45,600 nt of DNA from Candidatus Saccharimonadales bacterium (GTDB lineage: Bacteria; Patescibacteriota; Saccharimonadia; Saccharimonadales; UBA10212), in the NCBI GenBank assembly GCA_036507655.1, contig DATCIS010000011.1, positions 1-45,600 of the forward strand, given 5' to 3'. The position numbers were made by a program, and so were the translations under genes. Shown here one piece after another: positions 1 to 45,600 of this stretch; positions within the stretch are counted from its first letter, which is position 1, and every line of letters begins with the position of its first letter. Under the pieces are notes generated by a model that was given only the letters and a program-made list of their open reading frames with translations, searched no databases and was not told where the DNA came from.

Positions 1-1046
1 GCGTATTCTACCTCAGCGCAGGTTGTGCTAATTTGGACCTTCTTACCCTTCAGCTTGCAATCGTAACCGTTAGCATGCTGCAGACCAAAATTATGACCTA
101 TCTCATGGGAGAAGCTATAGGCATCGATCGCAGTTGCGCCATTAAACCACGAAAAATGACTCCCGCCGACTTCGGCGAGTCCCAGAAATTGGCAAACGGG
201 TGACTGGGGTAACAGAAAAACAAAATATGAATAGCCGGATAAATCCACCCCTTGGCTTGCCGCTCCAGCTATAGCTGCTTCGGCCCATTCTAGGAAGGCG
301 CAACCAAAGGCAGCCCCAGGCTCGTCATTGCGGTTGGGTATACTGATCTTAAAGATGCTACTACCTTCAAGTGAGGCCTTTTTATAGGATGCCTGTTTAA
401 TAAAAGCGTTGGTTGACTTTGGCCCGCTGAAAAAAGCGGTTGAAATAGTAGCATCTGTAGCGGCTGCGTATGAAATATTGGAAAAGTTGACTTTAATAGC
501 GGCGACTTTCTGGGGTCCTAATACTTTAGGCAGTACGGCTGCTTGCAGGACTTCTGTAGATTCAACGGCTATGCCTGAAGCAGTATTATCGGCGGCTAGT
601 GCTGTACTTGTCCCTATGCTAGCAGTACTTGGCTTACTGCCTTTTATTTTGATCCGGGAACCGGGCTGTATTTTGGGTTTCTCTTTAAAATTCAGCCGAA
701 TGTGCTGGCGGTCATCTGTAACTATCCCGTAATAGTCATCATTGAAATTATAGGCATGCTCACGATCTTCATCTTGAACTGTATCGGAATGAGGGGCGAC
801 TATGATTTCTAGTTTTCCCTCAAGGGTAATTGGCGAGCTGGCCTTAGCAAAAACAAGGAAATATGAACCAGTAACTCCGATAATTGCGGCAAAAATTATA
901 AGGTGGGGCCATTTGAATTTGAGATTACTATGAAAAATCTTTTGCGTTGATTTGGTGTACTTTACTGGTGCCCTGGAGATAGACAAGTCGCTACCGGAGG
1001 TTTTATGTGAAGCAGGCTTCCTTTTAGGCAATGTAAATTTGTACAT
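1..1046 (-). CDS. Zinc metalloprotease, metzincin-like, with N-terminal signal anchor; C-terminus cut off by the window edge
   Basis: Absent from the ORF track because it runs off the window. A reverse-strand ATG at 1046-1044 opens a frame that stays open to position 1 (about 348 codons). My translation starts MYKFTLPKRKP, has the hydrophobic segment WPHLIIFAAIIGVTGSYFLVFA, and contains HEIGHNFGLQHANG (HExxHxxGxxH zinc motif) encoded at about 69-110. Confidence 0.75.
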   Translation of the reverse strand, partial: MYKFTLPKRKPASHKTSGSDLSISRAPVKYTKSTQKIFHSNLKFKWPHLIIFAAIIGVTGSYFLVFAKASSPITLEGKLEIIVAPHSDTVQDEDREHAYNFNDDYYGIVTDDRQHIRLNFKEKPKIQPGSRIKIKGSKPSTASIGTSTALAADNTASGIAVESTEVLQAAVLPKVLGPQKVAAIKVNFSNISYAAATDATISTAFFSGPKSTNAFIKQASYKKASLEGSSIFKISIPNRNDEPGAAFGCAFLEWAEAAIAGAASQGVDLSGYSYFVFLLPQSPVCQFLGLAEVGGSHFSWFNGATAIDAYSFSHEIGHNFGLQHANGYDCKLKGKKVQISTTCAEVEY

Positions 1047-1192
1047 ACCGCGAAATTATTGTTCTTTTATTATTCGCTTCAAGTGTAATTTATAGTTGTT
1101 ATGCTTGTCAAAGAGATTAGTCAACGGTTATCGTGGCAAATATTGATTAAAGCTTCTCTGGCTGAGCGTATGGGTCTAGTACCGGAGAGAGC

Positions 1193-1798
1193 TTAAAGAG
1201 ATAATGAGTATCTGAAAGATCCGCCCGGTACGCAAGATAAGTTGAAGTTGGCGCTGCCGTTTCCACGGCTTGAGTAATTCACTTGCCCACCGGACTGACA
1301 GCTTTGTTTTCTGGTGTTGTTAGTAATATTGACAGCTTTCCAGCCTAGACTTTGGCCTATATCAACACTAGTACTCGCGCCAGTGCCGGTTACCCGGCCG
1401 GAATAACTGATGTACGGGTCGCCATTAACAATCCAACCGCCGACACACCGCCAGTCAGTGATGGTTTGGGTAGTGCTTAAACCGAAGCTGGCAATACTCG
1501 GAGTAGCCGTGCCGCTCCAGCCGCCAAGCGTGTGAATCGTACCACCTGTCGTGCAGTTGGTGGTATAGTCGATTGTTACCCGAACGAGGCATGAACCTGA
1601 AGTTGTACAGGATACGCTTTGACGCGCCTGGCTGAAGGCTGAAGTAAACGCATCGGTCAACTGCCGTTGCATCGTTTCAATCTGGCCGGTAGTCATACCT
1701 CTATTGGTTGGGTCCGGAATATTACGGGCTAGGGTGAACGCCCCGATGGCTACCACGCCGGCTATAGTCAGACCCGCTAAAATTTGACCGAACTTCAC
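1193..1798 (-). CDS. Hypothetical secreted or membrane-anchored Cys-containing protein (201 aa)
   Basis: ORF track. GTG start preceded by GGAGG 6 nt upstream. N-terminal hydrophobic anchor ILAGLTIAGVVAIGAF. Thr/Ser/Gly-rich with 6 Cys. No family recognised. Confidence 0.6.
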   Translation of the reverse strand: MKFGQILAGLTIAGVVAIGAFTLARNIPDPTNRGMTTGQIETMQRQLTDAFTSAFSQARQSVSCTTSGSCLVRVTIDYTTNCTTGGTIHTLGGWSGTATPSIASFGLSTTQTITDWRCVGGWIVNGDPYISYSGRVTGTGASTSVDIGQSLGWKAVNITNNTRKQSCQSGGQVNYSSRGNGSANFNLSCVPGGSFRYSLSL

Positions 1799-1889
1799 AA
1801 TGTGCCTCCGTGACGGTCTTTACGCTTATAGTTATAAACTTTGTTGGCGCAAACTACAATGATCACGGCTATCTCTGGTAAACAGTTAC

Positions 1890-1963
1890 TGGCTGGGGAG
1901 GAGGGATTCGAACCCCCGATCCTGGGACCAGAACCCAGTGCCTTACCGCTTGGCCACTCCCCA
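1890..1963 (-). tRNA. tRNA-Gln (anticodon CTG), CCA encoded
   Basis: Reverse complement reads TGGGGAG..CTGGG TTCTGGT CCCAG..GGGGGTTCGAATCCCTC CTCCCCA G CCA. It has a U1:A72 pair, discriminator G73 and a canonical T-loop. Confidence 0.9.
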
Positions 1964-2019
1964 TTATCTACCCCTGTTATTATATCTTATCTGTAAAAAG
2001 ACCTCTATAATAGCTTCCG

Positions 2020-2514
2020 ATGAAACCCATCCAGCGTGAATATCTACGCAGTACAATTTTCGGGATAGAAGACAGTTTAGTATCGACCACCGGGCTGATA
2101 GCCGGGCTTAGCGTCGGTGCTGACAGCCGAAGGATAGTTCTACTTGGTGGTGTTGTGGCTATTATGGTCGAGGCGGTTTCGATGGGCGCTGGTGAATATC
2201 TGAGTGATGACGCCGTGGCCGAGCTTGATAAAATTAAGCGCCATCGTGATAGCCCCTTAGTTAGCGGTTCTATAATGTTAATTTCCTATTTACTGGCCGG
2301 TTTTTTACCTTTAGCGCCTGTCATATTCATTAGCTACCCTGGTTCTGTATGGTATAGCGTAATCCTAGCATTAGTCGGCCTTTTTCTCCTAGGTTTTCTT
2401 AAGGGTAAATTGCTTCATACCAGCCCGTTCCGCGGTGGCCTGAAAATCTTAATTGTCGGTGGGCTGGCTACGGCCTTTGGGTTAGTCGTGGGATCTGTCT
2501 TCAAGCTGCAATGA
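2020..2514 (+). CDS. VIT1/CCC1-family iron/manganese transporter-like membrane protein
   Basis: ORF track. The segment GIEDSLVSTTGLIAGLSVG and the C-terminal TM helices are typical of the VIT family. TATAAT at 2005-2010 lies only 9 nt before the ATG, so the mRNA may be near-leaderless. Confidence 0.75.
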   Translation: MKPIQREYLRSTIFGIEDSLVSTTGLIAGLSVGADSRRIVLLGGVVAIMVEAVSMGAGEYLSDDAVAELDKIKRHRDSPLVSGSIMLISYLLAGFLPLAPVIFISYPGSVWYSVILALVGLFLLGFLKGKLLHTSPFRGGLKILIVGGLATAFGLVVGSVFKLQ

Positions 2515-2735
2515 AACGAGTCTACAGAGCAATCCGTAAAGTAGTCATAGCTATAATAGGTTCAGTTGTAGTGGCTCTGGGTATCATTCTGATACCCCTT
2601 CCCGGCCCCGGTATTTTGGTGACCGTTGCTGGCTTGGCAATTCTCTCGCTGGAATTTGAGTGGGCCGAAAAGCACCTTCTGTATTTCAAGAAAAAACTTC
2701 GCCTGGTTATTGAAAAATCCCGAAAAAAGATCTAG
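2511..2735 (+). CDS. PGPGW-domain small transmembrane protein
   Basis: ORF track. Contains the PLPGPGILVTVAGLAILSLEFEWA signature. Overlaps the upstream stop by 4 nt. Confidence 0.7.
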   Translation: MKRVYRAIRKVVIAIIGSVVVALGIILIPLPGPGILVTVAGLAILSLEFEWAEKHLLYFKKKLRLVIEKSRKKI

Positions 2736-2759
2736 ATCAAAATCAAATACTTGAAAAGC

Positions 2760-2782
2760 GTCAAGGTTGAACCTACCTTGAC
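2760..2782. terminator. Bidirectional intrinsic terminator between the VIT/PGPGW unit and sodA
   Basis: 8-bp stem GTCAAGGT / ACCTTGAC with a 7-nt loop. T-rich tracts follow it on both strands (CTTTCT on plus, GCTTTTCAAGTATTTGATTTT on minus). Confidence 0.6.
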
Positions 2783-2836
2783 CTTTCTAGCGAGCAGATA
2801 TAATTACTCAATCTGCGAGCTTTACTTGTTAAGTAT

Positions 2837-3430
2837 TTATAGGAATTGGGCAACTTCTGACCAGTTTACAACATGCCACCAGTTCTCAATATATTCAGGG
2901 CGGCGGTTTTGGTACTTCAAATAATAGGCGTGCTCCCAGACATCCAGCCCCAAAAGCGGTTTTTTGCCCTCCATCAGCGGGCTGTCCTGGTTGGCTGTCG
3001 AGTAAATTTCAAAGTCGTCACCGTTCTTAACTAACCACGCCCAACCCGAGCCGAAACGGTTGGTGGCCGTTTCAGAAAATTGGTTTTTAAATTGGTCGAA
3101 GCCGCCGAATTTGGAGTTTATTACATCCGCAATCTGGCCTGCCGGCTCTTTGGCGCCTCCAGGCTGCATTATCTGCCAAAACAGACTGTGGTTGGCGTGC
3201 CCGCCGCCGTTATTCTGCACCGCCGTTCTGACATCTTCCGGCAGACTTTTGACGTCGGAGAGGATTTCTTCGATTGTTTTTTTCTGCCAATCCGGATATT
3301 TGTCTAAAGCGGCATTCAACTTCTCTACATAAGCCCCGTGGTGTTTACCGTGATGGATTTCCATGGTTTTGGCATCGATATATGGCTCGAGCGCGTCAAA
3401 GTCATACCCCAAATCCGGCAATTTAAACAT
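2837..3430 (-). CDS. sodA: Fe/Mn superoxide dismutase
   Basis: ORF track. Contains [41 protein letters not shown], the canonical Fe/Mn SOD motifs. Confidence 0.95.
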
Positions 3431-3475
3431 ATTCCCTCTTTCTATCTGCCTAATCTGTGCGGCGCGTAAGTCGTG

Positions 3476-3958
3476 TTATTTTTTAGACCAGCCGCTGACC
3501 AAATTAACACTATACACAACCAAGAATAGAAGTGCCGTAACTTCGATTACAGTCCACCAGCTGGGGCTTTGTTCCAAAAACTTGCCAAAAAAGCCGCTGT
3601 TGGAGAGTTCGCCGGCCGCGCCCTCAGATACTAGGCGCAGGTTTTGCACAAACCAAAAACCGGCTACCAGTATTGCTAAGAGGCCGCCAACCATTCTAAA
3701 GCCGGTCATCAGCGGCAATTTAAACAGGCTAATAGCCGCCCAAACTTCAGCTATGATTATACCTACAGCCCAGACCGCTGGCGTATCAAGACCGATACTT
3801 TCTAACCAGTCCCTAAAATCACCAAAGCCGATTGCCTGCAGCACTGCCATGACGATAAGAACAACGCCAGCAAGGCCCGTAATGTTCCATTCTCGGGATG
3901 TTAGTTTTTGCGGGACCGTCATTTGTGTCCACCCTTTTAGTTGAGCTTGCACTGCCAT
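3476..3958 (-). CDS. Hypothetical 4-TM membrane protein (DoxX/MauE-like)
   Basis: ORF track. Four predicted hydrophobic helices. GAGGGA Shine-Dalgarno upstream. Family assignment is tentative. Confidence 0.55.
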   Translation of the reverse strand: MAVQAQLKGWTQMTVPQKLTSREWNITGLAGVVLIVMAVLQAIGFGDFRDWLESIGLDTPAVWAVGIIIAEVWAAISLFKLPLMTGFRMVGGLLAILVAGFWFVQNLRLVSEGAAGELSNSGFFGKFLEQSPSWWTVIEVTALLFLVVYSVNLVSGWSKK

Positions 3959-4010
3959 GTTTATCCCTCACTTTTTAACTTATAGCTTAATAATACAACA
4001 AAACGGGAAT

Positions 4011-4031
4011 TAGGAAATAGGAAATAGCTAA
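4011..4031. repeat. Heptamer tandem repeat TAGGAAA x2.5
   Basis: TAGGAAA TAGGAAA TAGCTAA with a 7-nt period, in the upstream region of the 3476-3958 gene. Confidence 0.5.
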
Positions 4032-4072
4032 CTGTTAATTTCTATTTTCTGTTTGCTTCTCTCCATTTGTCG

Positions 4073-4160
4073 GCGGCTTCGCCGTATGAGGGACAACCAA
4101 GGGTTTTCCCTCATCGCGCCGGGTACGGAATGAATCCGATACTCGGGCTGCTCCTTTTCC
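4073..4160. repeat. 88-nt structured intergenic element, copy 1 (copy 2 at 22706-22794)
   Basis: The first 42 nt match copy 2 at 41 of 42 positions. The central ~28 nt differ in sequence but form a hairpin in both copies. The last 17 nt (CGGGCTGCTCCTTTTCC) are identical. Confidence 0.7.
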
Positions 4161-4814
4161 TTATTTGGATGCTTGTTTAGACTGATTTTTACGCCATTCT
4201 TCTATTTGGGCGTGGTGGCCGGACAGCAACACCTGAGGGACTTTCATTCCCTGGAATTCTTCAGGCCGGGTATACTGTGGATACTCAACTACGCCGGCTT
4301 GGCTGAAACTCTCGCGCTCAGCACTGGTTTCGCCGCCCAACACTCCCGGGATTAAACGCGTCACAGCATCGATTACCACCATCGCCGGAAGCTCGCCACC
4401 TGTTAAAACGTATTCGCCGATGGAGAATTGTTTATCAACTACGGAGGTGGTGCGTTCGTCATAGCCCTCATAGCGACCGCAAATAATAATCAGGCCGGCT
4501 TCGGTGGATGCGAATTCGCGAGCTATTTTCTGATTAAACAGCTCTCCTCGGGGTGTCATTAACAAAACGTGTGCTCCGGGGTCGGTTTTTTTGGCTTTCT
4601 CAACGGCCGCAAACAGCGGTTCGGGTTTGAGCACCATGCCATCCCCGCCCCCATAAGGTGTATCGTCGACCTGTTTTCTTGGCCCAAGGCCAAAGTCACG
4701 CAGATTTATCAGTTCATATTCAACCAGTTTTTTTTCCTGCGCCTTCCATAGCATGCTGGCATTCAGCACCCCCTCAAATATCTCCGGAAACAAAGTTATA
4801 ACCTTGATTTTCAT
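4161..4814 (-). CDS. trmD: tRNA (guanine37-N1)-methyltransferase
   Basis: ORF track. Contains MKIKVITLFPEIF, DDTPYGGGDGMV and GRYEGYDER, and sits in the conserved rpsP-KH-trmD order. Confidence 0.95.
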   Translation of the reverse strand: MKIKVITLFPEIFEGVLNASMLWKAQEKKLVEYELINLRDFGLGPRKQVDDTPYGGGDGMVLKPEPLFAAVEKAKKTDPGAHVLLMTPRGELFNQKIAREFASTEAGLIIICGRYEGYDERTTSVVDKQFSIGEYVLTGGELPAMVVIDAVTRLIPGVLGGETSAERESFSQAGVVEYPQYTRPEEFQGMKVPQVLLSGHHAQIEEWRKNQSKQASK

Positions 4815-4829
4815 GATTGATCTTTGGGA

Positions 4830-5327
4830 CTAAACGTCTAAATCGTCGAGCTCTTCGAGTTCTTTGCGTGTCCTGCTGATGACGTCCGAAGTGTCTTTGG
4901 TTTTGGCTTCGATTTTCTCCAAGTCTTCGTCTTCGGATACGTCTATATCGTCAGCAGCCTTAGGCGGCTGGTAAGTCGGCTCATCAGCCACAGCAGTTAT
5001 TACTTCTTTTTCCGGTTTTTTCTCTGCCCTGTCTACTGTCTCCTGTCTACTGTCTACCCTGTCTCTGTTTGGTGGTGGTCCGGTATCGACGATTTTTAGG
5101 TTGTAACGAGCGTCATTTTTAGTACCCAATGCCCGCAAAAGCGTCCGTAGACTCTGGGCGGTCGAGCCCCTTTTACCAATAACCCTGCCTAAATCTTCAG
5201 GATCAACCGTCAGCTCGAGTAGAACACCCTTTTCGTCGATTCTTCTATCTACTTTTACCGCATCCGGCTTGCCGACGAGTGATTTTACGATGTATTCAAC
5301 AAATTGCTGGTCTATACTTACTGCCAT
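4830..5327 (-). CDS. KH-domain RNA-binding protein (YlqC/UPF0109-like) with a long acidic C-terminal tail
   Basis: ORF track. Contains the VIGKRGSTAQSLRTLL KH motif. About 80 extra residues are rich in D/E/K. Confidence 0.85.
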   Translation of the reverse strand: MAVSIDQQFVEYIVKSLVGKPDAVKVDRRIDEKGVLLELTVDPEDLGRVIGKRGSTAQSLRTLLRALGTKNDARYNLKIVDTGPPPNRDRVDSRQETVDRAEKKPEKEVITAVADEPTYQPPKAADDIDVSEDEDLEKIEAKTKDTSDVISRTRKELEELDDLDV

Positions 5328-5581
5328 TGGTCTCTCCTTACCTCGCAGAAACTAAATTGTAAAATCATTATAACACCTCCGCCTGTCCAAGCGAGCCATC
5401 AAAAATCTGAAGCCCTCAGAATAATTATCCTGAGCGAGCTACAACCTTCAACCAAACTCAACCTTCCCCCAAGTGGAGCCGGGCCGGTAGGCTGTGGAGA
5501 TGCGATAATTTTTTACGCAGCTCAGACAGCCTACCGTCCGCGCGTGAACGGTTTGGTTGGAGTTTTGTGGCGAGCGAACTT

Positions 5582-6094
5582 CTAGTTTTTCGAATCGGGT
5601 TGAGGATTTTCCGGTGGCGAGCTCTCTTCGGCTTCAGGCTCAGGCTTGGCTTCTTCGGCTGCCGGTTCAGGCGCTTCTTGTGACTCCTCAGCTGGGATTT
5701 CCGCTTCTGCAGGTGCCTCAGCTGCCTCTTCAGCCTCCGGTGCTTCTTCTGGTGCTTTAGCCTCTGGCTCTGGAGCACCTTCCGGACGCGTGCTACGCCG
5801 TTTATCCGGATTACGAACATCTTTTTTCTTCGGTGCCGGAACCTGCACCCACTCCGGTAATTTAATCTTTTCACTCTTTAGGAGCTTAATCACTCTCGTT
5901 GACGGCTGGGCGCCATTTGCCAGGTAGGATTGGAGTTTATCCTTGTCAAAATTCGATTGTTTGGAGTGGGGGTCGTAATTGCCTAAATAAGCCACCACCC
6001 TTCCACTGCTCGGGTGGAAGCGGCTATCTTGAACTATCATTCTGAACTGGGCGTAACCAGACCTCCCGGTCCGTTGCATTCTGATTGCTAACAT
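5582..6094 (-). CDS. rpsP: 30S ribosomal protein S16 with a ~80-aa Ala/Glu/Pro C-terminal extension
   Basis: ORF track. N-terminus is MLAIRMQRTGRSGYAQFRMIVQDSR. The tail reads APEPEAKAPEEAPEAEEAAEAPAEAE. Confidence 0.93.
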   Translation of the reverse strand: MLAIRMQRTGRSGYAQFRMIVQDSRFHPSSGRVVAYLGNYDPHSKQSNFDKDKLQSYLANGAQPSTRVIKLLKSEKIKLPEWVQVPAPKKKDVRNPDKRRSTRPEGAPEPEAKAPEEAPEAEEAAEAPAEAEIPAEESQEAPEPAAEEAKPEPEAEESSPPENPQPDSKN

Positions 6095-6134
6095 GTCTTG
6101 GCCATTCTACAGATAAGAAACAGATAAATCAACC

Positions 6135-6845
6135 TTAAGCTCGGTGTCCTTCTTCCTTGAGATAGTATTTTAGGGCTTGGGTAGCTGCCATTACCTGTGC
6201 AGCTTGTTTAGATGCGCCCTCACCTTCTCCGCGCTTCTCATCATTTACAAAAACTCCGACCGTGAATTTTTTATCATGATCGGGACCCTCTTCTTGTAAT
6301 ACTTTGTATACCGGCGTAAAGCCTTCACGATTCTGCACTAGTTCCTGCAAGCGCGACTTCGGATCCAACCAAGAACCGCTCTGTAGAATCTCCTCAAACA
6401 TCGGTAGCAGACTCTTCTTAATGAAGGTTTTGGCGGCTTTGTAACCTTTTTCGAGATAAACCGCACCAACTACCGATTCGTAGCAATTAGCTAAAATTTG
6501 CTGGCGGGCCCGTTCGCTGCCGCGTTTCTCGCCCCGGCTTAGTCGTAGCAACGGCTCAAAACCCAACCGCGAAGCTGCTTCACTGATACTTTCAGTGCGA
6601 ACCAAGGAACTACGCCAGTTGGTCAGCACCCCTTCAGGCTCAGAGTAACTGGCGTACAAATGCTCGGTCACCACTAATTCCAGTACTGCATCGCCTAAAA
6701 ATTCCAGGCGTTCGTTGTGTTCGGTGACTGTTTTCCGGTGCTCGTTAAGGTACGAGCGGTGCGTAAAGGCGGTAATCAGCAGCTCGGTATTTTTAAAATC
6801 GCCAAATTGGGCTTGGGCGAAAGCTTGGTATTTGGAAACGTCCAT
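6135..6845 (-). CDS. rnc: Ribonuclease III
   Basis: ORF track. Contains the NERLEFLGDAVL catalytic signature and a C-terminal dsRBD (GPDHDKKFTV..GEGEGASKQAA). Confidence 0.95.
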   Translation of the reverse strand: MDVSKYQAFAQAQFGDFKNTELLITAFTHRSYLNEHRKTVTEHNERLEFLGDAVLELVVTEHLYASYSEPEGVLTNWRSSLVRTESISEAASRLGFEPLLRLSRGEKRGSERARQQILANCYESVVGAVYLEKGYKAAKTFIKKSLLPMFEEILQSGSWLDPKSRLQELVQNREGFTPVYKVLQEEGPDHDKKFTVGVFVNDEKRGEGEGASKQAAQVMAATQALKYYLKEEGHRA

Positions 6846-6865
6846 CAGATTAAATATACTCCGTA

Positions 6866-7369
6866 TTAGAGATTCTTCTGCCTGATTGTTTTCAGCGCCA
6901 TTAAAATCAGTTTGCCGATATCTTCGTACTCAATCTTATCCAGGGCATCTTGAACCGGTAGCCAGGCTATGTTGTTCATCCATTTTTCCGGGTTAACCCC
7001 GTCGCTGTCACCCTCCGCCGCCACCAAATAAATCTCGGTCGTCATCAGTATCAAACTGTTATGGCGGCGGTACCGGAAGTTAATTTTGCCCAGCCAGTCC
7101 ATCACCCGCATATGCTGCAAGCCGGTTTCTTCGCGGATCTCGCGCTCGGCTGTCTGGCGGGGGTTTTCACCCTCCTCAATATGCCCCTTAGGAATAGTCC
7201 AGCGGCCCTTTGAGTCCTGGATGAGTAATATCTCCACAACGTCTTGCTTACCCGTTTTGCGGCGAAAGATTATTCCACCGGCAGTCGGCTCGCGGACCAC
7301 TTCGGATATGACAGGTCGGTGACGGCGAACAAATTGGCGGATACCCGCTATCGGTCTGGGTCTCTTCAT
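6866..7369 (-). CDS. NUDIX hydrolase
   Basis: The track ORF 6866-7564 extends into nusB. The internal ATG at 7369 (MKRPRPIAG) avoids that overlap. Nudix box: GHIEEGENPRQTAEREIREETG. Confidence 0.85.
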   Translation of the reverse strand: MKRPRPIAGIRQFVRRHRPVISEVVREPTAGGIIFRRKTGKQDVVEILLIQDSKGRWTIPKGHIEEGENPRQTAEREIREETGLQHMRVMDWLGKINFRYRRHNSLILMTTEIYLVAAEGDSDGVNPEKWMNNIAWLPVQDALDKIEYEDIGKLILMALKTIRQKNL

Positions 7370-7376
7370 AAAATGC

Positions 7377-7868
7377 TTATTTCTTAGTCTTAGTCGTCTT
7401 AGCTTTAGCTTTTGTTTTTTTACCTTGAGCAGCTCGTGTGGTAGTTTCCATGTTACGCAACACCGTACCCAGTACGCCGTTGACAAATTTTGAGGAGTTC
7501 TCACCACCAAAAGCTTTGGCCAGCTCGACCGCCTCGTTAATGGCCACCTTGGGTGGCACTCCATCTTCGAACATCAGCTCATAAACACCGATGCGCAGAA
7601 TTACGCGGTCCATTCGGGCTATCTGCTCTATAGGCCACTCCGGAGCCACCGGCCGGATTACATCGTCAATATTCGCTTGATGTAAGTTTACGCCCTCAAC
7701 CAGCTGCTCGATGAATTTTTTATCGTCGATGGTTGCTTCATAGCGGCCGATGTTACGCGTCAATACACTGCTCAGGCCGAATGATGCATCGCTTAATTCA
7801 CGCCTGAAGTCCTCTTCGTACAGCGTTTGCAGCGCGACTATCCTACCGAGGTGACGATTGGCACTCAT
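7377..7868 (-). CDS. nusB: Transcription antitermination factor NusB with a Lys-rich tail
   Basis: ORF track. Contains [20 protein letters not shown] and [10 protein letters not shown]. Confidence 0.92.
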
Positions 7869-7954
7869 GTTGAATCTTGGTTGTTAATGCTTTCTATTTG
7901 CTATCTCTACTAGTATAACTTATGCCTTGAATTTAAAGAGATTATTCGTAGGGG

Positions 7955-8107
7955 TTAGCTTTTGGCTCGGAGCTTTTTTAGTTGCCTGGAGCTAGTGGCA
8001 ACTTTGACAGGACTGGTAGCATTGACACGGCGCGCCAACTTTAGCACCAGGTGGCTGCGGCGCATACCGGTTCTACGCGGAGTAGTCCGTTTTTTGGGCT
8101 GGCCCAT
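7955..8107 (-). CDS. rpmF: 50S ribosomal protein L32 (50 aa)
   Basis: Below the ORF-track size cutoff, so I translated it myself: MGQPKKRTTPRRTGMRRSHLVLKLARRVNATSPVKVATSSRQLKKLRAKS. GAAGGGAG Shine-Dalgarno and a TATAAT lie upstream on the minus strand. Confidence 0.85.
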   Translation of the reverse strand: MGQPKKRTTPRRTGMRRSHLVLKLARRVNATSPVKVATSSRQLKKLRAKS

Positions 8108-8171
8108 ACAACTCCCTTCAAATACTCTAATTTACACTTGTAGCTTAGGTGTAATTATAGCTTTTAATAGC

Positions 8172-10715
8172 TCAGGTGACAAGGCTAACCAGCCGTCCGG
8201 GTATATAAATAGCCTTTTTTATTTCCTTACCGGTCAGTAATTCCATAACCTTCACTTCTGTCTTTGCCAACTGAATAGCTTCAGCTTCGCCTATGTCGGC
8301 TGGCACTTCTATCTCCGCTCTGACCTTACCATTAATTTGTATAGCTAGAGTCATCGTCTCTTCAGCAATAAGTGATTCATCCCATGCCGGCCATTTACTT
8401 ACATGAACTGAGCCTGACTGGCCTAATTCTTCCCAAAGTTCCTCCGTAATGTGTGGCGCGAACGGTGCCAGAAGCTGAATAAGCGTGATAATGCCATCAC
8501 GCCAGGCATCATATGCGAGAACGAAGTTGTGTTTACTTTTTATTTTGTAAAGTTCGTTGACGCACTCCATCAGCGCAGCTATGGCAGTGTTAAAGCCCAA
8601 TTCTTCTTGGTCCTTGCTAACTCTTTTGACGGTTTTATGGACTATTCTCTTGATTTGGACCTCTAGTTCGGTGTTATGACCTTCTGCCTTTTTACTGGCG
8701 CCTAAAAATTCAAAAGTCAGAGTCCACAATCGGTCCAGGAATCGGTATGTTCCGGCAATGCCCCGTGGATTCCAATCAACACCTTGGTTATACGGACCGA
8801 TAAACAATTCATATAGCCTCAACGCGTCGGCTCCATAGCCCTGTGCAATGAGCTCATCTGGTGTAACAACATTGCCGTAGCGCTTGCCCATTTTGCGACC
8901 ATCTGCTCCACCTATCATCCCTTGATTACGCAAACCCAAGAATGGTTCTTCGCTACTGACCAGTCCAACATCTGCTAAAGCCTTCATCCAAAAACGGGCA
9001 TACAGCAGATGAACTACGGCATGCTCGGCACCGCCGATATAGCTATCGACCGGCAGCCAAAAATCAACTTTTTCCTTAGAAAAAGGCACCTTATTGTTAT
9101 GGGGGTCGGTAAAACGCAAAAAGTACCATGATGAATCTATGAAAGTGTCAAAAGTATCGGTCTCGCGCTGCGCCTCGCCACCACACTTTGGGCACTTAAT
9201 ATTTACAAATTCCGGTAAGTCCTTCAGGGGTGATTGGCCGGTGGGCTTGAACTTGACAGTTTCTGGCAACAGAACCGGCAAATCCTCTTCAGGCACTGGC
9301 ACTATACCGTCTTTGTCGCAATAAATTATCGGTATCGGGCAACCCCAATAGCGTTGCCGACTGATAGTCCAGTCGCGTAAGCGATATTCGGTTTTTGGCT
9401 TGCCTAATTCAACCGCTATTCTATCTCTCGCCTCGGCTGAATCCATGCCATTATATTTTCCTGAATTAATTAGTCTGCCCTCACTTGTAAAATACATACT
9501 GCCGTTTTGAATTGCCTTCTTCTTCGCTTCACGGGTTTTCTCTAAATTAGGAGGACCATTAAGTTCAGGAACTGGCACTTGAGTTAATTCAGGACTGTCG
9601 TCGTAAGGGTCAATTACTAGTTCGATCTTTAGATCGAACTCCTTAGCAAAGGTCCAATCCCTACCATCGTGCGCCGGTACGCCCATAATGGCGCCAGTGC
9701 CGTAGCTCATCAATACATAATCTGCTATCCAGATGGGGATTTTCTCCTTATTACCAGGGTTTATGGCGTAGGCGCCGATAAAAACACCCGTTTTATCTTT
9801 TTCGGCCTCTTTACGGTCTAGCTCTGTTTTGTTGGCTGTCGCCTTGACATAGGCTTCGACCTCAGTTTTTTGCTTATCGGTTGTAATTTTATCGACTAGT
9901 GGGTGCTCGGGAGCCAACACCATATATGTTGCACCAAATAAAGTATCCGGCCGCGTAGTAAACACTTCAATGTCACGCCCGTCAGTTGTTTCGAACTTAA
10001 TCTCGGCACCCACGCTTCGGCCTATCCAATTGCGCTGCATGGTTTTGATGTTTTCCGGCCAGTCTAAATCATTGAGGTCATCGACTAACTTATCGGCATA
10101 ATCAGTAATTTTTAAGAACCATTGTTCGATTTCTTTTTGAGTTACTGGCGTGCCGTCACGCTCACAGACGTTTACGCCGTCCTTGTTAATCACTTGTTCG
10201 TTAGCCAGTACCGTTTTGTCTGTCGGACACCAGTTTTGCAGCGACTTAGCACGGTATGCCAGACCCTTTTTGTAGAACTGCAAAAATAGCCACTGCGTCC
10301 ATTCGTAATAATTCGGATTGGAAGAGTTAATCTCCCTGCTCCAGTCGTATGAGAACCCAAGTTGCCTTAGCTGCTGCTTGAAGGTCTTAACGTTTTTGTC
10401 GGTCGAATCCTGGGGTGAAAGATTGTGTTTAATGGCGTAGTTTTCGGCCGGCAAGCCAAAGGCATCCCAGCCCATCGGGTGAAGCACATTGTGGCCGGTC
10501 ATTCGCGAATGCCGGGCCATGGCATCGCCGATAGTGTAGTTACGCACATGTCCCACGTGCATGGCTACGCCGCTTGGGTATGGGAAATACTCCAAAATGT
10601 ATTTTTTTGGCTTTGATTTATCTTCTTTGGCTTGATAAATCTTGGATTCGTCCCAAACTTTTTGCCACTTGGGCTCAACAACTTTCGGATTATACCGCCT
10701 CATAATTATCTCCAT
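8172..10715 (-). CDS. leuS: Leucyl-tRNA synthetase
   Basis: ORF track. Contains the HVGH (HIGH-type) motif, a KMGKR (KMSKS-type) motif and a CP1 editing region. The real start may be the second ATG at 10703, which has GGAGA 6 nt upstream. Confidence 0.95.
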   Translation of the reverse strand: MEIIMRRYNPKVVEPKWQKVWDESKIYQAKEDKSKPKKYILEYFPYPSGVAMHVGHVRNYTIGDAMARHSRMTGHNVLHPMGWDAFGLPAENYAIKHNLSPQDSTDKNVKTFKQQLRQLGFSYDWSREINSSNPNYYEWTQWLFLQFYKKGLAYRAKSLQNWCPTDKTVLANEQVINKDGVNVCERDGTPVTQKEIEQWFLKITDYADKLVDDLNDLDWPENIKTMQRNWIGRSVGAEIKFETTDGRDIEVFTTRPDTLFGATYMVLAPEHPLVDKITTDKQKTEVEAYVKATANKTELDRKEAEKDKTGVFIGAYAINPGNKEKIPIWIADYVLMSYGTGAIMGVPAHDGRDWTFAKEFDLKIELVIDPYDDSPELTQVPVPELNGPPNLEKTREAKKKAIQNGSMYFTSEGRLINSGKYNGMDSAEARDRIAVELGKPKTEYRLRDWTISRQRYWGCPIPIIYCDKDGIVPVPEEDLPVLLPETVKFKPTGQSPLKDLPEFVNIKCPKCGGEAQRETDTFDTFIDSSWYFLRFTDPHNNKVPFSKEKVDFWLPVDSYIGGAEHAVVHLLYARFWMKALADVGLVSSEEPFLGLRNQGMIGGADGRKMGKRYGNVVTPDELIAQGYGADALRLYELFIGPYNQGVDWNPRGIAGTYRFLDRLWTLTFEFLGASKKAEGHNTELEVQIKRIVHKTVKRVSKDQEELGFNTAIAALMECVNELYKIKSKHNFVLAYDAWRDGIITLIQLLAPFAPHITEELWEELGQSGSVHVSKWPAWDESLIAEETMTLAIQINGKVRAEIEVPADIGEAEAIQLAKTEVKVMELLTGKEIKKAIYIPGRLVSLVT

Positions 10716-10728
10716 TTTAACAGAGAAG

Positions 10729-12021
10729 CTACTTGGCGAACGCCTGGCTTTTCTTTTTCAGCCACTGCGGTGATTGACGGACGAGTTTGCTACTATCAGA
10801 TGGGTTGGCCAGGAGTAATTTAATGGCTTCTTCGGCAAAAACACCGTTCTGCGAACCCTTAGCTAAAATCAAAGTCCCGGGCTGAATCAATGGCTTTAGA
10901 TATTCACCAGCCTTATATGGGTTATCGAAAGGCACAACCTTACAACCCCTATTTTGAGCTATGGAGGCCAGATATTGATTGGCATCCAGGCCAATTGTTA
11001 TGACTAAATCTAGCTTACGTGGCTCGCAGTGAATGCCGATTTCTTCATGTGCTTCCTTGGAATATTTGCCAAGTTCATTCATATTACCCAAGATGGCTAT
11101 TTTATGCGGCGCGTCGAGCCTATACAGAGTTTCCAGGGCCGCTTTCATAGCTTCGGGACTGGCATTATATGTATCGTCAATAATCAGCGAATTGTTAATG
11201 CCGGCCAATCGTTGCATCCGACCGCTTACCGGGTGGATATTATGCAAGCCCTTGTCTATTTCTTCTGCGGTGAGACCGAGCTCGGCTGCCACAGCTACCG
11301 CCGCTGTCACAGAATAGAGCTGAGGCTCAGAAATTAAGTCGTTACTGGATTTTAGGAAAGATTGCCCGTTTTTTAGAACTTCGAAGTCAGATTTATCATC
11401 TTTAAATATGACGTCTACCGTCTGATAACTCGCGTGCTGTTTTAGGCCGTAGCTCATTGTAGGAATGCTAACGGCCGTTAGGTATGCTGGGTCAATCATG
11501 TCTTTGTTGTAAAGAAGCGCGGAGCTCATTTTTGTTATCTCCAGCTCTTCGCGAGCCACGGCTTCAAGATCGTCGAAGAATTCCATATGCTCAAGCGAAA
11601 CGGCTGTCAAAACAGCTAAATCAATTTTTAGATAGCTGGTAAATTCCCCGATTTGTCCCGGTGCGTCCGTGCCCACCTCAATCACAACAATGTCATAAGG
11701 ATAGGGATTTTTAATCTGTTCCGCATTGCGGCGGAAGATGGCTATCCAAGCCAGTGGATTGAATAAGCTTGGCATTATCTTGCCGAAAAAAATCAACGGC
11801 ACACTGACTATGTCATTGTAATTACCGTCTTGATACTGAACCCGATATTTGGCTTTTAAGACATTGGCGATGGCCAGCTTAGTGCTGGTTTTACCAACAC
11901 TGCCGGCAACGGCTACGACTTTGAAATTGTTTTTCTTTTGCAGCTGGCGGACTTGGCGACCAAGGATACTTGCAACCAACTTTTTAGCGAGCTTCTTCAC
12001 TAGCTTAAGTATAGCAACCAA
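10729..12021 (-). CDS. murF: Mur ligase, probably UDP-MurNAc-tripeptide--D-Ala-D-Ala ligase
   Basis: ORF track. Contains the VAVAGSVGKTSTK P-loop and the Mur ligase middle and C-terminal regions (DDTYNASP). Confidence 0.8.
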   Translation of the reverse strand: MVAILKLVKKLAKKLVASILGRQVRQLQKKNNFKVVAVAGSVGKTSTKLAIANVLKAKYRVQYQDGNYNDIVSVPLIFFGKIMPSLFNPLAWIAIFRRNAEQIKNPYPYDIVVIEVGTDAPGQIGEFTSYLKIDLAVLTAVSLEHMEFFDDLEAVAREELEITKMSSALLYNKDMIDPAYLTAVSIPTMSYGLKQHASYQTVDVIFKDDKSDFEVLKNGQSFLKSSNDLISEPQLYSVTAAVAVAAELGLTAEEIDKGLHNIHPVSGRMQRLAGINNSLIIDDTYNASPEAMKAALETLYRLDAPHKIAILGNMNELGKYSKEAHEEIGIHCEPRKLDLVITIGLDANQYLASIAQNRGCKVVPFDNPYKAGEYLKPLIQPGTLILAKGSQNGVFAEEAIKLLLANPSDSSKLVRQSPQWLKKKSQAFAK

Positions 12022-12066
12022 CAGGGTAGAAACAGATAGAAAATTTATGTATAATATTTACACTTA

Positions 12067-12144
12067 GGGGGCATTGGCGCAGTTGGCTAGCGCGCATCCA
12101 TGGCATGGATGAGGTCAAGGGTTCGAATCCCTTATGCTCCACCA
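12067..12144 (+). tRNA. tRNA-Ala (anticodon GGC), CCA encoded
   Basis: GGGGGCA..CATCC ATGGCAT GGATG..GGGTTCGAATCCC..TGCTCC A CCA. It has the G3:U70 alanine identity pair and an A32/U38 anticodon loop. Confidence 0.9.
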
Positions 12145-12152
12145 TTTTATTA

Positions 12153-14147
12153 CTAGAGTGAGATTTTTCTTAGCAATTGGGCGTTGAGGGCGACGATAAT
12201 CGTCGAAAGAGACATAAAGACCGCTCCTAGAGCCGGGACTAGCAGAATCCCTGATCTGTAAAGAACGCCGGCGGCCAGAGGGATAGCAACCACGTTATAG
12301 CCAGTTGCCCAAGCCAGATTTTGCTTCATCTTTGAATAGGTAGCTTTCGAAAGTTTGATGACTTTGACTACGTCTCGCGGGTCGCTTTTGACCAGTATGA
12401 TATCGGCCGATTTTATAGCCACGTCCGTGCCGGCGCCGATTGCCAAACCAATATTTGCCTGGGTCAAAGCCGGAGCGTCATTAATACCATCACCCACCAT
12501 GGCAACGCTTTCGCCACTGGCTTGCAGTTGTTTGACCTTAGATGCCTTATCTTCGGGCTTAACCTCGGCAAAGAACTGATCCAAACCTAGTTGCTTAGCA
12601 ACATAAGCAGCCACATCTTCGGAATCGCCGGTTATCATGGCAGTCTTGATGCCCATTTTCTTCAGTGACGCGACCACAGTCGGGGACTCTTCGCGGATTA
12701 TGTCAGCCAATGCCAAAGCACCTATTACCTTTTTATCGGCAATCAGATAAACTTCGGTTTTACCGTCTTGGGCCGCCTTTTTAATCTGGTTTCTGATTTC
12801 GGTTGGGACATCAATTTTGTTGTCTTCGATATAGCGGTAGCTGGCTGCAATGTAAGTAGTCCCTTCGATTTCGCCCTTTACACCTATGCCCGGCAGGGCT
12901 TTAAAATTAACAAATTTGCTGGTTTTTAGTTTTTGCTCCTGGGCTTTTTTAACAATCCCCTTACCGACGATATGTTCACTGTTTTGCTCCAAGCTGGCAG
13001 CCAGGCGCAATATTTCGCTTTCCTTGAAGCCGTCAGTTGCCCAAATATCTGTTACGCCATGCTCGCCTCTGGTTAAAGTGCCAGTTTTATCAAAAAGCAC
13101 CCAATCAAGGTTGCGGGCTGACTCAAGAGCTAATCTTTTTCTTATAAGCAACCCATTACGAGCAGAAAGAGTAGTAGAAATTGATACCACTAATGGCACG
13201 GCTAGTCCCAAAGCATGCGGGCAAGCAATAATCAGTACAGTGACGGTACGTTCCAGGGCAAAGTCGGTGTCACGGGCCAAAATCCAAACCAAAAAAGTCA
13301 GCAAACCGACAGCGATAGCCACAACAGTCAGTACAAAAGCCGCTTTATCGGCTAAAACCTGGACATTTGATTTGGAAGCTTGAGCCTCGGCTACCAGACG
13401 CATGATGCCCGCCAGAGCAGTATCATCGCCTATCTTGGTAACTTTTACGGTCAGAGAACCGTCCTGATTAATAGTGCCGGCCACTACCTCACCATTAGCT
13501 GACTTATTCACCGGCTTGGATTCGCCGGTTATGGCAGCTTCATTGACTGATGATGTGCCTTCGGTGATTACACCATCCACCGGAATAGCGGCACCCGGGC
13601 GAATTAGTACCAAATCATTACTTTTAAGCTCACTGACCAACACCGTCCGGGGCTGGCCGTTAACCAATTTCTCGGCTTTATCGGGCAGCAATTTGGCGAT
13701 GGCATCAAGTGCGCTCTCAGCTCTTTTTATCGAAGCCATTTCTAACCAGTGGCCCAGAAGCATGATAGTAATCAGTGTGGAAAGCTCCCAAAAGAAACCT
13801 TCACCGGAAATTGCGAACTCAGTCGCCAGGCTGTAAAAATAGGCGACGCTAATGGCCATGGCGATTAACGTCATCATACCTGGTAGCCTGTCTTTTAGCT
13901 CACGCCAAGCGCCTTGAATGAACACCATACCGCCGTAGAAAAAGATAATGGTGCTAAAAACCAGAGGTATGTATTTTGACCCGGTAAAACTTGGCGCCGT
14001 TATGTTCAACCAACCCTGAACGCTCTCGGAGTAGAGTAAAACAGGTACTGTTAGCAGTAAACTTGCCCAGAAGCGGTTGCGGAACATCTCTATCGAATGC
14101 CCGGCGTGTTTGTCGTAGTCTTGATTCCCGTGGTAATGATCTTTCAA
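12153..14147 (-). CDS. copB: P1B-type heavy-metal (copper) ATPase, CopB-like
   Basis: ORF track. Contains the DKTGTLT phosphorylation site, a CPH motif in the TM helix (IIACPHALGL), GDGINDAP, and a His-rich N-terminus (HYHGNQDYDKHAGH) in place of an HMA domain. Confidence 0.9.
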   Translation of the reverse strand: MKDHYHGNQDYDKHAGHSIEMFRNRFWASLLLTVPVLLYSESVQGWLNITAPSFTGSKYIPLVFSTIIFFYGGMVFIQGAWRELKDRLPGMMTLIAMAISVAYFYSLATEFAISGEGFFWELSTLITIMLLGHWLEMASIKRAESALDAIAKLLPDKAEKLVNGQPRTVLVSELKSNDLVLIRPGAAIPVDGVITEGTSSVNEAAITGESKPVNKSANGEVVAGTINQDGSLTVKVTKIGDDTALAGIMRLVAEAQASKSNVQVLADKAAFVLTVVAIAVGLLTFLVWILARDTDFALERTVTVLIIACPHALGLAVPLVVSISTTLSARNGLLIRKRLALESARNLDWVLFDKTGTLTRGEHGVTDIWATDGFKESEILRLAASLEQNSEHIVGKGIVKKAQEQKLKTSKFVNFKALPGIGVKGEIEGTTYIAASYRYIEDNKIDVPTEIRNQIKKAAQDGKTEVYLIADKKVIGALALADIIREESPTVVASLKKMGIKTAMITGDSEDVAAYVAKQLGLDQFFAEVKPEDKASKVKQLQASGESVAMVGDGINDAPALTQANIGLAIGAGTDVAIKSADIILVKSDPRDVVKVIKLSKATYSKMKQNLAWATGYNVVAIPLAAGVLYRSGILLVPALGAVFMSLSTIIVALNAQLLRKISL

Positions 14148-14190
14148 GTGGCTTCTCTGCTCCGCCTATAAAACAGTTGCTTAATGCTTA

Positions 14191-14442
14191 TTACTTGTAG
14201 GACAAGTCTTTTATTAGTTGATCAAATTCCTTTTTACTAATCTCGCCCTTGGCGTATCTGTTTTTAGCTATGGCCAAACTATCTTCGCCCTCACCTTGTT
14301 TACCGAACCCTCCCGAGACTCCCCGAATCACTAGAACTACAACCGCTATTACGACCAGTGCCCATATTACCATCATTAGCAGTCCCCACCCCCAATCTGT
14401 GGCACCCATGTGGAAACCGTCGTTAAAGTGCGCTGAATACAT
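14191..14442 (-). CDS. SHOCT-domain small membrane protein
   Basis: ORF track. One TM helix plus a C-terminal AKNRYAKGEISKKEFDQLIKDL segment (SHOCT-like). Confidence 0.7.
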   Translation of the reverse strand: MYSAHFNDGFHMGATDWGWGLLMMVIWALVVIAVVVLVIRGVSGGFGKQGEGEDSLAIAKNRYAKGEISKKEFDQLIKDLSYK

Positions 14443-14454
14443 ATTGCCTCCTTA

Positions 14455-14727
14455 TTATTTTCCTTGCTTGCTAAAAATCCCAAGACTCCAGCCTAACACG
14501 TAACCTACGACCCAAAAAGAAACAACCAGCGTAATACCGCCACCAATGAAGTTACCCCAACTTAAGTTGAAGTCGCCAAGACTATCGATGTTCATTCCAT
14601 GCAGCCACCATTTGGTGACTTTGAAAGAAAAGTCGGGGAAGATTACGACAAATGCTGAACATAGGGTCCAGAGGACCGCCGTTGCCAGAGCCAAAGAACT
14701 GGCGAGTTTATTTTTTGTCAGTTTCAC
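14455..14727 (-). CDS. Small membrane protein of the metal operon (possibly DUF5676-like)
   Basis: ORF track. Two or three hydrophobic segments. Lies between the regulator and the ATPase, and its start overlaps the regulator's stop by 4 nt. Family name is uncertain. Confidence 0.6.
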   Translation of the reverse strand: MKLTKNKLASSLALATAVLWTLCSAFVVIFPDFSFKVTKWWLHGMNIDSLGDFNLSWGNFIGGGITLVVSFWVVGYVLGWSLGIFSKQGK

Positions 14728-15215
14728 GCTTTTATAACCTCCTTTAATTCTTTTACATAGCGATTGGGGTTAGAAGCAAATTTATCTTTGCAGCCGCTGG
14801 CGCAGAAGTAATAGGTTTGGCCGCCGTATTTGGTCGTATCGAAAACTTCGGATGCGCTCAGCCGCATGCCACATACGACGTCTTGAACAATCGGAAAAAG
14901 ATATTTCGCTGGGAATTCCTCAGAAAAACCATGCTGGCTTTGCAGAAACTGATAAATCATTCCAACAGCTTTGGTTATTTTGTTGTCTGCCAAAGAGTAG
15001 AAGGCCTTTTGACCCTCACGGTCGACCCTGACCAATTTATATTGCCTAAGAAGAGTCAGGTGCTGCGATAAATTTGGTTGGCGTAAGCCGAGCATTTCAA
15101 CCATTTCATTAACGCTCAGGCGCCGATTTTTAAGCAGCTGTAGTATCTCCAGACGCTTACGGTTAGCCAAAACTTTAAAGGTCTCCTCCTCTAAATTCAT
15201 GATCCTCTGATACAT
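14724..15215 (-). CDS. ArsR/SmtB-family metalloregulator fused to a C-terminal YHS/TRASH metal-binding domain
   Basis: ORF track. wHTH region LANRKRLEILQLL..SVNEMVEMLGLRQPNLSQHL. C-terminal region VVCGMRL..YYFCASGCKDKFASNP. Confidence 0.85.
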   Translation of the reverse strand: MYQRIMNLEEETFKVLANRKRLEILQLLKNRRLSVNEMVEMLGLRQPNLSQHLTLLRQYKLVRVDREGQKAFYSLADNKITKAVGMIYQFLQSQHGFSEEFPAKYLFPIVQDVVCGMRLSASEVFDTTKYGGQTYYFCASGCKDKFASNPNRYVKELKEVIKA

Positions 15216-15240
15216 AAATCCATAATATCATAAATATAGT

Positions 15241-15262
15241 TATATTCGCATACTTGAATATA
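15241..15262. promoter_or_regulatory. Candidate ArsR-type operator in the divergent promoter region
   Basis: Inverted repeat TATATTC-N8-GAATATA, between the divergently transcribed regulator (minus) and the thiol-redox genes (plus). Confidence 0.45.
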
Positions 15263-15298
15263 TTTATTTTTACGTGTACCCTTAGTTTTGGAGAAAGT

Positions 15299-15727
15299 AT
15301 GTTACTAATCTTTCTACTAATAAGCCTGGTATTTATCGCCGGGTTAGTTTATAACCAAAAATCAAAAAGACGGATTTGTGCGATATGTGCCGGAGTTTCT
15401 CTAACTTGGTTGTTGCTGTTCGTTCTCTATAAAACTGATGCTTATGAAGACACTGTTTTATTGAGTCTACTGATGGGCCAGAGCATTACCGGTCTTTACT
15501 ATTTAGGTTTAAGTCGCCTGCCGAAATCGTTGCGCATATTTACCCTGCCCTTCTTTTTATCACTTACAGCCATATTTTATCTTCTAATCACTGAAGAATT
15601 CGTCCTAGGTGCCTTCGGACTACTGAGCGTTTTATGGATAATAGCTTGGCTAATGTTTATCTACCGTAAAGACTCCGGTAAAAAGCCGTTGGCGCAAGCA
15701 GTAACCAATTGTTGCGAGGATGTGTAA
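15299..15727 (+). CDS. Hypothetical multi-pass membrane protein with CAIC and C-terminal CC motifs
   Basis: The track ORF starts at TTG 15254. The ATG at 15299 has GGAGAAAG upstream. It has four hydrophobic helices, CxxC (CAICAG) at a helix start, and ends NCCEDV. Confidence 0.65.
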   Translation: MLLIFLLISLVFIAGLVYNQKSKRRICAICAGVSLTWLLLFVLYKTDAYEDTVLLSLLMGQSITGLYYLGLSRLPKSLRIFTLPFFLSLTAIFYLLITEEFVLGAFGLLSVLWIIAWLMFIYRKDSGKKPLAQAVTNCCEDV

Positions 15728-15730
15728 GCA

Positions 15731-16609
15731 ATGGAATTAGTAGCTGCCGCCTCACTCATTACCGCTTTTATAGCCGGCGTGGCGGCCCTTTTTGCACCAT
15801 GTTGCATCGGAGTATTGCTTCCGGCTTATCTAGCTTCGGTTTTTCGCACTAAAACCAAGATATTTCTGATGACGTTCGTCTATTTCTTGGGTATGTTAAC
15901 CATCTTCTTGCCGATGGGGCTCGGAGTAGCCGCCTTAAGCAGTTTCTTGACTGATAACCATGGTCTATTCTTCGCCATCGGAGGTGCTTTCATGTTGCTT
16001 CTAGGGGTTTCACTACTTCTGGGTAAATCAATTATGCTTCCGGTGCACGTTCATCCTAAACTCGAAAAATATGACTTTGGTTCAATTTATACGCTCGGTC
16101 TTTTTTCCGGCATCGCCACCACCTGTTGCGCGCCAGTGCTGGCCGGAGTACTGGCTCTTTCGGCGTTACCCGGCTCGCTGTGGATGGGCGGCCTTTATGC
16201 CCTGACATTTGTCGTTGGCATGGTCGTACCGCTATTTTTGGTGGCGGCGTTCGTAGACAAAAGTCAGGTTATAAAGCGCTTCGAGTCTCTTAAACGGAAG
16301 GTTAGTTATTCTGTCTTTGGTCGGAAAATCACACTAAGCTTATCGCATCTGATTTCAGGTGTTATTTTCACTCTTTTCGGCGCCTTTATTTTGATATACG
16401 AGCGGGCCAACCCGGACGCTTTTACATCAAGCTATTCGGTCGAGATTAATCTGTTGGCAGCCCGAGTAACTCGTTTTATCGAATCGGCGACTAAAGGTAT
16501 CTCAGATATGCTGTGGGCTCTGGTTTTTGTGCTTTTATTCTCAGCTATAGGCTGGGTAGCTTACAAGCAGGCTAAAAGCGAAATTAATACAAAGGAGGAA
16601 AGAAAATGA
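15731..16609 (+). CDS. ccdA: CcdA/DsbD-family thiol-disulfide electron transporter
   Basis: ORF track. Cys in TM1 (FAPCCIGVLLP) and a second Cys pair (ATTCCAPVLAG), as in the cytochrome c biogenesis DsbD-domain family. Confidence 0.8.
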   Translation: MELVAAASLITAFIAGVAALFAPCCIGVLLPAYLASVFRTKTKIFLMTFVYFLGMLTIFLPMGLGVAALSSFLTDNHGLFFAIGGAFMLLLGVSLLLGKSIMLPVHVHPKLEKYDFGSIYTLGLFSGIATTCCAPVLAGVLALSALPGSLWMGGLYALTFVVGMVVPLFLVAAFVDKSQVIKRFESLKRKVSYSVFGRKITLSLSHLISGVIFTLFGAFILIYERANPDAFTSSYSVEINLLAARVTRFIESATKGISDMLWALVFVLLFSAIGWVAYKQAKSEINTKEERK

Positions 16610-17184
16610 GCAAAAAACTAGTACTGATATTAGTAGCACTGGGCTTAGTAATGTTCGGCGCAGCCAGTCTTGTTAAGTCCGGTTCGGAAGAAAAATTTGT
16701 TAAAAAAGCTCAGCCGCTGGATAGTATGGTTGGCCAGCCTGCGCCCGATTTCAGCCTGCAAAACCAAAGGGGAGAGACTTTCAAGCTTAGCAATATGCGA
16801 GGCAAGAAAACAGTACTCTTCTTCAACGAGGGAATAATGTGTTACCCGGCCTGCTGGAACCAAATGGCCGCGCTTGGTACTGACGGACAGTTAAATAACT
16901 CCGACGTTCTAAGCGCCAGTATCGTCGTAGACCCGGTCGAGCATTGGGGTAAAGCCTTTCAGCAAATGCCCGATTTAGCTAAGGGTACCGTGTTGTTTGA
17001 CACTAACAAAGCGATTTCTGAGCAATACGGTATGCTGACGCTTGAATCGTCCATGCACAGAGGTAGCATGCCTGGGCATACCTATTTGGTTATCGATCAA
17101 GAAGGGGTAGTCCGTTACGTCCTAGATGATCCCAAGATGTCTATTCAAAACCCCACATTAATTTCAGAACTAAAAAAGATTTGA
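16606..17184 (+). CDS. Secreted or anchored thioredoxin-fold redoxin (AhpC/TSA/TlpA-like)
   Basis: ORF track. N-terminal anchor, FSLQNQRGETFKLSNMRGKKTVLFF and CYPACWNQ. Overlaps ccdA by 4 nt. Confidence 0.75.
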   Translation: MSKKLVLILVALGLVMFGAASLVKSGSEEKFVKKAQPLDSMVGQPAPDFSLQNQRGETFKLSNMRGKKTVLFFNEGIMCYPACWNQMAALGTDGQLNNSDVLSASIVVDPVEHWGKAFQQMPDLAKGTVLFDTNKAISEQYGMLTLESSMHRGSMPGHTYLVIDQEGVVRYVLDDPKMSIQNPTLISELKKI

Positions 17185-17245
17185 ATTGAAAGCAAAAGAG
17201 TTATAGGCTGGATTTAAAGAATACTCGATAATCAAAGGCCTAGGG

Positions 17246-18403
17246 ATGGCTAACAATTCAGACTCATTGTTTAAAAAAATAGATTACCGCGTGCCGGTAT
17301 ATGCCAACAGGCTTCTTTATATGTTCGGCGGCATTACATTGTCGTCCTTTCTGGTCTTGGGACTATCTGGCGCCTATTTAACCCAATTTTATAACCCGAC
17401 AATCGAGAAAGCCCATGATAGCATTCTGGCGTCAATCGCTAACGTGCCTTTATTTGATTTTATGCGCAGCCTACATTTTTGGATTGCTAACTTAGTGGTT
17501 TTTCTGCTACTGCTGCACGCTGTCAGAGTCTTTATTACCGGCTCTTATAAAAAACCCAGAAGACTGACTTGGTTAACTGGAGTATCCCTACTGTTTGTAA
17601 CTGTTACATATATTTTCGTGGGCAGTGTCCTAAGATGGGACCAAGAGGCCGTCGAGGCTTTCGGGCACGTCCAGGAGAGTATTGGTTTATTTGGCGTCCA
17701 GATTGGCTTAACCAATGCTGGCGTCCCCGTTATGACCCAGCTTTACTCTTGGCATATCACCATTCTTTATTTACTATTACTCGGCCTGTTATCAGTGCAT
17801 CTGTTCCTCATAAAGGCCAGGGGGATATCGCCCAAGCCAGCGAAAACGGCTGTTGCGGCAGCAACGGCCGGTCAAGGCAAATCGAGCTTTTTATTACACT
17901 TGCGTAGACTGACAGGTTTTAGCTTGCTTTTTCTAGTGTTGGCGAGTTTGCTGGCCATTGCTTTTCCAGCACCGATTGGCCAGCCTGGCATTCTCGAGCA
18001 AGAGGTTACTAGGCCACTATGGATGTTCTGGCCATTTTATGGGCTAGAAGATATTTTCGGTTTGAAGGGCTTGGTTTGGGGCATAGTGGGCTTTTTTGTG
18101 ATTTTGGCATTGTTTCCTTTCATAGACCGCGGTCCGTATGTTCACTGGGCAAAACGCAAGCTAGTTTTGGGTTTAGGTTTTATATTTTTAGCTACCGTTA
18201 TAGGTTTAGGAGTGTATTCCCGCCTCCAACCGGCCGAGGCACACATTGAAGAAAGCTCCGAGGCGCACACGGAAGAGGCCTCTGCTGACGAGCTAAATAT
18301 TAGCCATATGCGACTACGAAGTGAGGCTCTTTATTTGCTACCCATAACAGTTGCCATTGGTTTCGTTGGCGCACGTATGGCGTTCAAGCCTGCTAAAGAA
18401 TGA
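17246..18403 (+). CDS. Cytochrome b (bc1/b6-type, N- and C-terminal parts fused)
   Basis: ORF track. Contains SLHFWIANLVVFLLLLHAVRVFITGSYKKPRRLTWLTGV and FVGSVLRWDQ. A second His pair lies in WHITILYLLLLGLLSVHLF. It also has a PEWY-like PLWMFWPFYGL segment. Confidence 0.8.
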   Translation: MANNSDSLFKKIDYRVPVYANRLLYMFGGITLSSFLVLGLSGAYLTQFYNPTIEKAHDSILASIANVPLFDFMRSLHFWIANLVVFLLLLHAVRVFITGSYKKPRRLTWLTGVSLLFVTVTYIFVGSVLRWDQEAVEAFGHVQESIGLFGVQIGLTNAGVPVMTQLYSWHITILYLLLLGLLSVHLFLIKARGISPKPAKTAVAAATAGQGKSSFLLHLRRLTGFSLLFLVLASLLAIAFPAPIGQPGILEQEVTRPLWMFWPFYGLEDIFGLKGLVWGIVGFFVILALFPFIDRGPYVHWAKRKLVLGLGFIFLATVIGLGVYSRLQPAEAHIEESSEAHTEEASADELNISHMRLRSEALYLLPITVAIGFVGARMAFKPAKE

Positions 18404-18412
18404 ACGTCTATC

Positions 18413-18490
18413 TGGTGGAGCATGGCGGAGTCGAACCGCCGACCTCCGCAATGCGAATGCGGCGCTCTAGCCAACTGAGCTAATGCCCCC
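18413..18490 (-). tRNA. tRNA-Ala (anticodon CGC), CCA encoded
   Basis: Reverse complement reads GGGGGCA TTAGCTCAGTTGGCTAGAGC..CCGCA TTCGCAT TGCGG..GGTTCGACTCC..TGCTCC A CCA, with G3:U70. Confidence 0.9.
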
Positions 18491-18531
18491 TCTAACCTGT
18501 AATTTTATCATTTGAAGGAGTTGATAAGAAA

Positions 18532-18555
18532 GGCCGCCTGCTTAAGCAGGCGGCC
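18532..18555 (-). terminator. Strong intrinsic terminator (perfect 10-bp stem)
   Basis: GGCCGCCTGC TTAA GCAGGCGGCC. On the minus strand it is followed by TTTCTTATC. It lies downstream of ligA and the 18558-18772 element. Confidence 0.75.
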
Positions 18556-18557
18556 GG

Positions 18558-18772
18558 GAGGTGTTGGAGCTTCGCGCAGCCCACCCTGGGCCCGGGTTTT
18601 ACCCCATAGCAAGTCCTGAGCGGAGTAGTCTGCAATCAGATTACGGAGCTTCAAGGCTTTGCTACCGGGGCGAATTTTTGTAATTATTTTTCTCCGCGAA
18701 TTTTTTGTCTTCGTCCTGCTGTAATTATGCGAAGCAAATTACAACCGGAGGCCCGGTGCGCGAAGCTACCTC
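18558..18772. ncRNA. Candidate structured RNA (~215 nt) carrying the conserved 35-nt core, copy A; strand unresolved
   Basis: A long-range helix pairs GAGGT..AGCTTCGCGCA (18558-18578) with TGCGCGAAGCT ACCTC (18757-18772). The inner hairpin at 18602-18670 holds the core at 18615-18649, which matches 39917-39951 at 34 of 35 positions. Confidence 0.55.
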
Positions 18773-18788
18773 AATTACACGCTTGTGC

Positions 18789-21727
<2,939 letters not shown>

Positions 21728-21834
21728 ACCCTAATTATATCTTATTAGCGTCAAGAAGTTTTGCTCTTAACCTAAATAGCGAGCTGGTAAAATTACTAAA
21801 CCAGCAAGCGTTTAAACAGGGGTGTTTTGGAGAT

Positions 21835-22701
21835 TTAAAGTTTCATTTCACGAAGGGCTTTGATGCGAGCTTCAACCGGCGGGTGTGTACTAAATAAAGT
21901 GGCTAAGGTTTTACCAGAAAGCGGGTTGGCAAAGAACATATGCGCCGTTGCAGTATTCTGAATTCTGGTTTTACTCCCCTGCTTACCAATTTTCTCAAGT
22001 GCACCGGCCAGGCCCTCTGGGTATCTAGTAGTAAGGGCTCCGGTTGCATCAGCCAAATATTCTCGCCGGCGGCTGATGGCTAATTGCAACAAAGTCGCAG
22101 CTACAGGGGCTAAAATCACTGCCACAATCGCTAATACCGCGAAGAGTTGGTTGCGGTTGCCGTCCCGGCCGCCGAATATGGTGATGTGCCAAAAGAAATC
22201 GGCAATCATTGAAATGATGCCGACTAGAGCAAAAGCTATAGTGTTAACCCGCATATCGTAATTCTTAATATGCCCCAACTCGTGGGCCATTACGCCTTCA
22301 AGTTCATTGTCATCAAGAGCCTTCAGCAAACCGGTGGTCGCACAAACCGCTGCTTTATCCGGTTTACGACCGGTGGCGAAGGCGTTCAACGCCGGATCGT
22401 CCATGATATAGACTTTCGGCATCGACATACCCTCAGTTATTGCCAGGTTCTCAACAGTCCGCCATAGTCGAGGTTCATCTTTCTTCTGAATTTCTTTGGC
22501 GCGGTTGATTGCCAGAGCCATTTTAGCGCCGGCGAAATAACTGAAGATGGCGTAGCTTAGAGAAAAAAGCCCGATGAAGAAAAGTAGTCCCCTGTTACCA
22601 GTAGCTTGGCTTATCACGTAGGCAAAGGCCCAAAGTAGCGCCAAAAAGGCAGCCAGCAAAATAACAGTACGTCTTTTATTAGAAGAAATCTGTTCGTACA
22701 T
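21835..22701 (-). CDS. htpX: M48-family membrane zinc protease HtpX
   Basis: ORF track. Contains HELGHIKNYD, and a C-terminal motif STHPPVEARI. Confidence 0.93.
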   Translation of the reverse strand: MYEQISSNKRRTVILLAAFLALLWAFAYVISQATGNRGLLFFIGLFSLSYAIFSYFAGAKMALAINRAKEIQKKDEPRLWRTVENLAITEGMSMPKVYIMDDPALNAFATGRKPDKAAVCATTGLLKALDDNELEGVMAHELGHIKNYDMRVNTIAFALVGIISMIADFFWHITIFGGRDGNRNQLFAVLAIVAVILAPVAATLLQLAISRRREYLADATGALTTRYPEGLAGALEKIGKQGSKTRIQNTATAHMFFANPLSGKTLATLFSTHPPVEARIKALREMKL

Positions 22702-22705
22702 AGAA

Positions 22706-22794
22706 GCGGCTTCGCCGTATGAGGGACAACCTAGGGTTTTCCCTCATTGCTGCCTGCCAAAATGGTTCACATTTTGTCGGGCTGCTCCTTTTCC
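22706..22794. repeat. 88-nt structured intergenic element, copy 2
   Basis: See copy 1 at 4073-4160. It ends 4 nt before the htpX start codon (minus-strand sense). Confidence 0.7.
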
Positions 22795-22818
22795 TCTTAA
22801 TCAGTTTGATACACGGAG

Positions 22819-23388
22819 TCATTTTGTGTCCGAAAAGTCGACCTTGACCGGTTGGCTGACTTCTTGACGTTGATTCTCTTCAACATCGAAGAATTCACGC
22901 AGTCTAAAGCCTAGCATGCTGGCGAAAATGTTGTTCGGAAAAGTCTGAATCCTGATGTTCAAATCGCGGACAGCGCCATTATAAAACCGGCGGGCGGCCT
23001 GGATTTTATCTTCGGTGTCGGTAACATCAGACTGCAGCTGCTGAAAATTCTCGGTAGCCCGCAGTTGAGGATAGGCCTCTGCCACCGCAAAAAGGCTTTT
23101 GAGTGCGGCCTGGAACATGTTATCGGCCTGAGCGGCTTCGCCAACAGTTTTAGCTTTTAAGGCTTCGGTCCGGGCTTTAGTGACCTCTGTGAATACCTGC
23201 CGTTCGTGTTTCGCATAACCTTTAACCGTCTCAACTAAATTGGGAATCAGGTCATAGCGGCGTTTCAGTTGGACTGTGATATCGCTCCAGGCTTCATCTA
23301 CACGTACTTTGGAGCGCACCAAACTGTTGTAGATGTAGATTATAAAAAGCAGCAGTGCTGCCACGATTGCTATGATTACCCAGCTCAT
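22819..23388 (-). CDS. lemA: LemA-family protein
   Basis: ORF track. N-terminal TM helix plus YNSLV, RRYDLIPNLVETVKGYAKHE and ARRFYNGAVRDLN. Confidence 0.92.
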   Translation of the reverse strand: MSWVIIAIVAALLLFIIYIYNSLVRSKVRVDEAWSDITVQLKRRYDLIPNLVETVKGYAKHERQVFTEVTKARTEALKAKTVGEAAQADNMFQAALKSLFAVAEAYPQLRATENFQQLQSDVTDTEDKIQAARRFYNGAVRDLNIRIQTFPNNIFASMLGFRLREFFDVEENQRQEVSQPVKVDFSDTK

Positions 23389-23452
23389 CTTCCTTTATCC
23401 TTTCCTCCGATTTTCCATTCATAATTATACATTAGTTTGAATCAGAAATTGT

Positions 23453-24646
23453 ATGATAGGCAGTAGTTATATGCGTTATGTATTAATAGCCGGCCTTGTT
23501 TTGTCGATTAGTTTATTGGCGGTCGGTTTTTGGCTGTATCAAAGACCGTTGCCGGCCATCCGAGCCGAAGTGATCATCCCCGTCCAAAAGACTAGTGAAG
23601 CCATAAAGCTGCCTTGGCCATCCTATGGCCAGGCTGCGCTGGGGGCGGTCGGATTTGGGGTTTTGGAAAGAAATAACTCCTCTAAACCGGTACCGATTGC
23701 CAGTATTGCCAAAGTTATTACGGCACTGGCTGTACTCAAAGAAAAACCGCTTCAGAACGGACAACAAGGCCCTCTCATAACCATTACTGAAGCAGATGTC
23801 CAGCTTTATCGCGACTATTTGGCAAAAGACGGGTCTGTGCTACCAGTTAGCGCGGGACAGCAAATTACTCAGTACCAAGCACTTCAGGCTATGCTGCTGC
23901 CCTCAGCCAATAATATCGCTGATACTACAGTAGTTTGGGCGTTTGGTTCGGTTGATAAATTCATCGATTTCGCTAATCAGTTCGTCAAAAGTCTCGGGTT
24001 GAAGCAAACTCAAGTGGCTGATGCCAGCGGTTTTTCGCCAAAAACGGTCTCGACGGCTGAAGACCTAGTTTTCTTGGGGGAAGCCATACTTAAGGACCCG
24101 GTTTTGTCCAACATAATTAATCAGAGTGAGGCTAATTTCCCCGGGGTGGGGACGATTAGAAATGTTAACTGGCTGCTAGGCACTGATGGCATTTTGGGCA
24201 TTAAAACCGGAAACACCGATGAGGCGGGTGGTTGTTATCTGTTCGGCGCCAAGCGGACAATTACCGGCCAAAATGTGACTGTCATTGGTGCTATTTTAGG
24301 CGCTCCAACGAGAGATATAGCCATGGGCGATTCCCGTAGTCTAATCCAATCTGCTGATAACGGTTTTGAGATTGTCACAGCCGTTAAAGCTAACCAAAGT
24401 GTAGCTCGATACAATCTGCCGTGGGGTGGCAGTCTTGAGGCAGTGGCCGTTAATGAAATGAAGCTCCTTAACTGGAAGGGTAAAAATGTAGTTTTGGATA
24501 CCAACTTGTCTGATATACAAGCGCCAAAAACACAAAATTTCAGTGTTGGTTCTATAAAATCCGTATCAGGTGGTAGTAAATCGGTACCGGTCGTGTTAAA
24601 GCAATCGGTTATTGCCCCCTCCTGGACCTGGCGTATCTTTAGATAA
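23453..24646 (+). CDS. D-alanyl-D-alanine carboxypeptidase (serine peptidase S11, PBP5-like)
   Basis: ORF track. SxxK (ASIAKV), SxN (LPSANN) and KTG (KTGNT) motifs. The start may be the ATG at 23471. Confidence 0.85.
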   Translation: MIGSSYMRYVLIAGLVLSISLLAVGFWLYQRPLPAIRAEVIIPVQKTSEAIKLPWPSYGQAALGAVGFGVLERNNSSKPVPIASIAKVITALAVLKEKPLQNGQQGPLITITEADVQLYRDYLAKDGSVLPVSAGQQITQYQALQAMLLPSANNIADTTVVWAFGSVDKFIDFANQFVKSLGLKQTQVADASGFSPKTVSTAEDLVFLGEAILKDPVLSNIINQSEANFPGVGTIRNVNWLLGTDGILGIKTGNTDEAGGCYLFGAKRTITGQNVTVIGAILGAPTRDIAMGDSRSLIQSADNGFEIVTAVKANQSVARYNLPWGGSLEAVAVNEMKLLNWKGKNVVLDTNLSDIQAPKTQNFSVGSIKSVSGGSKSVPVVLKQSVIAPSWTWRIFR

Positions 24647-24652
24647 GATAAG

Positions 24653-24739
24653 TGGTGGGCGAAAGAGGACTTGAACCTCCACGAGCTTGCGCTCACTAGC
24701 TCCTGAAGCTAGCGCGTCTACCAATTCCGCCATTCGCCC
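24653..24739 (-). tRNA. tRNA-Leu (anticodon CAG), long variable arm, CCA encoded
   Basis: Reverse complement reads GGGCGAA TGGCGGAATTGGTAGACGC GCTAGC TTCAGGA GCTAG..GGAGGTTCAAGTCCTC TTCGCCC A CC(A). Confidence 0.88.
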
Positions 24740-24811
24740 TTACCTCTGTTATTTTACGTGATTACTGGTGTTCCTGGCAAGTGAGGCGTGCTATCATAAT
24801 TACCAAAGTGG

Positions 24812-26458
24812 TTGAGTCTATCGATTATGAGTAAGGTCGCACACTATCTGCAGGAGCATCTGCTTGGTGAGGTAACGGATAGCCCGGAGGTTAGACGACA
24901 CTTCTCACATGATGCTAGCATCTTACGTTTGGCGCCGGCCATTGTAGTTTATCCCAGGACTGAAAGCGACGTTCGCAAAACTGCCCGTTTTGCTTGGCAG
25001 CTGGCTAAACGCGGCCGCATTATGCCTGTAACTGCTCGAGGTGGTGGCAGTAATACTTCTGGTTCAGCTATAGGCAGCGGTATTTTGCTGGTTTTCACGG
25101 CCCACATGAACAAGGTGCTGATGCTCGATGCCAAGAAAGAATTCGTTGTAGTTGAACCGGGTGCAACCTACGATAAGCTCGAGCAAACACTTTACACACA
25201 CGGTTTATTTCTACCGCCTTATCCTAGTTCGCAGCACTATGCCAGCATCGGCGGTGGCATAGCTACCAATGCCATCGGTGAAAAATCAGTAAAATACGGC
25301 ACCACCGGACAATACGTTGAAAAGTTAAGAGTGGTTTTGGCGAACGGCGAAGTGATTGAAACCGGCCCACTTAGTAAACGCGAGCTTAACCGCAAGCTCG
25401 GACTGGCGACGTTTGAAGGAGAGATTTTCCGGTCGCTGGATGCGCTCCTAGAAGAAAACGCTGAACTAATCGGGCACGAAAGGCAGCGCGTCCGGGCCCT
25501 GCATAACGCTATGGGCTACAACCTATCCAGCGTCCGCAGCAAAAAGGGCTTCGATCTGACACCTCTGTTTATTGGCTCTCAAGGAACTCTCGGTATTATC
25601 ACTGAAGCAACAATGGAGGTAGTTTCCCACAATCCTATTACCAGCATGGCGTTAATCAGCCTGAATGACCTGAATGACCTTCATGAAATCCTGCCGGAAG
25701 TGCTGAAGCTTAAACCGAGTATTTTCGATATGGTAAACCGCTCCGCTGTTGAGCTGGTTTTGCAGATTAACCCAAACCAATTGGCCGGCGTCCTGGAAAG
25801 TCCTTCGGCAGACATCCATCTATTTATTGAGTTCGACGATGTGAAAGAGGGCAATCAGAAGAAGGCCATAAAAAATTTGCAAAAAATATTCAAAAAAATC
25901 GACGGTACCTTCCACTCAGGCACACATCGCGAAGAGATGGAGAGATATTGGAAGATTCGCCACAGTGTTAGTACTATCCTCACGCAACCTCACGGCCAAT
26001 CCAAGGCTGTGCCGGTAGCTGAGGATGTCTGTGTGCCTATTACCAGCCTGGTCGAATTTTTACACAGAGCGACAGAAGTCTATGGAACCAATGGCTTAAC
26101 GGCTGCAGCTTGGGGCCAAGCCGGTGATGGCGTAGTGCGTATGCAGCCAATGCTCGATCTAGGAGTAATTGGAGACCGCCAGAAGTTATTCAAGGTTTCT
26201 GAGGCAATTTATGGGGTGGTTAGGGATCTGGATGGCAGTATTACTGCCGCTGCCGGTGACGGCCGAATCCGCGCACCTTATATCTCTTCCGCCCATAGCC
26301 CCGAATTTTACAACTTGATACTGAAGGTCAAAAATATTTTTGATCCTTACGGGATTCTTAACCCGGGCGTAAAAACGGCATCGGCTAATGAGGTTAAGGC
26401 TTTGATGCGAGGTGAGTACAACTTGGCCCACCACCACGAACACCTCCCTCGCAGCTAA
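24812..26458 (+). CDS. FAD-linked oxidase (GlcD / D-lactate dehydrogenase-like)
   Basis: ORF track. FAD-binding PCMH-type region (VVYPRTESDV..ARGGGSNTSG). The track start is TTG. The first ATG is at 24827. Confidence 0.85.
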   Translation: MSLSIMSKVAHYLQEHLLGEVTDSPEVRRHFSHDASILRLAPAIVVYPRTESDVRKTARFAWQLAKRGRIMPVTARGGGSNTSGSAIGSGILLVFTAHMNKVLMLDAKKEFVVVEPGATYDKLEQTLYTHGLFLPPYPSSQHYASIGGGIATNAIGEKSVKYGTTGQYVEKLRVVLANGEVIETGPLSKRELNRKLGLATFEGEIFRSLDALLEENAELIGHERQRVRALHNAMGYNLSSVRSKKGFDLTPLFIGSQGTLGIITEATMEVVSHNPITSMALISLNDLNDLHEILPEVLKLKPSIFDMVNRSAVELVLQINPNQLAGVLESPSADIHLFIEFDDVKEGNQKKAIKNLQKIFKKIDGTFHSGTHREEMERYWKIRHSVSTILTQPHGQSKAVPVAEDVCVPITSLVEFLHRATEVYGTNGLTAAAWGQAGDGVVRMQPMLDLGVIGDRQKLFKVSEAIYGVVRDLDGSITAAAGDGRIRAPYISSAHSPEFYNLILKVKNIFDPYGILNPGVKTASANEVKALMRGEYNLAHHHEHLPRS

Positions 26459-26505
26459 TTGAGTTTGTATCTGTTAGGCAGTATAATTGTATCTGTTCTC
26501 AGCAC

Positions 26506-26538
26506 AAAAACGCAACATTAGTAACGAGTTGCGTTTTT
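26506..26538. terminator. Conserved terminator-like hairpin X1 (A5-stem-loop-stem-T5)
   Basis: AAAAACGCAAC / GTTGCGTTTTT, an 11-bp stem, followed by GAGAGGAG. Its arms match X2 at 27117-27148. It lies downstream of a TATAAT at 26492-26497 and upstream of tRNA-Leu. Confidence 0.6.
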
Positions 26539-26632
26539 GAGAGGAGGAAGCGACCTGAGGCTGTAAGTACTTTTACTTGATCGAGTGGTAGGGTTGTAAA
26601 AAGTATGGAAGCCGACACGTCGATTCCGACGA

Positions 26633-26717
26633 GGGTGAGTGGTGAAATTGGTATACACGCAGCCTTGAGGTGGCTGTGCCGAAAGGCGTGGAGGTTCAAG
26701 TCCTCTCTCACCCACCA
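26633..26717 (+). tRNA. tRNA-Leu (anticodon GAG), CCA encoded
   Basis: GGGTGAG..CAGCC TTGAGGT GGCTG, variable arm TGCCGAAAGGCGT, GGAGGTTCAAGTCCTCT CTCACCC A CCA. Confidence 0.88.
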
Positions 26718-26790
26718 TTCGACTCGCTTTCGCTCGCTCATGGTAAACCATTTGCGAGTTGAATGATCCTGAACGTAGTCGAAGGACCAG

Positions 26791-26867
26791 GGGCGCTTAG
26801 CTCAGTTGGCTAGAGCATCTCGTTTACACCGAGGAGGTCGGGGGTTCAAGTCCCTCAGCGCCCACCA
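26791..26867 (+). tRNA. tRNA-Val (anticodon TAC), CCA encoded
   Basis: GGGCGCT TAGCTCAGTTGGCTAGAGC A TCTCG TTTACAC CGAGG..GGGGGTTCAAGTCCCTC AGCGCCC A CCA. Confidence 0.9.
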
Positions 26868-26888
26868 GAATTGATAGAATATAACCAT

Positions 26889-26964
26889 GGCGCTTTAGCT
26901 CAGTTGGTAGAGCAGAGGCTTGAAGAGCCTTGTGTCCTCGGTTCGAGTCCGAGAGGCGCCACCA
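26889..26964 (+). tRNA. tRNA-Phe (anticodon GAA), CCA encoded
   Basis: GGCGCTT TAGCTCAGTTGGTAGAGC A GAGGC TTGAAGA GCCTT..CTCGGTTCGAGTCCGAG AGGCGCC A CCA. Confidence 0.9.
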
Positions 26965-26987
26965 GAATTGACCACGACCTTTTATTC

Positions 26988-27023
26988 AGAAACGGTAGCT
27001 TAAGTTTTCTAGCTGCCGTTTCT
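26988..27023 (+). terminator. Probable terminator of the Leu-Val-Phe tRNA unit
   Basis: 13-bp stem AGAAACGGTAGCT / AGCTGCCGTTTCT (one U-G wobble on the plus strand), followed by TCATG after a TTTCT run. Confidence 0.5.
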
Positions 27024-27049
27024 TCATGTACGGTCGGCTCAATTCTTAA

Positions 27050-27077
27050 CCCCAAAGCGGAACTCCCCGCTTTGGGG
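27050..27077. other. Perfect 11-bp hairpin of unknown role
   Basis: CCCCAAAGCGG aactcc CCGCTTTGGGG. It sits just upstream of the extended -10 box TGGTATAAT (27092-27100). Confidence 0.5.
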
Positions 27078-27116
27078 ACCCCGGGAAAATTTGGTATAAT
27101 TACCCCTGTTCTTAAC

Positions 27117-27148
27117 AAAAACGCAAGATCTGGTCGAGTTGCGTTTTT
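27117..27148. terminator. Conserved terminator-like hairpin X2
   Basis: AAAAACGCAA / TTGCGTTTTT followed by GAGAGGAG. It has the same arms as X1 with a different loop, and lies between TGGTATAAT and tRNA-Gly. Confidence 0.6.
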
Positions 27149-27233
27149 GAGAGGAGCGACATAGCACTAAGCCGAAGCTTTTGGCTTTAGACCCATCAAA
27201 GACAAAACGAGGCGAGCGCGTTAGTCGCGACGA

Positions 27234-27310
27234 GCGGGTGTAGCTCAGTTGTTTAGAGCGCTTCCTTGCCAAGGAAGAGGTCGAGAGTTAGAGTCTCTTC
27301 ACCCGCACCA
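27234..27310 (+). tRNA. tRNA-Gly (anticodon GCC), CCA encoded, atypical D- and T-loops
   Basis: GCGGGTG TAGCTC AGTTGTTTA GAGC G CTTCC TTGCCAA GGAAG AGGTC GAGAG TTAGAGT CTCTT CACCCGC A CCA. Confidence 0.8.
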
Positions 27311-27379
27311 TTTCAACCCAAACGTTTTTCAAACAATTGAGGTCAGTTCCTGTCTTATGCAATCAACGAGTTAATTAAA

Positions 27380-27934
27380 ATGAATACCTATGTGATACTT
27401 ATGCGCGGCATTAATGTTGGCGGAAAAAACAAAATACCAATGGCAGAACTAAAGCTGTTTCTTGAAGAACGGGGTTTTAGTAATGTCATCACATATATTC
27501 AGAGCGGAAACGTGATGTTGGCGTCCGACAAACCCGCTGACAAGATTAAAGCCCAAATTGAAGCTACTCTGACTAAAAGCTTCAAACTTGATAGCGAACT
27601 CATCAAAGTTTTGGTTTTGAGCCGTAAACAGTTTCAGGCCGTCATTGATCACAAGCCCAAAGGCTTCGGTGAACAGCCAGAGAAGTACCACAGCGATGTC
27701 ATCTTTTTGATGGATATTGATTCGGCTCAGGCTATGCCCATATTCGCTCCCCGAGAGGGAGTCGACACAGTCTGGCCTGGCGATGGCGTCATCTACTCGC
27801 AACGTCTCAGTGCCCTACGAACCAAAAGCCGGTTGAACAAAGTTATGACATCACCGCTCTACAAGTCTATGACTATTCGCAGCTGGAGCACGACAACAAA
27901 GCTATTAAAACTACTTGAAGAGCAGCTCGGCTGA
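27380..27934 (+). CDS. DUF1697-family protein
   Basis: ORF track. The N-terminus YVILMRGINVGGKNKIPMAELKLFLEERGFSNVITYIQSGNV is typical of DUF1697. Confidence 0.8.
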   Translation: MNTYVILMRGINVGGKNKIPMAELKLFLEERGFSNVITYIQSGNVMLASDKPADKIKAQIEATLTKSFKLDSELIKVLVLSRKQFQAVIDHKPKGFGEQPEKYHSDVIFLMDIDSAQAMPIFAPREGVDTVWPGDGVIYSQRLSALRTKSRLNKVMTSPLYKSMTIRSWSTTTKLLKLLEEQLG

Positions 27935-27992
27935 CAAATTGAAAGCTTTCACTAAATAGTTCAACTTTTGATTACCATATTGCTCAATAGCC

Positions 27993-28024
27993 GATGTTTG
28001 AAATGCGTCAACGATGCCGCACCA
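27993..28024 (+). repeat. GCACCA-terminated structured motif, copy R1
   Basis: GATGTTTGAAATGCGTCAACGATGCCGCACCA. Matches R2 at 28 of 32 positions. Confidence 0.7.
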
Positions 28025-28154
28025 TTATAGTTGCCTTCCAGTAAGCCTTTTAGGGGAGAATTTCACAGACAAAACCTGAGTTAAAGATTATGTAAAACAT
28101 GTTTTAAGTTTTACACTTACTAAAGATGTAACTCTAATGAAAGGGGTAAATGAA

Positions 28155-28541
28155 ATGGCGAAATATATTGATGGATTTGTGCTTATAGTGCCCAAAGGCA
28201 AGGAAGATGATTACAAGAAAATGGCGGAAGAGGGGCGGGATACATGGATGAGGCATGGTGCGCTTGAATACTTTGAATGCAGAGGCGATGATCTCAAACA
28301 ACAGGAAATGGGTGAGGAAAAATCACGAGCTTTTGCCGAAATGGCGGGCGCAAAAAGTGACGAAAACGTATGGTTTTCCTTTATTGTTTTTAACTCCAAG
28401 CAACACCGCGATGAAGTAAACAAAAAGGTGATGGATGAAATGGATGAAAAGTATAAAGATAAAGACCAAAGTGATTTTTCAATGCCGTTTGACATGAAGA
28501 GGATGGCATATGGAGGATTTGAGGTGGCGGTTGAAGGATGA
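28155..28541 (+). CDS. DUF1428-family protein
   Basis: The track ORF starts at 28137. The ATG at 28155 has AAAGGGG upstream. YIDGFVLIVPKGKEDDYKKMAEEGRDTWMRHGALEYFECRGDDL is typical of DUF1428. Confidence 0.8.
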   Translation: MAKYIDGFVLIVPKGKEDDYKKMAEEGRDTWMRHGALEYFECRGDDLKQQEMGEEKSRAFAEMAGAKSDENVWFSFIVFNSKQHRDEVNKKVMDEMDEKYKDKDQSDFSMPFDMKRMAYGGFEVAVEG

Positions 28542-28672
28542 AAGATCAAAAAATAGTTTCAAGTCCTTGATTAGATCCTAAACACAAGACACTAAGCCGG
28601 CTTCAAGTATTAAGTAAGTCGCCTGATAATCCGAATAACTCAACCAGGCGCTTTAGTTTATAATCTGTTATA

Positions 28673-28716
28673 GCAGCGATAGCTGACGTTTGAAATGCGT
28701 CAACTATGTTGCACCA
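28673..28716 (+). repeat. GCACCA-terminated structured motif, copy R2 (full hairpin)
   Basis: GCAGC G ATAG CT GACGT TTGAAAT GCGTC AA CTAT GTTGC ACCA. It forms three stacked helices and a 7-nt loop. Confidence 0.7.
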
Positions 28717-28796
28717 ATTCAACCCAAACGATACTTCAACCGGGAGCTTTCTAACATTTGGGGTCATTAAGGCCTCTTTTTGTTATAGTTAGATTA

Positions 28797-29066
28797 ATGA
28801 GTTTTGAGCAATTTGATGATAAAGAAAAAGAACACGAAGGCGAAAAATACTTACGCTTACTTGGACTCGGACATTTGGCTGACCGTAAGATAGCAACAGC
28901 TAGCGGTACAATACAGGCCAGAGACTTTTTAGATATTTGTGGTGAGCATGCCCGGCCGATACTTGTTGGTTTTGAGACAATGAGCCCCAATGACCCAAGA
29001 TACGGAGACACAAAAAACGCTTTGCGTAGCTTTGTTGGACAATACATAGAGGGGAGACAATCCTAG
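28797..29066 (+). CDS. Hypothetical protein (89 aa), no family recognised
   Basis: The track ORF starts at TTG 28758. The first ATG is at 28797 (MSFEQFDDKEKEHEGEKYLRLLGLGHL). No clear Shine-Dalgarno. Confidence 0.5.
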   Translation: MSFEQFDDKEKEHEGEKYLRLLGLGHLADRKIATASGTIQARDFLDICGEHARPILVGFETMSPNDPRYGDTKNALRSFVGQYIEGRQS

Positions 29067-29092
29067 CCAATAAAAACAGTTAGGTGGGCAAG

Positions 29093-30748
29093 ATGAGTGA
29101 TAATGAAACCTTGATAGCACCTGCCCAAACTGATGCTATTGGTATGCCACCAGCAGAAGCAAGCTATACCTATCAGCGGGCCGATGGAACAGTTGAGCGA
29201 GCATTTAGTGCAGAAGACGCAATTGCCCGCTGCCCTGTGCTTGGTAGACTAGCAATAGAAGCACCTGAGCAGGTTAATACTCTCTTGGAATTAGCGGCAC
29301 TAGGTAAAGAGAAAATAGAGAAAGAAAATAAAGAAGAGCCAGATAAGCCTAAGCTTGAAGAAAAGATAGAAGTTGAGCAAGAGCCTAAAACGAACGAGCC
29401 TAAAAAACAAATTACGGATACCAATACGGAGCGTACTGTCAAACCAGAGCCAGTCTTAGAAATCCAAGAGCACTCTTACGTTGAGCAAGGACTAGCCACA
29501 AAACCTGTCAATACAGCCACAAATCATCAGGCAGAGCCAATAATGAAGCAGGCTCAATCTGAAGTAACTCAAAGAGATGTAAAGGAAACGATTGAGCAAA
29601 CGTCTAATGTGACCCCTTTGGCCACACAGGGTGAAAAAACTGAAATAAGCCCGTCGACGACACAGCCACAAGTAATTGTTAAAAACACAGATAGAAGGAC
29701 AATAGTTGACCGCCCAGAACAAACTGATGCTTTTAGCCATCAGCAGCAATACGAGACCGATGCAGTAAAACCTGTGGTAGCCGAACTAGAGATTGTCAAA
29801 AGCTCAACTATCAGAGAACCTGAACCAGAGATAGTGCTCGCATCTGATAGCAACGATACCCTGAATGAAAGCTATGACGAGTCCGCTGACCTAGAGGGTG
29901 CAATTGTGGCTATGCCTGAAACCGAGCCAACTATCGCTGAGGCTGACTTCATAGACGAAGATTACCCTAGAAGCGAGCTTGACCTAGCGCCTCACGAATT
30001 AATAATTGAAAATGAACCAGAGATGGCAGATATGCAACAAAAGACCGAAGCTTATATAGATGAACAGCTTAGAGCATTATTTGAGCCTGAGACGGTTGAG
30101 ACATACAAGGAATTGCTTGCTTTGACAGCTGCTAACCAAGAAGGAGAGCCGTCTGTTTTTGAAGAAGCCACCATTGTTGGGCCTGTGCTAGAAGCTGATG
30201 CAGAGACAGCAACTCCATCAGACTTTGAAGCCTTTGTCGCCACACAACCAATTAGTGAAGAACCTGTAACTTTAGAGGCTATTCAGGAAGAAGCTAACGA
30301 GCAGCCGCTGGAGCAAACTTTAGTGCAGTTGGTTGAATTATTATCAGGAGCTCCTGAAAAAGCAGATGCTGAGACTGAAGAGAACAAGCTGTATGCAATT
30401 TTGCAGGGAATAGAAGATGCAATGCCCGCTTGTTATATAGGGCAAGAAGCCGCAGAAACAAAACCACGCATTACAGCTGAAATGACCGAGAAATTACTTA
30501 GGCTGTTGCGTGCATTGGGTTATGAAAACCCGAAAGAAGTTTTGGTTTCATTTGTAGCCAGATTTGACTTAGCATTTTTGCTGCAAACATTAAAGTATTT
30601 GTGCCAGCTAAATAATGAGCATAACAGGCAGGAGTTTTTAGCGGTTTTCTCTACCTTTCCAGCAAATGATGATGACGATACACGGCTACGAATAGGAAAA
30701 ATGCTTTTTGGCCTTATTGCTAAGCTCTCTCCTGAACCGAGTGTTTAA
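29093..30748 (+). CDS. Hypothetical large acidic protein (~551 aa) with a long low-complexity E/P/T/Q-rich centre
   Basis: The track ORF starts at GTG 29084. The ATG at 29093 has AGGTGG 6 nt upstream. The N-terminal ~75 aa and C-terminal ~130 aa look ordered. No family recognised. Confidence 0.65.
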   Translation: MSDNETLIAPAQTDAIGMPPAEASYTYQRADGTVERAFSAEDAIARCPVLGRLAIEAPEQVNTLLELAALGKEKIEKENKEEPDKPKLEEKIEVEQEPKTNEPKKQITDTNTERTVKPEPVLEIQEHSYVEQGLATKPVNTATNHQAEPIMKQAQSEVTQRDVKETIEQTSNVTPLATQGEKTEISPSTTQPQVIVKNTDRRTIVDRPEQTDAFSHQQQYETDAVKPVVAELEIVKSSTIREPEPEIVLASDSNDTLNESYDESADLEGAIVAMPETEPTIAEADFIDEDYPRSELDLAPHELIIENEPEMADMQQKTEAYIDEQLRALFEPETVETYKELLALTAANQEGEPSVFEEATIVGPVLEADAETATPSDFEAFVATQPISEEPVTLEAIQEEANEQPLEQTLVQLVELLSGAPEKADAETEENKLYAILQGIEDAMPACYIGQEAAETKPRITAEMTEKLLRLLRALGYENPKEVLVSFVARFDLAFLLQTLKYLCQLNNEHNRQEFLAVFSTFPANDDDDTRLRIGKMLFGLIAKLSPEPSV

Positions 30749-30852
30749 AACCAGTGGTTGAAAAATTCAATCAGGCATCAAGCAGGTTGCCCGATAAGTT
30801 AAACACCTCAGCAAGGTGTTTTAGTTTATAATCATTATTAGCGGTGAGGGAT

Positions 30853-30884
30853 GACGTTTGAAATGCGTAAACTATCCTGCACCA
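30853..30884 (+). repeat. GCACCA-terminated structured motif, copy R3
   Basis: GACGTTTGAAATGCGTAAACTATCCTGCACCA. Matches R2 at 29 of 32 positions. Similarity to R2 extends about 70 nt further upstream and includes TTTAGTTTATAATC. Confidence 0.7.
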
Positions 30885-30885
30885 A

Positions 30886-30915
30886 AAAAATTCCCAACCA
30901 AGGTCGGGAATTTTT
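30886..30915. terminator. Bidirectional intrinsic terminator
   Basis: AAAAATTCCC aaccaaggtc GGGAATTTTT. It sits between the convergent 29093-30748 (plus) and 30940-31083 (minus) genes. Confidence 0.7.
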
Positions 30916-30939
30916 AAGTTTAAATTAAGAGCTTTGTTT

Positions 30940-31083
30940 TTAGCGGCGACGTAGACCGGGCAAGTCAGAAACTTTGGCTTCCCCAGTAATCAGGGCAACA
31001 GCCACGCCCGTTATAACTAGTGCGGCTGCGACCATCATCAAAAATAGGCCGAGAGCTACGGGTGAACCCCAAGTCCATTCCAT
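30940..31083 (-). CDS. Small hydrophobic protein (47 aa, single TM)
   Basis: Below the ORF-track cutoff, so I translated it myself: MEWTWGSPVALGLFLMMVAAALVITGVAVALITGEAKVSDLPGLRRR. Strong AAAGGAGGA Shine-Dalgarno 4-5 nt upstream. A terminator follows downstream. Confidence 0.55.
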   Translation of the reverse strand: MEWTWGSPVALGLFLMMVAAALVITGVAVALITGEAKVSDLPGLRRR

Positions 31084-31193
31084 GGATCCTCCTTTAGCCC
31101 ACCCGTTATTAACTTACAGCTCAACAATAGCGAGTTTTTGCGACTCGCGCAACTAATAGATGTGGATATCTAGTATAATTATTAAGGAGTTAT

Positions 31194-31268
31194 GGCACCG
31201 TGGCCGAGGAATTAGGCAAAGGTCTGCAAAACCTTTTTACGCGGGTGTAAATCCCGTCGGTGCCTCCA
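31194..31268 (+). tRNA. tRNA-Cys (anticodon GCA), CCA encoded, non-canonical T-loop
   Basis: GGCACCG..AAGGT CTGCAAA ACCTT..GCGGG TGTAAAT CCCGT CGGTGCC T CCA. It has discriminator U73. TATAAT lies at 31174-31179. Confidence 0.8.
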
Positions 31269-31289
31269 AATTTAAGAATTTGACAAACT

Positions 31290-31375
31290 GGGCGAGTGCT
31301 GGAATGGTTTACAGAGCGGACTTAAAATCCGTGCCCTGAAAAGGGTTGTGGGTTCGAATCCCACCTCGCCCACCA
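31290..31375 (+). tRNA. tRNA-Leu (anticodon TAA), CCA encoded
   Basis: GGGCGAG..GCGGA CTTAAAA TCCGT, variable arm GCCCTGAAAAGGGTT, GTGGGTTCGAATCCCAC CTCGCCC A CCA. Confidence 0.9.
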
Positions 31376-31381
31376 GAAATT

Positions 31382-33181
31382 TTATTCTATGGTCTGGCGT
31401 TTCTGGCGAATCATCCAGCTGTCAACATTGTAAAACCTATCAGCCGCCGAATTTAGCGCTTTGCGCTCATAACCAAAGACCGGGCCGCGGGTTATATACA
31501 GAAGGTTAGGTTGATACAGCGCTAGAGCCGGCGCGTCTTTTCTCCAAACCTTCAAGAATTCCTGGTACTTTATCGCCCGAACTTTGGGGTCAGCCCGAGT
31601 CCTGCCGGCTTGGAGTGCCTGGTCAGCGGTTGAAGACTTATATTCGCTTAAGTTAAGGTGTCCTTGTGAAGTAATGCTGGCTTGGCTGCTGTCCCAGTAA
31701 GCAAACATGTCGGGGTCCACCCCCAAACTAATCCCGTAGAGCAAAATGTCGTAATCGTGGTTACCAATAATGCCTCCTTGAAGCTCATTGCTGTCGTAAT
31801 AATTGACCGTGATTTTGACTCCAATTTTGGCCCACTCTTCCTGGAGAAATTTGGCCGTCATTGAGTAGTTCTGGGTATTCTGAGAACTTAAATTAAATGC
31901 CAATGGCAGCCCGCCTTTGGATCGTTGGCCAGTAGCATCCCGCAGCCAGCCTTCGGCATCAAGTAACCTATTGGCTTCTTCGGGATTATATGGCAGCTGG
32001 GCCAGGCCGGAGTTATAGCCAACCTGCCCTCTCAGAAAAGGCTGGTCAACTTTTTTGGTGGCATAAGGGGTCAAGCTGACCACTTCATGTGTATTTGCGC
32101 CGCTAACCAGAGCTTGTCTTAGGTTGATGCTACTAAGTATCGGCCGTGAGTTATTGAAAAAAGCCATCACAGCACTAGTCAGGGGCGTCACGTAAGTTTG
32201 GATGGAGCCGCCGGTTTTCAGCTCGTCAGGTAGACTTTCCAGGCCGCTGATGGCGTTAATCTGATTTTGTTTGAAGGCCTCAATCAACCGGGTTTCATCG
32301 CTAAAGGTTAACAAGTTAAAGCCATCCAGCTTAGGACGTCCGCGCCAATAGTCGCTAAATGCCGATAGGGTAATTCGTTGCCGGCGATCGCTGGCAGCAC
32401 TGGAGACTGAGCCGCTGGCTTCTACAAATCGCCACACAAAAGGCCCTGTACCAACTGGCTTGGCGTTGAATGGAGTGCTCCTAAGTTGCTCGGCCGGGAC
32501 GTCCGCTAGCAGATGCTTAGGCACGATGCCATTGGTCATCGCATGGGGAAAAGAGCTGAGGGAATTGGGTAAATCAAAGTTGACCGTATATGCGTCTTGT
32601 TTACTGACCTTAATGTCCAGCCAGCTGCTAAACAAAGCTGATTGGGCGCCAAGGGTCTGAATTGTCTGGTAGGTAAAGACCACATCATCGGCCGTAAATG
32701 GCTTACCGTCATGCCATTTGACGGCTTTTCTAAGGTGTACCGTGTAGCGCTTCTGGGCGCTGTCCAGGCTGTAGCTCTCGGCCATATCGCCGGTCAGGTT
32801 GTTATCTGAGTCATACCTAAATAAACCTGCAAAAACCAAATGACTAACGGCAGCATCGGCCGCGCCGGATGCATATAAAGGATTGGCGTTGGTGAAAGTG
32901 CCAACAATTCCTTCGGAGTAGAGGCCGCCAGGAACAGGCTGTAAACTTTGATAATTCCGCGATAAATCGCGGAATTGGGCAAAAGTCGCGAAAAACAAAA
33001 CTACGAATAAACCAATCCATAACATAACAAACCGCCTAACTGATACAAGACGGTCAAACCGGCGCAATAACAGCTTGTCTATTTTTTGGTCGGCTTGCAG
33101 GCCTAGCTCTAAGGCTCCGCGACGCCGTTTACTGACACGGCGCAAAAACCGTTTTTTTGTCTCATCATCAACTACCGCCAA
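31382..33181 (-). CDS. ABC-transporter substrate-binding protein, family 5 (peptide/nickel type), membrane-anchored
   Basis: ORF track. N-terminal TM helix followed by a family-5 SBP-like sequence (YTVHLRKAVKWHDGKPFTADDVVFTY). No permease or ATPase gene is adjacent. Confidence 0.8.
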   Translation of the reverse strand: MAVVDDETKKRFLRRVSKRRRGALELGLQADQKIDKLLLRRFDRLVSVRRFVMLWIGLFVVLFFATFAQFRDLSRNYQSLQPVPGGLYSEGIVGTFTNANPLYASGAADAAVSHLVFAGLFRYDSDNNLTGDMAESYSLDSAQKRYTVHLRKAVKWHDGKPFTADDVVFTYQTIQTLGAQSALFSSWLDIKVSKQDAYTVNFDLPNSLSSFPHAMTNGIVPKHLLADVPAEQLRSTPFNAKPVGTGPFVWRFVEASGSVSSAASDRRQRITLSAFSDYWRGRPKLDGFNLLTFSDETRLIEAFKQNQINAISGLESLPDELKTGGSIQTYVTPLTSAVMAFFNNSRPILSSINLRQALVSGANTHEVVSLTPYATKKVDQPFLRGQVGYNSGLAQLPYNPEEANRLLDAEGWLRDATGQRSKGGLPLAFNLSSQNTQNYSMTAKFLQEEWAKIGVKITVNYYDSNELQGGIIGNHDYDILLYGISLGVDPDMFAYWDSSQASITSQGHLNLSEYKSSTADQALQAGRTRADPKVRAIKYQEFLKVWRKDAPALALYQPNLLYITRGPVFGYERKALNSAADRFYNVDSWMIRQKRQTIE

Positions 33182-33209
33182 ATCTTCCTCCGATAATCAT
33201 CTGGCAGAT

Positions 33210-33425
33210 TTACTGCGCCACAATAGTCATGATGATGCTGGCGGCAAAGATAAAAACCAGAATAATAGTTAGCTGGTGCAGCGTCTTATCCGAGCCGCGG
33301 CGGACAGTATTGACCTCGCCGCCGCCGCCTAATCCGGCGCCAAGACTGGCGCCGCGGGTCTGAATAAGTATCAGAATAATAAGCAGTATTACAGATATGA
33401 TAGTTACGTAATTCCAAATATTCAT
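33210..33425 (-). CDS. secG: Preprotein translocase subunit SecG
   Basis: ORF track. Two TM helices with the central LIQTRGASLGAGLGGGG segment. Confidence 0.85.
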   Translation of the reverse strand: MNIWNYVTIISVILLIILILIQTRGASLGAGLGGGGEVNTVRRGSDKTLHQLTIILVFIFAASIIMTIVAQ

Positions 33426-33787
33426 TTGTTCTCCAGTACTTGGCTAACTAAAAAGTTTACAAGCCCCACAATTATACCGGCTATAATCGCCACGCCGAAG
33501 TTTTTAACGTAAAGTGGCGAGTATATCCAGTGGGCAATCAGAATAAGCAGGCCGTTAATGACTACCATGAACAGCCCAAGGCTCAAAATCACGGCCGGGA
33601 AGGACAAGATAACCAGGATAGGTTTGAGCAGCATGTTAACTAGCGCCAGAAAAAAACCGGCACCGGCTGCAGTACCTAGGCCGTCGCCTACGCTAAGTCG
33701 ATCTGGCCCAAGTAGCGATGCGGCAATCCAGAGGCCCAGTGATGACACGAACCACCGGATAACGAACCGGGCTAAAAGATACTGCAT
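33422..33787 (-). CDS. DUF360 / holin superfamily-IV-like 4-TM membrane protein
   Basis: ORF track. Contains LLKPILVILSFPAVILSLGLFMVVINGLLILIA, typical of the YvlD/DUF360 family. Confidence 0.7.
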   Translation of the reverse strand: MQYLLARFVIRWFVSSLGLWIAASLLGPDRLSVGDGLGTAAGAGFFLALVNMLLKPILVILSFPAVILSLGLFMVVINGLLILIAHWIYSPLYVKNFGVAIIAGIIVGLVNFLVSQVLENK

Positions 33788-33834
33788 GATGGTTTTATTG
33801 TACCAAGCTTATTAATGCTTAAGCGACTTCAAGT

Positions 33835-35274
33835 TTACCTTAGCGCTTTTAGATGATGGGCAACTCTGGCGCCGGTTTTTGTGCCTAGCAATTTTTGCAA
33901 CTCGGAAGAGGGGGCATTAAGCACTTTGCCTGTCGAGCCAAAATGGCTGATTAGTTTCTTACGGGTTATTGGCCCGACGCCTGGTAGTTCATCCAGTAGG
34001 CTAGCAGTTTGCCGGCTTTGGCGGAGTGTACTGTGGTAGCTAACCGCAAAACGGTGTGACTCATCGCGGATCCGCTGCAGCAATCTCAATAAGTGCGAGC
34101 CTTCCGGTAAACGGTGGATTGCGAACCCGTCACCTGGCTGTTTGACAATTAAATCCTCGAATCTCTTGGCCATTCCCAGCGCCGGTATATTACTATGGCC
34201 AGTTTGGTCGCGGGCTGCTAAGGCAGCTGATAGCTGTCCTTTGCCTCCATCAATCAATATTAAGCCTGGCAGGCCCCATTTTTTGACATTGGTCTCGCTA
34301 AAACGGCGGCTAACGGCCTCAAAAATATGGGCAAAATCGTCATTGCCGGGCGTACGAATCTTAAACTTACGGTAAGCGGCCTTTTCCGGCAGACCGTCAG
34401 TGAATACAACCATACTGGCGGTTGTATCCGTCCCGGAGATATGGCTAATATCGAACCCCTCAATGCGCCGTGGTGGTTTTTTTACCGCAAGTAATTCCGC
34501 CAGTTCCACCAAGGCCTGGTCACGACTAACATCTTGGATTTCGCGGTCGCCGAACAAAACCTGGCGTGAAAGAGCTTGCAGCGAAAAAAGCTGGTTACGG
34601 AACCGTGCAGCTTGCTCGAAGTTTTTGGCTTTGGCAGCTTTTTTCATGTCCCGCTCTATCTGTTTCATAAGAACCCGGCGCTCGCCGCGCAAGTATTGCA
34701 TGAGCTTGCGCAGATTAGTTCTATATTCTTCCAGGCTGGTCCGCCCATCCTCCAGGCCTGGGTCCAGGCCCAGATGGTAGTACAGGCTGGCTCGTTTTTG
34801 ATTAAGCGGTTGGCTGACGGCATACGGAAATGCCCGGCGCAGATACCGCAGAGCCTTTTTAACGCCGTAGCCATTGATGTATGGTCCGAAGTACTCAGAA
34901 CCGTCATCTAACGGGCGCCGCACCAGGCTCACGGTAGGATAGCTGCTTTTGTAATCAATCCGGACATACTGCAGGCTTTTATCGTCACGCAGCATGATGT
35001 TATAGCGCGGCAGATAGCGGCGTACCAGTTCGGCTTCCAAGAATAAGGCGTCCACTTCTGTCTCTACTGCCGTCCAGTCGATATCGGCGATTTCGCCAAT
35101 CATTAAATCCGTCTTAGGGTCGTGGTGGCGGCTATTTTGGAAATATTGCCGCACGCGGCTGCGCAGATTGGCGGCTTTGCCAATATATATAATGCCACCG
35201 GTTTTATCTTTATGAAAATATACCCCCGGCGCTGTTGGCAACCCTTTTAATTTCTTTTCTAACCTTTTATTCAC
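33835..35274 (-). CDS. uvrC: Excinuclease ABC subunit C (compact, 479 aa)
   Basis: ORF track. Contains GIY-YIG (GVYFHKDKTGGIIYIGKAANLRSR), a UVR domain (NFEQAARFRNQLFSL), the RNase H-like endonuclease region (IEGFDISHISG) and a C-terminal HhH (LPGVGPITRKKL). Confidence 0.92.
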   Translation of the reverse strand: MNKRLEKKLKGLPTAPGVYFHKDKTGGIIYIGKAANLRSRVRQYFQNSRHHDPKTDLMIGEIADIDWTAVETEVDALFLEAELVRRYLPRYNIMLRDDKSLQYVRIDYKSSYPTVSLVRRPLDDGSEYFGPYINGYGVKKALRYLRRAFPYAVSQPLNQKRASLYYHLGLDPGLEDGRTSLEEYRTNLRKLMQYLRGERRVLMKQIERDMKKAAKAKNFEQAARFRNQLFSLQALSRQVLFGDREIQDVSRDQALVELAELLAVKKPPRRIEGFDISHISGTDTTASMVVFTDGLPEKAAYRKFKIRTPGNDDFAHIFEAVSRRFSETNVKKWGLPGLILIDGGKGQLSAALAARDQTGHSNIPALGMAKRFEDLIVKQPGDGFAIHRLPEGSHLLRLLQRIRDESHRFAVSYHSTLRQSRQTASLLDELPGVGPITRKKLISHFGSTGKVLNAPSSELQKLLGTKTGARVAHHLKALR

Positions 35275-35310
35275 ACTAATATTCTACCCTCTGCCCTGTT
35301 TATTAAGCGA

Positions 35311-35484
35311 GCACCCATCTTTTGACGAACGTGCGTAGGGAGCTGAGCAGACAAGTCAAAAGCACAGCATTAGGCCGAGGACTGTTTGAGCCCGCCTAGT
35401 TGGCGGACGAGCTCCGCAGGCTGTTGTGCACTTTGACAGTTGGATGCGTCATGTGAGCGGAGCGTTCGGAAAAAGATGGGTGTG
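35311..35484. ncRNA. Candidate rod-like structured RNA (~175 nt); strand and identity unresolved (6S-like architecture or uvrC leader)
   Basis: A 20-position closing helix pairs 35312-35331 with 35463-35482 (18 Watson-Crick pairs plus a tandem G-A/A-G). It also has an inner ~15-bp helix (35355-35369 with 35422-35437), a loosely paired central region and an apical hairpin CCGCC tagtt GGCGG. Confidence 0.5.
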
Positions 35485-35486
35485 AG

Positions 35487-36170
35487 CTATTCCTCTGGCT
35501 TCTCGGCCGTCTGCTCGCCTTCTTCGGCTTCAGCCGTTTCGGCGCCTTCAGCCTCTTCGCCTTCGGCGGCTTCGGCTTCCTCGGCAGCGGCTTCCTCTTC
35601 GGCCATCATGGCTTTGGTCTCAACCACGGTGGCAATCGGATGCTCAGCTTCTGTCAGTATCGTGACACCTTCTGGAACTTCTATATCAGCTACCGTTAGT
35701 TTATCGTGGAGCTCAGCTAGTCTAGTGCCGTCAACTACTAGCTCATCCGGTAGGTTGGCTGGTAAGGCCTCTACCTCGACTTCGTCGAGCTGGTGCAAGA
35801 CCATCAAACCGACTTTCTCGGCCGGTATCTCACCCTCAATGCGAATTGGTACCTCAGCCTCGACTTTTTCATCTCGCTTAATCGCTTGGAAAACTACGTG
35901 CTGCAATCGCCTCTTAACAGGATGGAAATGAGCATCCTTGATAAGAACCAAGAATTTCTGATCACCGATTTTTAGATTCAGGGGGTGGTGCTTACCGGCG
36001 GCTTCATAAATTCTCTCAAGCTCAAGCTCCGGAGCCATCACATGGATGGAGTCTTGCCCGTGATTATGGACCACGGCCGGTACAAGGCCGGCTTTTCTAA
36101 GATTCTTTACGCCCTTACCAAAGGCCAACCGTTGTTCAAGCTTAACCGCTGCGTCTAAATTAACCGCCAT
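35487..36170 (-). CDS. rplY: 50S ribosomal protein L25 / general stress protein Ctc with an acidic Ala/Glu tail
   Basis: ORF track. Contains GKGVKNLRKAGLVPAVVHNHGQDSIHV, and the tail EEEAAAEEAEAAEGEEAEGAETAEAEEGE. Confidence 0.9.
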   Translation of the reverse strand: MAVNLDAAVKLEQRLAFGKGVKNLRKAGLVPAVVHNHGQDSIHVMAPELELERIYEAAGKHHPLNLKIGDQKFLVLIKDAHFHPVKRRLQHVVFQAIKRDEKVEAEVPIRIEGEIPAEKVGLMVLHQLDEVEVEALPANLPDELVVDGTRLAELHDKLTVADIEVPEGVTILTEAEHPIATVVETKAMMAEEEAAAEEAEAAEGEEAEGAETAEAEEGEQTAEKPEE

Positions 36171-36410
36171 GTCTTTCCCTGTTTAATCCCGAATATTATA
36201 TCAGAAGATTCACACGATTTGCACCGTGCTTCGGTAAGCTAGGCAAATCCAAGCTTTCCAAAGTACTCTGGCGCACTACGTCGTCAGCAACTGCGCTGCT
36301 CCTTCGCTGTATGTCCATATACAGCTCGGTCCGCTGCTCGATGCTTCCTTGTACTGCATCCAGTGCAAAATGTGTGAGTACCTTGATTAGTAATATACAA
36401 TCTAAGGAGT

Positions 36411-37070
36411 ATGTTTTTAGATGTCGAAACCATTATCACAGCCGGCGGACTTTTAGCTATCGGCCTGATTGTTTTCGCTGAGAGCGGCCTGTTTTTCGGT
36501 TTCTTTTTTCCGGGAGACACGTTGCTTTTAACGTCGGGCTTTTTTGCAGCGCAGGGTTTACTACCTATTGAGTGGCTAATTACCGTTATAGTTGTGTCGG
36601 CGATTTTAGGGGATAATGTCGGCTATCAAACCGGCAGGCATTTTGGCCCAAAGGTTTTCAAGCGCCGAGATGGTTTATTCTTCCGGCGCGAATATGTAGA
36701 GCGTGCCCAGAAATTTTACGAAAAGCATGGCGGAAAAACTATTATCATAGCCCGCTTCTTCCCCGCCATCCGGACTTTTGCGCCGATTGTAGCAGGCGTT
36801 GGCAAGATGAGCTGGCCGTACTTTGCGTCTTATAACGTAGTCGGAGGGTTGCTCTGGGGATTAGGAGTTACTCTGGCAGGCTATTACATTGGTACTAACT
36901 TCCCGACCATCGACCATTACATCCTTCCGGCTATCCTGATTGCCGGCCATATCATGCTTTTTATAATCCTGTATCAAATATTCAGGAACCCACTGGTCAG
37001 GGCCAGGTTAAAAAAGGCCCTACGCGAGGAATGGAGGCATTATTTCGGTAAGAATAAACAGGCGAGCTGA
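36411..37070 (+). CDS. DedA-family membrane protein
   Basis: ORF track. Contains FAESGLFFGFFFPGDTLLLTSG and FFPAIRTFAPIVAG. TAAGGAG Shine-Dalgarno upstream. Confidence 0.88.
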   Translation: MFLDVETIITAGGLLAIGLIVFAESGLFFGFFFPGDTLLLTSGFFAAQGLLPIEWLITVIVVSAILGDNVGYQTGRHFGPKVFKRRDGLFFRREYVERAQKFYEKHGGKTIIIARFFPAIRTFAPIVAGVGKMSWPYFASYNVVGGLLWGLGVTLAGYYIGTNFPTIDHYILPAILIAGHIMLFIILYQIFRNPLVRARLKKALREEWRHYFGKNKQAS

Positions 37071-37074
37071 AGCT

Positions 37075-39885
37075 CTAAATGATTTTTGCCAGGAATTGAC
37101 CGGTGTAGCTTAATTTATTTTTAGCGACTTGCTCGGGTGTGCCTGTAGCAACGATTTTACCGCCGGCATCGCCGCCCTCAGGCCCCATATCAATGATGCG
37201 GTCGGCTGATTTTATCACATCCAAGTTGTGTTCGATAACGATTATACTGTTGCCGCTATCGACTAAAGCGTGTAGCACTTTTAGCAGTTTGGCAACATCT
37301 GCCATGTGTAAACCGGTAGTCGGCTCGTCCAAGATATAGAGCGTGCGTCCCGTAGGCCGGCGGCTCAATTCGGTCGCTAATTTGACGCGCTGGGCTTCGC
37401 CGCCAGAGAGAGTTGTAGCTGGCTGACCAAGCGTGATGTAGCCAAGCCCTACATCTACCAGAGTCTGTAACTTACGGGCGATGGCCGGAATGTTTTCAAA
37501 AAACTCCAAGGCTTGCTCACACGTCATATCCAGCACATCGCTGACAGTTTTACCCTTGTAGTGAATCTCTAGTGCCTCCCGGTTGTAGCGTTTACCATGG
37601 CAGACCTCGCAGGACACATAAACATCCGGTAAGAAGTGCATTTCAATCTTTATCATTCCGTCGCCAGAACAGTTTTCGCAACGCCCACCCTTGACGTTGA
37701 AGCTAAAACGCCCAGGCATATAGCCGCGTAATCTGGCTTCCGGTATGGCGGCGAAGAGCTCGCGGATAGGTGTGAATACCCCGGTGTAGGTGGCCGGGTT
37801 GGAGCGCGGTGTCCGGCCAATCGGTGACTGGTCTATAACAACCGCTTTATCGAGATGATTAATGCCTTCAATATCATCATGCCTCCCCGGAACAGTATGG
37901 GCCCGCATAAGCCTGGCGCTTAGTTCGCGCGCCAAGATGTCATTAACCAAGCTTGATTTACCGGATCCAGAAACGCCACTGACGACTACCAGCTGACCTA
38001 AAGGAATGGTTACATCAATGCTTTTGAGATTATTCTCTCGGGCTCCCTTGACAGTCAGTACCTTGCCGTTGCCGGGTCGCCGAAATTTTGGCGTTGGAAT
38101 AATTTTATCGCCGCGCAAAAATTCGGCGGTGGAGCTGTTTTTGGCCTTGGCTACCTCAGGCGGTGTTCCGGTGGCGACAATTTCTCCGCCATGAATCCCG
38201 GCACCGGGGCCAATATCTACAAGGAAATCTGCCGATCTTATTGTTTCCTCATCATGCTCTACGACAATTACCGAATTACCCAAATCACGCAATCGCTCCA
38301 ATGTGTTGAGTAGCCGTTTGTTATCGCGCTGGTGCAGGCCGATGCTGGGCTCGTCCAATACATAAAGTACCCCCTGCAAACCGGAGCCTATTTGGGTAGC
38401 TAAGCGTATGCGTTGAGCCTCCCCGCCGGCGAGCGAAACGGCACTGCGTGACAAGGTCAGATAATTCAGCCCGACGTCTTGTAGAAACTTAAGGCGAGCA
38501 TTGATTTCTTTTAAGATTTGGCGAGCTATTTCCTGCTCTTTGGGGTTCAACTTAATTTTTTGGAAAAAGTCCAAGGCTTTATCTATATCCAAATAACAGA
38601 TGTCCATAATATTTTTATCGGCTACCGTCACCGCTAGCACCTCGGGCTTAAGGCGTTTTCCCTCACAAGCGTGGCAGGGCCGTTCTTGCATAAAACGTTC
38701 AATTTCGCGACGCATAAAGTCGCTTTGGGTTTCTCTATGGCGGCGCTCCAAATTGGGAATTACTCCTTCGTACGTCGTACCAAAAGACCGCCCCATACTT
38801 AGTCCGACCCGATAAGATTCATTGCCTGTGCCGTAGAGGATAATATCCAATTGTCTTTTGGTTAGCTCGACAGTTGGCTGATGGATGGAAAAGCCATAGC
38901 GGTCCCCCACGGCCTGCAGCTTTTTGATGTACCAAGAGTCGGTACTGATACGGTTATATGGCCGGATGGCGCCCTCAGCAATCGTTAGCCGGCCATTAGG
39001 GATTACCAGCTCCGGATCAACCTCCAGCCGGCTACCCAGCCCTGTACAAACCGGGCAAGCCCCGTGAGGAGAGTTAAAGCTGAATGTCCTTGGTTCGAGC
39101 TCTGGGATAGCCACATCGGGATGATCAACGCAAGCGTATTTAAGCGAGAAATTGATGTCTTCCTTAGTATCGGCGTTGTGAACAACCAGCAGCCCGTCGG
39201 CTATATCGAAAGCCTGCTCAACACTTTGAGCTAGGCGGCCGCGGCTTTCCTCATCATTAACCAACCTATCAACCACCACCTCGATGTTGTGCTTGAAATT
39301 CTTGTTGAGAGACGGAAATTCATCAAGGGCGTAGGCCACACCATCGACACGTACCCTGGCATAACCGGCGCGTTGGTATTGCTCGGGTATGTGCTCAAAC
39401 GCGCCTTTTTTATCAATCACTATCGGCGCCAATATCATTAAGCGACTGCCTTTTAAACCATTGATAATCTGGTCAACCACGGCGGCTGAAGTCTGGCGGG
39501 CAACCGGCTTACCACAGATAGGGCAATGCGGGATACCGACTCGCGCAAATAGCAGGCGCAAATAATCATAGATTTCTGTGACGGTGGCAACGGTGCTGCG
39601 TGGATTACGGCTGGTGGATTTCTGATCAATGCTGATGGCCGGACTTAGACCGTCAATTTGGTCGACGTCAGGCTTTTCCATCAAACCCAAAAATTGCCGG
39701 GCATAAGCGCTCAAAGATTCAACGTAACGGCGTTGGCCTTCGGCGTAGATGGTATCAAAAGCCAGAGACGATTTACCGGAGCCGGAAAGCCCAGTGATAA
39801 CCACTAATTTCTCTCTGGGAATCTCCAAAGAAATATTCTTTAAGTTATGTTCCCTAGCTCCTTGGACTTTGATTACTCCACTCAT
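37075..39885 (-). CDS. uvrA: Excinuclease ABC subunit A
   Basis: ORF track. Two ABC ATPase modules ([10 protein letters not shown] and [10 protein letters not shown]), Zn-finger Cys clusters and LSGGEAQR signatures. Confidence 0.97.
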
Positions 39886-39892
39886 AATGATT

Positions 39893-39988
39893 GAGGTTAC
39901 TTGCCCCGTACCAAAACCTGAGCGGAGTAGTCTGCAATCAGATTATGGAGCGTCAAGTTTTTGGTACTGGGGTGCTCCCGTGCACCTC
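39893..39988. ncRNA. Candidate structured RNA carrying the conserved 35-nt core, copy B; lies between the uvrA start codon and a minus-strand TATAAT
   Basis: GAGGT (39893-39897) pairs with ACCTC (39984-39988). The inner hairpin is 39904-39972 and the core is 39917-39951. The outer stem GTACCAAAA / TTTTGGTAC differs from copy A (TAGCAA / TTGCTA) but keeps its pairing. Confidence 0.55.
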
Positions 39989-40081
39989 TAACAGATATAA
40001 AATTACTCATTTAGCCAAGTGATTATACATAAGAATGGCTAAAATTTCCAGACCTTAAGCCGATGGTTCGAGGCCAGCGAT

Positions 40082-41503
40082 TCAGATTACCCGCGTAACC
40101 GAGCCGGCATATTCTTTTAAATCTTCAAGTAAGTGAGTCCTTTCTCTGTTTAACTCCGGGGTTTTGCTTAGCTCCTCAAGCTGGGCCGAGAATCTATCTA
40201 ATAAGCTGGCTTTACCACTAAGTAGTTTCTGCCGACGGAATTTTTGCCAAATCTGGCGTTCTGGCTCCGATAGAGCCTCTGGGAAGTTACGGGCTTTATA
40301 AAGCGGCAGCAAAGCTTTTAGGCGCCCGTCTTGGAATTCTAAACTCAATTTTGCTAGCTCGCTAGGCTTGGCCGCCCGTACCACCGACATTTTGGCTTTA
40401 TCCTGGTCTTTGACAAAAGAGTCATAAAGTTGGCCATCAACCTTTTGTTCGTCAATGACCAGATCCGGTTGCCTTGGTGGCCACATCTTATCAAGGGCCT
40501 GGAGCAGTTTTTCACCAAAGCCCCTAGCCTTTTGCAGTTTTTCAAGATGGTTGCCGGCTACCATCTTATTAAGCTGCAGCCGTTTGGCGCTGGACGGATC
40601 AAGTACGCTGAGTGGAGCGATAGCCGGGCAACGGTTATATTGCAGCAGTTTGATTGGAAAGTAAGCGGCGTCATCAGAGCGATCGGCCCATCGTTTGGCT
40701 AGCTCTTCGACCGTCAAATCTCTGAGTTCATCAGGGTCAACCCGCAGATCGTACATTAGGCAGCCGGTCTTATCTGGTTTCTCTGCTACCATTACGGCAA
40801 TCGTCGTCTTATTGTACTCAGACGGGTAACGACCACTGGTATAAATCAACGGGTCGCCCTTGGTTACCAGCGGCGCGACCTTGTGCTTGCTGCGGATGTT
40901 TAAAAGAAACTCGAAGATTTTTGGCTGTTTCTCTTTGAGCATCCGAGCTACAGCGATGGAGGCTCGGACATCGCTCATGGCATCGTGGGCATCGACGTGA
41001 TCAAGCTTATTAACGGCGCTGATATATTCCAAACTGTTAGTCGGCTTGCCGTCCGGAGCATACGGCCAATTAATACCGTCCGGTCGCAGCGCCCTAGTCA
41101 TCCGCACTACGTCTAAAAGGTCCCAGACAGAACAGTTATTCTTCCAAGTCCATTCGTAAGCATCATGGAAGTTTCGCCAAAGGGTAAAGCGGACAAAATC
41201 GTTATCAAACCTGATATTGTTATAGCCGACGATGATTGTATCCTTTATAGATACTTGACTTGTTAAGTATTTTGCAAACTCGGCTTCGGTTACTCCCTCT
41301 GTTAAAGTCTTTTGCGGTAAGATGCCGTGCACCAAGATAGCACCTGGTTCCGGTAAAACATCTGGTGTCATTTTTATCAAGACGTTGTCCGGCTTACCTA
41401 TTGGATTGAGGGCCATATCGGTCCGCTGCCCGGCAAACTGCATAATCCGGTCAGTCCTAGGATTGAACCCACTGGTCTCAACATCAAAAAAGTAAAGGGT
41501 CAC
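40082..41503 (-). CDS. sbcB: Exodeoxyribonuclease I
   Basis: ORF track. DEDDh exonuclease motifs (FFDVETSG, YNNIRFDNDF, HDAMSDV) plus an ExoI C-terminal region. GTG start directly abuts the obg stop. Confidence 0.88.
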   Translation of the reverse strand: MTLYFFDVETSGFNPRTDRIMQFAGQRTDMALNPIGKPDNVLIKMTPDVLPEPGAILVHGILPQKTLTEGVTEAEFAKYLTSQVSIKDTIIVGYNNIRFDNDFVRFTLWRNFHDAYEWTWKNNCSVWDLLDVVRMTRALRPDGINWPYAPDGKPTNSLEYISAVNKLDHVDAHDAMSDVRASIAVARMLKEKQPKIFEFLLNIRSKHKVAPLVTKGDPLIYTSGRYPSEYNKTTIAVMVAEKPDKTGCLMYDLRVDPDELRDLTVEELAKRWADRSDDAAYFPIKLLQYNRCPAIAPLSVLDPSSAKRLQLNKMVAGNHLEKLQKARGFGEKLLQALDKMWPPRQPDLVIDEQKVDGQLYDSFVKDQDKAKMSVVRAAKPSELAKLSLEFQDGRLKALLPLYKARNFPEALSEPERQIWQKFRRQKLLSGKASLLDRFSAQLEELSKTPELNRERTHLLEDLKEYAGSVTRVI

Positions 41504-42778
41504 CTAGTACTCCAACTCGCCGATAACAGGATTGCCGATGGTGACTTTTTGGCCGGGTTCGATTCCGCGGCGTTCCAACTCTTTGACGATTCCTTCTTTG
41601 CGCAATATATCCATTAGCCGCTGCTCGCCATGGTAGTCACCAAAGTGAGTACGGTGGGCAAAGCGTTCGATTTTGCGGCCTGTCACCAAGAAACCTTTTT
41701 CGATTTTCTTGACTTGCCAAGTATCTTCCTCTTTTAGGCCAATAACCGGCAGTTCTTTTTTGGTTTTTTTCTTGGCCGTCAACTTTGCCTCAGTAACTTT
41801 TTTAACAACCAGTCGTAGAAGCTCATCAACGCCCTCTCGTTTCGGGCTGGATATGGCTGTCACTACTAAGCCTTTCGGTACGACTTTTTTTAGGGCTTTT
41901 AGCTGGGACTGGAGCCGTCTTTTATCAACTCCGTCTATTTTGGTCAAAGCAATTATTTGTGGCCGCTGGCTTAAGTCAATCTCATAAGCCGCCAGTTCAT
42001 CGATTATTGTTTGGTAGTCACGGGCAATATCTTCGCTATAGACATCTATCAGATGTACGAGCACGCTAGTTCGTTCCACGTGTCTTAAGAACTCATCGCC
42101 TAGACCCTTGCCCTGGCTGGCGCCTTCAATCAAACCCGGGATATCGGCAAACAACAGGCTGTTTTTTTGGTTAATGTCTACGACTCCCAAGTTCGGCACC
42201 AGTGTGGTAAAAGGATAATCAGCGATTTCCGGCTTAGCGTTACTTATAACTGATAGAAGCGTTGATTTGCCGGCGTTTGGCAGGCCCACCAACCCGACGT
42301 CGGCAATCATCTTTAGCTCGAACCTGGCTTCGATTTCCTGGCCTGGTTCGCCTTTTTCGGCCACGCGCGGCGCTTGGCGTGTTGAACTTACAAAGTGGGC
42401 ATTGCCAAAACCGCCGCGCCCGCCGCGAGCTAGAACTTCTCTTTGACCATCGGTTGTAAAATCGACCAATACCCTGCCCGATCTGGAGGAAATTACTGTA
42501 CCTACGGGTACGTCGACCTCTAAATTGGCGCCGCTCTTACCGTGTTTTTTGGCTTTGCCGCCAGGCTGGCCGCGCTCCGCAATTAACCGTTTCTTATAGC
42601 GAAAGGCCGCCAGGGTGTTCTGGTTGCGACTGGCCCGCAGAATTATATCACCGCCATTACCGCCGTCGCCGCCATCAGGCCCGCCGCGGGCTCGAAACAT
42701 TTCATGCCGAAAACTGGTAATACCGTCACCGCCATCTCCAGCTTTAATAGTCACATGGACCCGATCCACAAAACTCAT
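41504..42778 (-). CDS. obg: GTPase Obg/CgtA
   Basis: ORF track. Gly-rich Obg fold (GGDGGDGGNGG), G domain (GLPNAGKST, DIPGLIEGA, TKID) and a C-terminal OCT domain. Confidence 0.95.
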   Translation of the reverse strand: MSFVDRVHVTIKAGDGGDGITSFRHEMFRARGGPDGGDGGNGGDIILRASRNQNTLAAFRYKKRLIAERGQPGGKAKKHGKSGANLEVDVPVGTVISSRSGRVLVDFTTDGQREVLARGGRGGFGNAHFVSSTRQAPRVAEKGEPGQEIEARFELKMIADVGLVGLPNAGKSTLLSVISNAKPEIADYPFTTLVPNLGVVDINQKNSLLFADIPGLIEGASQGKGLGDEFLRHVERTSVLVHLIDVYSEDIARDYQTIIDELAAYEIDLSQRPQIIALTKIDGVDKRRLQSQLKALKKVVPKGLVVTAISSPKREGVDELLRLVVKKVTEAKLTAKKKTKKELPVIGLKEEDTWQVKKIEKGFLVTGRKIERFAHRTHFGDYHGEQRLMDILRKEGIVKELERRGIEPGQKVTIGNPVIGELEY

Positions 42779-42782
42779 AAGA

Positions 42783-42817
42783 ATAGGATATAGGATTTAG
42801 GACTTAGGATATATAGG
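42783..42817. repeat. Heptamer tandem repeat (ATAGGAT ATAGGAT TTAGGAC TTAGGAT ATATAGG) filling the obg upstream spacer
   Basis: 7-nt period, four to five units. On the mRNA sense strand it reads TCCTAWW x4, directly 5' of the obg ATG, and no Shine-Dalgarno is present. Confidence 0.6.
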
Positions 42818-43921
42818 TTAGCGGTAGATGTAATCTGGATAGTAGTTGGCAGGTACCCAGTTGCTATAGCCTATACGCCCCCAGCCGGCAATGCCATTCA
42901 TGTCGGAATACTTGATCATCGAGCCGTCCTCGCTGACGGCATCAACTACTGCCACGTGCCCGGCCCAACCCCTGTCACTCTGGCCGATGGCACCGACTAC
43001 CGGCTTGCTACTAACTGTCCAGCCTGAGATTTTGGCATACGAATCCCATGTATTAGCATTACCCCAGTTAGTAGGTACTGGGACCTTAGTGGCCGCATAC
43101 CAAGTGCAATAACCATAGTCATAGCCATTGCCGCCGTATCTGGCAAAAAACGAACCGTAAGAAACTGTCGGTTGTACCCGGCCGTTAGGTATAATAATCA
43201 GCTCCCCAGGCTGCAGACCATTGATCTCGGCGTCGTTATAGACAACAATCAGACGCTCATCCGCGCGATAGCGTGAAGCTAATGAGGCTGGCGTGTCGCC
43301 CGACTTTACCTTATAAACGATGCCGTTAACTGGCGGAATTACTAAGTTCACACTAGCCGAGATATTATCGCCAGCGAGGGTGTTTGACCAACGGATGCTC
43401 TCAGTGCTGACCCCGAATTTGCTAGCCAGACCACTCACGGTATCGCCAGCGACAGTTACGTATTGTATGATGTCGTGTTTAGATCTTTGGGCGGTTGCTA
43501 CTACCTGCGGCTTGGCTAAGACCGTCGAGTCGTTAGGCACCGTTGATAGCAGTAAACTGTCTGAGTCAGCCTGGTTACGGATGGCTGTTAGCTCGGATAG
43601 TTTGGCCATCTGGGCTACGTTCAAAGCAATCTGAGCCGATGACAGCTCATCCAGCGGGTTGGAAAACGAGCTGGCCGTACTGACCGCACTGTTAAGCGCA
43701 TTGGAGCGGATAGTCTGGCTAGCTGAACGGTTGGTAATTACAAAAATGCCTATAGCCAGCAGCAGCAAAATGTTGCCTGAGATAATCCCCCAGCGCACCA
43801 GGCGACGCTTGGAGCGCTTATCGAGAACCGGCGGGCGGTATAGATGGGGCAACGATTCTACTATCGGAACTTTCCTGCCGTACTTAGCGAATAAACTTGC
43901 GAATTTACGAATAACTGACAT
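42818..43921 (-). CDS. Peptidoglycan hydrolase with two LysM domains and a C-terminal CHAP domain, membrane-anchored
   Basis: ORF track. LysM domains: YVTVAGDTVSGLASKFGV and YKVKSGDTPASLASRY. CHAP domain: YGYCTWYAA..GHVAVV. Confidence 0.85.
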   Translation of the reverse strand: MSVIRKFASLFAKYGRKVPIVESLPHLYRPPVLDKRSKRRLVRWGIISGNILLLLAIGIFVITNRSASQTIRSNALNSAVSTASSFSNPLDELSSAQIALNVAQMAKLSELTAIRNQADSDSLLLSTVPNDSTVLAKPQVVATAQRSKHDIIQYVTVAGDTVSGLASKFGVSTESIRWSNTLAGDNISASVNLVIPPVNGIVYKVKSGDTPASLASRYRADERLIVVYNDAEINGLQPGELIIIPNGRVQPTVSYGSFFARYGGNGYDYGYCTWYAATKVPVPTNWGNANTWDSYAKISGWTVSSKPVVGAIGQSDRGWAGHVAVVDAVSEDGSMIKYSDMNGIAGWGRIGYSNWVPANYYPDYIYR

Positions 43922-43984
43922 ATTATACCAAGCTGAAGTGCCGAAATGGCATTTCTACCCCTGTTAAGCCGCTATTGACAAAGA

Positions 43985-45004
43985 TTATTGCTGGGAGCAA
44001 CTTTTTACTCCGTATTTCTCGATGGCTGCCTGATGTTCTTCTAGGGTATAGGTGTAATGCATCTGGCAGTCTTCGCCAGTAAAATAATAGACAAAATTGC
44101 TCTTTGCCGGGTTGGCCACAGCCCGCAAAGCCTCTTTTGTGGCGTTGCTGATTGGTCCTGGCGGTAGGCCGGGATACAGATACGTATTGTAAGGCGAATT
44201 GATGCTCAAGCTACGCGGACGTCCGGCAATAGCCGAAGCGTAATAGGCTGTGGCATCGGCCTGCAGAAGTATGTTGCGGCCGAGTCTGGTCAGAAGGACC
44301 TGGGCCACAATCGGTTGGTCAGACGGGTTATCCGTCTCTTTCAGGACGATTGAAGCTAAGATAATTCCCTCGAATATGCTTAAGTCTTGGGATTTAAAAC
44401 CGTTGATAGTTTCCGGAGTGAGGTACTTAGCCATTTCGTCTAAGGACTGGCGGATGATAGTCGAAGCCGGCGTGTCAGTCTGTTTTTGGTAGGAGTCGGG
44501 GTATAAATATCCTTCCAGGCTTGCGCCTTTCGGTAGGCTGGCCAATGCCGGATGACCGGTATAGACGGCTGGATTAAAAGCAGCTTTCATCTCTTCCTGT
44601 GTGTACCCGGCTTTGATAAAGGCCTGTTGGACCTCTCCAAGCCGTTTGCCTGGCAGAATAGTCAGCAGATCGCGGGCAACATCGCCGTCTACCAGTTTGG
44701 CGACTATGATTTGGACACTCATGGAAGGGCTCAGACGATAGGTGCCGGCCTGTAATTTATTACGGTAATCATTGGTAGTCACATAGGTTTCAAAAGCGCT
44801 GACGCTACGGATTAGACCGACAGCTTCCAAAGCCCCGGCTATCTGGTGGACACCTTTACCGGATTCAATCGTGAAAAATACCGTTTCGTTAGATGAAGAT
44901 AAGGGCTTTAAATTATTGCTATACCAAATACGCAAGGTGACTGCCGTAGCACCTACCAAAATCAGAGCGAGCGCCAAAAATATCAGCCAAAACTTTCTTT
45001 TCAT
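43985..45004 (-). CDS. mltG: Endolytic murein transglycosylase MltG (YceG-like)
   Basis: ORF track. N-terminal TM helix, LASIVLKET and SPYNTYLYPGLPPGPISN. Confidence 0.92.
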   Translation of the reverse strand: MKRKFWLIFLALALILVGATAVTLRIWYSNNLKPLSSSNETVFFTIESGKGVHQIAGALEAVGLIRSVSAFETYVTTNDYRNKLQAGTYRLSPSMSVQIIVAKLVDGDVARDLLTILPGKRLGEVQQAFIKAGYTQEEMKAAFNPAVYTGHPALASLPKGASLEGYLYPDSYQKQTDTPASTIIRQSLDEMAKYLTPETINGFKSQDLSIFEGIILASIVLKETDNPSDQPIVAQVLLTRLGRNILLQADATAYYASAIAGRPRSLSINSPYNTYLYPGLPPGPISNATKEALRAVANPAKSNFVYYFTGEDCQMHYTYTLEEHQAAIEKYGVKSCSQQ

Positions 45005-45414
45005 GCAGCTATCCTATCAGCCTCGGCACTGTCTAAAAAATCTTGCAAAATAATCGCCGCCGCCAAAGCGTGCTCATCAAACGAGCTCTTAGCTCTCAGC
45101 TCATAGCTCTTAGCTTTTCGGCTTGTTAAAGCCTCGTCTTGCCAATACACCGGAAGTGAAATTTTTGGCTTAGCTTCATCAACCCATTCACGTATCCAAC
45201 CTGTTTGCTCGGTGTCTTCACCCGACAAGTTTCGTGGTAAGCCAACAACCATGGCTTCAACCTCGTGCTCAGATAGGTATTTTTTAAGAGTTGAGACAGC
45301 TTGTTCGGTCGGCACGCTCATCAGTGGTTCGGCTAATCTGGCGACGTTGGAAGCCCGGGCTATACCGGTCCGTTTGCCGCCCACATCCAGAGCTAAAATC
45401 TCCTTAGCTTCCAC
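45001..45414 (-). CDS. ruvX: Holliday-junction resolvase-like nuclease RuvX (YqgF)
   Basis: ORF track. Contains ILALDVGGKRTGIA and VVGLPRNLSGEDTEQ. GTG start. Its stop overlaps the mltG start by 4 nt. Confidence 0.9.
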   Translation of the reverse strand: MEAKEILALDVGGKRTGIARASNVARLAEPLMSVPTEQAVSTLKKYLSEHEVEAMVVGLPRNLSGEDTEQTGWIREWVDEAKPKISLPVYWQDEALTSRKAKSYELRAKSSFDEHALAAAIILQDFLDSAEADRIAA

Positions 45415-45600
45415 TGGACTCCGTTTTTATCTGTTGCTGCACTACGGTAATCTTGCTGGCTTTGGGCGCTTTGCTAACCCAGAAGGGACTCATTTTAACC
45501 TCGACGTTTTTAACACCAGGCAGGTCGCCAAGCAGGCTTTTGATTTCACTTTCTTTCTTGCCGCCGACCTGTTTTTTGATGGCATCAATATCGATAATCG
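45404..45600 (-). CDS. C-terminal fragment of an unidentified upstream gene (N-terminus outside the window)
   Basis: The reverse-strand frame is open from the window edge to a TAA at 45406-45404, which overlaps the ruvX GTG. My translation is ..IIDIDAIKKQVGGKKESEIKSLLGDLPGVKNVEVKMSPFWVSKAPKASKITVVQQQIKTESSGS. Product not recognised. Confidence 0.45.
   Translation of the reverse strand, partial: IIDIDAIKKQVGGKKESEIKSLLGDLPGVKNVEVKMSPFWVSKAPKASKITVVQQQIKTESSGS

Follow-up and report, generated by a model that had tools for sequence, protein, structure and literature searches.

A previously undescribed family of small structured repeats, probably dispersed in the manner of REP and Rickettsia palindromic elements, in Saccharimonadales and other bacteria

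Two copies of the repeat and their neighbours

The DNA analysed here, a stretch of 45.6 kb (47.6% G+C) from a Candidatus Saccharimonadales bacterium that is referred to below as the window, encodes trmD (4161-4814), htpX (21835-22701) and lemA (22819-23388) on its minus strand, all three confirmed by Pfam. Homologues of TrmD and HtpX with 80-92% identity are labelled Candidatus Saccharibacteria or Saccharimonadales, which identifies the source of the window as a Saccharibacterium from soil. Two copies of a structured repeat are located next to these genes, both on the minus strand, whose direction is taken here as the forward orientation. The tail of copy 1 directly abuts the stop codon of trmD (4161-4163), and copy 2 lies between lemA and htpX, ending 4 nt before the ATG of htpX. 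Read on the minus strand, copy 1 consists of the tail, a central hairpin, a conserved hairpin and a small hairpin with a GAA loop; this last hairpin, CGGC-GAA-GCCG, situated at the far end of both window copies, is an optional element present only in some Saccharibacteria copies. The features of the window are as follows.

4042-4072, minus strand: remnant of a former trmD 3' end, encoding DKWREANRK and a stop (alignment with the trmD ends of L134, L136 and L138)
4073-4160, minus strand: repeat copy 1, with a subfamily A central hairpin (fold; covariance model R1, 78.3 bits at 4083-4163, minus strand)
4074-4084, minus strand: optional small hairpin CGGC-GAA-GCCG of copy 1 (fold; comparison with other copies)
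4086-4114, minus strand: conserved imperfect hairpin of copy 1, AUGAGGGAAAACC-CUU-GGUUGUCCCUCAU, with one A.G mismatch (fold, covariation, polarity statistics)
4116-4148, minus strand: central hairpin of copy 1, subfamily A, GCCCGAGUAUCGGA-UUCAU-UCCGUACCCGGCGC (fold, homologous copies, covariation)
4151-4160, minus strand: tail of copy 1, GGAAAAGGAG (same tail, with at most two mismatches, one-sided in 120 of 137 hairpins elsewhere)
22706-22794, minus strand: repeat copy 2, with a subfamily B central hairpin (fold; model R1, 72.7 bits)
22719-22747, minus strand: conserved imperfect hairpin of copy 2 (sequence match, fold)
22749-22784, minus strand: central hairpin of copy 2, subfamily B, …GACAAAAUG-UGAAC-CAUUUUG… (fold; relatives in other genomes)
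22785-22794, minus strand: tail of copy 2, GGAAAAGGAG (sequence match)
1893-1963, 12068-12141, 18416-18489, 24656-24739, 26633-27307 and 31194-31372: tRNA genes (Rfam)

An earlier note on this DNA had described two copies at 4073-4160 and 22706-22794 that share a module identical at 41 of 42 positions, with the single difference in a loop, and an identical tail of 17 nt, around different central hairpins, and every one of these elements was recovered. The 42-nt module GCGGCTTCGCCGTATGAGGGACAACCWAGGGTTTTCCCTCAT has two matches in the window and none further with 3 mismatches allowed (0 in shuffled sequences), and the only difference between both modules is an A/T exchange at 4099/22732, inside the 3-nt loop. 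The 17-nt tail CGGGCTGCTCCTTTTCC occurs exactly twice in the window, and a search with the covariance model, filters off, also returns exactly two copies, with 78 and 73 bits. Of the flanking genes named in that note, trmD, lemA and htpX stand, while the gene downstream of copy 1 (3476-3958), which had been called DoxX-like, had no hit in a Pfam search and could not be confirmed as such.

Other repeats and RNA genes are also found in the window. A second, unrelated repeat of 72 nt (18599-18670 and 39901-39972, 85% identical) forms a long hairpin, is intergenic in both places, and has fold z-scores of -2.8 to -4.8 and no Rfam hit; its inner part CCTGAGCGGAGTAGTCTGCAATCAGATTAYGGAGC is conserved and its outer stem shows compensatory changes (CCCCATAGCAAG/CTTTGCTACCGGGG versus CCCCGTACCAAAA/TTTTTGGTACTGGGG). 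The members of a third repeat family (27993-28040, 28603-28732 and 30771-30900), two of which are 75% alike over 115 nt, hold a common hairpin, TGACGTTTGAAATGCGTCA, followed by GCACCA, and are located upstream of plus-strand ORFs, where they may possibly represent a shared leader or regulatory site. The window also contains ten tRNA genes according to Rfam, including a cluster of four at 26.6-27.3 kb, and neither copy of the repeat adjoins a tRNA.

Architecture of the unit

In the forward orientation, the unit starts with the tail GGAAAAGGAG, usually followed by CAGC, continues with a GC-rich module of 0-66 nt and the sequence (GC)GAU, and ends with a 13-bp imperfect hairpin, GAGGGAAAACC-NNN-GGTTGTCCCTC, the loop of which is free. 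The tail also appears as GGAAAAAGAG, GGAAAGGGAG or GGAATGGGAG, the expandable module in the middle contains one or two GC-rich hairpins, and 2-4 further closing pairs, which covary, lengthen the stem GAGGGAAAACC-NNN-GGUUGUCCCUC. Of 137 hairpins, 120 have a GGAAAAGGAG-like tail (at most two differences, at most 100 nt away) on one side only, for which a rough estimate of the chance expectation is about 10% or less, and this indicates that hairpin and tail constitute a single unit with polarity.

Among 79 distinct copies, the lone mismatch of the stem is A.G in 60, an A-U pair takes its place in 16 and C.U in 2, and the 3-nt loop exhibits 20 different sequences. The distance from tail to stem ranges from 14 to 80 nt, and the length of the unit, from the tail to the end of the hairpin, from 39 to 105 nt. 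The tail-to-hairpin spacing is divisible by 3 in only 21 of these 79 copies, which indicates that the unit itself is not coding; a small ORF or coding module was discarded on this ground and also because the ATG of the stem is not conserved (ATAG, TCG and TT closures are found instead). The motif GGAAAA appears three times per unit, and the tail provides a 7-bp match to the anti-Shine-Dalgarno sequence when paired by eye against the standard 16S 3' end. Closing pairs and tails exist in flavours that depend on the phylum, an AT/AT closure with GGAAAAGGAGCAGC versus an ATAG/CTAT closure with GGAAAGGGAGAC, and this suggests long residence.

Folding and covariation

Both copies of the window fold into hairpins on either strand, with z-scores of -3.4 to -5.5, in agreement with the earlier proposal of a structured element. 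In an alignment of 43 sequences that includes variant copies, two-sided changes were observed for 9 of the 13 base pairs in the main hairpin. The fraction of paired cells is 90.9%, compared to 39-56% for slid controls, and the covariation values were reached by none of 500 shuffles. Variant stems carry paired substitutions (GAAGGA/TCCTTC, GAGAGAAAACG/CGTTTTCTCTC, AAGAAA/TGTCTT, AAGAAAAACC/GGTTTGTCTT and AUGAGAAACCCC/GGGGUGUCUCAU), several of these variants can be found within one genome (L033, L138 and L012), and covarying pairs extend beyond the stem into the flanks (AT/AT, AG/CT, TT/AA and TC/GA).

The two central hairpins of the window represent two subfamilies with a common outer frame, GCCCGA…CCGGCGC, and a different apical part. 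Relatives of copy 1 (subfamily A) were found at L001, L011, L020, L043, L055, L064 and L110, and those of copy 2 (subfamily B) at L010, L012, L049, L053, L073, L033 and L138, so that either subfamily is also represented in further Saccharibacteria. The subfamily A hairpin shows compensatory changes at 4 of 12 pairs and 97% of cells paired, in an alignment in which one row (L030) was padded by hand with one C. The covariation of main and central hairpins demonstrates that both are real, and in its behaviour the central module resembles the variable stems found in structured RNAs. The idea of conserved ends around a variable hairpin with preserved structure, and of a non-random element, is supported. 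In 66 distinct central modules, no strand bias of G-U pairs was detected (39 forward versus 36 reverse), nor any difference in folding energy between strands (p = 0.43). Tail-to-tail inverted doublets, present in L093, L035 and L033, are predicted to form hairpins of about 200 nt with -90 to -107 kcal/mol.

Distribution and copy number

Public collections were scanned with the exact stem pattern GAGGGANAACCNNNGGTTNTCCCTC, which retrieved 133 loci, 32 from a set of bacteria and archaea with one genome per species and 101 from metagenomes; owing to the use of an exact pattern, the invariance of the stem and the persistence of 'orthologous' copies in this collection are partly selected for. According to the record titles, which hold the depositors' own taxon labels, the loci belong on the CPR side to Saccharimonadales/Saccharibacteria, Nomurabacteria and Peribacteria, and elsewhere to Dormibacterota, 'Chloroflexi' soil MAGs, Omnitrophota, Planctomycetales, a Clostridia MAG and a Betaproteobacteria MAG, so that at least eight phylum-level labels are represented. 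Conservation limited to this one genome, an outcome that the earlier note had contemplated, is therefore ruled out. The same scan gave 0 matches in viral contigs, and so offers no link to phages.

The earlier note had been unable to match the sequences to a known family, and none was found here. Rfam 15 detected only tRNAs in the window at gathering thresholds, and searches of both copies at permissive E-values yielded matches at chance level (E of at least 0.7). Full-text searches of the literature for the stem sequences retrieved unrelated primers only, and keyword searches on CPR rRNA insertions and palindromic elements retrieved no description of the repeat. With no Rfam match and no description in the literature searched, the repeat is a previously undescribed family.

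Copy number was examined with model R1, filters off. It identified 2 copies in the window (45.6 kb), 2 in L138 (20.6 kb), 0 in L134 and L136 (27 kb) and 1 variant copy in five other relatives (74.5 kb), with 3 copies in a total of about 122 kb from unselected relatives. This corresponds roughly to one copy per 20-40 kb, that is, to tens per genome of 1 Mb. The window is represented in two soil metagenomes, where the summed contig depth over the central hairpin (4114-4146) is 48-105 versus 7 for the flanks, a 7-15x excess, and loose ends contain further stem variants with other flanks, one of which matches L073, a near-identical subfamily B copy adjoining polA. A dense array was observed in the Clostridia MAG contig CANPWT010000049.1 (L003), where at least 5 minimal copies, with the tail joined straight to the hairpin and no central module, are accompanied by diverged variants within 8 kb, in one orientation.

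Genomic contexts

The flanking sequences of the loci fall into 58 clusters, the number of truly independent loci being somewhat lower, and about one third of the independent loci adjoin tRNA or rRNA genes. Copies in the forward orientation, co-directional with the genes, comprise both window copies, those between lemA and htpX in L020 and L057, and others located after a Y-family polymerase gene (L011 and L088), after pnp (L054), before hrcA (L055), between ispE and spoVG (L111), before rpsG (L072), and 8-40 nt upstream of tRNAs (L005, L016, L021, L032, L040, L043, L063, L108, L116 and L138). Copies in reverse orientation to the genes are found in the rplD-rplW-rplB region (L022, two copies), after an RNase J gene (L019), before truB (L001), before polA (L073), between khpA and trmD (L138), and in a cluster of 18 Dormibacterota loci, which the search pattern had selected, where the repeat separates fumC from the gene that follows. 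In the reverse Dormibacterota loci, 3-21 nt separate the tail from the start codon downstream of it, and the tail is able to pair with an AGGAA/AGGGA sequence that comes after it.

The earlier note had placed both copies upstream of membrane-protein genes and raised the idea of a link with the envelope or with stress. The neighbours recorded here (htpX, hrcA, spoVG, rpsG, rplW, rplB, tRNAs and 23S rRNA) are unrelated to each other, and do not support this link. Nor did a recurring protein family appear near the repeats in about 0.9 Mb of loci: an associated transposase or endonuclease was sought by all-against-all clustering of ORFs within 4 kb, which gave only the housekeeping families of orthologous loci. 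In the tRNA arrays of L021, L005, L032, L042 and L069 (of Omnitrophota/Planctomycetes type), a related variant, GGAAAGGGAUGGUUGUCC…GAAGGGAAAAC-NNN-GUUUUCCCUUC, often precedes the repeat, resulting in the arrangement tRNA-variant-element-tRNA.

Within rRNA operons, the repeat occupies the position immediately 5' of the 23S gene (L035), the 23S-5S spacer (L093), the helix-45 region (L033 and L121) and helix 79, with the forward orientation in L119 and L075 and the reverse one in L033. The reversed variant refuted the notion that all rRNA copies are co-oriented with the rRNA. The sequence upstream of the copies in L093 and L035 was considered as a possible 16S 3' end, and Rfam assigned these places to the 23S-5S spacer and to the region just upstream of 23S, respectively; this upstream sequence is the inverted partner copy. 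The partial 23S gene of L033 (metagenome contig Ga0187779_10039978) holds at least 4 members of the family, including the helix-45-region copy, the reversed helix-79 variant with a large loop insertion and an inverted doublet near the 5' domain. A part of the CPR-type 23S insertions is thus built from this repeat. Metatranscriptome contigs matched to this 23S come from many organisms and are uninformative, and no RNA runs were found to contain the window.

Two different group I introns of 23S rRNA carry the repeat as the last 80-100 nt before the 3' splice site, between P9 and that site. One intron is inserted at about E. coli position 2593 (L010, L012, L049, L053 and L076) and the other at about 1917 (L012). 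Other introns lack the repeat, the Rfam group I model ends upstream of it in L010, and Rfam found no group I intron match at the window copies, for which a group I intron was rejected, as they match no P1-P9 catalytic core.

Two proteins read through the unit. In L110, the 814-codon reading frame of topA runs straight through it, with 25 extra residues (GKGAAGVAESFRAPRDEGKPQVVPQ) that correspond to 75 nt, beginning with the first nucleotide of the tail and reaching 2 nt beyond the hairpin stem, and this extent delimits the unit. Similarly, truB of L008 reads through a copy in frame, giving rise to GKGAAGFAGAPHVEGKPLVVPQ.

Filled and empty sites in close relatives

Orthologous loci were retrieved through homologues of TrmD and HtpX, and the filled and empty sites compared below come from relatives whose proteins are 81-92% identical. 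Between trmD and the next gene, the site is filled only in the window, and the spacers of L134-L139 measure 64-89 nt without the repeat. Downstream of copy 1, the remnant DKWREANRK followed by a stop matches the C-terminus of TrmD in relatives (EKWREANSR and a stop), and the working trmD of the window ends in a different segment of 43 nt. Both observations indicate that the repeat came in along with a substitute gene end, or that its arrival followed a long duplication of the target. This looks more like an allele replacement by recombination than a clean transposition, an account that does not fully explain the site. At the khpA-trmD site the situation is the opposite: it is empty in the window (15-nt spacer) and filled in L138 and L139, where a variant in reverse orientation directly adjoins the stop codon of khpA.

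The lemA-htpX site is filled in the window with a subfamily B copy and in L020 and L057 with a subfamily A copy, at the same position 4 nt before the ATG, and it is empty in five relatives (L140-L144). In the closest of these relatives, whose HtpX is 92% identical, the site is empty and the genes overlap as TAATG. Closely related Saccharibacteria have therefore gained or lost the unit at different sites. The comparison of filled and empty sites revealed no consistent target-site duplication, at most a possible CAG in topA.

Comparison with known elements

REP/REPIN elements of Proteobacteria, which are mobilised by RAYT (Y1 HUH) transposases whose gene is typically flanked by REPs, share several properties with the repeat. 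Both are short imperfect palindromes with a conserved flanking motif, present in tens to hundreds of extragenic copies of either orientation in operon spacers and after stop codons, as singlets and as inverted doublets that form long hairpins, and with copies that differ between close relatives. However, the repeat lacks the GTAG tetranucleotide that REPs conserve at the 5' foot of the hairpin, its consensus showing (GC)GAT before the stem and GGAAAAGGAG further upstream, and its purine tail of 10-14 nt is set off from the hairpin by an expandable hairpin module. Moreover, no RAYT gene was seen near the repeats in about 0.9 Mb of loci, the density is lower (about one per 20-40 kb), copies are also found in rRNA, introns and coding sequences, and the repeat is conserved across phyla, whereas REPs are species-specific.

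Rickettsia palindromic elements (RPEs) are likewise small palindromic repeats found in RNA genes and spacers and as translated in-frame insertions, as here in topA (L110) and truB (L008). They measure 100-150 bp and are confined to Rickettsiales, in contrast to a unit of 39-105 nt with a modular centre under at least eight phylum-level labels, so that the likeness is one of behaviour alone, the hosts here being unrelated phyla. With the intervening sequences of 23S rRNA (helix 25/45, removed by RNase III, which leaves the 23S fragmented), the repeat has in common that it adds stem-loops to 23S helix loops, including the helix-45 region (L033 and L121), and the modelled duplexes of the doublets look suitable for RNase III; it differs in occurring also outside rRNA and in that single units are too short for classical RNase III substrates. 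The mobile GC clusters and double-hairpin elements of the mitochondria of yeasts and Allomyces are GC-rich hairpins in spacers, introns, variable regions of rRNA and occasionally coding sequences. Their resemblance lies in the scattered GC-rich hairpin modules and in the replacement of a gene end with the old end left behind, as in trmD here, although these elements are organellar and unrelated in sequence.

Other candidates were rejected. The ends of a MITE should be mutual inverted repeats, and GGAAAAGGAG… and …GGTTGTCCCTC are not, nor is there a consistent target-site duplication; for an integron attC site, the conserved ends (tail and hairpin) do not pair and the GTTRRRY core is missing. 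The defining motifs of hammerhead and other self-cleaving ribozymes, of boxA and of K-turns are absent, as judged from the sequence, with ribozymes also covered by Rfam. The repeat behaves as REP/REPIN elements and RPEs do, and inside rRNA as intervening sequences do, but it is not known to show all the defining features of any of these families, nor does it show those of MITEs.

Interpretation

Unrelated contexts, both orientations, differences among relatives and locations in rRNA, introns and proteins point to a palindromic repeat dispersed like REP/REPIN elements or RPEs, and the inverted doublets, the lack of a strand-specific RNA signature and the lack of a consistent neighbour lead to the same reading. 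With a probability of roughly 55%, the repeat represents a new REP/RPE-like family of small, non-autonomous, dispersed structured repeats carried passively in transcripts, for which bacterial REP/REPIN elements and RPEs are the closest analogues. The unit occurs in either orientation relative to transcription and at positions that tolerate a compact hairpin (short operon spacers, tRNA leaders, loops of 23S helices, the 3' stretch of introns and, in frame, two proteins), and its inverted pairs build hairpins of about 200 nt in rRNA operons. It behaves like selfish or domesticated repeat DNA and not like a regulator of envelope-stress genes. Of the two possibilities offered by the earlier note, a structured DNA repeat consequently fits better than a functional RNA, and the numerous copies of mixed orientation and context that it associated with selfish repeats are largely what was observed. 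A cis-regulatory RNA, leader or riboswitch was dismissed in view of the many unrelated contexts and neighbouring genes, the two orientations and a presence that varies among close relatives.

According to this reading of a dispersed repeat, the unit would spread at the DNA level, either in trans, through an enzyme (HUH/RAYT-like or other) that recognises the imperfect hairpin and the tail, or through recombination in which relatives exchange filled alleles, a route suggested by the displaced 3' end of trmD, or in both ways. A fixed imperfect hairpin with a single-stranded tail is the type of signal used by single-strand DNA enzymes that recognise hairpins. The window copies are read as lineage-specific insertions, which would simply be co-transcribed with trmD and lemA-htpX, and any effects on mRNA stability, processing or translation would be secondary.

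Several observations count against a mobile repeat: no mobilising gene was found near the copies, terminal inverted repeats are absent, and target-site duplications are not clear. In addition, the repeat keeps the same position in many Dormibacterota loci, albeit loci selected by the search pattern, and lies beside tRNA or rRNA genes in about one third of the independent loci, and its arrival at trmD with a replacement gene end argues against simple transposition. Selfish repeats are normally lineage-specific, and the near identity of stem and tail across very distant phyla hints at a conserved binding partner or function. A tentative alternative, judged a good deal less probable than the dispersed repeat, is consequently an ancient module recognised by a conserved factor as RNA or single-stranded DNA, which would be either a 'punctuation' element or the substrate of an undescribed hairpin-specific mobilisation system.

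The conservation of tail and stem sequence under at least eight phylum-level labels could also reflect a host-functional RNA module included in many transcripts as a processing, stability or insulator element, a proposal that appears unlikely. Under this proposal, the tail would be in one orientation a strong Shine-Dalgarno mimic (AAAGGAG) binding the 16S 3' end, as STAB-SD-type 5' stabilisers do, and in the other an anti-Shine-Dalgarno mimic (CUCCUUUUCC) that could mask the ribosome-binding site of the next gene, and the inverted doublets would be RNase III sites in pre-rRNA. It agrees with the retention of motifs next to a central hairpin whose length differs between orthologous loci (0-66 nt), a pattern known from many structured RNAs, with the frequency of copies beside tRNAs and inside rRNA operons, with the long duplexes of the doublets, and with the reverse Dormibacterota tails 3-21 nt before a start codon, able to pair with AGGAA/AGGGA. 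Nevertheless, both orientations relative to host transcription are used, even in the same 23S loop, G-U pairs and folding energy lack strand asymmetry, topA and truB hold in-frame insertions, orthologous sites of close relatives lack the repeat, the neighbouring genes have no common class, and the Shine-Dalgarno-like tail has no start codon at a distance that could be used. The indifference to the direction of transcription would suit a site in double-stranded DNA to which a conserved dimeric protein binds (an operator, partition or architectural site), with inverted half-sites GGTTTTCCCTC around an uncontacted 3-bp centre and a third GGAAAA motif in the tail. The invariant stem with a free centre (20 loop variants), the three GGAAAA motifs per unit and the position of copy 2 and of L055 upstream of the heat-shock genes htpX and hrcA are in line with such a site. 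It is even so improbable, for pairing reaches into covarying flanks, the neighbouring modules are also hairpins, different stem variants coexist in one genome (L033, L138 and L012), the neighbour genes are unrelated, and a regulon would not be expected to include positions inside rRNA, introns or coding sequences. Finally, the presence of the repeat at the 3' end of two 23S introns, where it fills the 80-100 nt that precede the splice site, might suggest that the intergenic copies are 'solo 3' ends' of degenerate group I introns or an escaped peripheral P9.x domain. This origin is highly improbable: no intron core lies upstream of the window copies, where the coding sequence of trmD or lemA abuts, the Rfam group I model ends before the repeat, most copies are outside introns and other introns lack it, the topA insertion is a bare 75-nt unit, and no residual P3-P9 sequence was seen at any non-intron copy examined.

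Significance

If confirmed, the family would be a rare example in which very distant, mostly uncultivated phyla have a small dispersed repeat with a near-identical core in common, a reach that would imply either that a recognition partner is conserved or that the repeat spreads by some undescribed means. Should the reading of a module recognised by a conserved factor be true, a 'punctuation' element that binds ribosomes or RNases would organise how segments of tRNA, rRNA and mRNA are processed or stabilised in groups such as CPR, Dormibacterota and Planctomycetota, or a mobilisation system would be shared across phyla, and the inverted doublets would be the building blocks of unusual CPR 23S rRNA insertions. 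The covariance model R1 can be used as a marker for a census across metagenome-assembled genomes. The repeat also accounts for 'extra' peptide segments in topA and truB, it warns against calling such hairpins gene-specific regulators, and it explains in concrete terms some of the puzzling insertions seen in 23S rRNA genes and group I introns of CPR bacteria.

Follow-up and report, generated by a model that had tools for sequence, protein, structure and literature searches.

The window, by which we mean the whole 45.6 kb stretch of DNA analysed, contains two copies of a palindromic repeat of ~73 nt, here called E, that is probably a non-autonomous mobile or selfish interspersed element of soil and groundwater Saccharibacteria, similar to the Rickettsia palindromic elements (RPE) and to REP sequences. 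E carries no gene. Its copies are dispersed at unrelated loci in both orientations, and sites in tsaB and downstream of ligA are polymorphic for its presence or absence. A full-text search of the literature found no description of such a repeat, or of such an RNA, in Saccharibacteria or CPR bacteria.

The two copies in the window

Copy A occupies positions 18596..18674 of the plus strand (cmsearch score 89.4 bits; repeat family D5), with the hairpin proper at 18602-18670 and the conserved core at 18615-18649. Its 5' tail is degenerate, TTTTA being found in place of the usual GCYTG. Copy B, also on the plus strand, lies at 39898..39976 (97.6 bits), with the tail CTTG at 39900-39903 and the hairpin at 39904-39972. 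An earlier note on this DNA had drawn attention to a 35-nt core, CCTGAGCGGAGTAGTCTGCAATCAGATTACGGAGC, at 18615-18649 that recurs at 39917-39951 with one C>T change, and had observed that the stems enclosing the two cores differ in sequence while pairing is retained in both; each observation was confirmed. No core matches are expected by chance, none having been seen in 100 shuffles, and both strands of both regions fold better than shuffled sequences, with z-scores of -3.8 to -5.8.

Both copies are antisense to their neighbours. Copy A is opposite in sense to ligA, which encodes the NAD-dependent DNA ligase (18789..20813, minus strand; Pfam DNA_ligase_aden, OB, HHH and BRCT domains). Copy B is antisense both to uvrA (37075..39885, minus strand; Pfam UvrA domains), from whose start codon it is separated by 15 nt, and to an exonuclease I-like gene (40082..41503, minus strand; RNase_T and Exonuc_X-T_C domains) which is upstream of it on the minus strand and whose stop codon is 109 nt away. 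The 5' untranslated region of uvrA includes the complement of copy B. Promoter-like matches near the window copies occur on the minus strand only, among them a site at 40050->40022 near uvrA.

Distribution of the repeat

An exact-pattern scan of a genome collection with the core retrieved 16 loci, all of them in Saccharibacteria or Patescibacteria MAGs, with one to three per genome. A covariance model and a wider search had been proposed as a check on the original observation. Such a model, built from 18 copies and used to search the collected loci and metagenomes, matched many copies: it revealed extra copies in the loci of the core scan, and more than 130 copies in at least 118 metagenome loci. 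Scanning with the basal stem (GCYTGCCCCGCACYAAAWCCTGA) instead of the core gave 33 new loci. Among the matches listed, exact-pattern scans and covariance model together amount to about 150 to 200 copies. Every named genome match is to a Saccharibacteria or Patescibacteria MAG, and the carriers are Saccharibacteria of soil and groundwater. Single MAGs, for example MGCV01 and JACOWW01, hold at least nine or ten copies at unrelated loci. Two metagenome matches (L085 and L088) were discarded as chance occurrences of the core inside an unrelated ORF, without the stems. Viral contigs gave no matches to E, on which ground a phage origin was rejected.

Fold, covariation and strand

At the base of E a 5' tail (GCYTG) leads into a CCCC/GGGG clamp. 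The lower helix, ~14 bp long, has fixed bulges; above it come a 3x3 internal loop rich in purines and an 8-bp upper helix, which contains a fixed G.T wobble and is capped by a YAAU loop. Among the unpaired parts, the tail, (T)GCYTG, and the internal and apical loops are conserved. The tail directly precedes the CCCC clamp, with residue counts of G(79)C(89)Y T(91)G(88) among 103 sequences.

Covariation of the hairpin, previously claimed from the two window copies, is borne out across the family. In 103 distinct sequences 93.5% of cells are paired, compared with 82.4% in shuffles and 35-45% in slid controls, and compensatory changes are seen in 23 of 27 pairs, compared with a shuffle mean of 14.9, although these counts overstate independence because the sequences were aligned to the model, patterns derived from E were used to ascertain the loci, and many of the sequences are related. 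None of 500 shuffles equalled the observed values. Mutual information across the alignment recovers the helix and nothing else. A pseudoknot pairing the 5' tail (UUGC) with the apical loop (GCAA) was rejected, as it has no mutual-information support and several copies do not fit it.

Read on the plus strand of the window, the pairs comprise 2309 Watson-Crick cells, 263 G.U and 38 A.C. Since the pair types are thus strand-asymmetric, the fold can be assigned to the plus strand, and the argument from G-U wobbles first made for the window copies holds for the family as a whole.

No Rfam family explains the hairpin, in keeping with the earlier impression that it belongs to no known RNA family. At the gathering threshold Rfam matched only tRNAs in the window, neither copy being hit, and only tRNAs in eight related loci. 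Raising the E-value limit to 10 produced nothing on both copies beyond terminator-like and miRNA-like noise of 8-15 bits.

The GGA/GGA internal loop reported for the window copies is indeed present in both, and its apparent invariance elsewhere arose because the core-based searches required it. In the less biased set of copies retrieved with the basal stem, the loop reads GGA, GAA, AAA, GTA, GCA or TTAA on its 5' side. The apical part is modular. One form is GUAGUCUG-CAAU-CAGAUUAC, a compensated variant is GCAGUCGG-UAAU-CGGAUUGC, and a third form with a different upper helix is GAAGAGRRR-GAAUA-YYYCUAUUUC; extended apical stems also occur in some copies. Three genomes (L145, L153 and L167) contain a composite of ~165 nt in which ~75 nt with an antisense core are found inside the apical loop, and tandem, inverted and loop-nested arrangements are all seen. 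Few decayed copies were encountered among the extra copies found without the core pattern.

Some copies lie within in-phase tandem arrays of heptamers, such as GGTAAAT/GGTTAAT, CATTGAC and ATTGAAA, that extend on both sides (L152, L157, L001 1740-1900, L006, L066 and L038). These arrays may have served as targets, may have arisen as by-products of insertion, or may belong to a longer sub-family.

Genomic context

E is found in either orientation relative to neighbouring genes. By crude ORF calling, its flanking genes were classed as opposite/opposite in 38 cases, same/opposite in 27, same/same in 18 and opposite/same in 15. Sense copies are found between rpsH and rplF, between atpA and atpG, and directly upstream of ychF, while five genomes have an antisense copy 7-19 nt upstream of dnaJ. 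Both the dnaJ and the ychF placements are retained across several species, so that movement of the repeat is not rapid everywhere. The other neighbours are diverse housekeeping genes, alaS and ksgA among them, and several copies supply the TGA stop codon of a convergent gene, as for alaS in L002.

A linked protein gene was not apparent when 781 neighbouring ORFs were clustered: only housekeeping families emerged, none of them enriched. In the regions around copies, no transposase-like gene was enriched within 2.5 kb, and neither a TnpA nor a TnpB gene was present near them. An own promoter for E was rejected, there being no -10 or -35 box at a fixed distance upstream, as was a general role as terminator, given that a T-run follows the hairpin in only ~15% of copies. 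The same two observations, the lack of a conserved promoter and the scarcity of T-runs, mean that E does not have the attributes of a stand-alone sRNA gene. Nor does it have those of a cis-regulatory RNA of the adjacent gene, the neighbours being diverse and the orientation variable.

Flanking direct repeats are enriched, with a shared word of at least 6 nt at 20 of 116 copies compared with 3.6 +/- 2.0 in shuffles. Neither their length nor their offset is constant, and they are partly attributable to a longer sub-family or to the heptamer arrays. There are no terminal inverted repeats beyond the hairpin and there is no consistent target-site duplication, so that the canonical signature of a transposon is missing from these copies. 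The tsaB and ligA sites suggested insertion into pre-existing palindromes, an idea that was rejected when flank complementarity proved to be 2.91 compared with 2.87 in shuffles.

Insertions within genes

E lies in frame inside seven genes: tsaB, tsaC (Sua5/YrdC), murB, a Mur ligase gene, a pseudouridine synthase gene, tgt and mpg. In MurB, Sua5/YrdC, the Mur ligase, the pseudouridine synthase, TGT and MPG it falls within Pfam domains, and three reading frames are used.

Most TsaB homologues have 130 residues; carriers of E have 153-159, and in them 24-26 residues are inserted at a single codon position. Where E is antisense to the host transcript, as in most tsaB copies, the inserted residues are NP.TKISKL.NPITDYSARDLVRGKQ, and where it is sense they are KPAPHQNLSGVVGNRITERQVFGAGS. 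At the DNA level the empty allele of L168 is CTTAAC-CAG-TTAAGT, and filled alleles have at this point a unit of ~72 nt, CYTG-CCCC...GGGG. When TsaB sequences were clustered by distance with the insert removed, giving a short and noisy tree, carriers were interspersed among empty alleles, which implies several gains or losses. The tsaB copies of E are 92-97% identical to one another, compared with 61-81% for the adjacent coding DNA, and one of them shows a compensated change. Copies at unrelated loci are near-identical between genomes whose proteins share roughly 70% identity.

The same tsaB codon also accommodates a third, unrelated palindromic insert of ~23 residues (ISVKPSRLDLSSEAAKMAKNRERYKLS), seen in L169 1501-1962 (P0012) and in P0020. 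Even when empty, the site forms a 20-bp palindrome, ATACTTAAC-CA-GTTAAGTAT, and the position looks like an insertion hot spot.

In five loci (L035 ~826-960, L069 ~2535-2700, L103 ~1190-1345, L027 1466-1602 and L036 ~100-230) a real tRNA gene is followed by a degenerate tRNA-like one in which E separates the T-stem from the T-loop. The 5' end of this tRNA-like gene resembles an acceptor and its D loop (TAGAGYGGTCG) is class-II-like; it also has a short hairpin and a T arm, and CCA is encoded. A tRNA reading of L027, with acceptor, D arm and T arm around E, was rejected since ARAGORN called none with E present or deleted, and Rfam made no call at the tRNA-like loci with E or after its removal. 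The 'acceptor' of L027 is partly the 3' remnant of another copy of E.

The covarying stems had originally been offered as textbook evidence for a structured RNA. They do covary, but because E is in frame inside seven coding genes, and in both orientations, covariation is here no proof of an RNA gene. E mimics a structured RNA closely enough that its covariation would pass standard tests.

A separate structure downstream of ligA

The region between ligA and the following terminator had been interpreted in the earlier note as a single RNA of ~215 nt enclosing the hairpin. Alignment and consensus folding instead reveal a host structure at 18556..18772 on the minus strand that is interrupted by copy A. 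The 11-bp long-range helix described there is present, with AGCTTCGCGCA at 18568-18578 and its reverse complement at 18757-18767, and is also conserved in L174. Hairpin and long-range structure are nonetheless separable, since some loci have the latter without E and in L174/L159 E is inverted. The proposed GAGGT/ACCTC closure is found around both window copies but is absent from L170, L172, L173, L174 and other copies.

Relatives of this region were fetched with the LigA C-terminus, and among these loci ~110 nt after the ligA stop codon are conserved on the ligA-sense strand. In the window, helix P1 pairs 18757-18767 with 18568-18578, P2 pairs ~18750-18756 with 18590-18596, and P3 is a hairpin at ~18718-18746 with the loop UGCUUCGCA, followed by an A-rich linker. 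In the consensus, P1 is AGCUUCGCGCA with UGCGCGAAGCY and P2 is CCGGGC with GCCCGG; then come P3, with the loop CYUCGCA, the A-rich linker, GGGUGGGC, a terminator and often tRNA-Ala. The stem of P3 covaries (CCGG/CCGG, CUAG/CUAG, GUAAUU/AAUUAC and one G.U) and is alone in doing so, because P1 and P2 are invariant among six sequences. The window structure is closed by an intrinsic terminator (GGCCGCCTGCTTAAGCAGGCGGCC then TTTCTTATC; 18532..18555, minus strand; terminator scan), downstream of which, on the same strand, is tRNA-Ala(CGC) at 18413..18489, identified by ARAGORN and Rfam. A hairpin and T-run occupy the terminator position in L170, L172, L173, L174 and L176, and the order ligA, structure, terminator, tRNA-Ala recurs in L170 and L173.

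The structure occurs without E at L170 2115-2289, L172 2118-2291, L173 2117-2290 and L176 2419-2590. Where E is present, it is found in three different places or orientations within ~20 nt: in the window it lies antisense before CCCGGGCCC; in L174/L159 (and, by its flanks, L091) it is sense, within CCCGG|GCCC; and in L182 (and, by its flanks, L178) it is antisense and adjoins GGGTGGGC. The ambiguity of strand that had been remarked upon for this region is thereby resolved, since a minus-strand host structure, with its terminator, is overlaid by a repeat that folds on the plus strand.

Rfam contains no family that matches the ligA-downstream structure. It may be a 3' UTR element of ligA or a small RNA of a Saccharimonadales sub-clade and, being undescribed, constitutes a second RNA candidate, separate from E. 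A stretch reading ACCUCC precedes the terminator in some versions, and in L176 (UBA6824) a small ORF at ~2100-2410 lies between the ligA stop codon and the conserved structure.

Other repeats and genes in the window

A second repeated hairpin was noticed at 4073-4117 and 22706-22750, the two copies being 96% identical; on the minus strand it reads GCGATGAGGGAAAACCNNGGTTGTCCCTCATACGGCGAAGCCGC. The motif is also found at L027 1339-1367, directly upstream of tRNA-Gln, and at L003 7178-7206. Only 5 nt separate the end of one copy from the start of a minus-strand ORF at 21835-22701, and the hairpin could be promoter-associated. An exact 22-nt repeat, CGAGTTGCGTTTTTGAGAGGAG, adjoins tRNA genes at 26525-26546 and 27135-27156, and recurs near tRNA genes in relatives (L159 ~850-880, and L182); it may be part of a hairpin or terminator common to tRNA clusters. 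Three related repeats of ~50-115 nt, 63-75% identical and containing GACGTTTGAAATGCGTCAAC...GCACCA, are located downstream of plus-strand ORFs (27993-28040, 28603-28732 and 30771-30900). Finally, a cytochrome b family gene at 17246-18403 on the plus strand, preceded by DsbD-like and thioredoxin-fold genes, has a syntenic counterpart at L159 1046-2206. Saccharibacteria are usually described as fermentative, and such a gene is unexpected in them.

Origin and possible functions of the repeat

If E is a mobile repeat, a trans-acting enzyme would recognise its folded plus strand, as ssDNA or RNA, and copy or move it. Recognition of this kind would account for the kept G.T wobbles, the conserved loop and tail and the covarying stems. 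By analogy, the closest model for the mobiliser may be an HUH/Y1 transposase of the RAYT or IS200/IS605 type, and the regions around copies yielded no mobilising enzyme or transposase. Copy A would have landed antisense inside the separate, ligA-sense host structure, and copy B antisense in the uvrA leader. The conservation of E is stronger than would be expected for neutral selfish DNA, which fits a recent expansion from a conserved master copy, gene conversion among the copies or selection on the fold.

A different view, to which we assign a rather low probability, is that E is a dispersed functional module of structured RNA, for example a self-cleaving ribozyme, a protein-binding hairpin or a retro-mobile intermediate, whose plus-strand fold is selected. 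Compensatory changes in 23 of 27 pairs and the 7:1 excess of G.U over A.C would be natural for an RNA, as would conservation of the symmetric purine-rich loop and the fixed G.U; yet the 5' side of that loop varies when sampling does not demand it, and there is no likeness to any Rfam ribozyme. Known small ribozymes are also multi-copy and orientation-free. On the other hand about two thirds of copies in tandem-gene contexts, and most of those in tsaB, are antisense to the host transcript, copies are located inside seven ORFs, and there is no conserved promoter upstream or general terminator downstream. The module would still explain why nucleotide conservation of E is well above that of essential host genes and why few decayed copies were found without the core pattern. 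It is comparably doubtful that the plus-strand fold is itself the active agent, a very small structured RNA or ssDNA that catalyses its own spread or serves as its template, or is a fold on which a conserved host protein depends and which the cell therefore now maintains. Were it active in this sense, the slow evolution of E (92-97% identity in tsaB compared with 61-81% nearby), the fixed wobble and purine-rich loop, and the paucity of decayed copies would be explained.

We think it improbable that E is a DNA site acting in cis and kept by the host, a hairpin or cruciform of one strand used for priming, replication restart or recombination. The strand-specific wobble pattern, the high conservation across species, the roughly ten or more copies per ~1-Mb genome and a 2:1 orientation bias relative to flanking genes would suit a site of this kind. 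A positioned site is hard to reconcile, however, with insertions in seven coding sequences and nested copies, or with presence and absence at orthologous sites. Furthermore, the folding strand is usually the template strand of the neighbours, which would not be the fork-exposed strand if genes are co-oriented with replication.

Very unlikely indeed is a single ~215-nt RNA, a ligA 3' UTR element or sRNA, with a shorter copy regulating uvrA in a DNA-repair regulon, for although both window copies adjoin DNA-repair genes (ligA and uvrA), the whole region folds with z-scores of -4.9 and -5.8 and the long-range helix is conserved in L174, this reading is contradicted by the empty sites of L170, L172, L173 and L176, by the inverted hairpin of L174/L159 and its other positions in L182 and L178, by a closure (GAGGT/ACCTC) that is not conserved, and by the unrelated genes (rpsH, atpA, ychF, dnaJ, alaS, ksgA) that most other copies adjoin.

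As a mobile repeat, E presents a hazard for annotation, since it lengthens or truncates ORFs and splits a tRNA-like gene. It could also be usable as a marker for strain typing in metagenomes.

Comparison with known systems

In-frame palindromic repeats in essential genes are best known from Rickettsia. The RPEs are short palindromes of a host-dependent bacterium with a reduced genome that occur in intergenic DNA and also in frame in unrelated housekeeping genes, whose products thereby gain a conserved peptide, and they have no transposase of their own (PMC10969869). E shares their hallmark, having inserted in frame in unrelated genes, seven in number, while keeping the host ORF open. It differs in length (~73 nt compared with ~100-150 nt), in the phylum of its host and in its strand-asymmetric, RNA-like fold, with a fixed wobble and purine-rich loop, that is accepted in both orientations at one codon. 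Given the differences in phylum and length, homology to the described RPE families is unlikely. The presence of E in Saccharibacteria, a tiny, host-dependent lineage, suggests that in-gene palindromes recur in reduced genomes.

MITEs such as Correia, ERIC, BOX/RUP, QMITE and Nezha are likewise small, non-autonomous and multi-copy, form hairpins when transcribed, and sometimes provide stop codons or fuse with ORFs (PMC10969869). The several copies of E that give a convergent gene its TGA stop codon recall this behaviour. A MITE, however, has terminal inverted repeats matching a parent IS and a fixed target-site duplication, whereas E is one hairpin whose outer stems covary instead of keeping their sequence and whose flanking duplications are not uniform.

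The subterminal hairpins of IS200/IS605 elements and of their PATE derivatives are recognised strand-specifically as ssDNA, with conserved irregularities and an adjacent guide or cleavage motif. Whereas E is a single hairpin, these elements bear unlike hairpins at their left and right ends, and their target is 4-5 nt long.

A REP is an imperfect hairpin with conserved stem mismatches and a short single-stranded 5' motif, GTAG, of which one folded strand is selected; REPs are mostly extragenic, often near the 3' ends of genes, and occur as singlets or as tandem and inverted pairs, and REP and REPIN sequences are mobilised by RAYTs, which are Y1 HUH transposases. E shares the extragenic preference, the frequent location close to 3' ends and the singlet, tandem and inverted arrangements. 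The imperfect hairpin of E, preceded by its own conserved short 5' motif (GCYTG rather than GTAG), resembles that of REP by analogy only. E is longer, enters ORFs and numbers roughly ten or more per genome where REPs number hundreds. Its conservation extends across species with ~60-70% protein identity, while REPs tend to be confined to one species. We regard E, with reasonable confidence, as a new mobile palindromic repeat family, similar to the Rickettsia elements in behaviour and to REP hairpins in anatomy.

Follow-up and report, generated by a model that had tools for sequence, protein, structure and literature searches.

A three-cassette array between tRNA-Gly(GCC) and tRNA-Cys in a Saccharimonadales genome and its probable link to large serine recombinases

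The window analyzed here comprises 45,600 nt of a Candidatus Saccharimonadales contig (DATCIS010000011.1), and the locus under study lies between two of its tRNA genes, tRNA-Gly(GCC) on the plus strand (27234..27310, ARAGORN and Rfam) and tRNA-Cys (31194-31268, ARAGORN). Rfam reports ten tRNAs in the window and nothing else. The window contains three copies of a repeat, termed right end (RE), that are confined to the tRNA-Gly/tRNA-Cys interval and all terminate in GCACCA. This hexamer is also the last six bases of the tRNA-Gly gene (27305-27310) and represents the anchor common to every RE. Each RE closes a cassette on the plus strand. Cassette A (27311..28024) consists of a partial left end directly 3' of the tRNA (LE_A, TTTCAACCCAAACGTTTTTCAAACA, plus strand, 27311..27337, nhmmer LE profile positions 2-27), a DUF1697 gene (27380-27934) and RE1 (plus strand, 27911..28024), which ends in GCACCA. 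Cassette B (28025..28716) carries a DUF1428 gene (28155-28541) and RE2 (plus strand, 28604..28716); its left end is neither an LE nor the flank found at large serine recombinase (LSR) genes. Cassette C (28717..30884) begins with a full left end (LE_C, plus strand, 28717..28790, nhmmer LE positions 1-74), followed by an 89-aa ORF (28797-29066) and an acidic 551-aa ORF (29093-30748), both without a Pfam match, and by RE3 (plus strand, 30767..30884), which contains an orphan tail without a start codon and adjoins the native downstream flank.

LE_C is composed of 40 conserved nucleotides, a terminator-like hairpin with a T-run (28760-28776, terminator scan) and an extended -10 element (TGTTATAGT, 28781-28789) located 7 nt 5' of the cargo ATG at 28797. 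Downstream of the array, an inverted repeat folds into a bidirectional terminator hairpin (AAAAATTCCCAACC/GGTCGGGAATTTTT, 30886..30915), which we infer to be the original flank of tRNA-Gly. A convergent gene for a 47-aa membrane protein (30940-31083, minus strand) is found 3' of this hairpin. The GC content of the array is 42.5% versus 48.1% in the rest of the window. The ends of the cassettes can also be read as peptides on the minus strand. Translated across the junction, LE_A is a decayed N-terminal piece (..KTFGLK|WCG*), and RE1 encodes WCGIVDAFQTSAIEQYGNQKLNYLVKAFNLSAELLFK* with a stop codon right before the W, leaving an orphan tail. A called gene of 54 aa spans the RE2|LE_C junction (28603..28767, minus strand).

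An earlier note on this DNA had described a 20-nt direct repeat of the tRNA-Gly 3' end that brackets a single two-gene island. The repeat was recovered as described, GCACCATTTCAACCCAAACG at 27305-27324 and GCACCAATTCAACCCAAACG at 28711-28730 being identical at 19 of 20 positions. Further matches with up to three mismatches are absent window-wide, and none of 100 dinucleotide shuffles of the window yielded two matches. It is also correct that the first copy joins the 6-nt end of tRNA-Gly(GCC) (discriminator base and CCA) to 14 nt of flank (ARAGORN, Rfam) and that the DUF1697 and DUF1428 genes lie between the copies. The 14 non-tRNA nucleotides are the start of the conserved cassette left end (LE). 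It had been overlooked that the second copy, made up of the last 6 nt of RE2 and the following 14 nt, marks the 3' terminus of a repeat of ~115 nt that is present three times. The 20-mer is the Gly|LE_A junction compared with the RE2|LE_C junction. A single island does not describe the interval, which is made up of three cassettes, each closed by its own conserved RE; one RE junction (28024|28025) separates the two genes assigned to a common unit, and another, at 30884, lies beyond the segment originally delimited. Of the proposed att-like footprint, site-specific recombination at the tRNA-Gly 3' end is retained, whereas the 20-mer does not represent a duplication of tRNA sequence, of which it contains only GCACCA. 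Our results also support an insertion hotspot between tRNA-Gly and tRNA-Cys. The reported lack of an integrase, recombinase or transposase holds as well: no such domain was detected by a Pfam scan that covered plausible, non-overlapping ORFs of the window with 120 aa or more, where the housekeeping protein RuvX was the sole related match, and tblastn with related LSRs gave no match in the window. In line with the note, the mobilizing enzyme is not in the window.

Exact matches to the RE core were found in 112 metagenome stretches, and profile searches identified 142 RE and 36 LE copies, every one oriented as tRNA-Gly(GCC). In 20 related loci, tRNA-Gly(GCC) is located upstream of the RE/LE arrays on the same strand. 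Two of the RE-bearing contigs are near-complete (Ga0207667_10000003, 823 kb; Ga0209930_1000028, 979 kb). It had been considered that the 20-mer might be a common repeat unrelated to tRNA-Gly; it is indeed common and widely distributed, but specifically tied to tRNA-Gly(GCC). The RE consensus spans ~115 nt (...GTTTGAAATGCGTCAAC-N6-GCACCA). The LE, with which canonical cassettes begin, has the consensus ATWCGACCCAAACG... and contains a terminator hairpin, whose stem covaries across loci, and a predicted extended -10 promoter 6-8 nt before the cargo start codon. Among RE copies outside the selecting pattern, 21 extend to the end of the profile, 18 of which retain GCACCA; the core remains fixed at synonymous sites. 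Array layouts in related loci include Gly|LE-RE-RE...Cys and RE|LE-RE|LE. Most elements measure 0.4-2 kb and carry a single gene; 43 cassettes have a median length of ~0.94 kb and a uniform orientation, and their cargo families are mostly singletons. The cargo comprises diverse accessory genes for restriction-modification, metal efflux, detoxification, glyoxalase/bleomycin resistance and DNA repair as well as DUF genes. A recombinase was not found among the cassette cargo, and the cassettes of the window and the LE-type cassettes carry neither integrase nor replication genes. A viral origin was considered and rejected: an exact-pattern scan of IMG/VR for the RE and a blastn search of GenBank phages with the RE|LE junction returned no match, and an LSR scan of viral contigs gave one match, a tRNA-Gly|LSR-fragment junction.

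Four junction classes, namely Gly|LE, Gly|LSR-flank, RE|LE and RE|LSR-flank, are all observed. In other loci, an LE comes directly after a tRNA-Gly gene in 4 cases and after an RE in 15, and the LSR-type flank comes after a tRNA-Gly gene in 7 cases and after an RE in 5. The core common to the junction partners measures 6-9 nt. An occupied site is present in L178, where a 550-nt cassette is inserted between tRNA-Gly and the LSR flank, and its empty counterparts (Gly|LSR flank) are found in L124, L130, L131, L142, L166, L167 and L181. Across these loci, the tRNA is 86-89% and the flank 79-84% identical. This 550-nt cassette, encoding a DUF4440 protein, is also present in L087 and L161; the three copies are 79-85% identical end to end, with boundaries exactly at GCACCA and unrelated DNA on both sides. 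Similarly, positions 28129-28717 of the window (cassette B) share 90% nucleotide identity with L198/L199, where the DUF1428 gene and its RE occur without DUF1697, and the homology ends exactly at GCACCA. For the array of the window itself, an empty site was not found among the four contigs with an identical DUF1697 protein, all of which share the same arrangement. Self-junctions of the type RE_X|LE_X are present in L194 and L140.

Genes or gene fragments of LSRs from two subfamilies adjoin 10 of the 20 tRNA-Gly junctions and 11 of the 137 RE junctions. In these related loci they follow the junction directly on its right, in opposite orientation, with 3' ends that extend across the GCACCA site. 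Type-1 LSRs are characterized by the domains Resolvase, Recombinase and Zn_ribbon_recom, all three of which are present in L102 and L124; the second subfamily, type 2, is represented by L191. The type-1 reading frame terminates with WCG* within the tRNA in L124 and L130, and continues in frame through the RE in L102, L101, L195, L111, L178 and L199, where the RE adds a C-terminal tail of 35 aa. The other 126 RE junctions have no neighboring LSR, and it is adjacency that links the enzyme to the cassettes. Many of the tRNA-Gly-adjacent LSR copies are fragments of ~104 aa, and many arrays may therefore be inactive. The att sites of serine recombinases are typically ~40-50 bp long, their imperfect dyad symmetry being centered on a dinucleotide. 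With the axis at the middle C of GCACCA, the dyad score was 0.37 versus a background of ~0.25, other axes being equally high.

The tail of the LSR and that of the 54-aa protein are the same RE-encoded sequence, the latter form arising at RE|LE junctions. In the 54-aa ORF, the LE provides a Shine-Dalgarno sequence (AAAGAGG), the ATG and 17 codons, and the RE provides a tail of 37 aa (MTPNVRKLPVEVSFGLN|WCNIVDAFQT...LLNT*). The RE peptide is under purifying selection (pN/pS 0.41), and most REs have no start codon. Matches to the 54-aa protein were not obtained in Pfam or NCBIfam, and only 5 called homologs were found in a set of 5.8 billion proteins. Its AlphaFold model (pLDDT 55) consists of two helices and is too poor for a fold search.

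We consider it likely, on balance, that the Gly-Cys interval is a three-cassette array formed by site-specific insertion at the GCACCA of tRNA-Gly(GCC), with an LSR as the most plausible enzyme. The system is probably driven by an LSR encoded outside the window. The RE-GCACCA-LE junction of a circular cassette would recombine with a target of the form [tRNA-Gly or RE]-GCACCA-[flank], yielding an insertion with Gly|LE at its left and RE|old-flank at its right, and repeated rounds would build a one-directional array. The RE itself would be the detached 3' end of an LSR reading frame, and its product would depend on its neighbor: a type-1 LSR would be extended in frame by a 35-aa tail, an LE would give rise to the 54-aa protein, and elsewhere the RE would be an orphan. 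To our knowledge, canonical serine integrases recombine attP with attB only; tandem growth at the attL-like Gly|LE junction would therefore need a relaxed site choice or an accessory factor. The cassettes of the window would depend on an LSR that acts in trans, unless the array has meanwhile become frozen. Excision would be expected to leave the scars tRNA-Gly|LE_C, tRNA-Gly|AAAAAATTCCC or RE1|LE_C, and the excised circles would carry the junctions RE1|LE_A, RE2|LE_A, RE3|LE_C or RE3|LE_A. Catalysis by the LSR, the circular intermediate, a function of the tail and the activity of the promoter are proposed on this basis.

The junctions could also be produced by another enzyme located elsewhere, for example a Xer- or IntI-type tyrosine recombinase, with the LSRs belonging to a separate class of elements at the same hotspot. 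The large share of RE junctions without an LSR neighbor (126 of 137), the lack of an LSR in the window, the use of tRNA-Gly by further elements (a partial tRNA-Gly 3' copy in L200) and the lack of a clear dyad symmetry of the kind typical of an LSR attP are in line with this explanation. It is nevertheless considered unlikely, since two LSR subfamilies have their 3' ends exactly across GCACCA, type 1 continuing in frame into the RE, and since the REs show neither attC consensus boxes nor a covarying hairpin. Furthermore, the Phage_integrase family is not among the 25 families listed of the 146 matched by 150 representative neighboring ORFs from 112 loci, in which a single-member match could be hidden. 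A dedicated recombinase might even be dispensable if RE and LE were parts of a repeated small gene that is reshuffled by RecA after DNA uptake, with the tRNA-Gly junctions as rare microhomology events. Saccharibacteria are thought to be naturally competent, the REs have ~100 nt in common at 75-95% identity, which is enough for homologous exchange, and their peptide is under gene-like purifying selection. However, tRNA-Gly and RE have only 6-9 nt in common, yet their junctions recur in exact register, both across many independent lineages and for either type of flank. Cassette homology starts and stops precisely at GCACCA, and most REs lack the start codon expected of free-standing genes, so that we regard RecA-dependent reshuffling as quite improbable.

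Far less probable is the initial model of a single DUF1697 and DUF1428 island that arose by one classical-integrase event with the 20-mer as att core. The 19/20 repeat with the tRNA 3' end does flank both genes, and the segment 27311-28716 would be one of several excisable units under the cassette model. This model is contradicted, though, by the internal junction at 28024, the external junction at 30884 and the loci with DUF1428 and RE but without DUF1697 (L198/L199); moreover, the tRNA share of the repeat is 6 nt, and the remainder is LE that also follows many REs and tRNA-Gly genes elsewhere. Equally remote appears a single-strand transposition of non-autonomous elements by an HUH/Y1 enzyme (IS200/IS605-like), which would recognize subterminal hairpins and insert 3' of GCACCA. 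Orientation-specific insertion beside a short target that equals the last 6 nt of the element, the absence of both target duplication and terminal inverted repeats, a 15-bp hairpin in RE2 (z = -3.5) and the LE hairpin would fit such elements. However, covariation lends no support to the RE hairpin (77.6% paired cells vs 76.2% in shuffles), RE1 barely folds, the LE hairpin resembles an ordinary terminator with a T-run, and a Y1 transposase family is absent among the 25 listed families of neighboring ORFs. Hardly credible, finally, are RNA elements, in which case the repeats would be tRNA-like acceptor/T-arm minihelices with an ACCA-3' terminus and would mark where cargo transcripts are processed. 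RE2 folds into a stacked helix that leaves the ACCA tail free, and all copies finish with the 6 nt of the tRNA. This candidate was rejected, as RE1 does not fold well, there is no Rfam match to the repeats and no alifold consensus, covariation is weak, and the opposite strand is protein-coding with synonymous variation (pN/pS 0.41).

A full-text literature search found no description of this cassette system, the nearest concept being the tycheposons. These are integrase-driven cargo elements of the streamlined Prochlorococcus genome that insert at specific tRNA genes; successive insertions build islands in which older elements are pushed inward, leaving degraded integrases and att remnants (10.1101/2020.12.28.424599). 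Tyrosine recombinases were reported in 910 of 937 elements and large serine recombinases in a minority; the flanks are partial tRNA copies of ~40 nt, and the elements usually carry replication modules and several kb of niche-related cargo (10.1101/2020.12.28.424599). The cassettes resemble tycheposons in targeting a tRNA gene with cargo elements and in the proposed formation of islands by successive insertion. Unlike tycheposons, they have a 6-nt core, conserved LE and RE sequences and a recombinase frame across the site, and they contain no integrase or replication genes and no partial tRNA copies. In a classical tRNA-integrated island, the repeat is a 3' part of the tRNA, typically 15-50 nt long, and the integrase is encoded inside next to att. 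Here, T-arm and acceptor stem are not repeated, and no recombinase domain was found in the window.

The array layout matches that of integrons and CALINs, i.e. attC clusters without integrase: compact, mostly single-ORF cassettes of one direction and diverse cargo follow a fixed anchor, often with no recombinase nearby. Integrons rely on IntI, a tyrosine recombinase, together with an attI site and with attC sites that are conserved in fold rather than sequence, and their promoterless cassettes are driven by Pc. In the present system, in contrast, the 3' end of a tRNA serves as the anchor, the right ends show sequence conservation and code for a peptide, a serine recombinase is associated, and the cassettes appear to carry their own predicted terminator and promoter. 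attC sites were not found, and a Phage_integrase family is neither among the 25 families listed for the neighboring ORFs nor present in the window; the R''/L''/L'/R' boxes (RYYYAAC ... GTTRRRY) are not visible on either RE strand, hairpin pairing is near that of shuffles, and variable pairs are mostly unpaired. The system also resembles CIMEs and IMEs beside ICEs (ICESt1/ICESt3 of Streptococcus), which are integrase-less, att-bounded elements that accumulate in tandem and can be mobilized by the recombinase of a related element. CIMEs and IMEs depend on tyrosine integrases and are ICE-derived elements at the kb scale. We know of no description of them as single-gene expression cassette families or of a site within their recombinase ORF.

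A crossover inside a coding sequence that alters the C-terminus and separates off a 3' gene fragment, which then lies at the opposite end of the integrated element, is shared with the partitioned integrase of SSV1-type Sulfolobus viruses and with integration-dependent immunity of mycobacteriophages, where attP lies within the repressor gene. Both involve tyrosine integrases and whole viruses, whereas here the last ~35 codons of an LSR frame are exchanged and the tail also occurs as part of a separate 54-aa protein. Tn4451/Tn4453 with the large resolvase TnpX are likewise LSR elements whose circular joint creates an expression signal, which is a promoter for tnpX in Tn4451. The joint described here instead completes an ORF (tail or small protein), and cassette arrays are located at the targeted tRNA end. 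Regarding LSR elements in general, the domain set beside att is present in related loci and absent from the window, and the full junction set expected of an attP x attB exchange occurs. The 25 families listed for neighboring ORFs do not include a Y1 HUH family as is typical of IS200/IS605 or PATE elements, there is no support for the RE hairpin, and with regard to RNA families Rfam detects tRNAs only, covariation being weak.

We read the system as site-specific integrative elements with integron-like anatomy, representing a new variant. More tentatively, and with doubt prevailing, it may be the serine recombinase counterpart of integrons in Saccharibacteria, capturing genes at the CCA end of tRNA-Gly(GCC), with single-gene cassettes that carry their own terminator and leaderless promoter and an enzyme whose C-terminus is rewritten with each event. 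As part of this joint, possible reading, the LSR would be tail-less beside the tRNA and bear the 35-aa tail beside an RE, and the 54-aa protein, made only from RE|LE junctions of a circle or tandem, would act as a directionality or regulatory factor, so that the arrangement of the DNA would set integration or excision.

The genomes of Saccharibacteria and other Patescibacteria are tiny. These organisms rely on bacterial hosts, their genetic manipulation is very difficult, and their gain and loss of accessory genes are poorly understood. A widespread, precisely bounded cassette system at one tRNA gene would explain a share of the flexible gene content of Saccharibacteria, and it would extend the integron principle of one anchor and many small cassettes to another recombinase class and a new phylum. 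For the development of genetic tools in these organisms, an LSR with a defined, short target in a conserved tRNA gene would be an evident choice to begin with, combined with the compact natural cassettes and their predicted terminator, extended -10 and leaderless start. If the change of the C-terminus upon recombination is functional, it would represent a new control of serine integrase directionality.

Two further observations were made at these loci. In L200, a classical partial copy of the tRNA-Gly 3' part is located ~100 nt downstream of the gene, indicating that other elements also use this tRNA. In the window, the array is flanked by a gene for an ABC-transporter substrate-binding protein (599 aa, SBP_bac_5), whose best match among species-representative genomes is only 34% identical.

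Two 20-mers, at 27305-27324 and 28711-28730 of the window, are identical at 19 of 20 positions. They are the only matches in the window at ≤3 mismatches, and two matches were found in none of 100 dinucleotide-preserving shuffles of it. The tRNA-Gly(GCC) gene occupies 27234-27310; the first six bases of the 20-mer, GCACCA, are its end and the next 14 are flank. The earlier note had reported this pair, with DUF1697 and DUF1428 genes between the copies and no integrase in view, and all of this was borne out, no recombinase domain being detected in the window. Its reading of the pair as a trace of tRNA-anchored integration stood in part: insertion at GCACCA is very probably site-specific, but the repeat is not a duplicated tRNA stretch. 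The 14-nt flank is the first part of a truncated cassette left end (LE; LE profile positions 2-27), and the pair thus compares two junctions, tRNA-Gly with the left end of cassette A (Gly|LE_A) and the right end of cassette B with the left end of cassette C (RE2|LE_C). The source organism is a member of the Saccharibacteria; all named homologs of its LeuRS come from Candidatus Saccharibacteria, Saccharimonadales or Patescibacteria.

By repeat finding and alignment, the second 20-mer was recognized as the last part of a longer element, here named the right end (RE); ~115 nt are common to two of its three window copies. RE1 (27911-28024), RE2 (28604-28716) and RE3 (30767-30884) each lie just downstream of a cargo gene and end in GCACCA; no further copies were found elsewhere in the 45.6-kb window. 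Cassette A, the first after tRNA-Gly, comprises a partial LE, DUF1697 and RE1, cassette B DUF1428 and RE2 with no LE, and cassette C a full LE, ORFs of 89 and 551 aa, and RE3. Right of cassette C follow a terminator (30886-30915), a convergent 47-aa gene and tRNA-Cys. The GC content is 42.5% in the array versus 48.1% in the rest of the window.

In an exact scan for the RE core (GTTTGAAATGCGTNAACN6GCACCA), 112 stretches turned up in public metagenome contigs, which cover many habitats, and none in viral contigs. Over the ~100 nt preceding the core, variation follows a codon pattern, and the minus strand of every copy encodes WC-x-IVDAFQT[SA]AI-x-A-x-x-DYKLKHL[AV]E-x-F-x-LSG-x-L[IL], with a stop after 35-37 codons. 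The pN/pS of this peptide is 0.41 in all contexts, at a pS near saturation (0.75), and it is under purifying selection. In most copies no start codon precedes WC, and in several, RE1 among them, a stop codon stands directly before it. Among copies not selected by the pattern, GCACCA is kept in 18 of the 21 that reach the profile end; synonymous positions are fixed in the core next to it, and third positions vary freely farther upstream. This indicates that the last ~30 nt are constrained as DNA in addition to their coding constraint. RE2 can be folded into a hairpin of 15 bp that leaves an ACCA tail unpaired. RE1, however, barely folds, RE3 folds in another register, and Rfam matched only tRNAs in the window. 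Over 99 distinct copies, 77.6% of cells are paired in the hairpin versus 76.2% in shuffles, and its two variable pairs are mostly unpaired; a tRNA-like minihelix and an attC-like folded site were therefore both dropped as readings of the RE. A second RE variant, missed by the RE profile, lies at L143:5100-5238 in tRNA-Gly orientation (L-numbers denote related loci on metagenome contigs); it shares the GCACCA end, the WC start and the 37-codon length, has an unrelated tail (WCSNWVKVYTKLLMKSRVGVKYLQYLIRSTCLPLLIK*) and is followed by a normal LE.

The LE is conserved DNA 3' of GCACCA at a subset of junctions. It reads ATWCGACCCAAACGWTTTTSAAACAGTATAGTTTCWAACA, followed by a hairpin whose stem varies by compensatory substitutions, a T-run, and TGTTATAGT-like extended -10 elements 6-8 nt upstream of the cargo ATG; promoter and terminator are presumably active. 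On its minus strand, a Shine-Dalgarno sequence, an ATG and 17 codons read into the RE and form an ORF of 52-54 aa, called by gene callers in the window (28603-28767, minus strand). The RE-encoded tail or the 54-aa protein may have a regulatory role.

In the 112 loci and the window, 142 RE and 36 LE profile matches were found, all in tRNA-Gly(GCC) orientation. The tRNA-Gly(GCC) gene lies upstream of them in 20 loci, and tRNA-Cys or tRNA-Leu(TAA) downstream. Clustering of the 60 nt 3' of each junction gave four junction classes: the LE directly follows tRNA-Gly in 4 loci and an RE in 15, and a second conserved flank (AATGTTTGAATTATGAGCCGAAAGGCTC...) follows tRNA-Gly in 7 and an RE in 5. Arrays are common, as in L196 (Gly|LE-RE-RE...Cys), L194 (RE|LE-RE|LE) and L163. 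In L178, a single 550-nt LE-DUF4440-RE unit sits exactly between the GCACCA of tRNA-Gly and the second flank, which are joined directly in L124, L130, L131, L142, L166, L167 and L181 (tRNA-Gly 86-89% and flank 79-84% identical across these loci). The same unit occurs behind other REs in L087 and L161, 79-85% identical from first to last base, with unrelated DNA on either side. Cassette B is 90% nucleotide-identical to L198 and L199, whose gene neighborhoods are very different, and the homology ends at the last base of GCACCA. In L194, an RE is followed by the LE of its own cassette, with identity over all 96 nt left before the contig ends, as expected of a tandem dimer or a co-assembled circle, and L140 has a similar self-junction; circles may be the intermediates. 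The tRNA-Gly locus is thus very probably a site-specific cassette array.

Altogether 43 cassettes of 0.39-6.4 kb were delimited. Those of LE type hold one ORF that starts ~80 nt after GCACCA. Cargo families are nearly all singletons and include DUF4440, DUF1905, aldo-keto reductase, DNA-alkylation repair, glyoxalase/bleomycin resistance, an MFS transporter, a type III restriction-modification pair and a P-type ATPase with DUF305; no recombinase was found among the cargo of delimited cassettes. The 551-aa protein of cassette C (29093-30745) is very acidic, of low complexity and rich in E, P, T and A, and neither it nor its 89-aa partner has a Pfam match. The DUF1428 protein (28155-28541) has thousands of homologs at 82-93% identity, some amid very different genes (GGDEF/HisKA signalling, ISL3 transposase fragments, 33-48% GC; L198, L199, L200, L202), a pattern suggestive of widespread horizontal transfer of this small gene. 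Beside tRNA-Ala(GGC), a convergent P-type ATPase and ArsR/YHS regulator (12068-15215) belong to the same type of metal-efflux cargo as the large ORF family most often seen around tRNA-Gly arrays (14 loci); neither an RE nor an LE was found at this site.

A Pfam scan of 150 representative neighboring ORFs gave Resolvase matches, and Phage_integrase was absent among the 25 families listed of 146 matched. Iterative searches placed large serine recombinases (LSRs) of two subfamilies in 11 loci, on the minus strand and just to the right of a GCACCA junction, which their 3' ends cross. The type-1 LSR (Resolvase, Recombinase and Zn-ribbon domains) ends ...SNIWCG* within tRNA-Gly in L124 and L130 and continues in frame through the RE, gaining a 35-aa tail, in L102, L101, L195, L111, L178 and L199; the second conserved flank is its C-terminal coding region. 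Type 2 stops either 14 nt into the RE (...LVQHS*) or within the tRNA (...MVRVTGL*). The RE is therefore best understood as the detached 3' end of the recombinase frame, which itself contains the crossover site. Tail-less queries placed LSR genes or fragments directly next to 10 of 20 tRNA-Gly and 11 of 137 RE junctions, and none was found in the window. LE cassettes and LSRs share arrays in L178, L143, L130 and L163.

That the LSR is the enzyme, as its placement would suggest, is somewhat likely, and so, reasonably, is the full explanation of a cassette array at tRNA-Gly served by an LSR. Several points speak against this explanation: most REs are not adjacent to an LSR, LSR copies are in many cases fragments of ~104 aa, cassette B has no LE, and no clear dyad symmetry was found at the GCACCA site; canonical serine integrases are also not known to use an attL-like site such as Gly|LE for insertion. 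Since no recombinase domain occurs in the window, its cassettes would depend on an enzyme supplied in trans, unless the array has become inactive.

The array anatomy resembles that of integrons and CALINs, but their defining features are missing: no attC site was recognized, and no IntI-type integrase appeared in the window or among the families listed for the neighboring ORFs. The build-up of elements that lack an integrase resembles that of CIMEs, and a crossover within an ORF has parallels in SSV1-type partitioned integrases and mycobacteriophage integration-dependent immunity. Among published concepts, the closest is the tycheposon of Prochlorococcus, which targets tRNA genes, carries cargo and builds islands; it differs in having partial tRNA repeats of ~40 nt, tyrosine integrases in most cases, and replication modules (10.1101/2020.12.28.424599). 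A full-text literature search found no account of the tRNA-Gly cassette system, a new form of site-specific integrative elements with integron-like organization.

In eight loci, all that is left of the type-1 LSR beside tRNA-Gly is one and the same C-terminal piece of ~104 aa (query residues ~392-495, 73-91% identical), which could reflect one inherited deletion or a retained small protein; loci listed for it, with the flank right of tRNA-Gly, are L124, L130, L131, L142, L163, L166, L167, L181 and L108. A third LSR of 600 aa (L163:567-2366, plus strand) overlaps with its 3' end a convergent tRNA-Val (2326-2402, minus strand), and recombinases of this group may generally have a 3' end that crosses the end of a tRNA gene. 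L197 (IMGVR_UViG_3300007368_000289:1-600), filed as viral in IMG/VR, begins with a junction of tRNA-Gly and a type-1 LSR fragment adjoining tRNA-Phe and tRNA-Gly(CCC); either a Saccharibacteria fragment was misclassified here or the element is genuine.

At L200:4336-4560, on a 937-kb contig, a partial copy of the T-arm and acceptor end of tRNA-Gly(GCC) (GAGTTTAGAGTCTCCTTGCCCGCAC) lies ~100 nt downstream of the gene and is followed by an accessory-gene island including DUF1428. It is a classical att-type duplication by another kind of element using the same tRNA. In the window, a ~43-nt repeat (26504-26546 and 27115-27156) precedes both tRNA-Leu(GAG) and tRNA-Gly(GCC) by ~85 nt. It contains a 22-mer that is exact in both copies (CGAGTTGCGTTTTTGAGAGGAG) and a perfect hairpin of 12 bp (CAAAAACGCAAC/GTTGCGTTTTTG), and the two tRNA transcription units could have it in common as a promoter or regulatory module. 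The T-loop of tRNA-Gly(GCC) in this lineage is unusual, reading GTTAGAGTC (27279-27300; also in L178 and L200), whereas the other window tRNAs have GTTCGAATC or GTTCAAGTC.

Follow-up and report, generated by a model that had tools for sequence, protein, structure and literature searches.

A repeated block beside tRNA-Gly(GCC) in Saccharibacteria as the probable right-end attachment site of large serine recombinase elements

Why does each of three unrelated gene units in a Saccharibacteria genome end in the same short repeat? The window, a stretch of 45,600 nt, holds three copies of this repeat (R) on the + strand: R1 (27993-28024), R2 (28685-28716) and R3 (30853-30884). An earlier note on the sequence had placed them at these positions, and the placement is confirmed; a 20-nt core of R matches three times, against 0.01 matches expected from shuffles. 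The note had put their pairwise identity at 28-29 of 32 nt, which holds for R1/R2 (28) and R2/R3 (29), while R1/R3 agree at 27 by direct reading. It was also correct that every copy ends in GCACCA, the 3' end of the tRNA-Gly(GCC) gene at 27234-27310, and that one gene unit precedes each copy, namely a DUF1697 gene, a DUF1428 gene (both by Pfam) and a pair of ORFs. The homology of about 100 nt reported for R2 and R3 extends to R1 as well. Indeed, an nhmmer profile matches the window at 27911-28024, 28603-28716 and 30768-30884, and each 32-nt copy is the terminal part of a conserved 114-nt block.

Anatomy of the array and relatives of the repeat

The array starts at tRNA-Gly(GCC) (+ strand; ARAGORN; Rfam, 70 bits), the proposed integration target, whose last 6 nt (27305-27310) are the GCACCA common to every R copy. 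Directly after it comes the left end of unit 1 (27311-27345, + strand), which begins TTTCAACCCAAACGTTTTTCAAACA... and is here called type-2; the same left end is found in other loci, and it repeats the R core motif, in inverted orientation, in its distal part. The cargo of unit 1 is a DUF1697 protein of 184 aa (27380-27934, + strand; PF08002, E 3e-36). Extended R1 occupies 27911-28024, where the minus strand carries the frame WCGIVDAFQTSAIEQYGNQKLNYLVKAFNLSAELLFK*, probably a displaced recombinase tail (translation; nhmmer E 7e-21; family alignment), and the + strand a putative P-arm site with the GCACCA core at 28019-28024. Unit 2 consists of the DUF1428 gene (28137-28541, + strand; PF07237) and extended R2 (28603-28716; core 28711-28716), with the minus-strand frame WCNIVDAFQTSAIAAITDYKLKRLVELFGLSGDLLNT* (translation; nhmmer E 5e-28); it has no type-2 left end. 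Unit 3 opens with one (28717-28785, + strand; ATTCAACCCAAACGATACTTCAAC...CTTTCTAACATTTGG; left-end comparison and terminator scan), inside which the terminator scan finds a terminator-like + strand hairpin at 28760-28776, followed by a T-run. Its cargo is two + strand ORFs of 102 aa (28758-29066) and 554 aa (29084-30748), neither with a Pfam match, and extended R3 follows at 30771-30884 (core 30879-30884; minus-strand frame WCRIVYAFQTSSLTANNDYKLKHLAEVFNLSGNLLDA*; translation; nhmmer E 2e-25).

R3 closes the array as its terminal right junction. Directly 3' of it, direct reading of the + strand gives an A-run, a hairpin (AATTCCC...GGGAATT) and a T-run (30885-30917), which a simple terminator scan missed owing to a loop longer than 8 nt. 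Terminal R copies are usually followed in this way, by a short spacer and an intrinsic terminator, and the same flank is found at loci L010, L011, L023, L025, L048, L050, L051, L067 and L088. Three units without a recombinase stand in series from tRNA-Gly to tRNA-Cys, and the order tRNA-Phe, tRNA-Gly, R copies, tRNA-Cys, tRNA-Leu(taa) is the same as in related loci.

Could the copies be recent local duplications of a single 3' UTR in this genome, as their position within 3 kb on one strand might suggest? The identity comparison across species refutes this reading, to which we assign virtually no probability: each copy resembles those of other species more closely than it does its neighbors. 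R1, R2 and R3 are 55-74% identical to one another over 111 nt, whereas their best matches in other species reach 70-84%; R1 shares 55-56% identity with R2 and R3 but 70% with its best external match. R1 also belongs to a distinct tail subfamily (EQYGN...) that is present at L031, L032 and L113, and a Pfam scan finds the genes flanking the three copies unrelated to one another. Simple recent duplication, which the earlier note had allowed for, is thus not what the copies record. Nor are they alone: the profile finds 75 copies at 63 loci, an exact 17-mer scan matches about 45 species of Saccharibacteria, and arrays of two or three units are present in at least 10 other genomes.

Coding and folding signals in the repeat

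What is conserved in R? Its minus strand is an open frame of 35-39 codons, WC.IVDAFQT...DYKLKHL.E.F.LS..L*, whose start coincides exactly with TGGTGC, which is GCACCA read on the opposite strand. Among 53 distinct copies, none of them with indels, 52 keep this frame open, against 0-3 for the other five frames. Entropy at codon positions 1, 2 and 3 is 0.85, 0.53 and 1.36, making the third position the most variable, and pN/pS is 0.36. Judged from these comparisons, purifying selection clearly acts on the frame. P0067 has a diverged tail with the same coding pattern, and the motif TTTAGTTTATAATC is the antisense of codons D-Y-K-L-K. The 10 codons adjoining GCACCA are nearly invariant even at the nucleotide level.

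The earlier note had seen apparent selection on structure and had named, among several possible readings, an ACCA-ended, tRNA-like minihelix and a 3'-UTR processing or stability element. R does lie between + strand genes and the terminators that follow, and is probably transcribed as 3' UTR. Moreover, the proposed helices pair in 75.8% of cells, against 18-47% with slid partners, and the R sequence is therefore an imperfect palindrome; this is, however, also the character that a recombinase site would show. In an alignment of 51 homologous copies, 429 of 500 shuffles reach the observed covariation score (0.161), RNAalifold yields 0 consensus pairs, and pair 90-104 is broken in 22 of the 51 copies with no compensation. 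The central stem of R3 contains a G.A mismatch (GCGTA), the upstream variable hairpins described for R2 and R3 lie in columns that are not homologous, and Rfam finds only tRNAs in the window and nothing at R. The covariation read from three copies is thus absent from the larger alignment, and substitutions in R track the codon periodicity of the opposite strand. A structured RNA selected for its fold is extremely improbable.

If the minus strand is coding, does it encode an independent small protein, such as a toxin or a regulator? Purifying selection on the frame would fit, an upstream ATG in R2 gives an ORF of 54 aa, and gene callers have predicted proteins of 38-81 aa at R. Yet conservation begins exactly at TGGTGC; the sequence upstream, including any start codon or ribosome-binding site, is unconserved and often holds a + strand terminator. 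R1 and R3 have no in-frame start, and the frame continues that of a large serine recombinase (LSR) wherever the two abut. A protein with its own start is therefore very unlikely.

Complete elements and a probable displaced recombinase tail

In about 30 species, a gene for a 498-aa LSR abuts tRNA-Gly(GCC) in antisense, with GCACCA common to both. The 498-aa product of L075:2072-3568, for example, contains the Pfam domains Resolvase, Recombinase and Zn_ribbon_recom and matches the PHROG “integrase” at 7e-60. At 29 loci a full-length LSR gene overlaps the 3' end of tRNA-Gly(gcc) antisense. Among the loci that reach far enough to be scored, R lies 7-11 kb from this LSR/tRNA end, in tRNA orientation, in L121, L124, L135, L136, L138, L143, L145, L147 and L148. 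The relationship between R and the LSR is seen most directly in tandem arrays, which are found in L127 and L130. In L127, where two elements stand in tandem, the inner LSR ORF is 532 aa long and ends ...NSNIWCRAVDVIQTSAI...GDLITA, and the same R-LSR junction is present in P0001, P0005 and P0121-P0125. Because the R frame is fused in frame to the LSR at these junctions, R is interpreted as the right-end attachment site together with a displaced LSR tail. We consider it very probable that R is the right-end attachment site of Saccharibacteria elements that an LSR inserts into the GCACCA of tRNA-Gly(GCC). The hybrid sites of such an element are found in the window, with GCACCA at the tRNA-Gly end and after every R.

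How might such an element work? A complete element spans 8-11 kb, with the LSR gene at the left end reading toward the tRNA and R at the right end. The last codons of the LSR gene (...NIWC) are the antisense of GCACCA, and its 3' coding region provides, on the opposite strand, a terminator for the tRNA. In the tandem-junction form, and presumably in a circular one, R-GCACCA is joined to the LSR 3' end, such that the 35-39 R codons become the C-terminal tail of a 532-aa rather than a 498-aa protein. Integration, presumably catalyzed by the LSR with a crossover within GCACCA, would cut the LSR gene at the crossover and strand its tail at the opposite end. The near invariance of the 10 codons that adjoin GCACCA may reflect recognition of this DNA by the enzyme, as the P arm of attP, and the rest of R may evolve like protein because it is the displaced tail. 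Each new insertion at the tRNA would shift earlier units rightward, which would place R-GCACCA at every unit boundary.

Several observations count against the LSR-element reading. The lack of an LSR in the window and of a free circle, the less symmetric attP of complete elements and the short, post hoc GTTWGA match, all described below, are among them. Two more concern the arrays. First, the DUF1428 gene is a conserved neighbor just right of the terminal R in many species (tblastn synteny in L023, L028, L047, L053, L115, L121, L138 and L161); it is usually a chromosomal gene that borders the island on the right, but here it lacks a type-2 left end and has R2 to its right. Second, by accepted LSR rules, a second insertion at an occupied tRNA is an attP x attL recombination, which is normally disfavored, and yet tandem arrays exist.

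R at the ends of elements in tRNA-Gly(GCC) and the arrays elsewhere support three proposals of the earlier note: a recombination site, a cassette-array-like organization and serial tRNA-targeted insertions. The suggestion that the recombination site is of a new type fares less well, since its associated enzyme is recognizable by its Pfam domains as an LSR. An integron-type array, with R as the attC-like site of a tyrosine integrase, would account for the alternation of gene and imperfect palindrome and for cargo of small accessory enzymes. A Pfam scan, however, finds no tyrosine-integrase domain in the eight ORFs around the array, and the enzyme physically linked to R in about 30 genomes is a serine recombinase. 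R is under coding constraint and lacks the R''-L''/L'-R' architecture of attC, and the platform is a tRNA 3' end rather than an attI site. Membership among the integrons is thus excluded, with hardly any residual probability, while the functional analogy remains.

By tblastn, the 45.6-kb window contains no LSR gene or fragment, so any activity at this locus would be conjectural, and inert scars may be all that the copies are. Since full-length LSR genes are present at 29 related loci, we place the units of the window in this family as derivatives or cassettes that lack the recombinase. A scan of viral contigs was empty of free circular forms, and a metagenome scan for the R-GCACCA-LSR junction gave three matches, all in chromosomal arrays and none in a circle. 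Indirect support for recombination comes from the tandem arrays of L127 and L130 and from the tRNA-Gly flanks in L215 and L178, which resemble empty sites.

Mini-cassettes and known recombination systems

The type-2 left end of units 1 and 3, about 60 nt long, also bounds single-gene mini-cassettes of 0.5-0.8 kb in other species. It follows GCACCA in L007, L031, L035, L038, L047, L084, L101, L113, L149, L252, L260 and L277. The mini-cassettes have this left end and R in common, and their cargo is AdoMet_dc-like, glyoxalase, NUDIX, GNAT or DUF1697; in three of them the gene starts at nt 80, and one, in L007, sits at tRNA-Leu(tag). Circularized, a mini-cassette would have the junction TGTTTGAAATGCGT-N10-GCACCA-N11-ACGATTTTCAAACA. 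The type-2 left end joined to R forms a dyad-symmetric site of about 55 bp centered on GCACCA, with a 14-bp inverted repeat matching at 12 of 14 positions. An LSR attP is expected to be about 50 bp long, with imperfect dyad symmetry around a central dinucleotide. That of a complete element is less symmetric than the mini-cassette site, since its left end (AATRTTTGAATTATGAGCC) does not repeat the R arm in inverted form.

Are the units in the window products of movement or of decay? Most likely, they would have been mobilized in trans by an LSR encoded elsewhere, as we infer for mini-cassettes in general. They may instead be dead deletion remnants of three complete LSR elements, a possibility of lesser but real weight. 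The homologues of the unit 3 ORFs are adjacent inside the complete 8-kb LSR element of L121 (72% and 40% identity), and in many genomes a 107-codon LSR remnant stands alone beside tRNA-Gly, from which it follows that LSR elements decay. The window without an LSR and the failure to see a circular cassette are likewise as expected of remnants. Independent deletions, however, would not give the same non-coding left end of about 60 nt and a gene starting at nt 80 with unrelated cargo in different species. In L007 this left end is found at tRNA-Leu(tag), and joined to R it makes the dyad-symmetric 55-bp site.

Mobilization in trans leads to a broader, tentative proposal, which we hold to be possible but doubtful: that Saccharibacteria have an integron-like gene-capture platform run by an LSR. 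Circles with the 55-bp site would be stacked at tRNA-Gly, and occasionally at tRNA-Leu, by an LSR acting in trans, and each captured cassette would combine the conserved left end with a terminator and promoter-like box of its own, a single accessory gene and R. Since the LSR frame would cross its own attachment site, the tail of about 35 residues would exist only in the excised or tandem state and be lost on integration. If so, the tail swap could be a built-in switch of LSR activity, stability or directionality, although any role of the tail is conjectural.

How does this system compare with known ones? The closest are LSR elements and prophages (A118/LI, Bxb1, phiC31, SPbeta and TP901-1, and the LSRs of Tn and ICE elements), which have the same Resolvase N-terminal, Recombinase, zinc-ribbon and coiled-coil architecture, and the same position of the int gene, at one element end beside the attachment site. 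Unlike in those elements, a tRNA gene is targeted here at its very 3' end, the LSR ORF extends through attP such that integration would exchange its last ~35 residues, the host belongs to the CPR, and recombinase-less single-gene cassettes use the same sites. A reference database paper states that serine integrases are not known to target a tRNA 3' end. The short sites may also be alike, with inverted distal motifs and the host-side motif 5 bp nearer the center (PMC3783163); the inverted repeat is present at mini-cassette junctions and absent from the complete-element junction. Specifically, the published rule is that the zinc-ribbon-domain motif shifts 5 bp inward from attP to attB (PMC3783163). 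GTTTGA begins 23 nt before GCACCA in R, and GTTWGA begins 18 nt before it in the tRNA T-loop, an offset that agrees with this rule, although the match is short and post hoc.

Tyrosine-integrase islands with the Islander signature also insert into and regenerate a tRNA gene, carry the integrase gene beside it, have direct repeats at their ends and form tandem arrays by serial insertion. The recombinase here is of the serine family, in contrast, and the repeat includes only 6 nt of tRNA (GCACCA) rather than a fragment of 15-50 nt. The Islander signature, a displaced tRNA fragment of at least ~15 nt with a tyrosine integrase, is thus absent, GCACCA being all that is common to the tRNA; the conserved 114-nt repeat is most probably LSR tail plus P arm, not displaced tRNA. 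Integron cassettes (IntI/attI/attC) have a similar function, one small accessory gene and one site beside a fixed platform, and similar cargo (GNAT, glyoxalase, NUDIX, DUFs). They use a tyrosine recombinase and a single-stranded, folded attC, whereas here a serine recombinase would act on a double-stranded, dyad-type site, a terminator and a promoter-like box come with each unit, and a tRNA end serves as the platform. An element's attP is also known to split its recombinase or repressor gene, as with the SSV1-type integrase of Sulfolobus viruses and in the integration-dependent immunity of cluster G mycobacteriophages, both of which use tyrosine integrases. The SSV1 integrase is split into two large parts, and the cluster G repressor loses a degradation tag. 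As in both, the attachment site here lies inside a frame and integration would alter the C-terminus of a protein that controls the element's life cycle; the difference is that a serine integrase would lose a conserved tail of ~35 aa. Tycheposons of Prochlorococcus are likewise small, site-specific elements with cargo and tandem junctions in a streamlined genome (bioRxiv 10.1101/2020.12.28.424599). Of these, 910 of 937 use tyrosine recombinases and a minority carry a large serine recombinase; they belong to another phylum, and the passages considered describe no frame spanning an attachment site and no single-gene units with fixed ends (bioRxiv 10.1101/2020.12.28.424599).

What are the implications? 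First, a supposed new RNA motif gives way to a testable mobile-element system in a CPR phylum, the Saccharibacteria, about whose gene acquisition little is known. Second, the system would show a serine integrase directed at a tRNA 3' end, and a tail swap on integration could offer an entry to how serine integrases control direction. Third, the short sites defined by sequence (R arm, GCACCA core and type-2 arm) and the compact 498/532-aa integrase are candidate tools for genetic work in Saccharibacteria, where manipulation is difficult. Fourth, the 114-nt block and the 107-codon LSR remnant account for hundreds of unannotated small “hypothetical proteins”, and also for assembly breaks at tRNA-Gly.

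Repeats in the window and across Saccharibacteria

The three 32-nt copies of the repeat, R, lie on the plus strand at 27993–28024 (R1), 28685–28716 (R2) and 30853–30884 (R3), as the earlier note placed them. They are the only sites in the window that match a 20-nt consensus when as many as 3 mismatches are allowed; 0.01 matches would be expected. Pairwise identity had been put at 28–29 of 32 nt; the high similarity holds, and the lower bound falls to 27 (measured range 27–29). GCACCA terminates all three copies, and likewise tRNA-Gly(GCC) at 27234–27310. The homology exceeds 32 nt: an nhmmer profile from relatives matches 27911–28024, 28603–28716 and 30768–30884. Of the intervening genes, one encodes a DUF1697 protein, one a DUF1428 protein, and the remaining two are ORFs lacking Pfam matches. 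A tblastn search of the 45.6 kb found no recombinase sequence. Two alternative origins of the copies were rejected. First, local duplication is contradicted by mutual identities of 55–74% over 111 nt, versus 70–84% to copies from other species. Second, a displaced tRNA 3′ half would share more than GCACCA, which is the sole match, and the spacing is incompatible with a T-arm and acceptor stem.

The R motif occurs phylum-wide. Scanning one genome per species for exact matches to GTTTGAAATGCGTNAAC returned ~45 Saccharibacteria among chance matches, and in all of these Saccharibacteria the match continues to ...TATNNTGCACCA and ~80 nt upstream. The further copies in related genomes that the earlier note had called for were found in many species: the nhmmer profile counted 75 copies in 63 of the loci examined. 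The intuition of a cassette array was also right, with arrays of two or three units in L031, L032, L035, L088, L113, L138, L149, L158, L159, L241, L260 and L340 (L-numbers are loci in other Saccharibacteria genomes), which carry, among others, genes for a DNA-alkylation repair enzyme, an NTPase and a hydrolase. The window is syntenic with other loci, in the order tRNA-Phe, tRNA-Gly, R copies, tRNA-Cys and tRNA-Leu(taa). The closest relative of the window, and the only close one that a search aimed at comparing array content turned up, is L167 (89% amino acid identity on an FAD-linked oxidase). Its contig stops exactly at the 3′ end of tRNA-Gly(GCC), the kind of break expected for a repeated or polymorphic island. 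tRNA-Gly is not the sole site: L007 has a single-gene mini-cassette (59–649) at tRNA-Leu(tag), another tRNA ending in GCACCA. An R copy ends 0–12 nt before tRNA-Val in L075 (246–363) and L136 (around 19536–19641).

A reading frame on the minus strand

Read as the reverse complement from TGGTGC, R encodes WC.IVDAFQT.A......DYKLKHL.E.F.LS..L, with a stop after 35–39 codons. Of 53 distinct copies, 52 keep this frame open, whereas each of the other five frames is open in 0–3, and R copies contain no indels. With the search segment excluded, codon positions 1, 2 and 3 have entropies of 0.85, 0.53 and 1.36, and pN/pS is 0.36. The window copies translate to WCGIVDAFQTSAIEQYGNQKLNYLVKAFNLSAELLFK*, WCNIVDAFQTSAIAAITDYKLKRLVELFGLSGDLLNT* and WCRIVYAFQTSSLTANNDYKLKHLAEVFNLSGNLLDA*; R1 belongs to a different subfamily of this peptide (EQYGN...), also found in L031, L032 and L113.

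The same sequence had been proposed to be a structured RNA with covarying stems. What had been noted as the conserved TTTAGTTTATAATC is the antisense of the D-Y-K-L-K codons. In R2 and R3, the “variable hairpins” correspond to codons of the final residues, in columns that are not homologous. When the proposed helices were scored on 51 copies, the covariation score of 0.161 was matched or exceeded by 429 of 500 shuffles. At pair 90–104, 29 copies have A-U and in the other 22 the pair is broken, without compensation. RNAalifold predicted no consensus pairs on the R alignment, and an Rfam gathering scan of the whole window returned 10 tRNAs and nothing else. With no covariation above shuffles, no predicted pairs and no Rfam match, a structured RNA is refuted, and R is coding sequence on the other strand. 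R is nonetheless an imperfect palindrome (76% of cells paired, versus 18–47% with slid partners), and the same palindromic character would be expected of a protein-binding DNA site. The first 10 codons, TGG TGC nnn ATA GTT GAC GCA TTT CAA ACn, are near-invariant, third positions included. This is also true of loci retrieved via the recombinase described below rather than via the motif, which points to a constraint on the DNA itself.

The recombinase and its tail

The R frame lacks a conserved start: conservation sets in precisely at TGGTGC, and on the right of GCACCA there is usually a plus-strand terminator. In L113, the R frame is the continuation of a recombinase-like ORF, and in L098, a recombinase-like ORF ends in WCGSGDSNP, the antisense of a tRNA end. 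In a protein search, this ORF matched 231 small unannotated proteins. All of them reach ...KKKSLSAHNSNIWC and then diverge into tRNA antisense, the motif peptide (P0001 and P0005) or other sequence, and the longer ones include a CxxC...C..C zinc ribbon. L075 has the gene in full: its product, a large serine recombinase (LSR) of 498 aa, contains the Pfam domains Resolvase, Recombinase and Zn_ribbon_recom and hits the PHROG “integrase” with a value of 7e-60. An LSR scan recovered 47 loci, 29 of them with a full-length gene at 69–98% identity.

In every locus showing the region, the LSR gene runs antisense to tRNA-Gly(gcc), whose last bases it overlaps. On the tRNA strand, the LSR 3′ coding region carries GAGCCGAAAGGCTCTTTTT, a canonical intrinsic terminator for tRNA-Gly, within the first 35 nt after the tRNA (L075, L121 and ~40 other loci). 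The terminator is formed by the last codons of the LSR gene (KKKSLSAHNSNIWC) on the opposite strand; hence, the element replaces the tRNA’s own terminator. R lies 7–11 kb on, in the orientation of the tRNA, in L121, L124, L135, L136, L138, L143, L145, L147 and L148. The cargo of the L121 element comprises a SpoVG-like protein, three proteins of unknown function, a DUF4238 protein and homologues of the window’s orf102 and orf554 (the pair preceding R3), with no phage structural genes. The integrase is the sole PHROGs match among element proteins. An IMG/VR scan with the LSR retrieved no relatives, which leaves the idea of a phage without evidence.

L127 contains two complete elements in tandem. 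At the junction between them, AATATTTGAATT... comes directly after R-GGCACCA, and the ORF of the inner recombinase extends to 532 aa, ending in ...NSNIWCRAVDVIQTSAIALQDDYNLKELVSELELSGDLITA. The in-frame junction indicates that the recombinase reading frame crosses the attachment site. On integration, a tail of 35–39 codons would thus be cut off and come to rest, along with the neighbouring DNA arm, at the element’s distal end as R. A 47-aa query standing in for the tail matched 22 small ORFs and no full-length fusions among proteins. Pfam returned nothing meaningful for the tail peptide or isolated LSR C-terminal fragments, and PDB sequence searches with the tail profile and the 532-aa LSR gave zero matches. 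An AlphaFold2 model of P0005, an LSR C-terminal fragment with the tail, was built from a 21-row alignment and had low confidence (mean pLDDT 47). Scans of viral contigs and metagenomes found no free circular form; the attP-type junction had 3 metagenome matches, all of them chromosomal arrays and none a circle.

The LSR fragment P0067 (228 aa) has, after ...NSNIWC, a far more diverged tail, DKLGNQLTSKAIELEQDVSFQELALMLNLDGELLAV, that keeps the motif-peptide pattern, which makes the tail older and more variable than one would judge from the nucleotide motif. Separately, 107-codon LSR 3′ remnants (starting ITQTFHDEIA...) adjoin tRNA-Gly in 19 distinct loci, including L130, L158, L159, L161, L162, L163, L165, L166, L056, L048, L068, L091, L098 and L240–L242. 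All 19 start at one codon, after (A)GGGGG preceded by unrelated DNA. Upstream of several of them are CCCCTAGGGG-type palindromes. Internal stops occur in 0 of 19, and pN/pS is 0.29; small proteins of this type number 231 in the protein collection. The remnants suggest either a second site-specific breakpoint in the recombinase gene or a retained mini-protein (the coiled-coil part).

Cassette ends, a candidate attachment site and related systems

Units 1 (DUF1697 and R1) and 3 (orf102/orf554 and R3) open directly after GCACCA with (A/T)TTCAACCCAAACG(T/A)T..., the type-2 left end. This ~60-nt end follows GCACCA in 12 more loci (L007, L031, L035, L038, L047, L084, L101, L113, L149, L252, L260 and L277), after tRNA-Gly, tRNA-Leu(tag) or another R, or in a decayed context. 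Wherever the locus extends far enough, R is found 0.5–2.2 kb beyond. The enclosed genes vary (AdoMet_dc-like, glyoxalase, NUDIX, GNAT and DUF1697), and in three cassettes the coding sequence begins at nt 80. A genome scan with a degenerate type-2 pattern gave mostly chance matches and only 3 new Saccharibacteria loci.

Joining the right and left cassette ends gives TGTTTGAAATGCGT-N10-GCACCA-N11-ACGATTTTCAAACA, a 14-bp inverted repeat whose centre is the AC/CC of GCACCA. In form, this junction resembles an LSR attP. GTTTGA starts 23 nt before GCACCA in R, and GTTWGA starts 18 nt before it in the tRNA T-loop. In a Listeria integrase, the zinc-ribbon-domain motif is 5 bp nearer the centre in attB than in attP (PMC3783163). 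GTTTGAAAT in R and GTTWGAG in the T-loop are candidate zinc-ribbon motifs, although the match is short, was noticed post hoc and is suggestive only. On one reading of the T-arm, the tRNA-Gly(GCC) T-loop (window 27281–27299; ~50 loci) is TTAGAGT or TTTGAGT, which across Saccharibacteria puts A or T at the position of the normally invariant C56. This unusual T-loop overlaps GTTWGA, the proposed B-arm contact of the recombinase.

Some points fit poorly. Unit 2 (DUF1428 and R2) has no type-2 left end, and the left end of the complete element lacks symmetry with R. The window is alone in having an extra R (R2) and another unit after DUF1428. For a unit to insert where the tRNA is already occupied, attP would have to recombine with attL (attP × attL), a reaction that canonical serine integrases avoid. 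The tRNA-Gly flanks of L178 and L215, which have no element, carry sequence similar to the LSR 3′ end directly after the tRNA, so an occupied site may still resemble attB.

Among known systems, serine-integrase elements share the enzyme and logic of the R-associated element. Tyrosine-integrase tRNA islands and tycheposons are alike in target and stacking, and integron cassettes are alike in unit structure, functionally only. According to the tycheposon preprint, a minority of those elements have large serine recombinases (bioRxiv 10.1101/2020.12.28.424599). No description of this element was found in the literature on Saccharibacteria with recombinases, islands or tRNAs.

Three further observations concern the window. 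The DUF1428 gene (28137–28541) is the conserved right neighbour of the terminal R in many species (L023, L028, L047, L053, L115, L121, L138 and L161). A hydrophobic 47-aa ORF without a Pfam match (MEWTWGSPVALGLFLMMVAAALVITGVAVALITGEAKVSDLPGLRRR) lies on the minus strand between R3 and tRNA-Cys (30940–31083). Between tRNA-Phe and tRNA-Gly, a perfect 11-bp inverted repeat with a 6-nt loop (27050–27077; CCCCAAAGCGG / CCGCTTTGGGG) may be a terminator or processing hairpin within the tRNA cluster.
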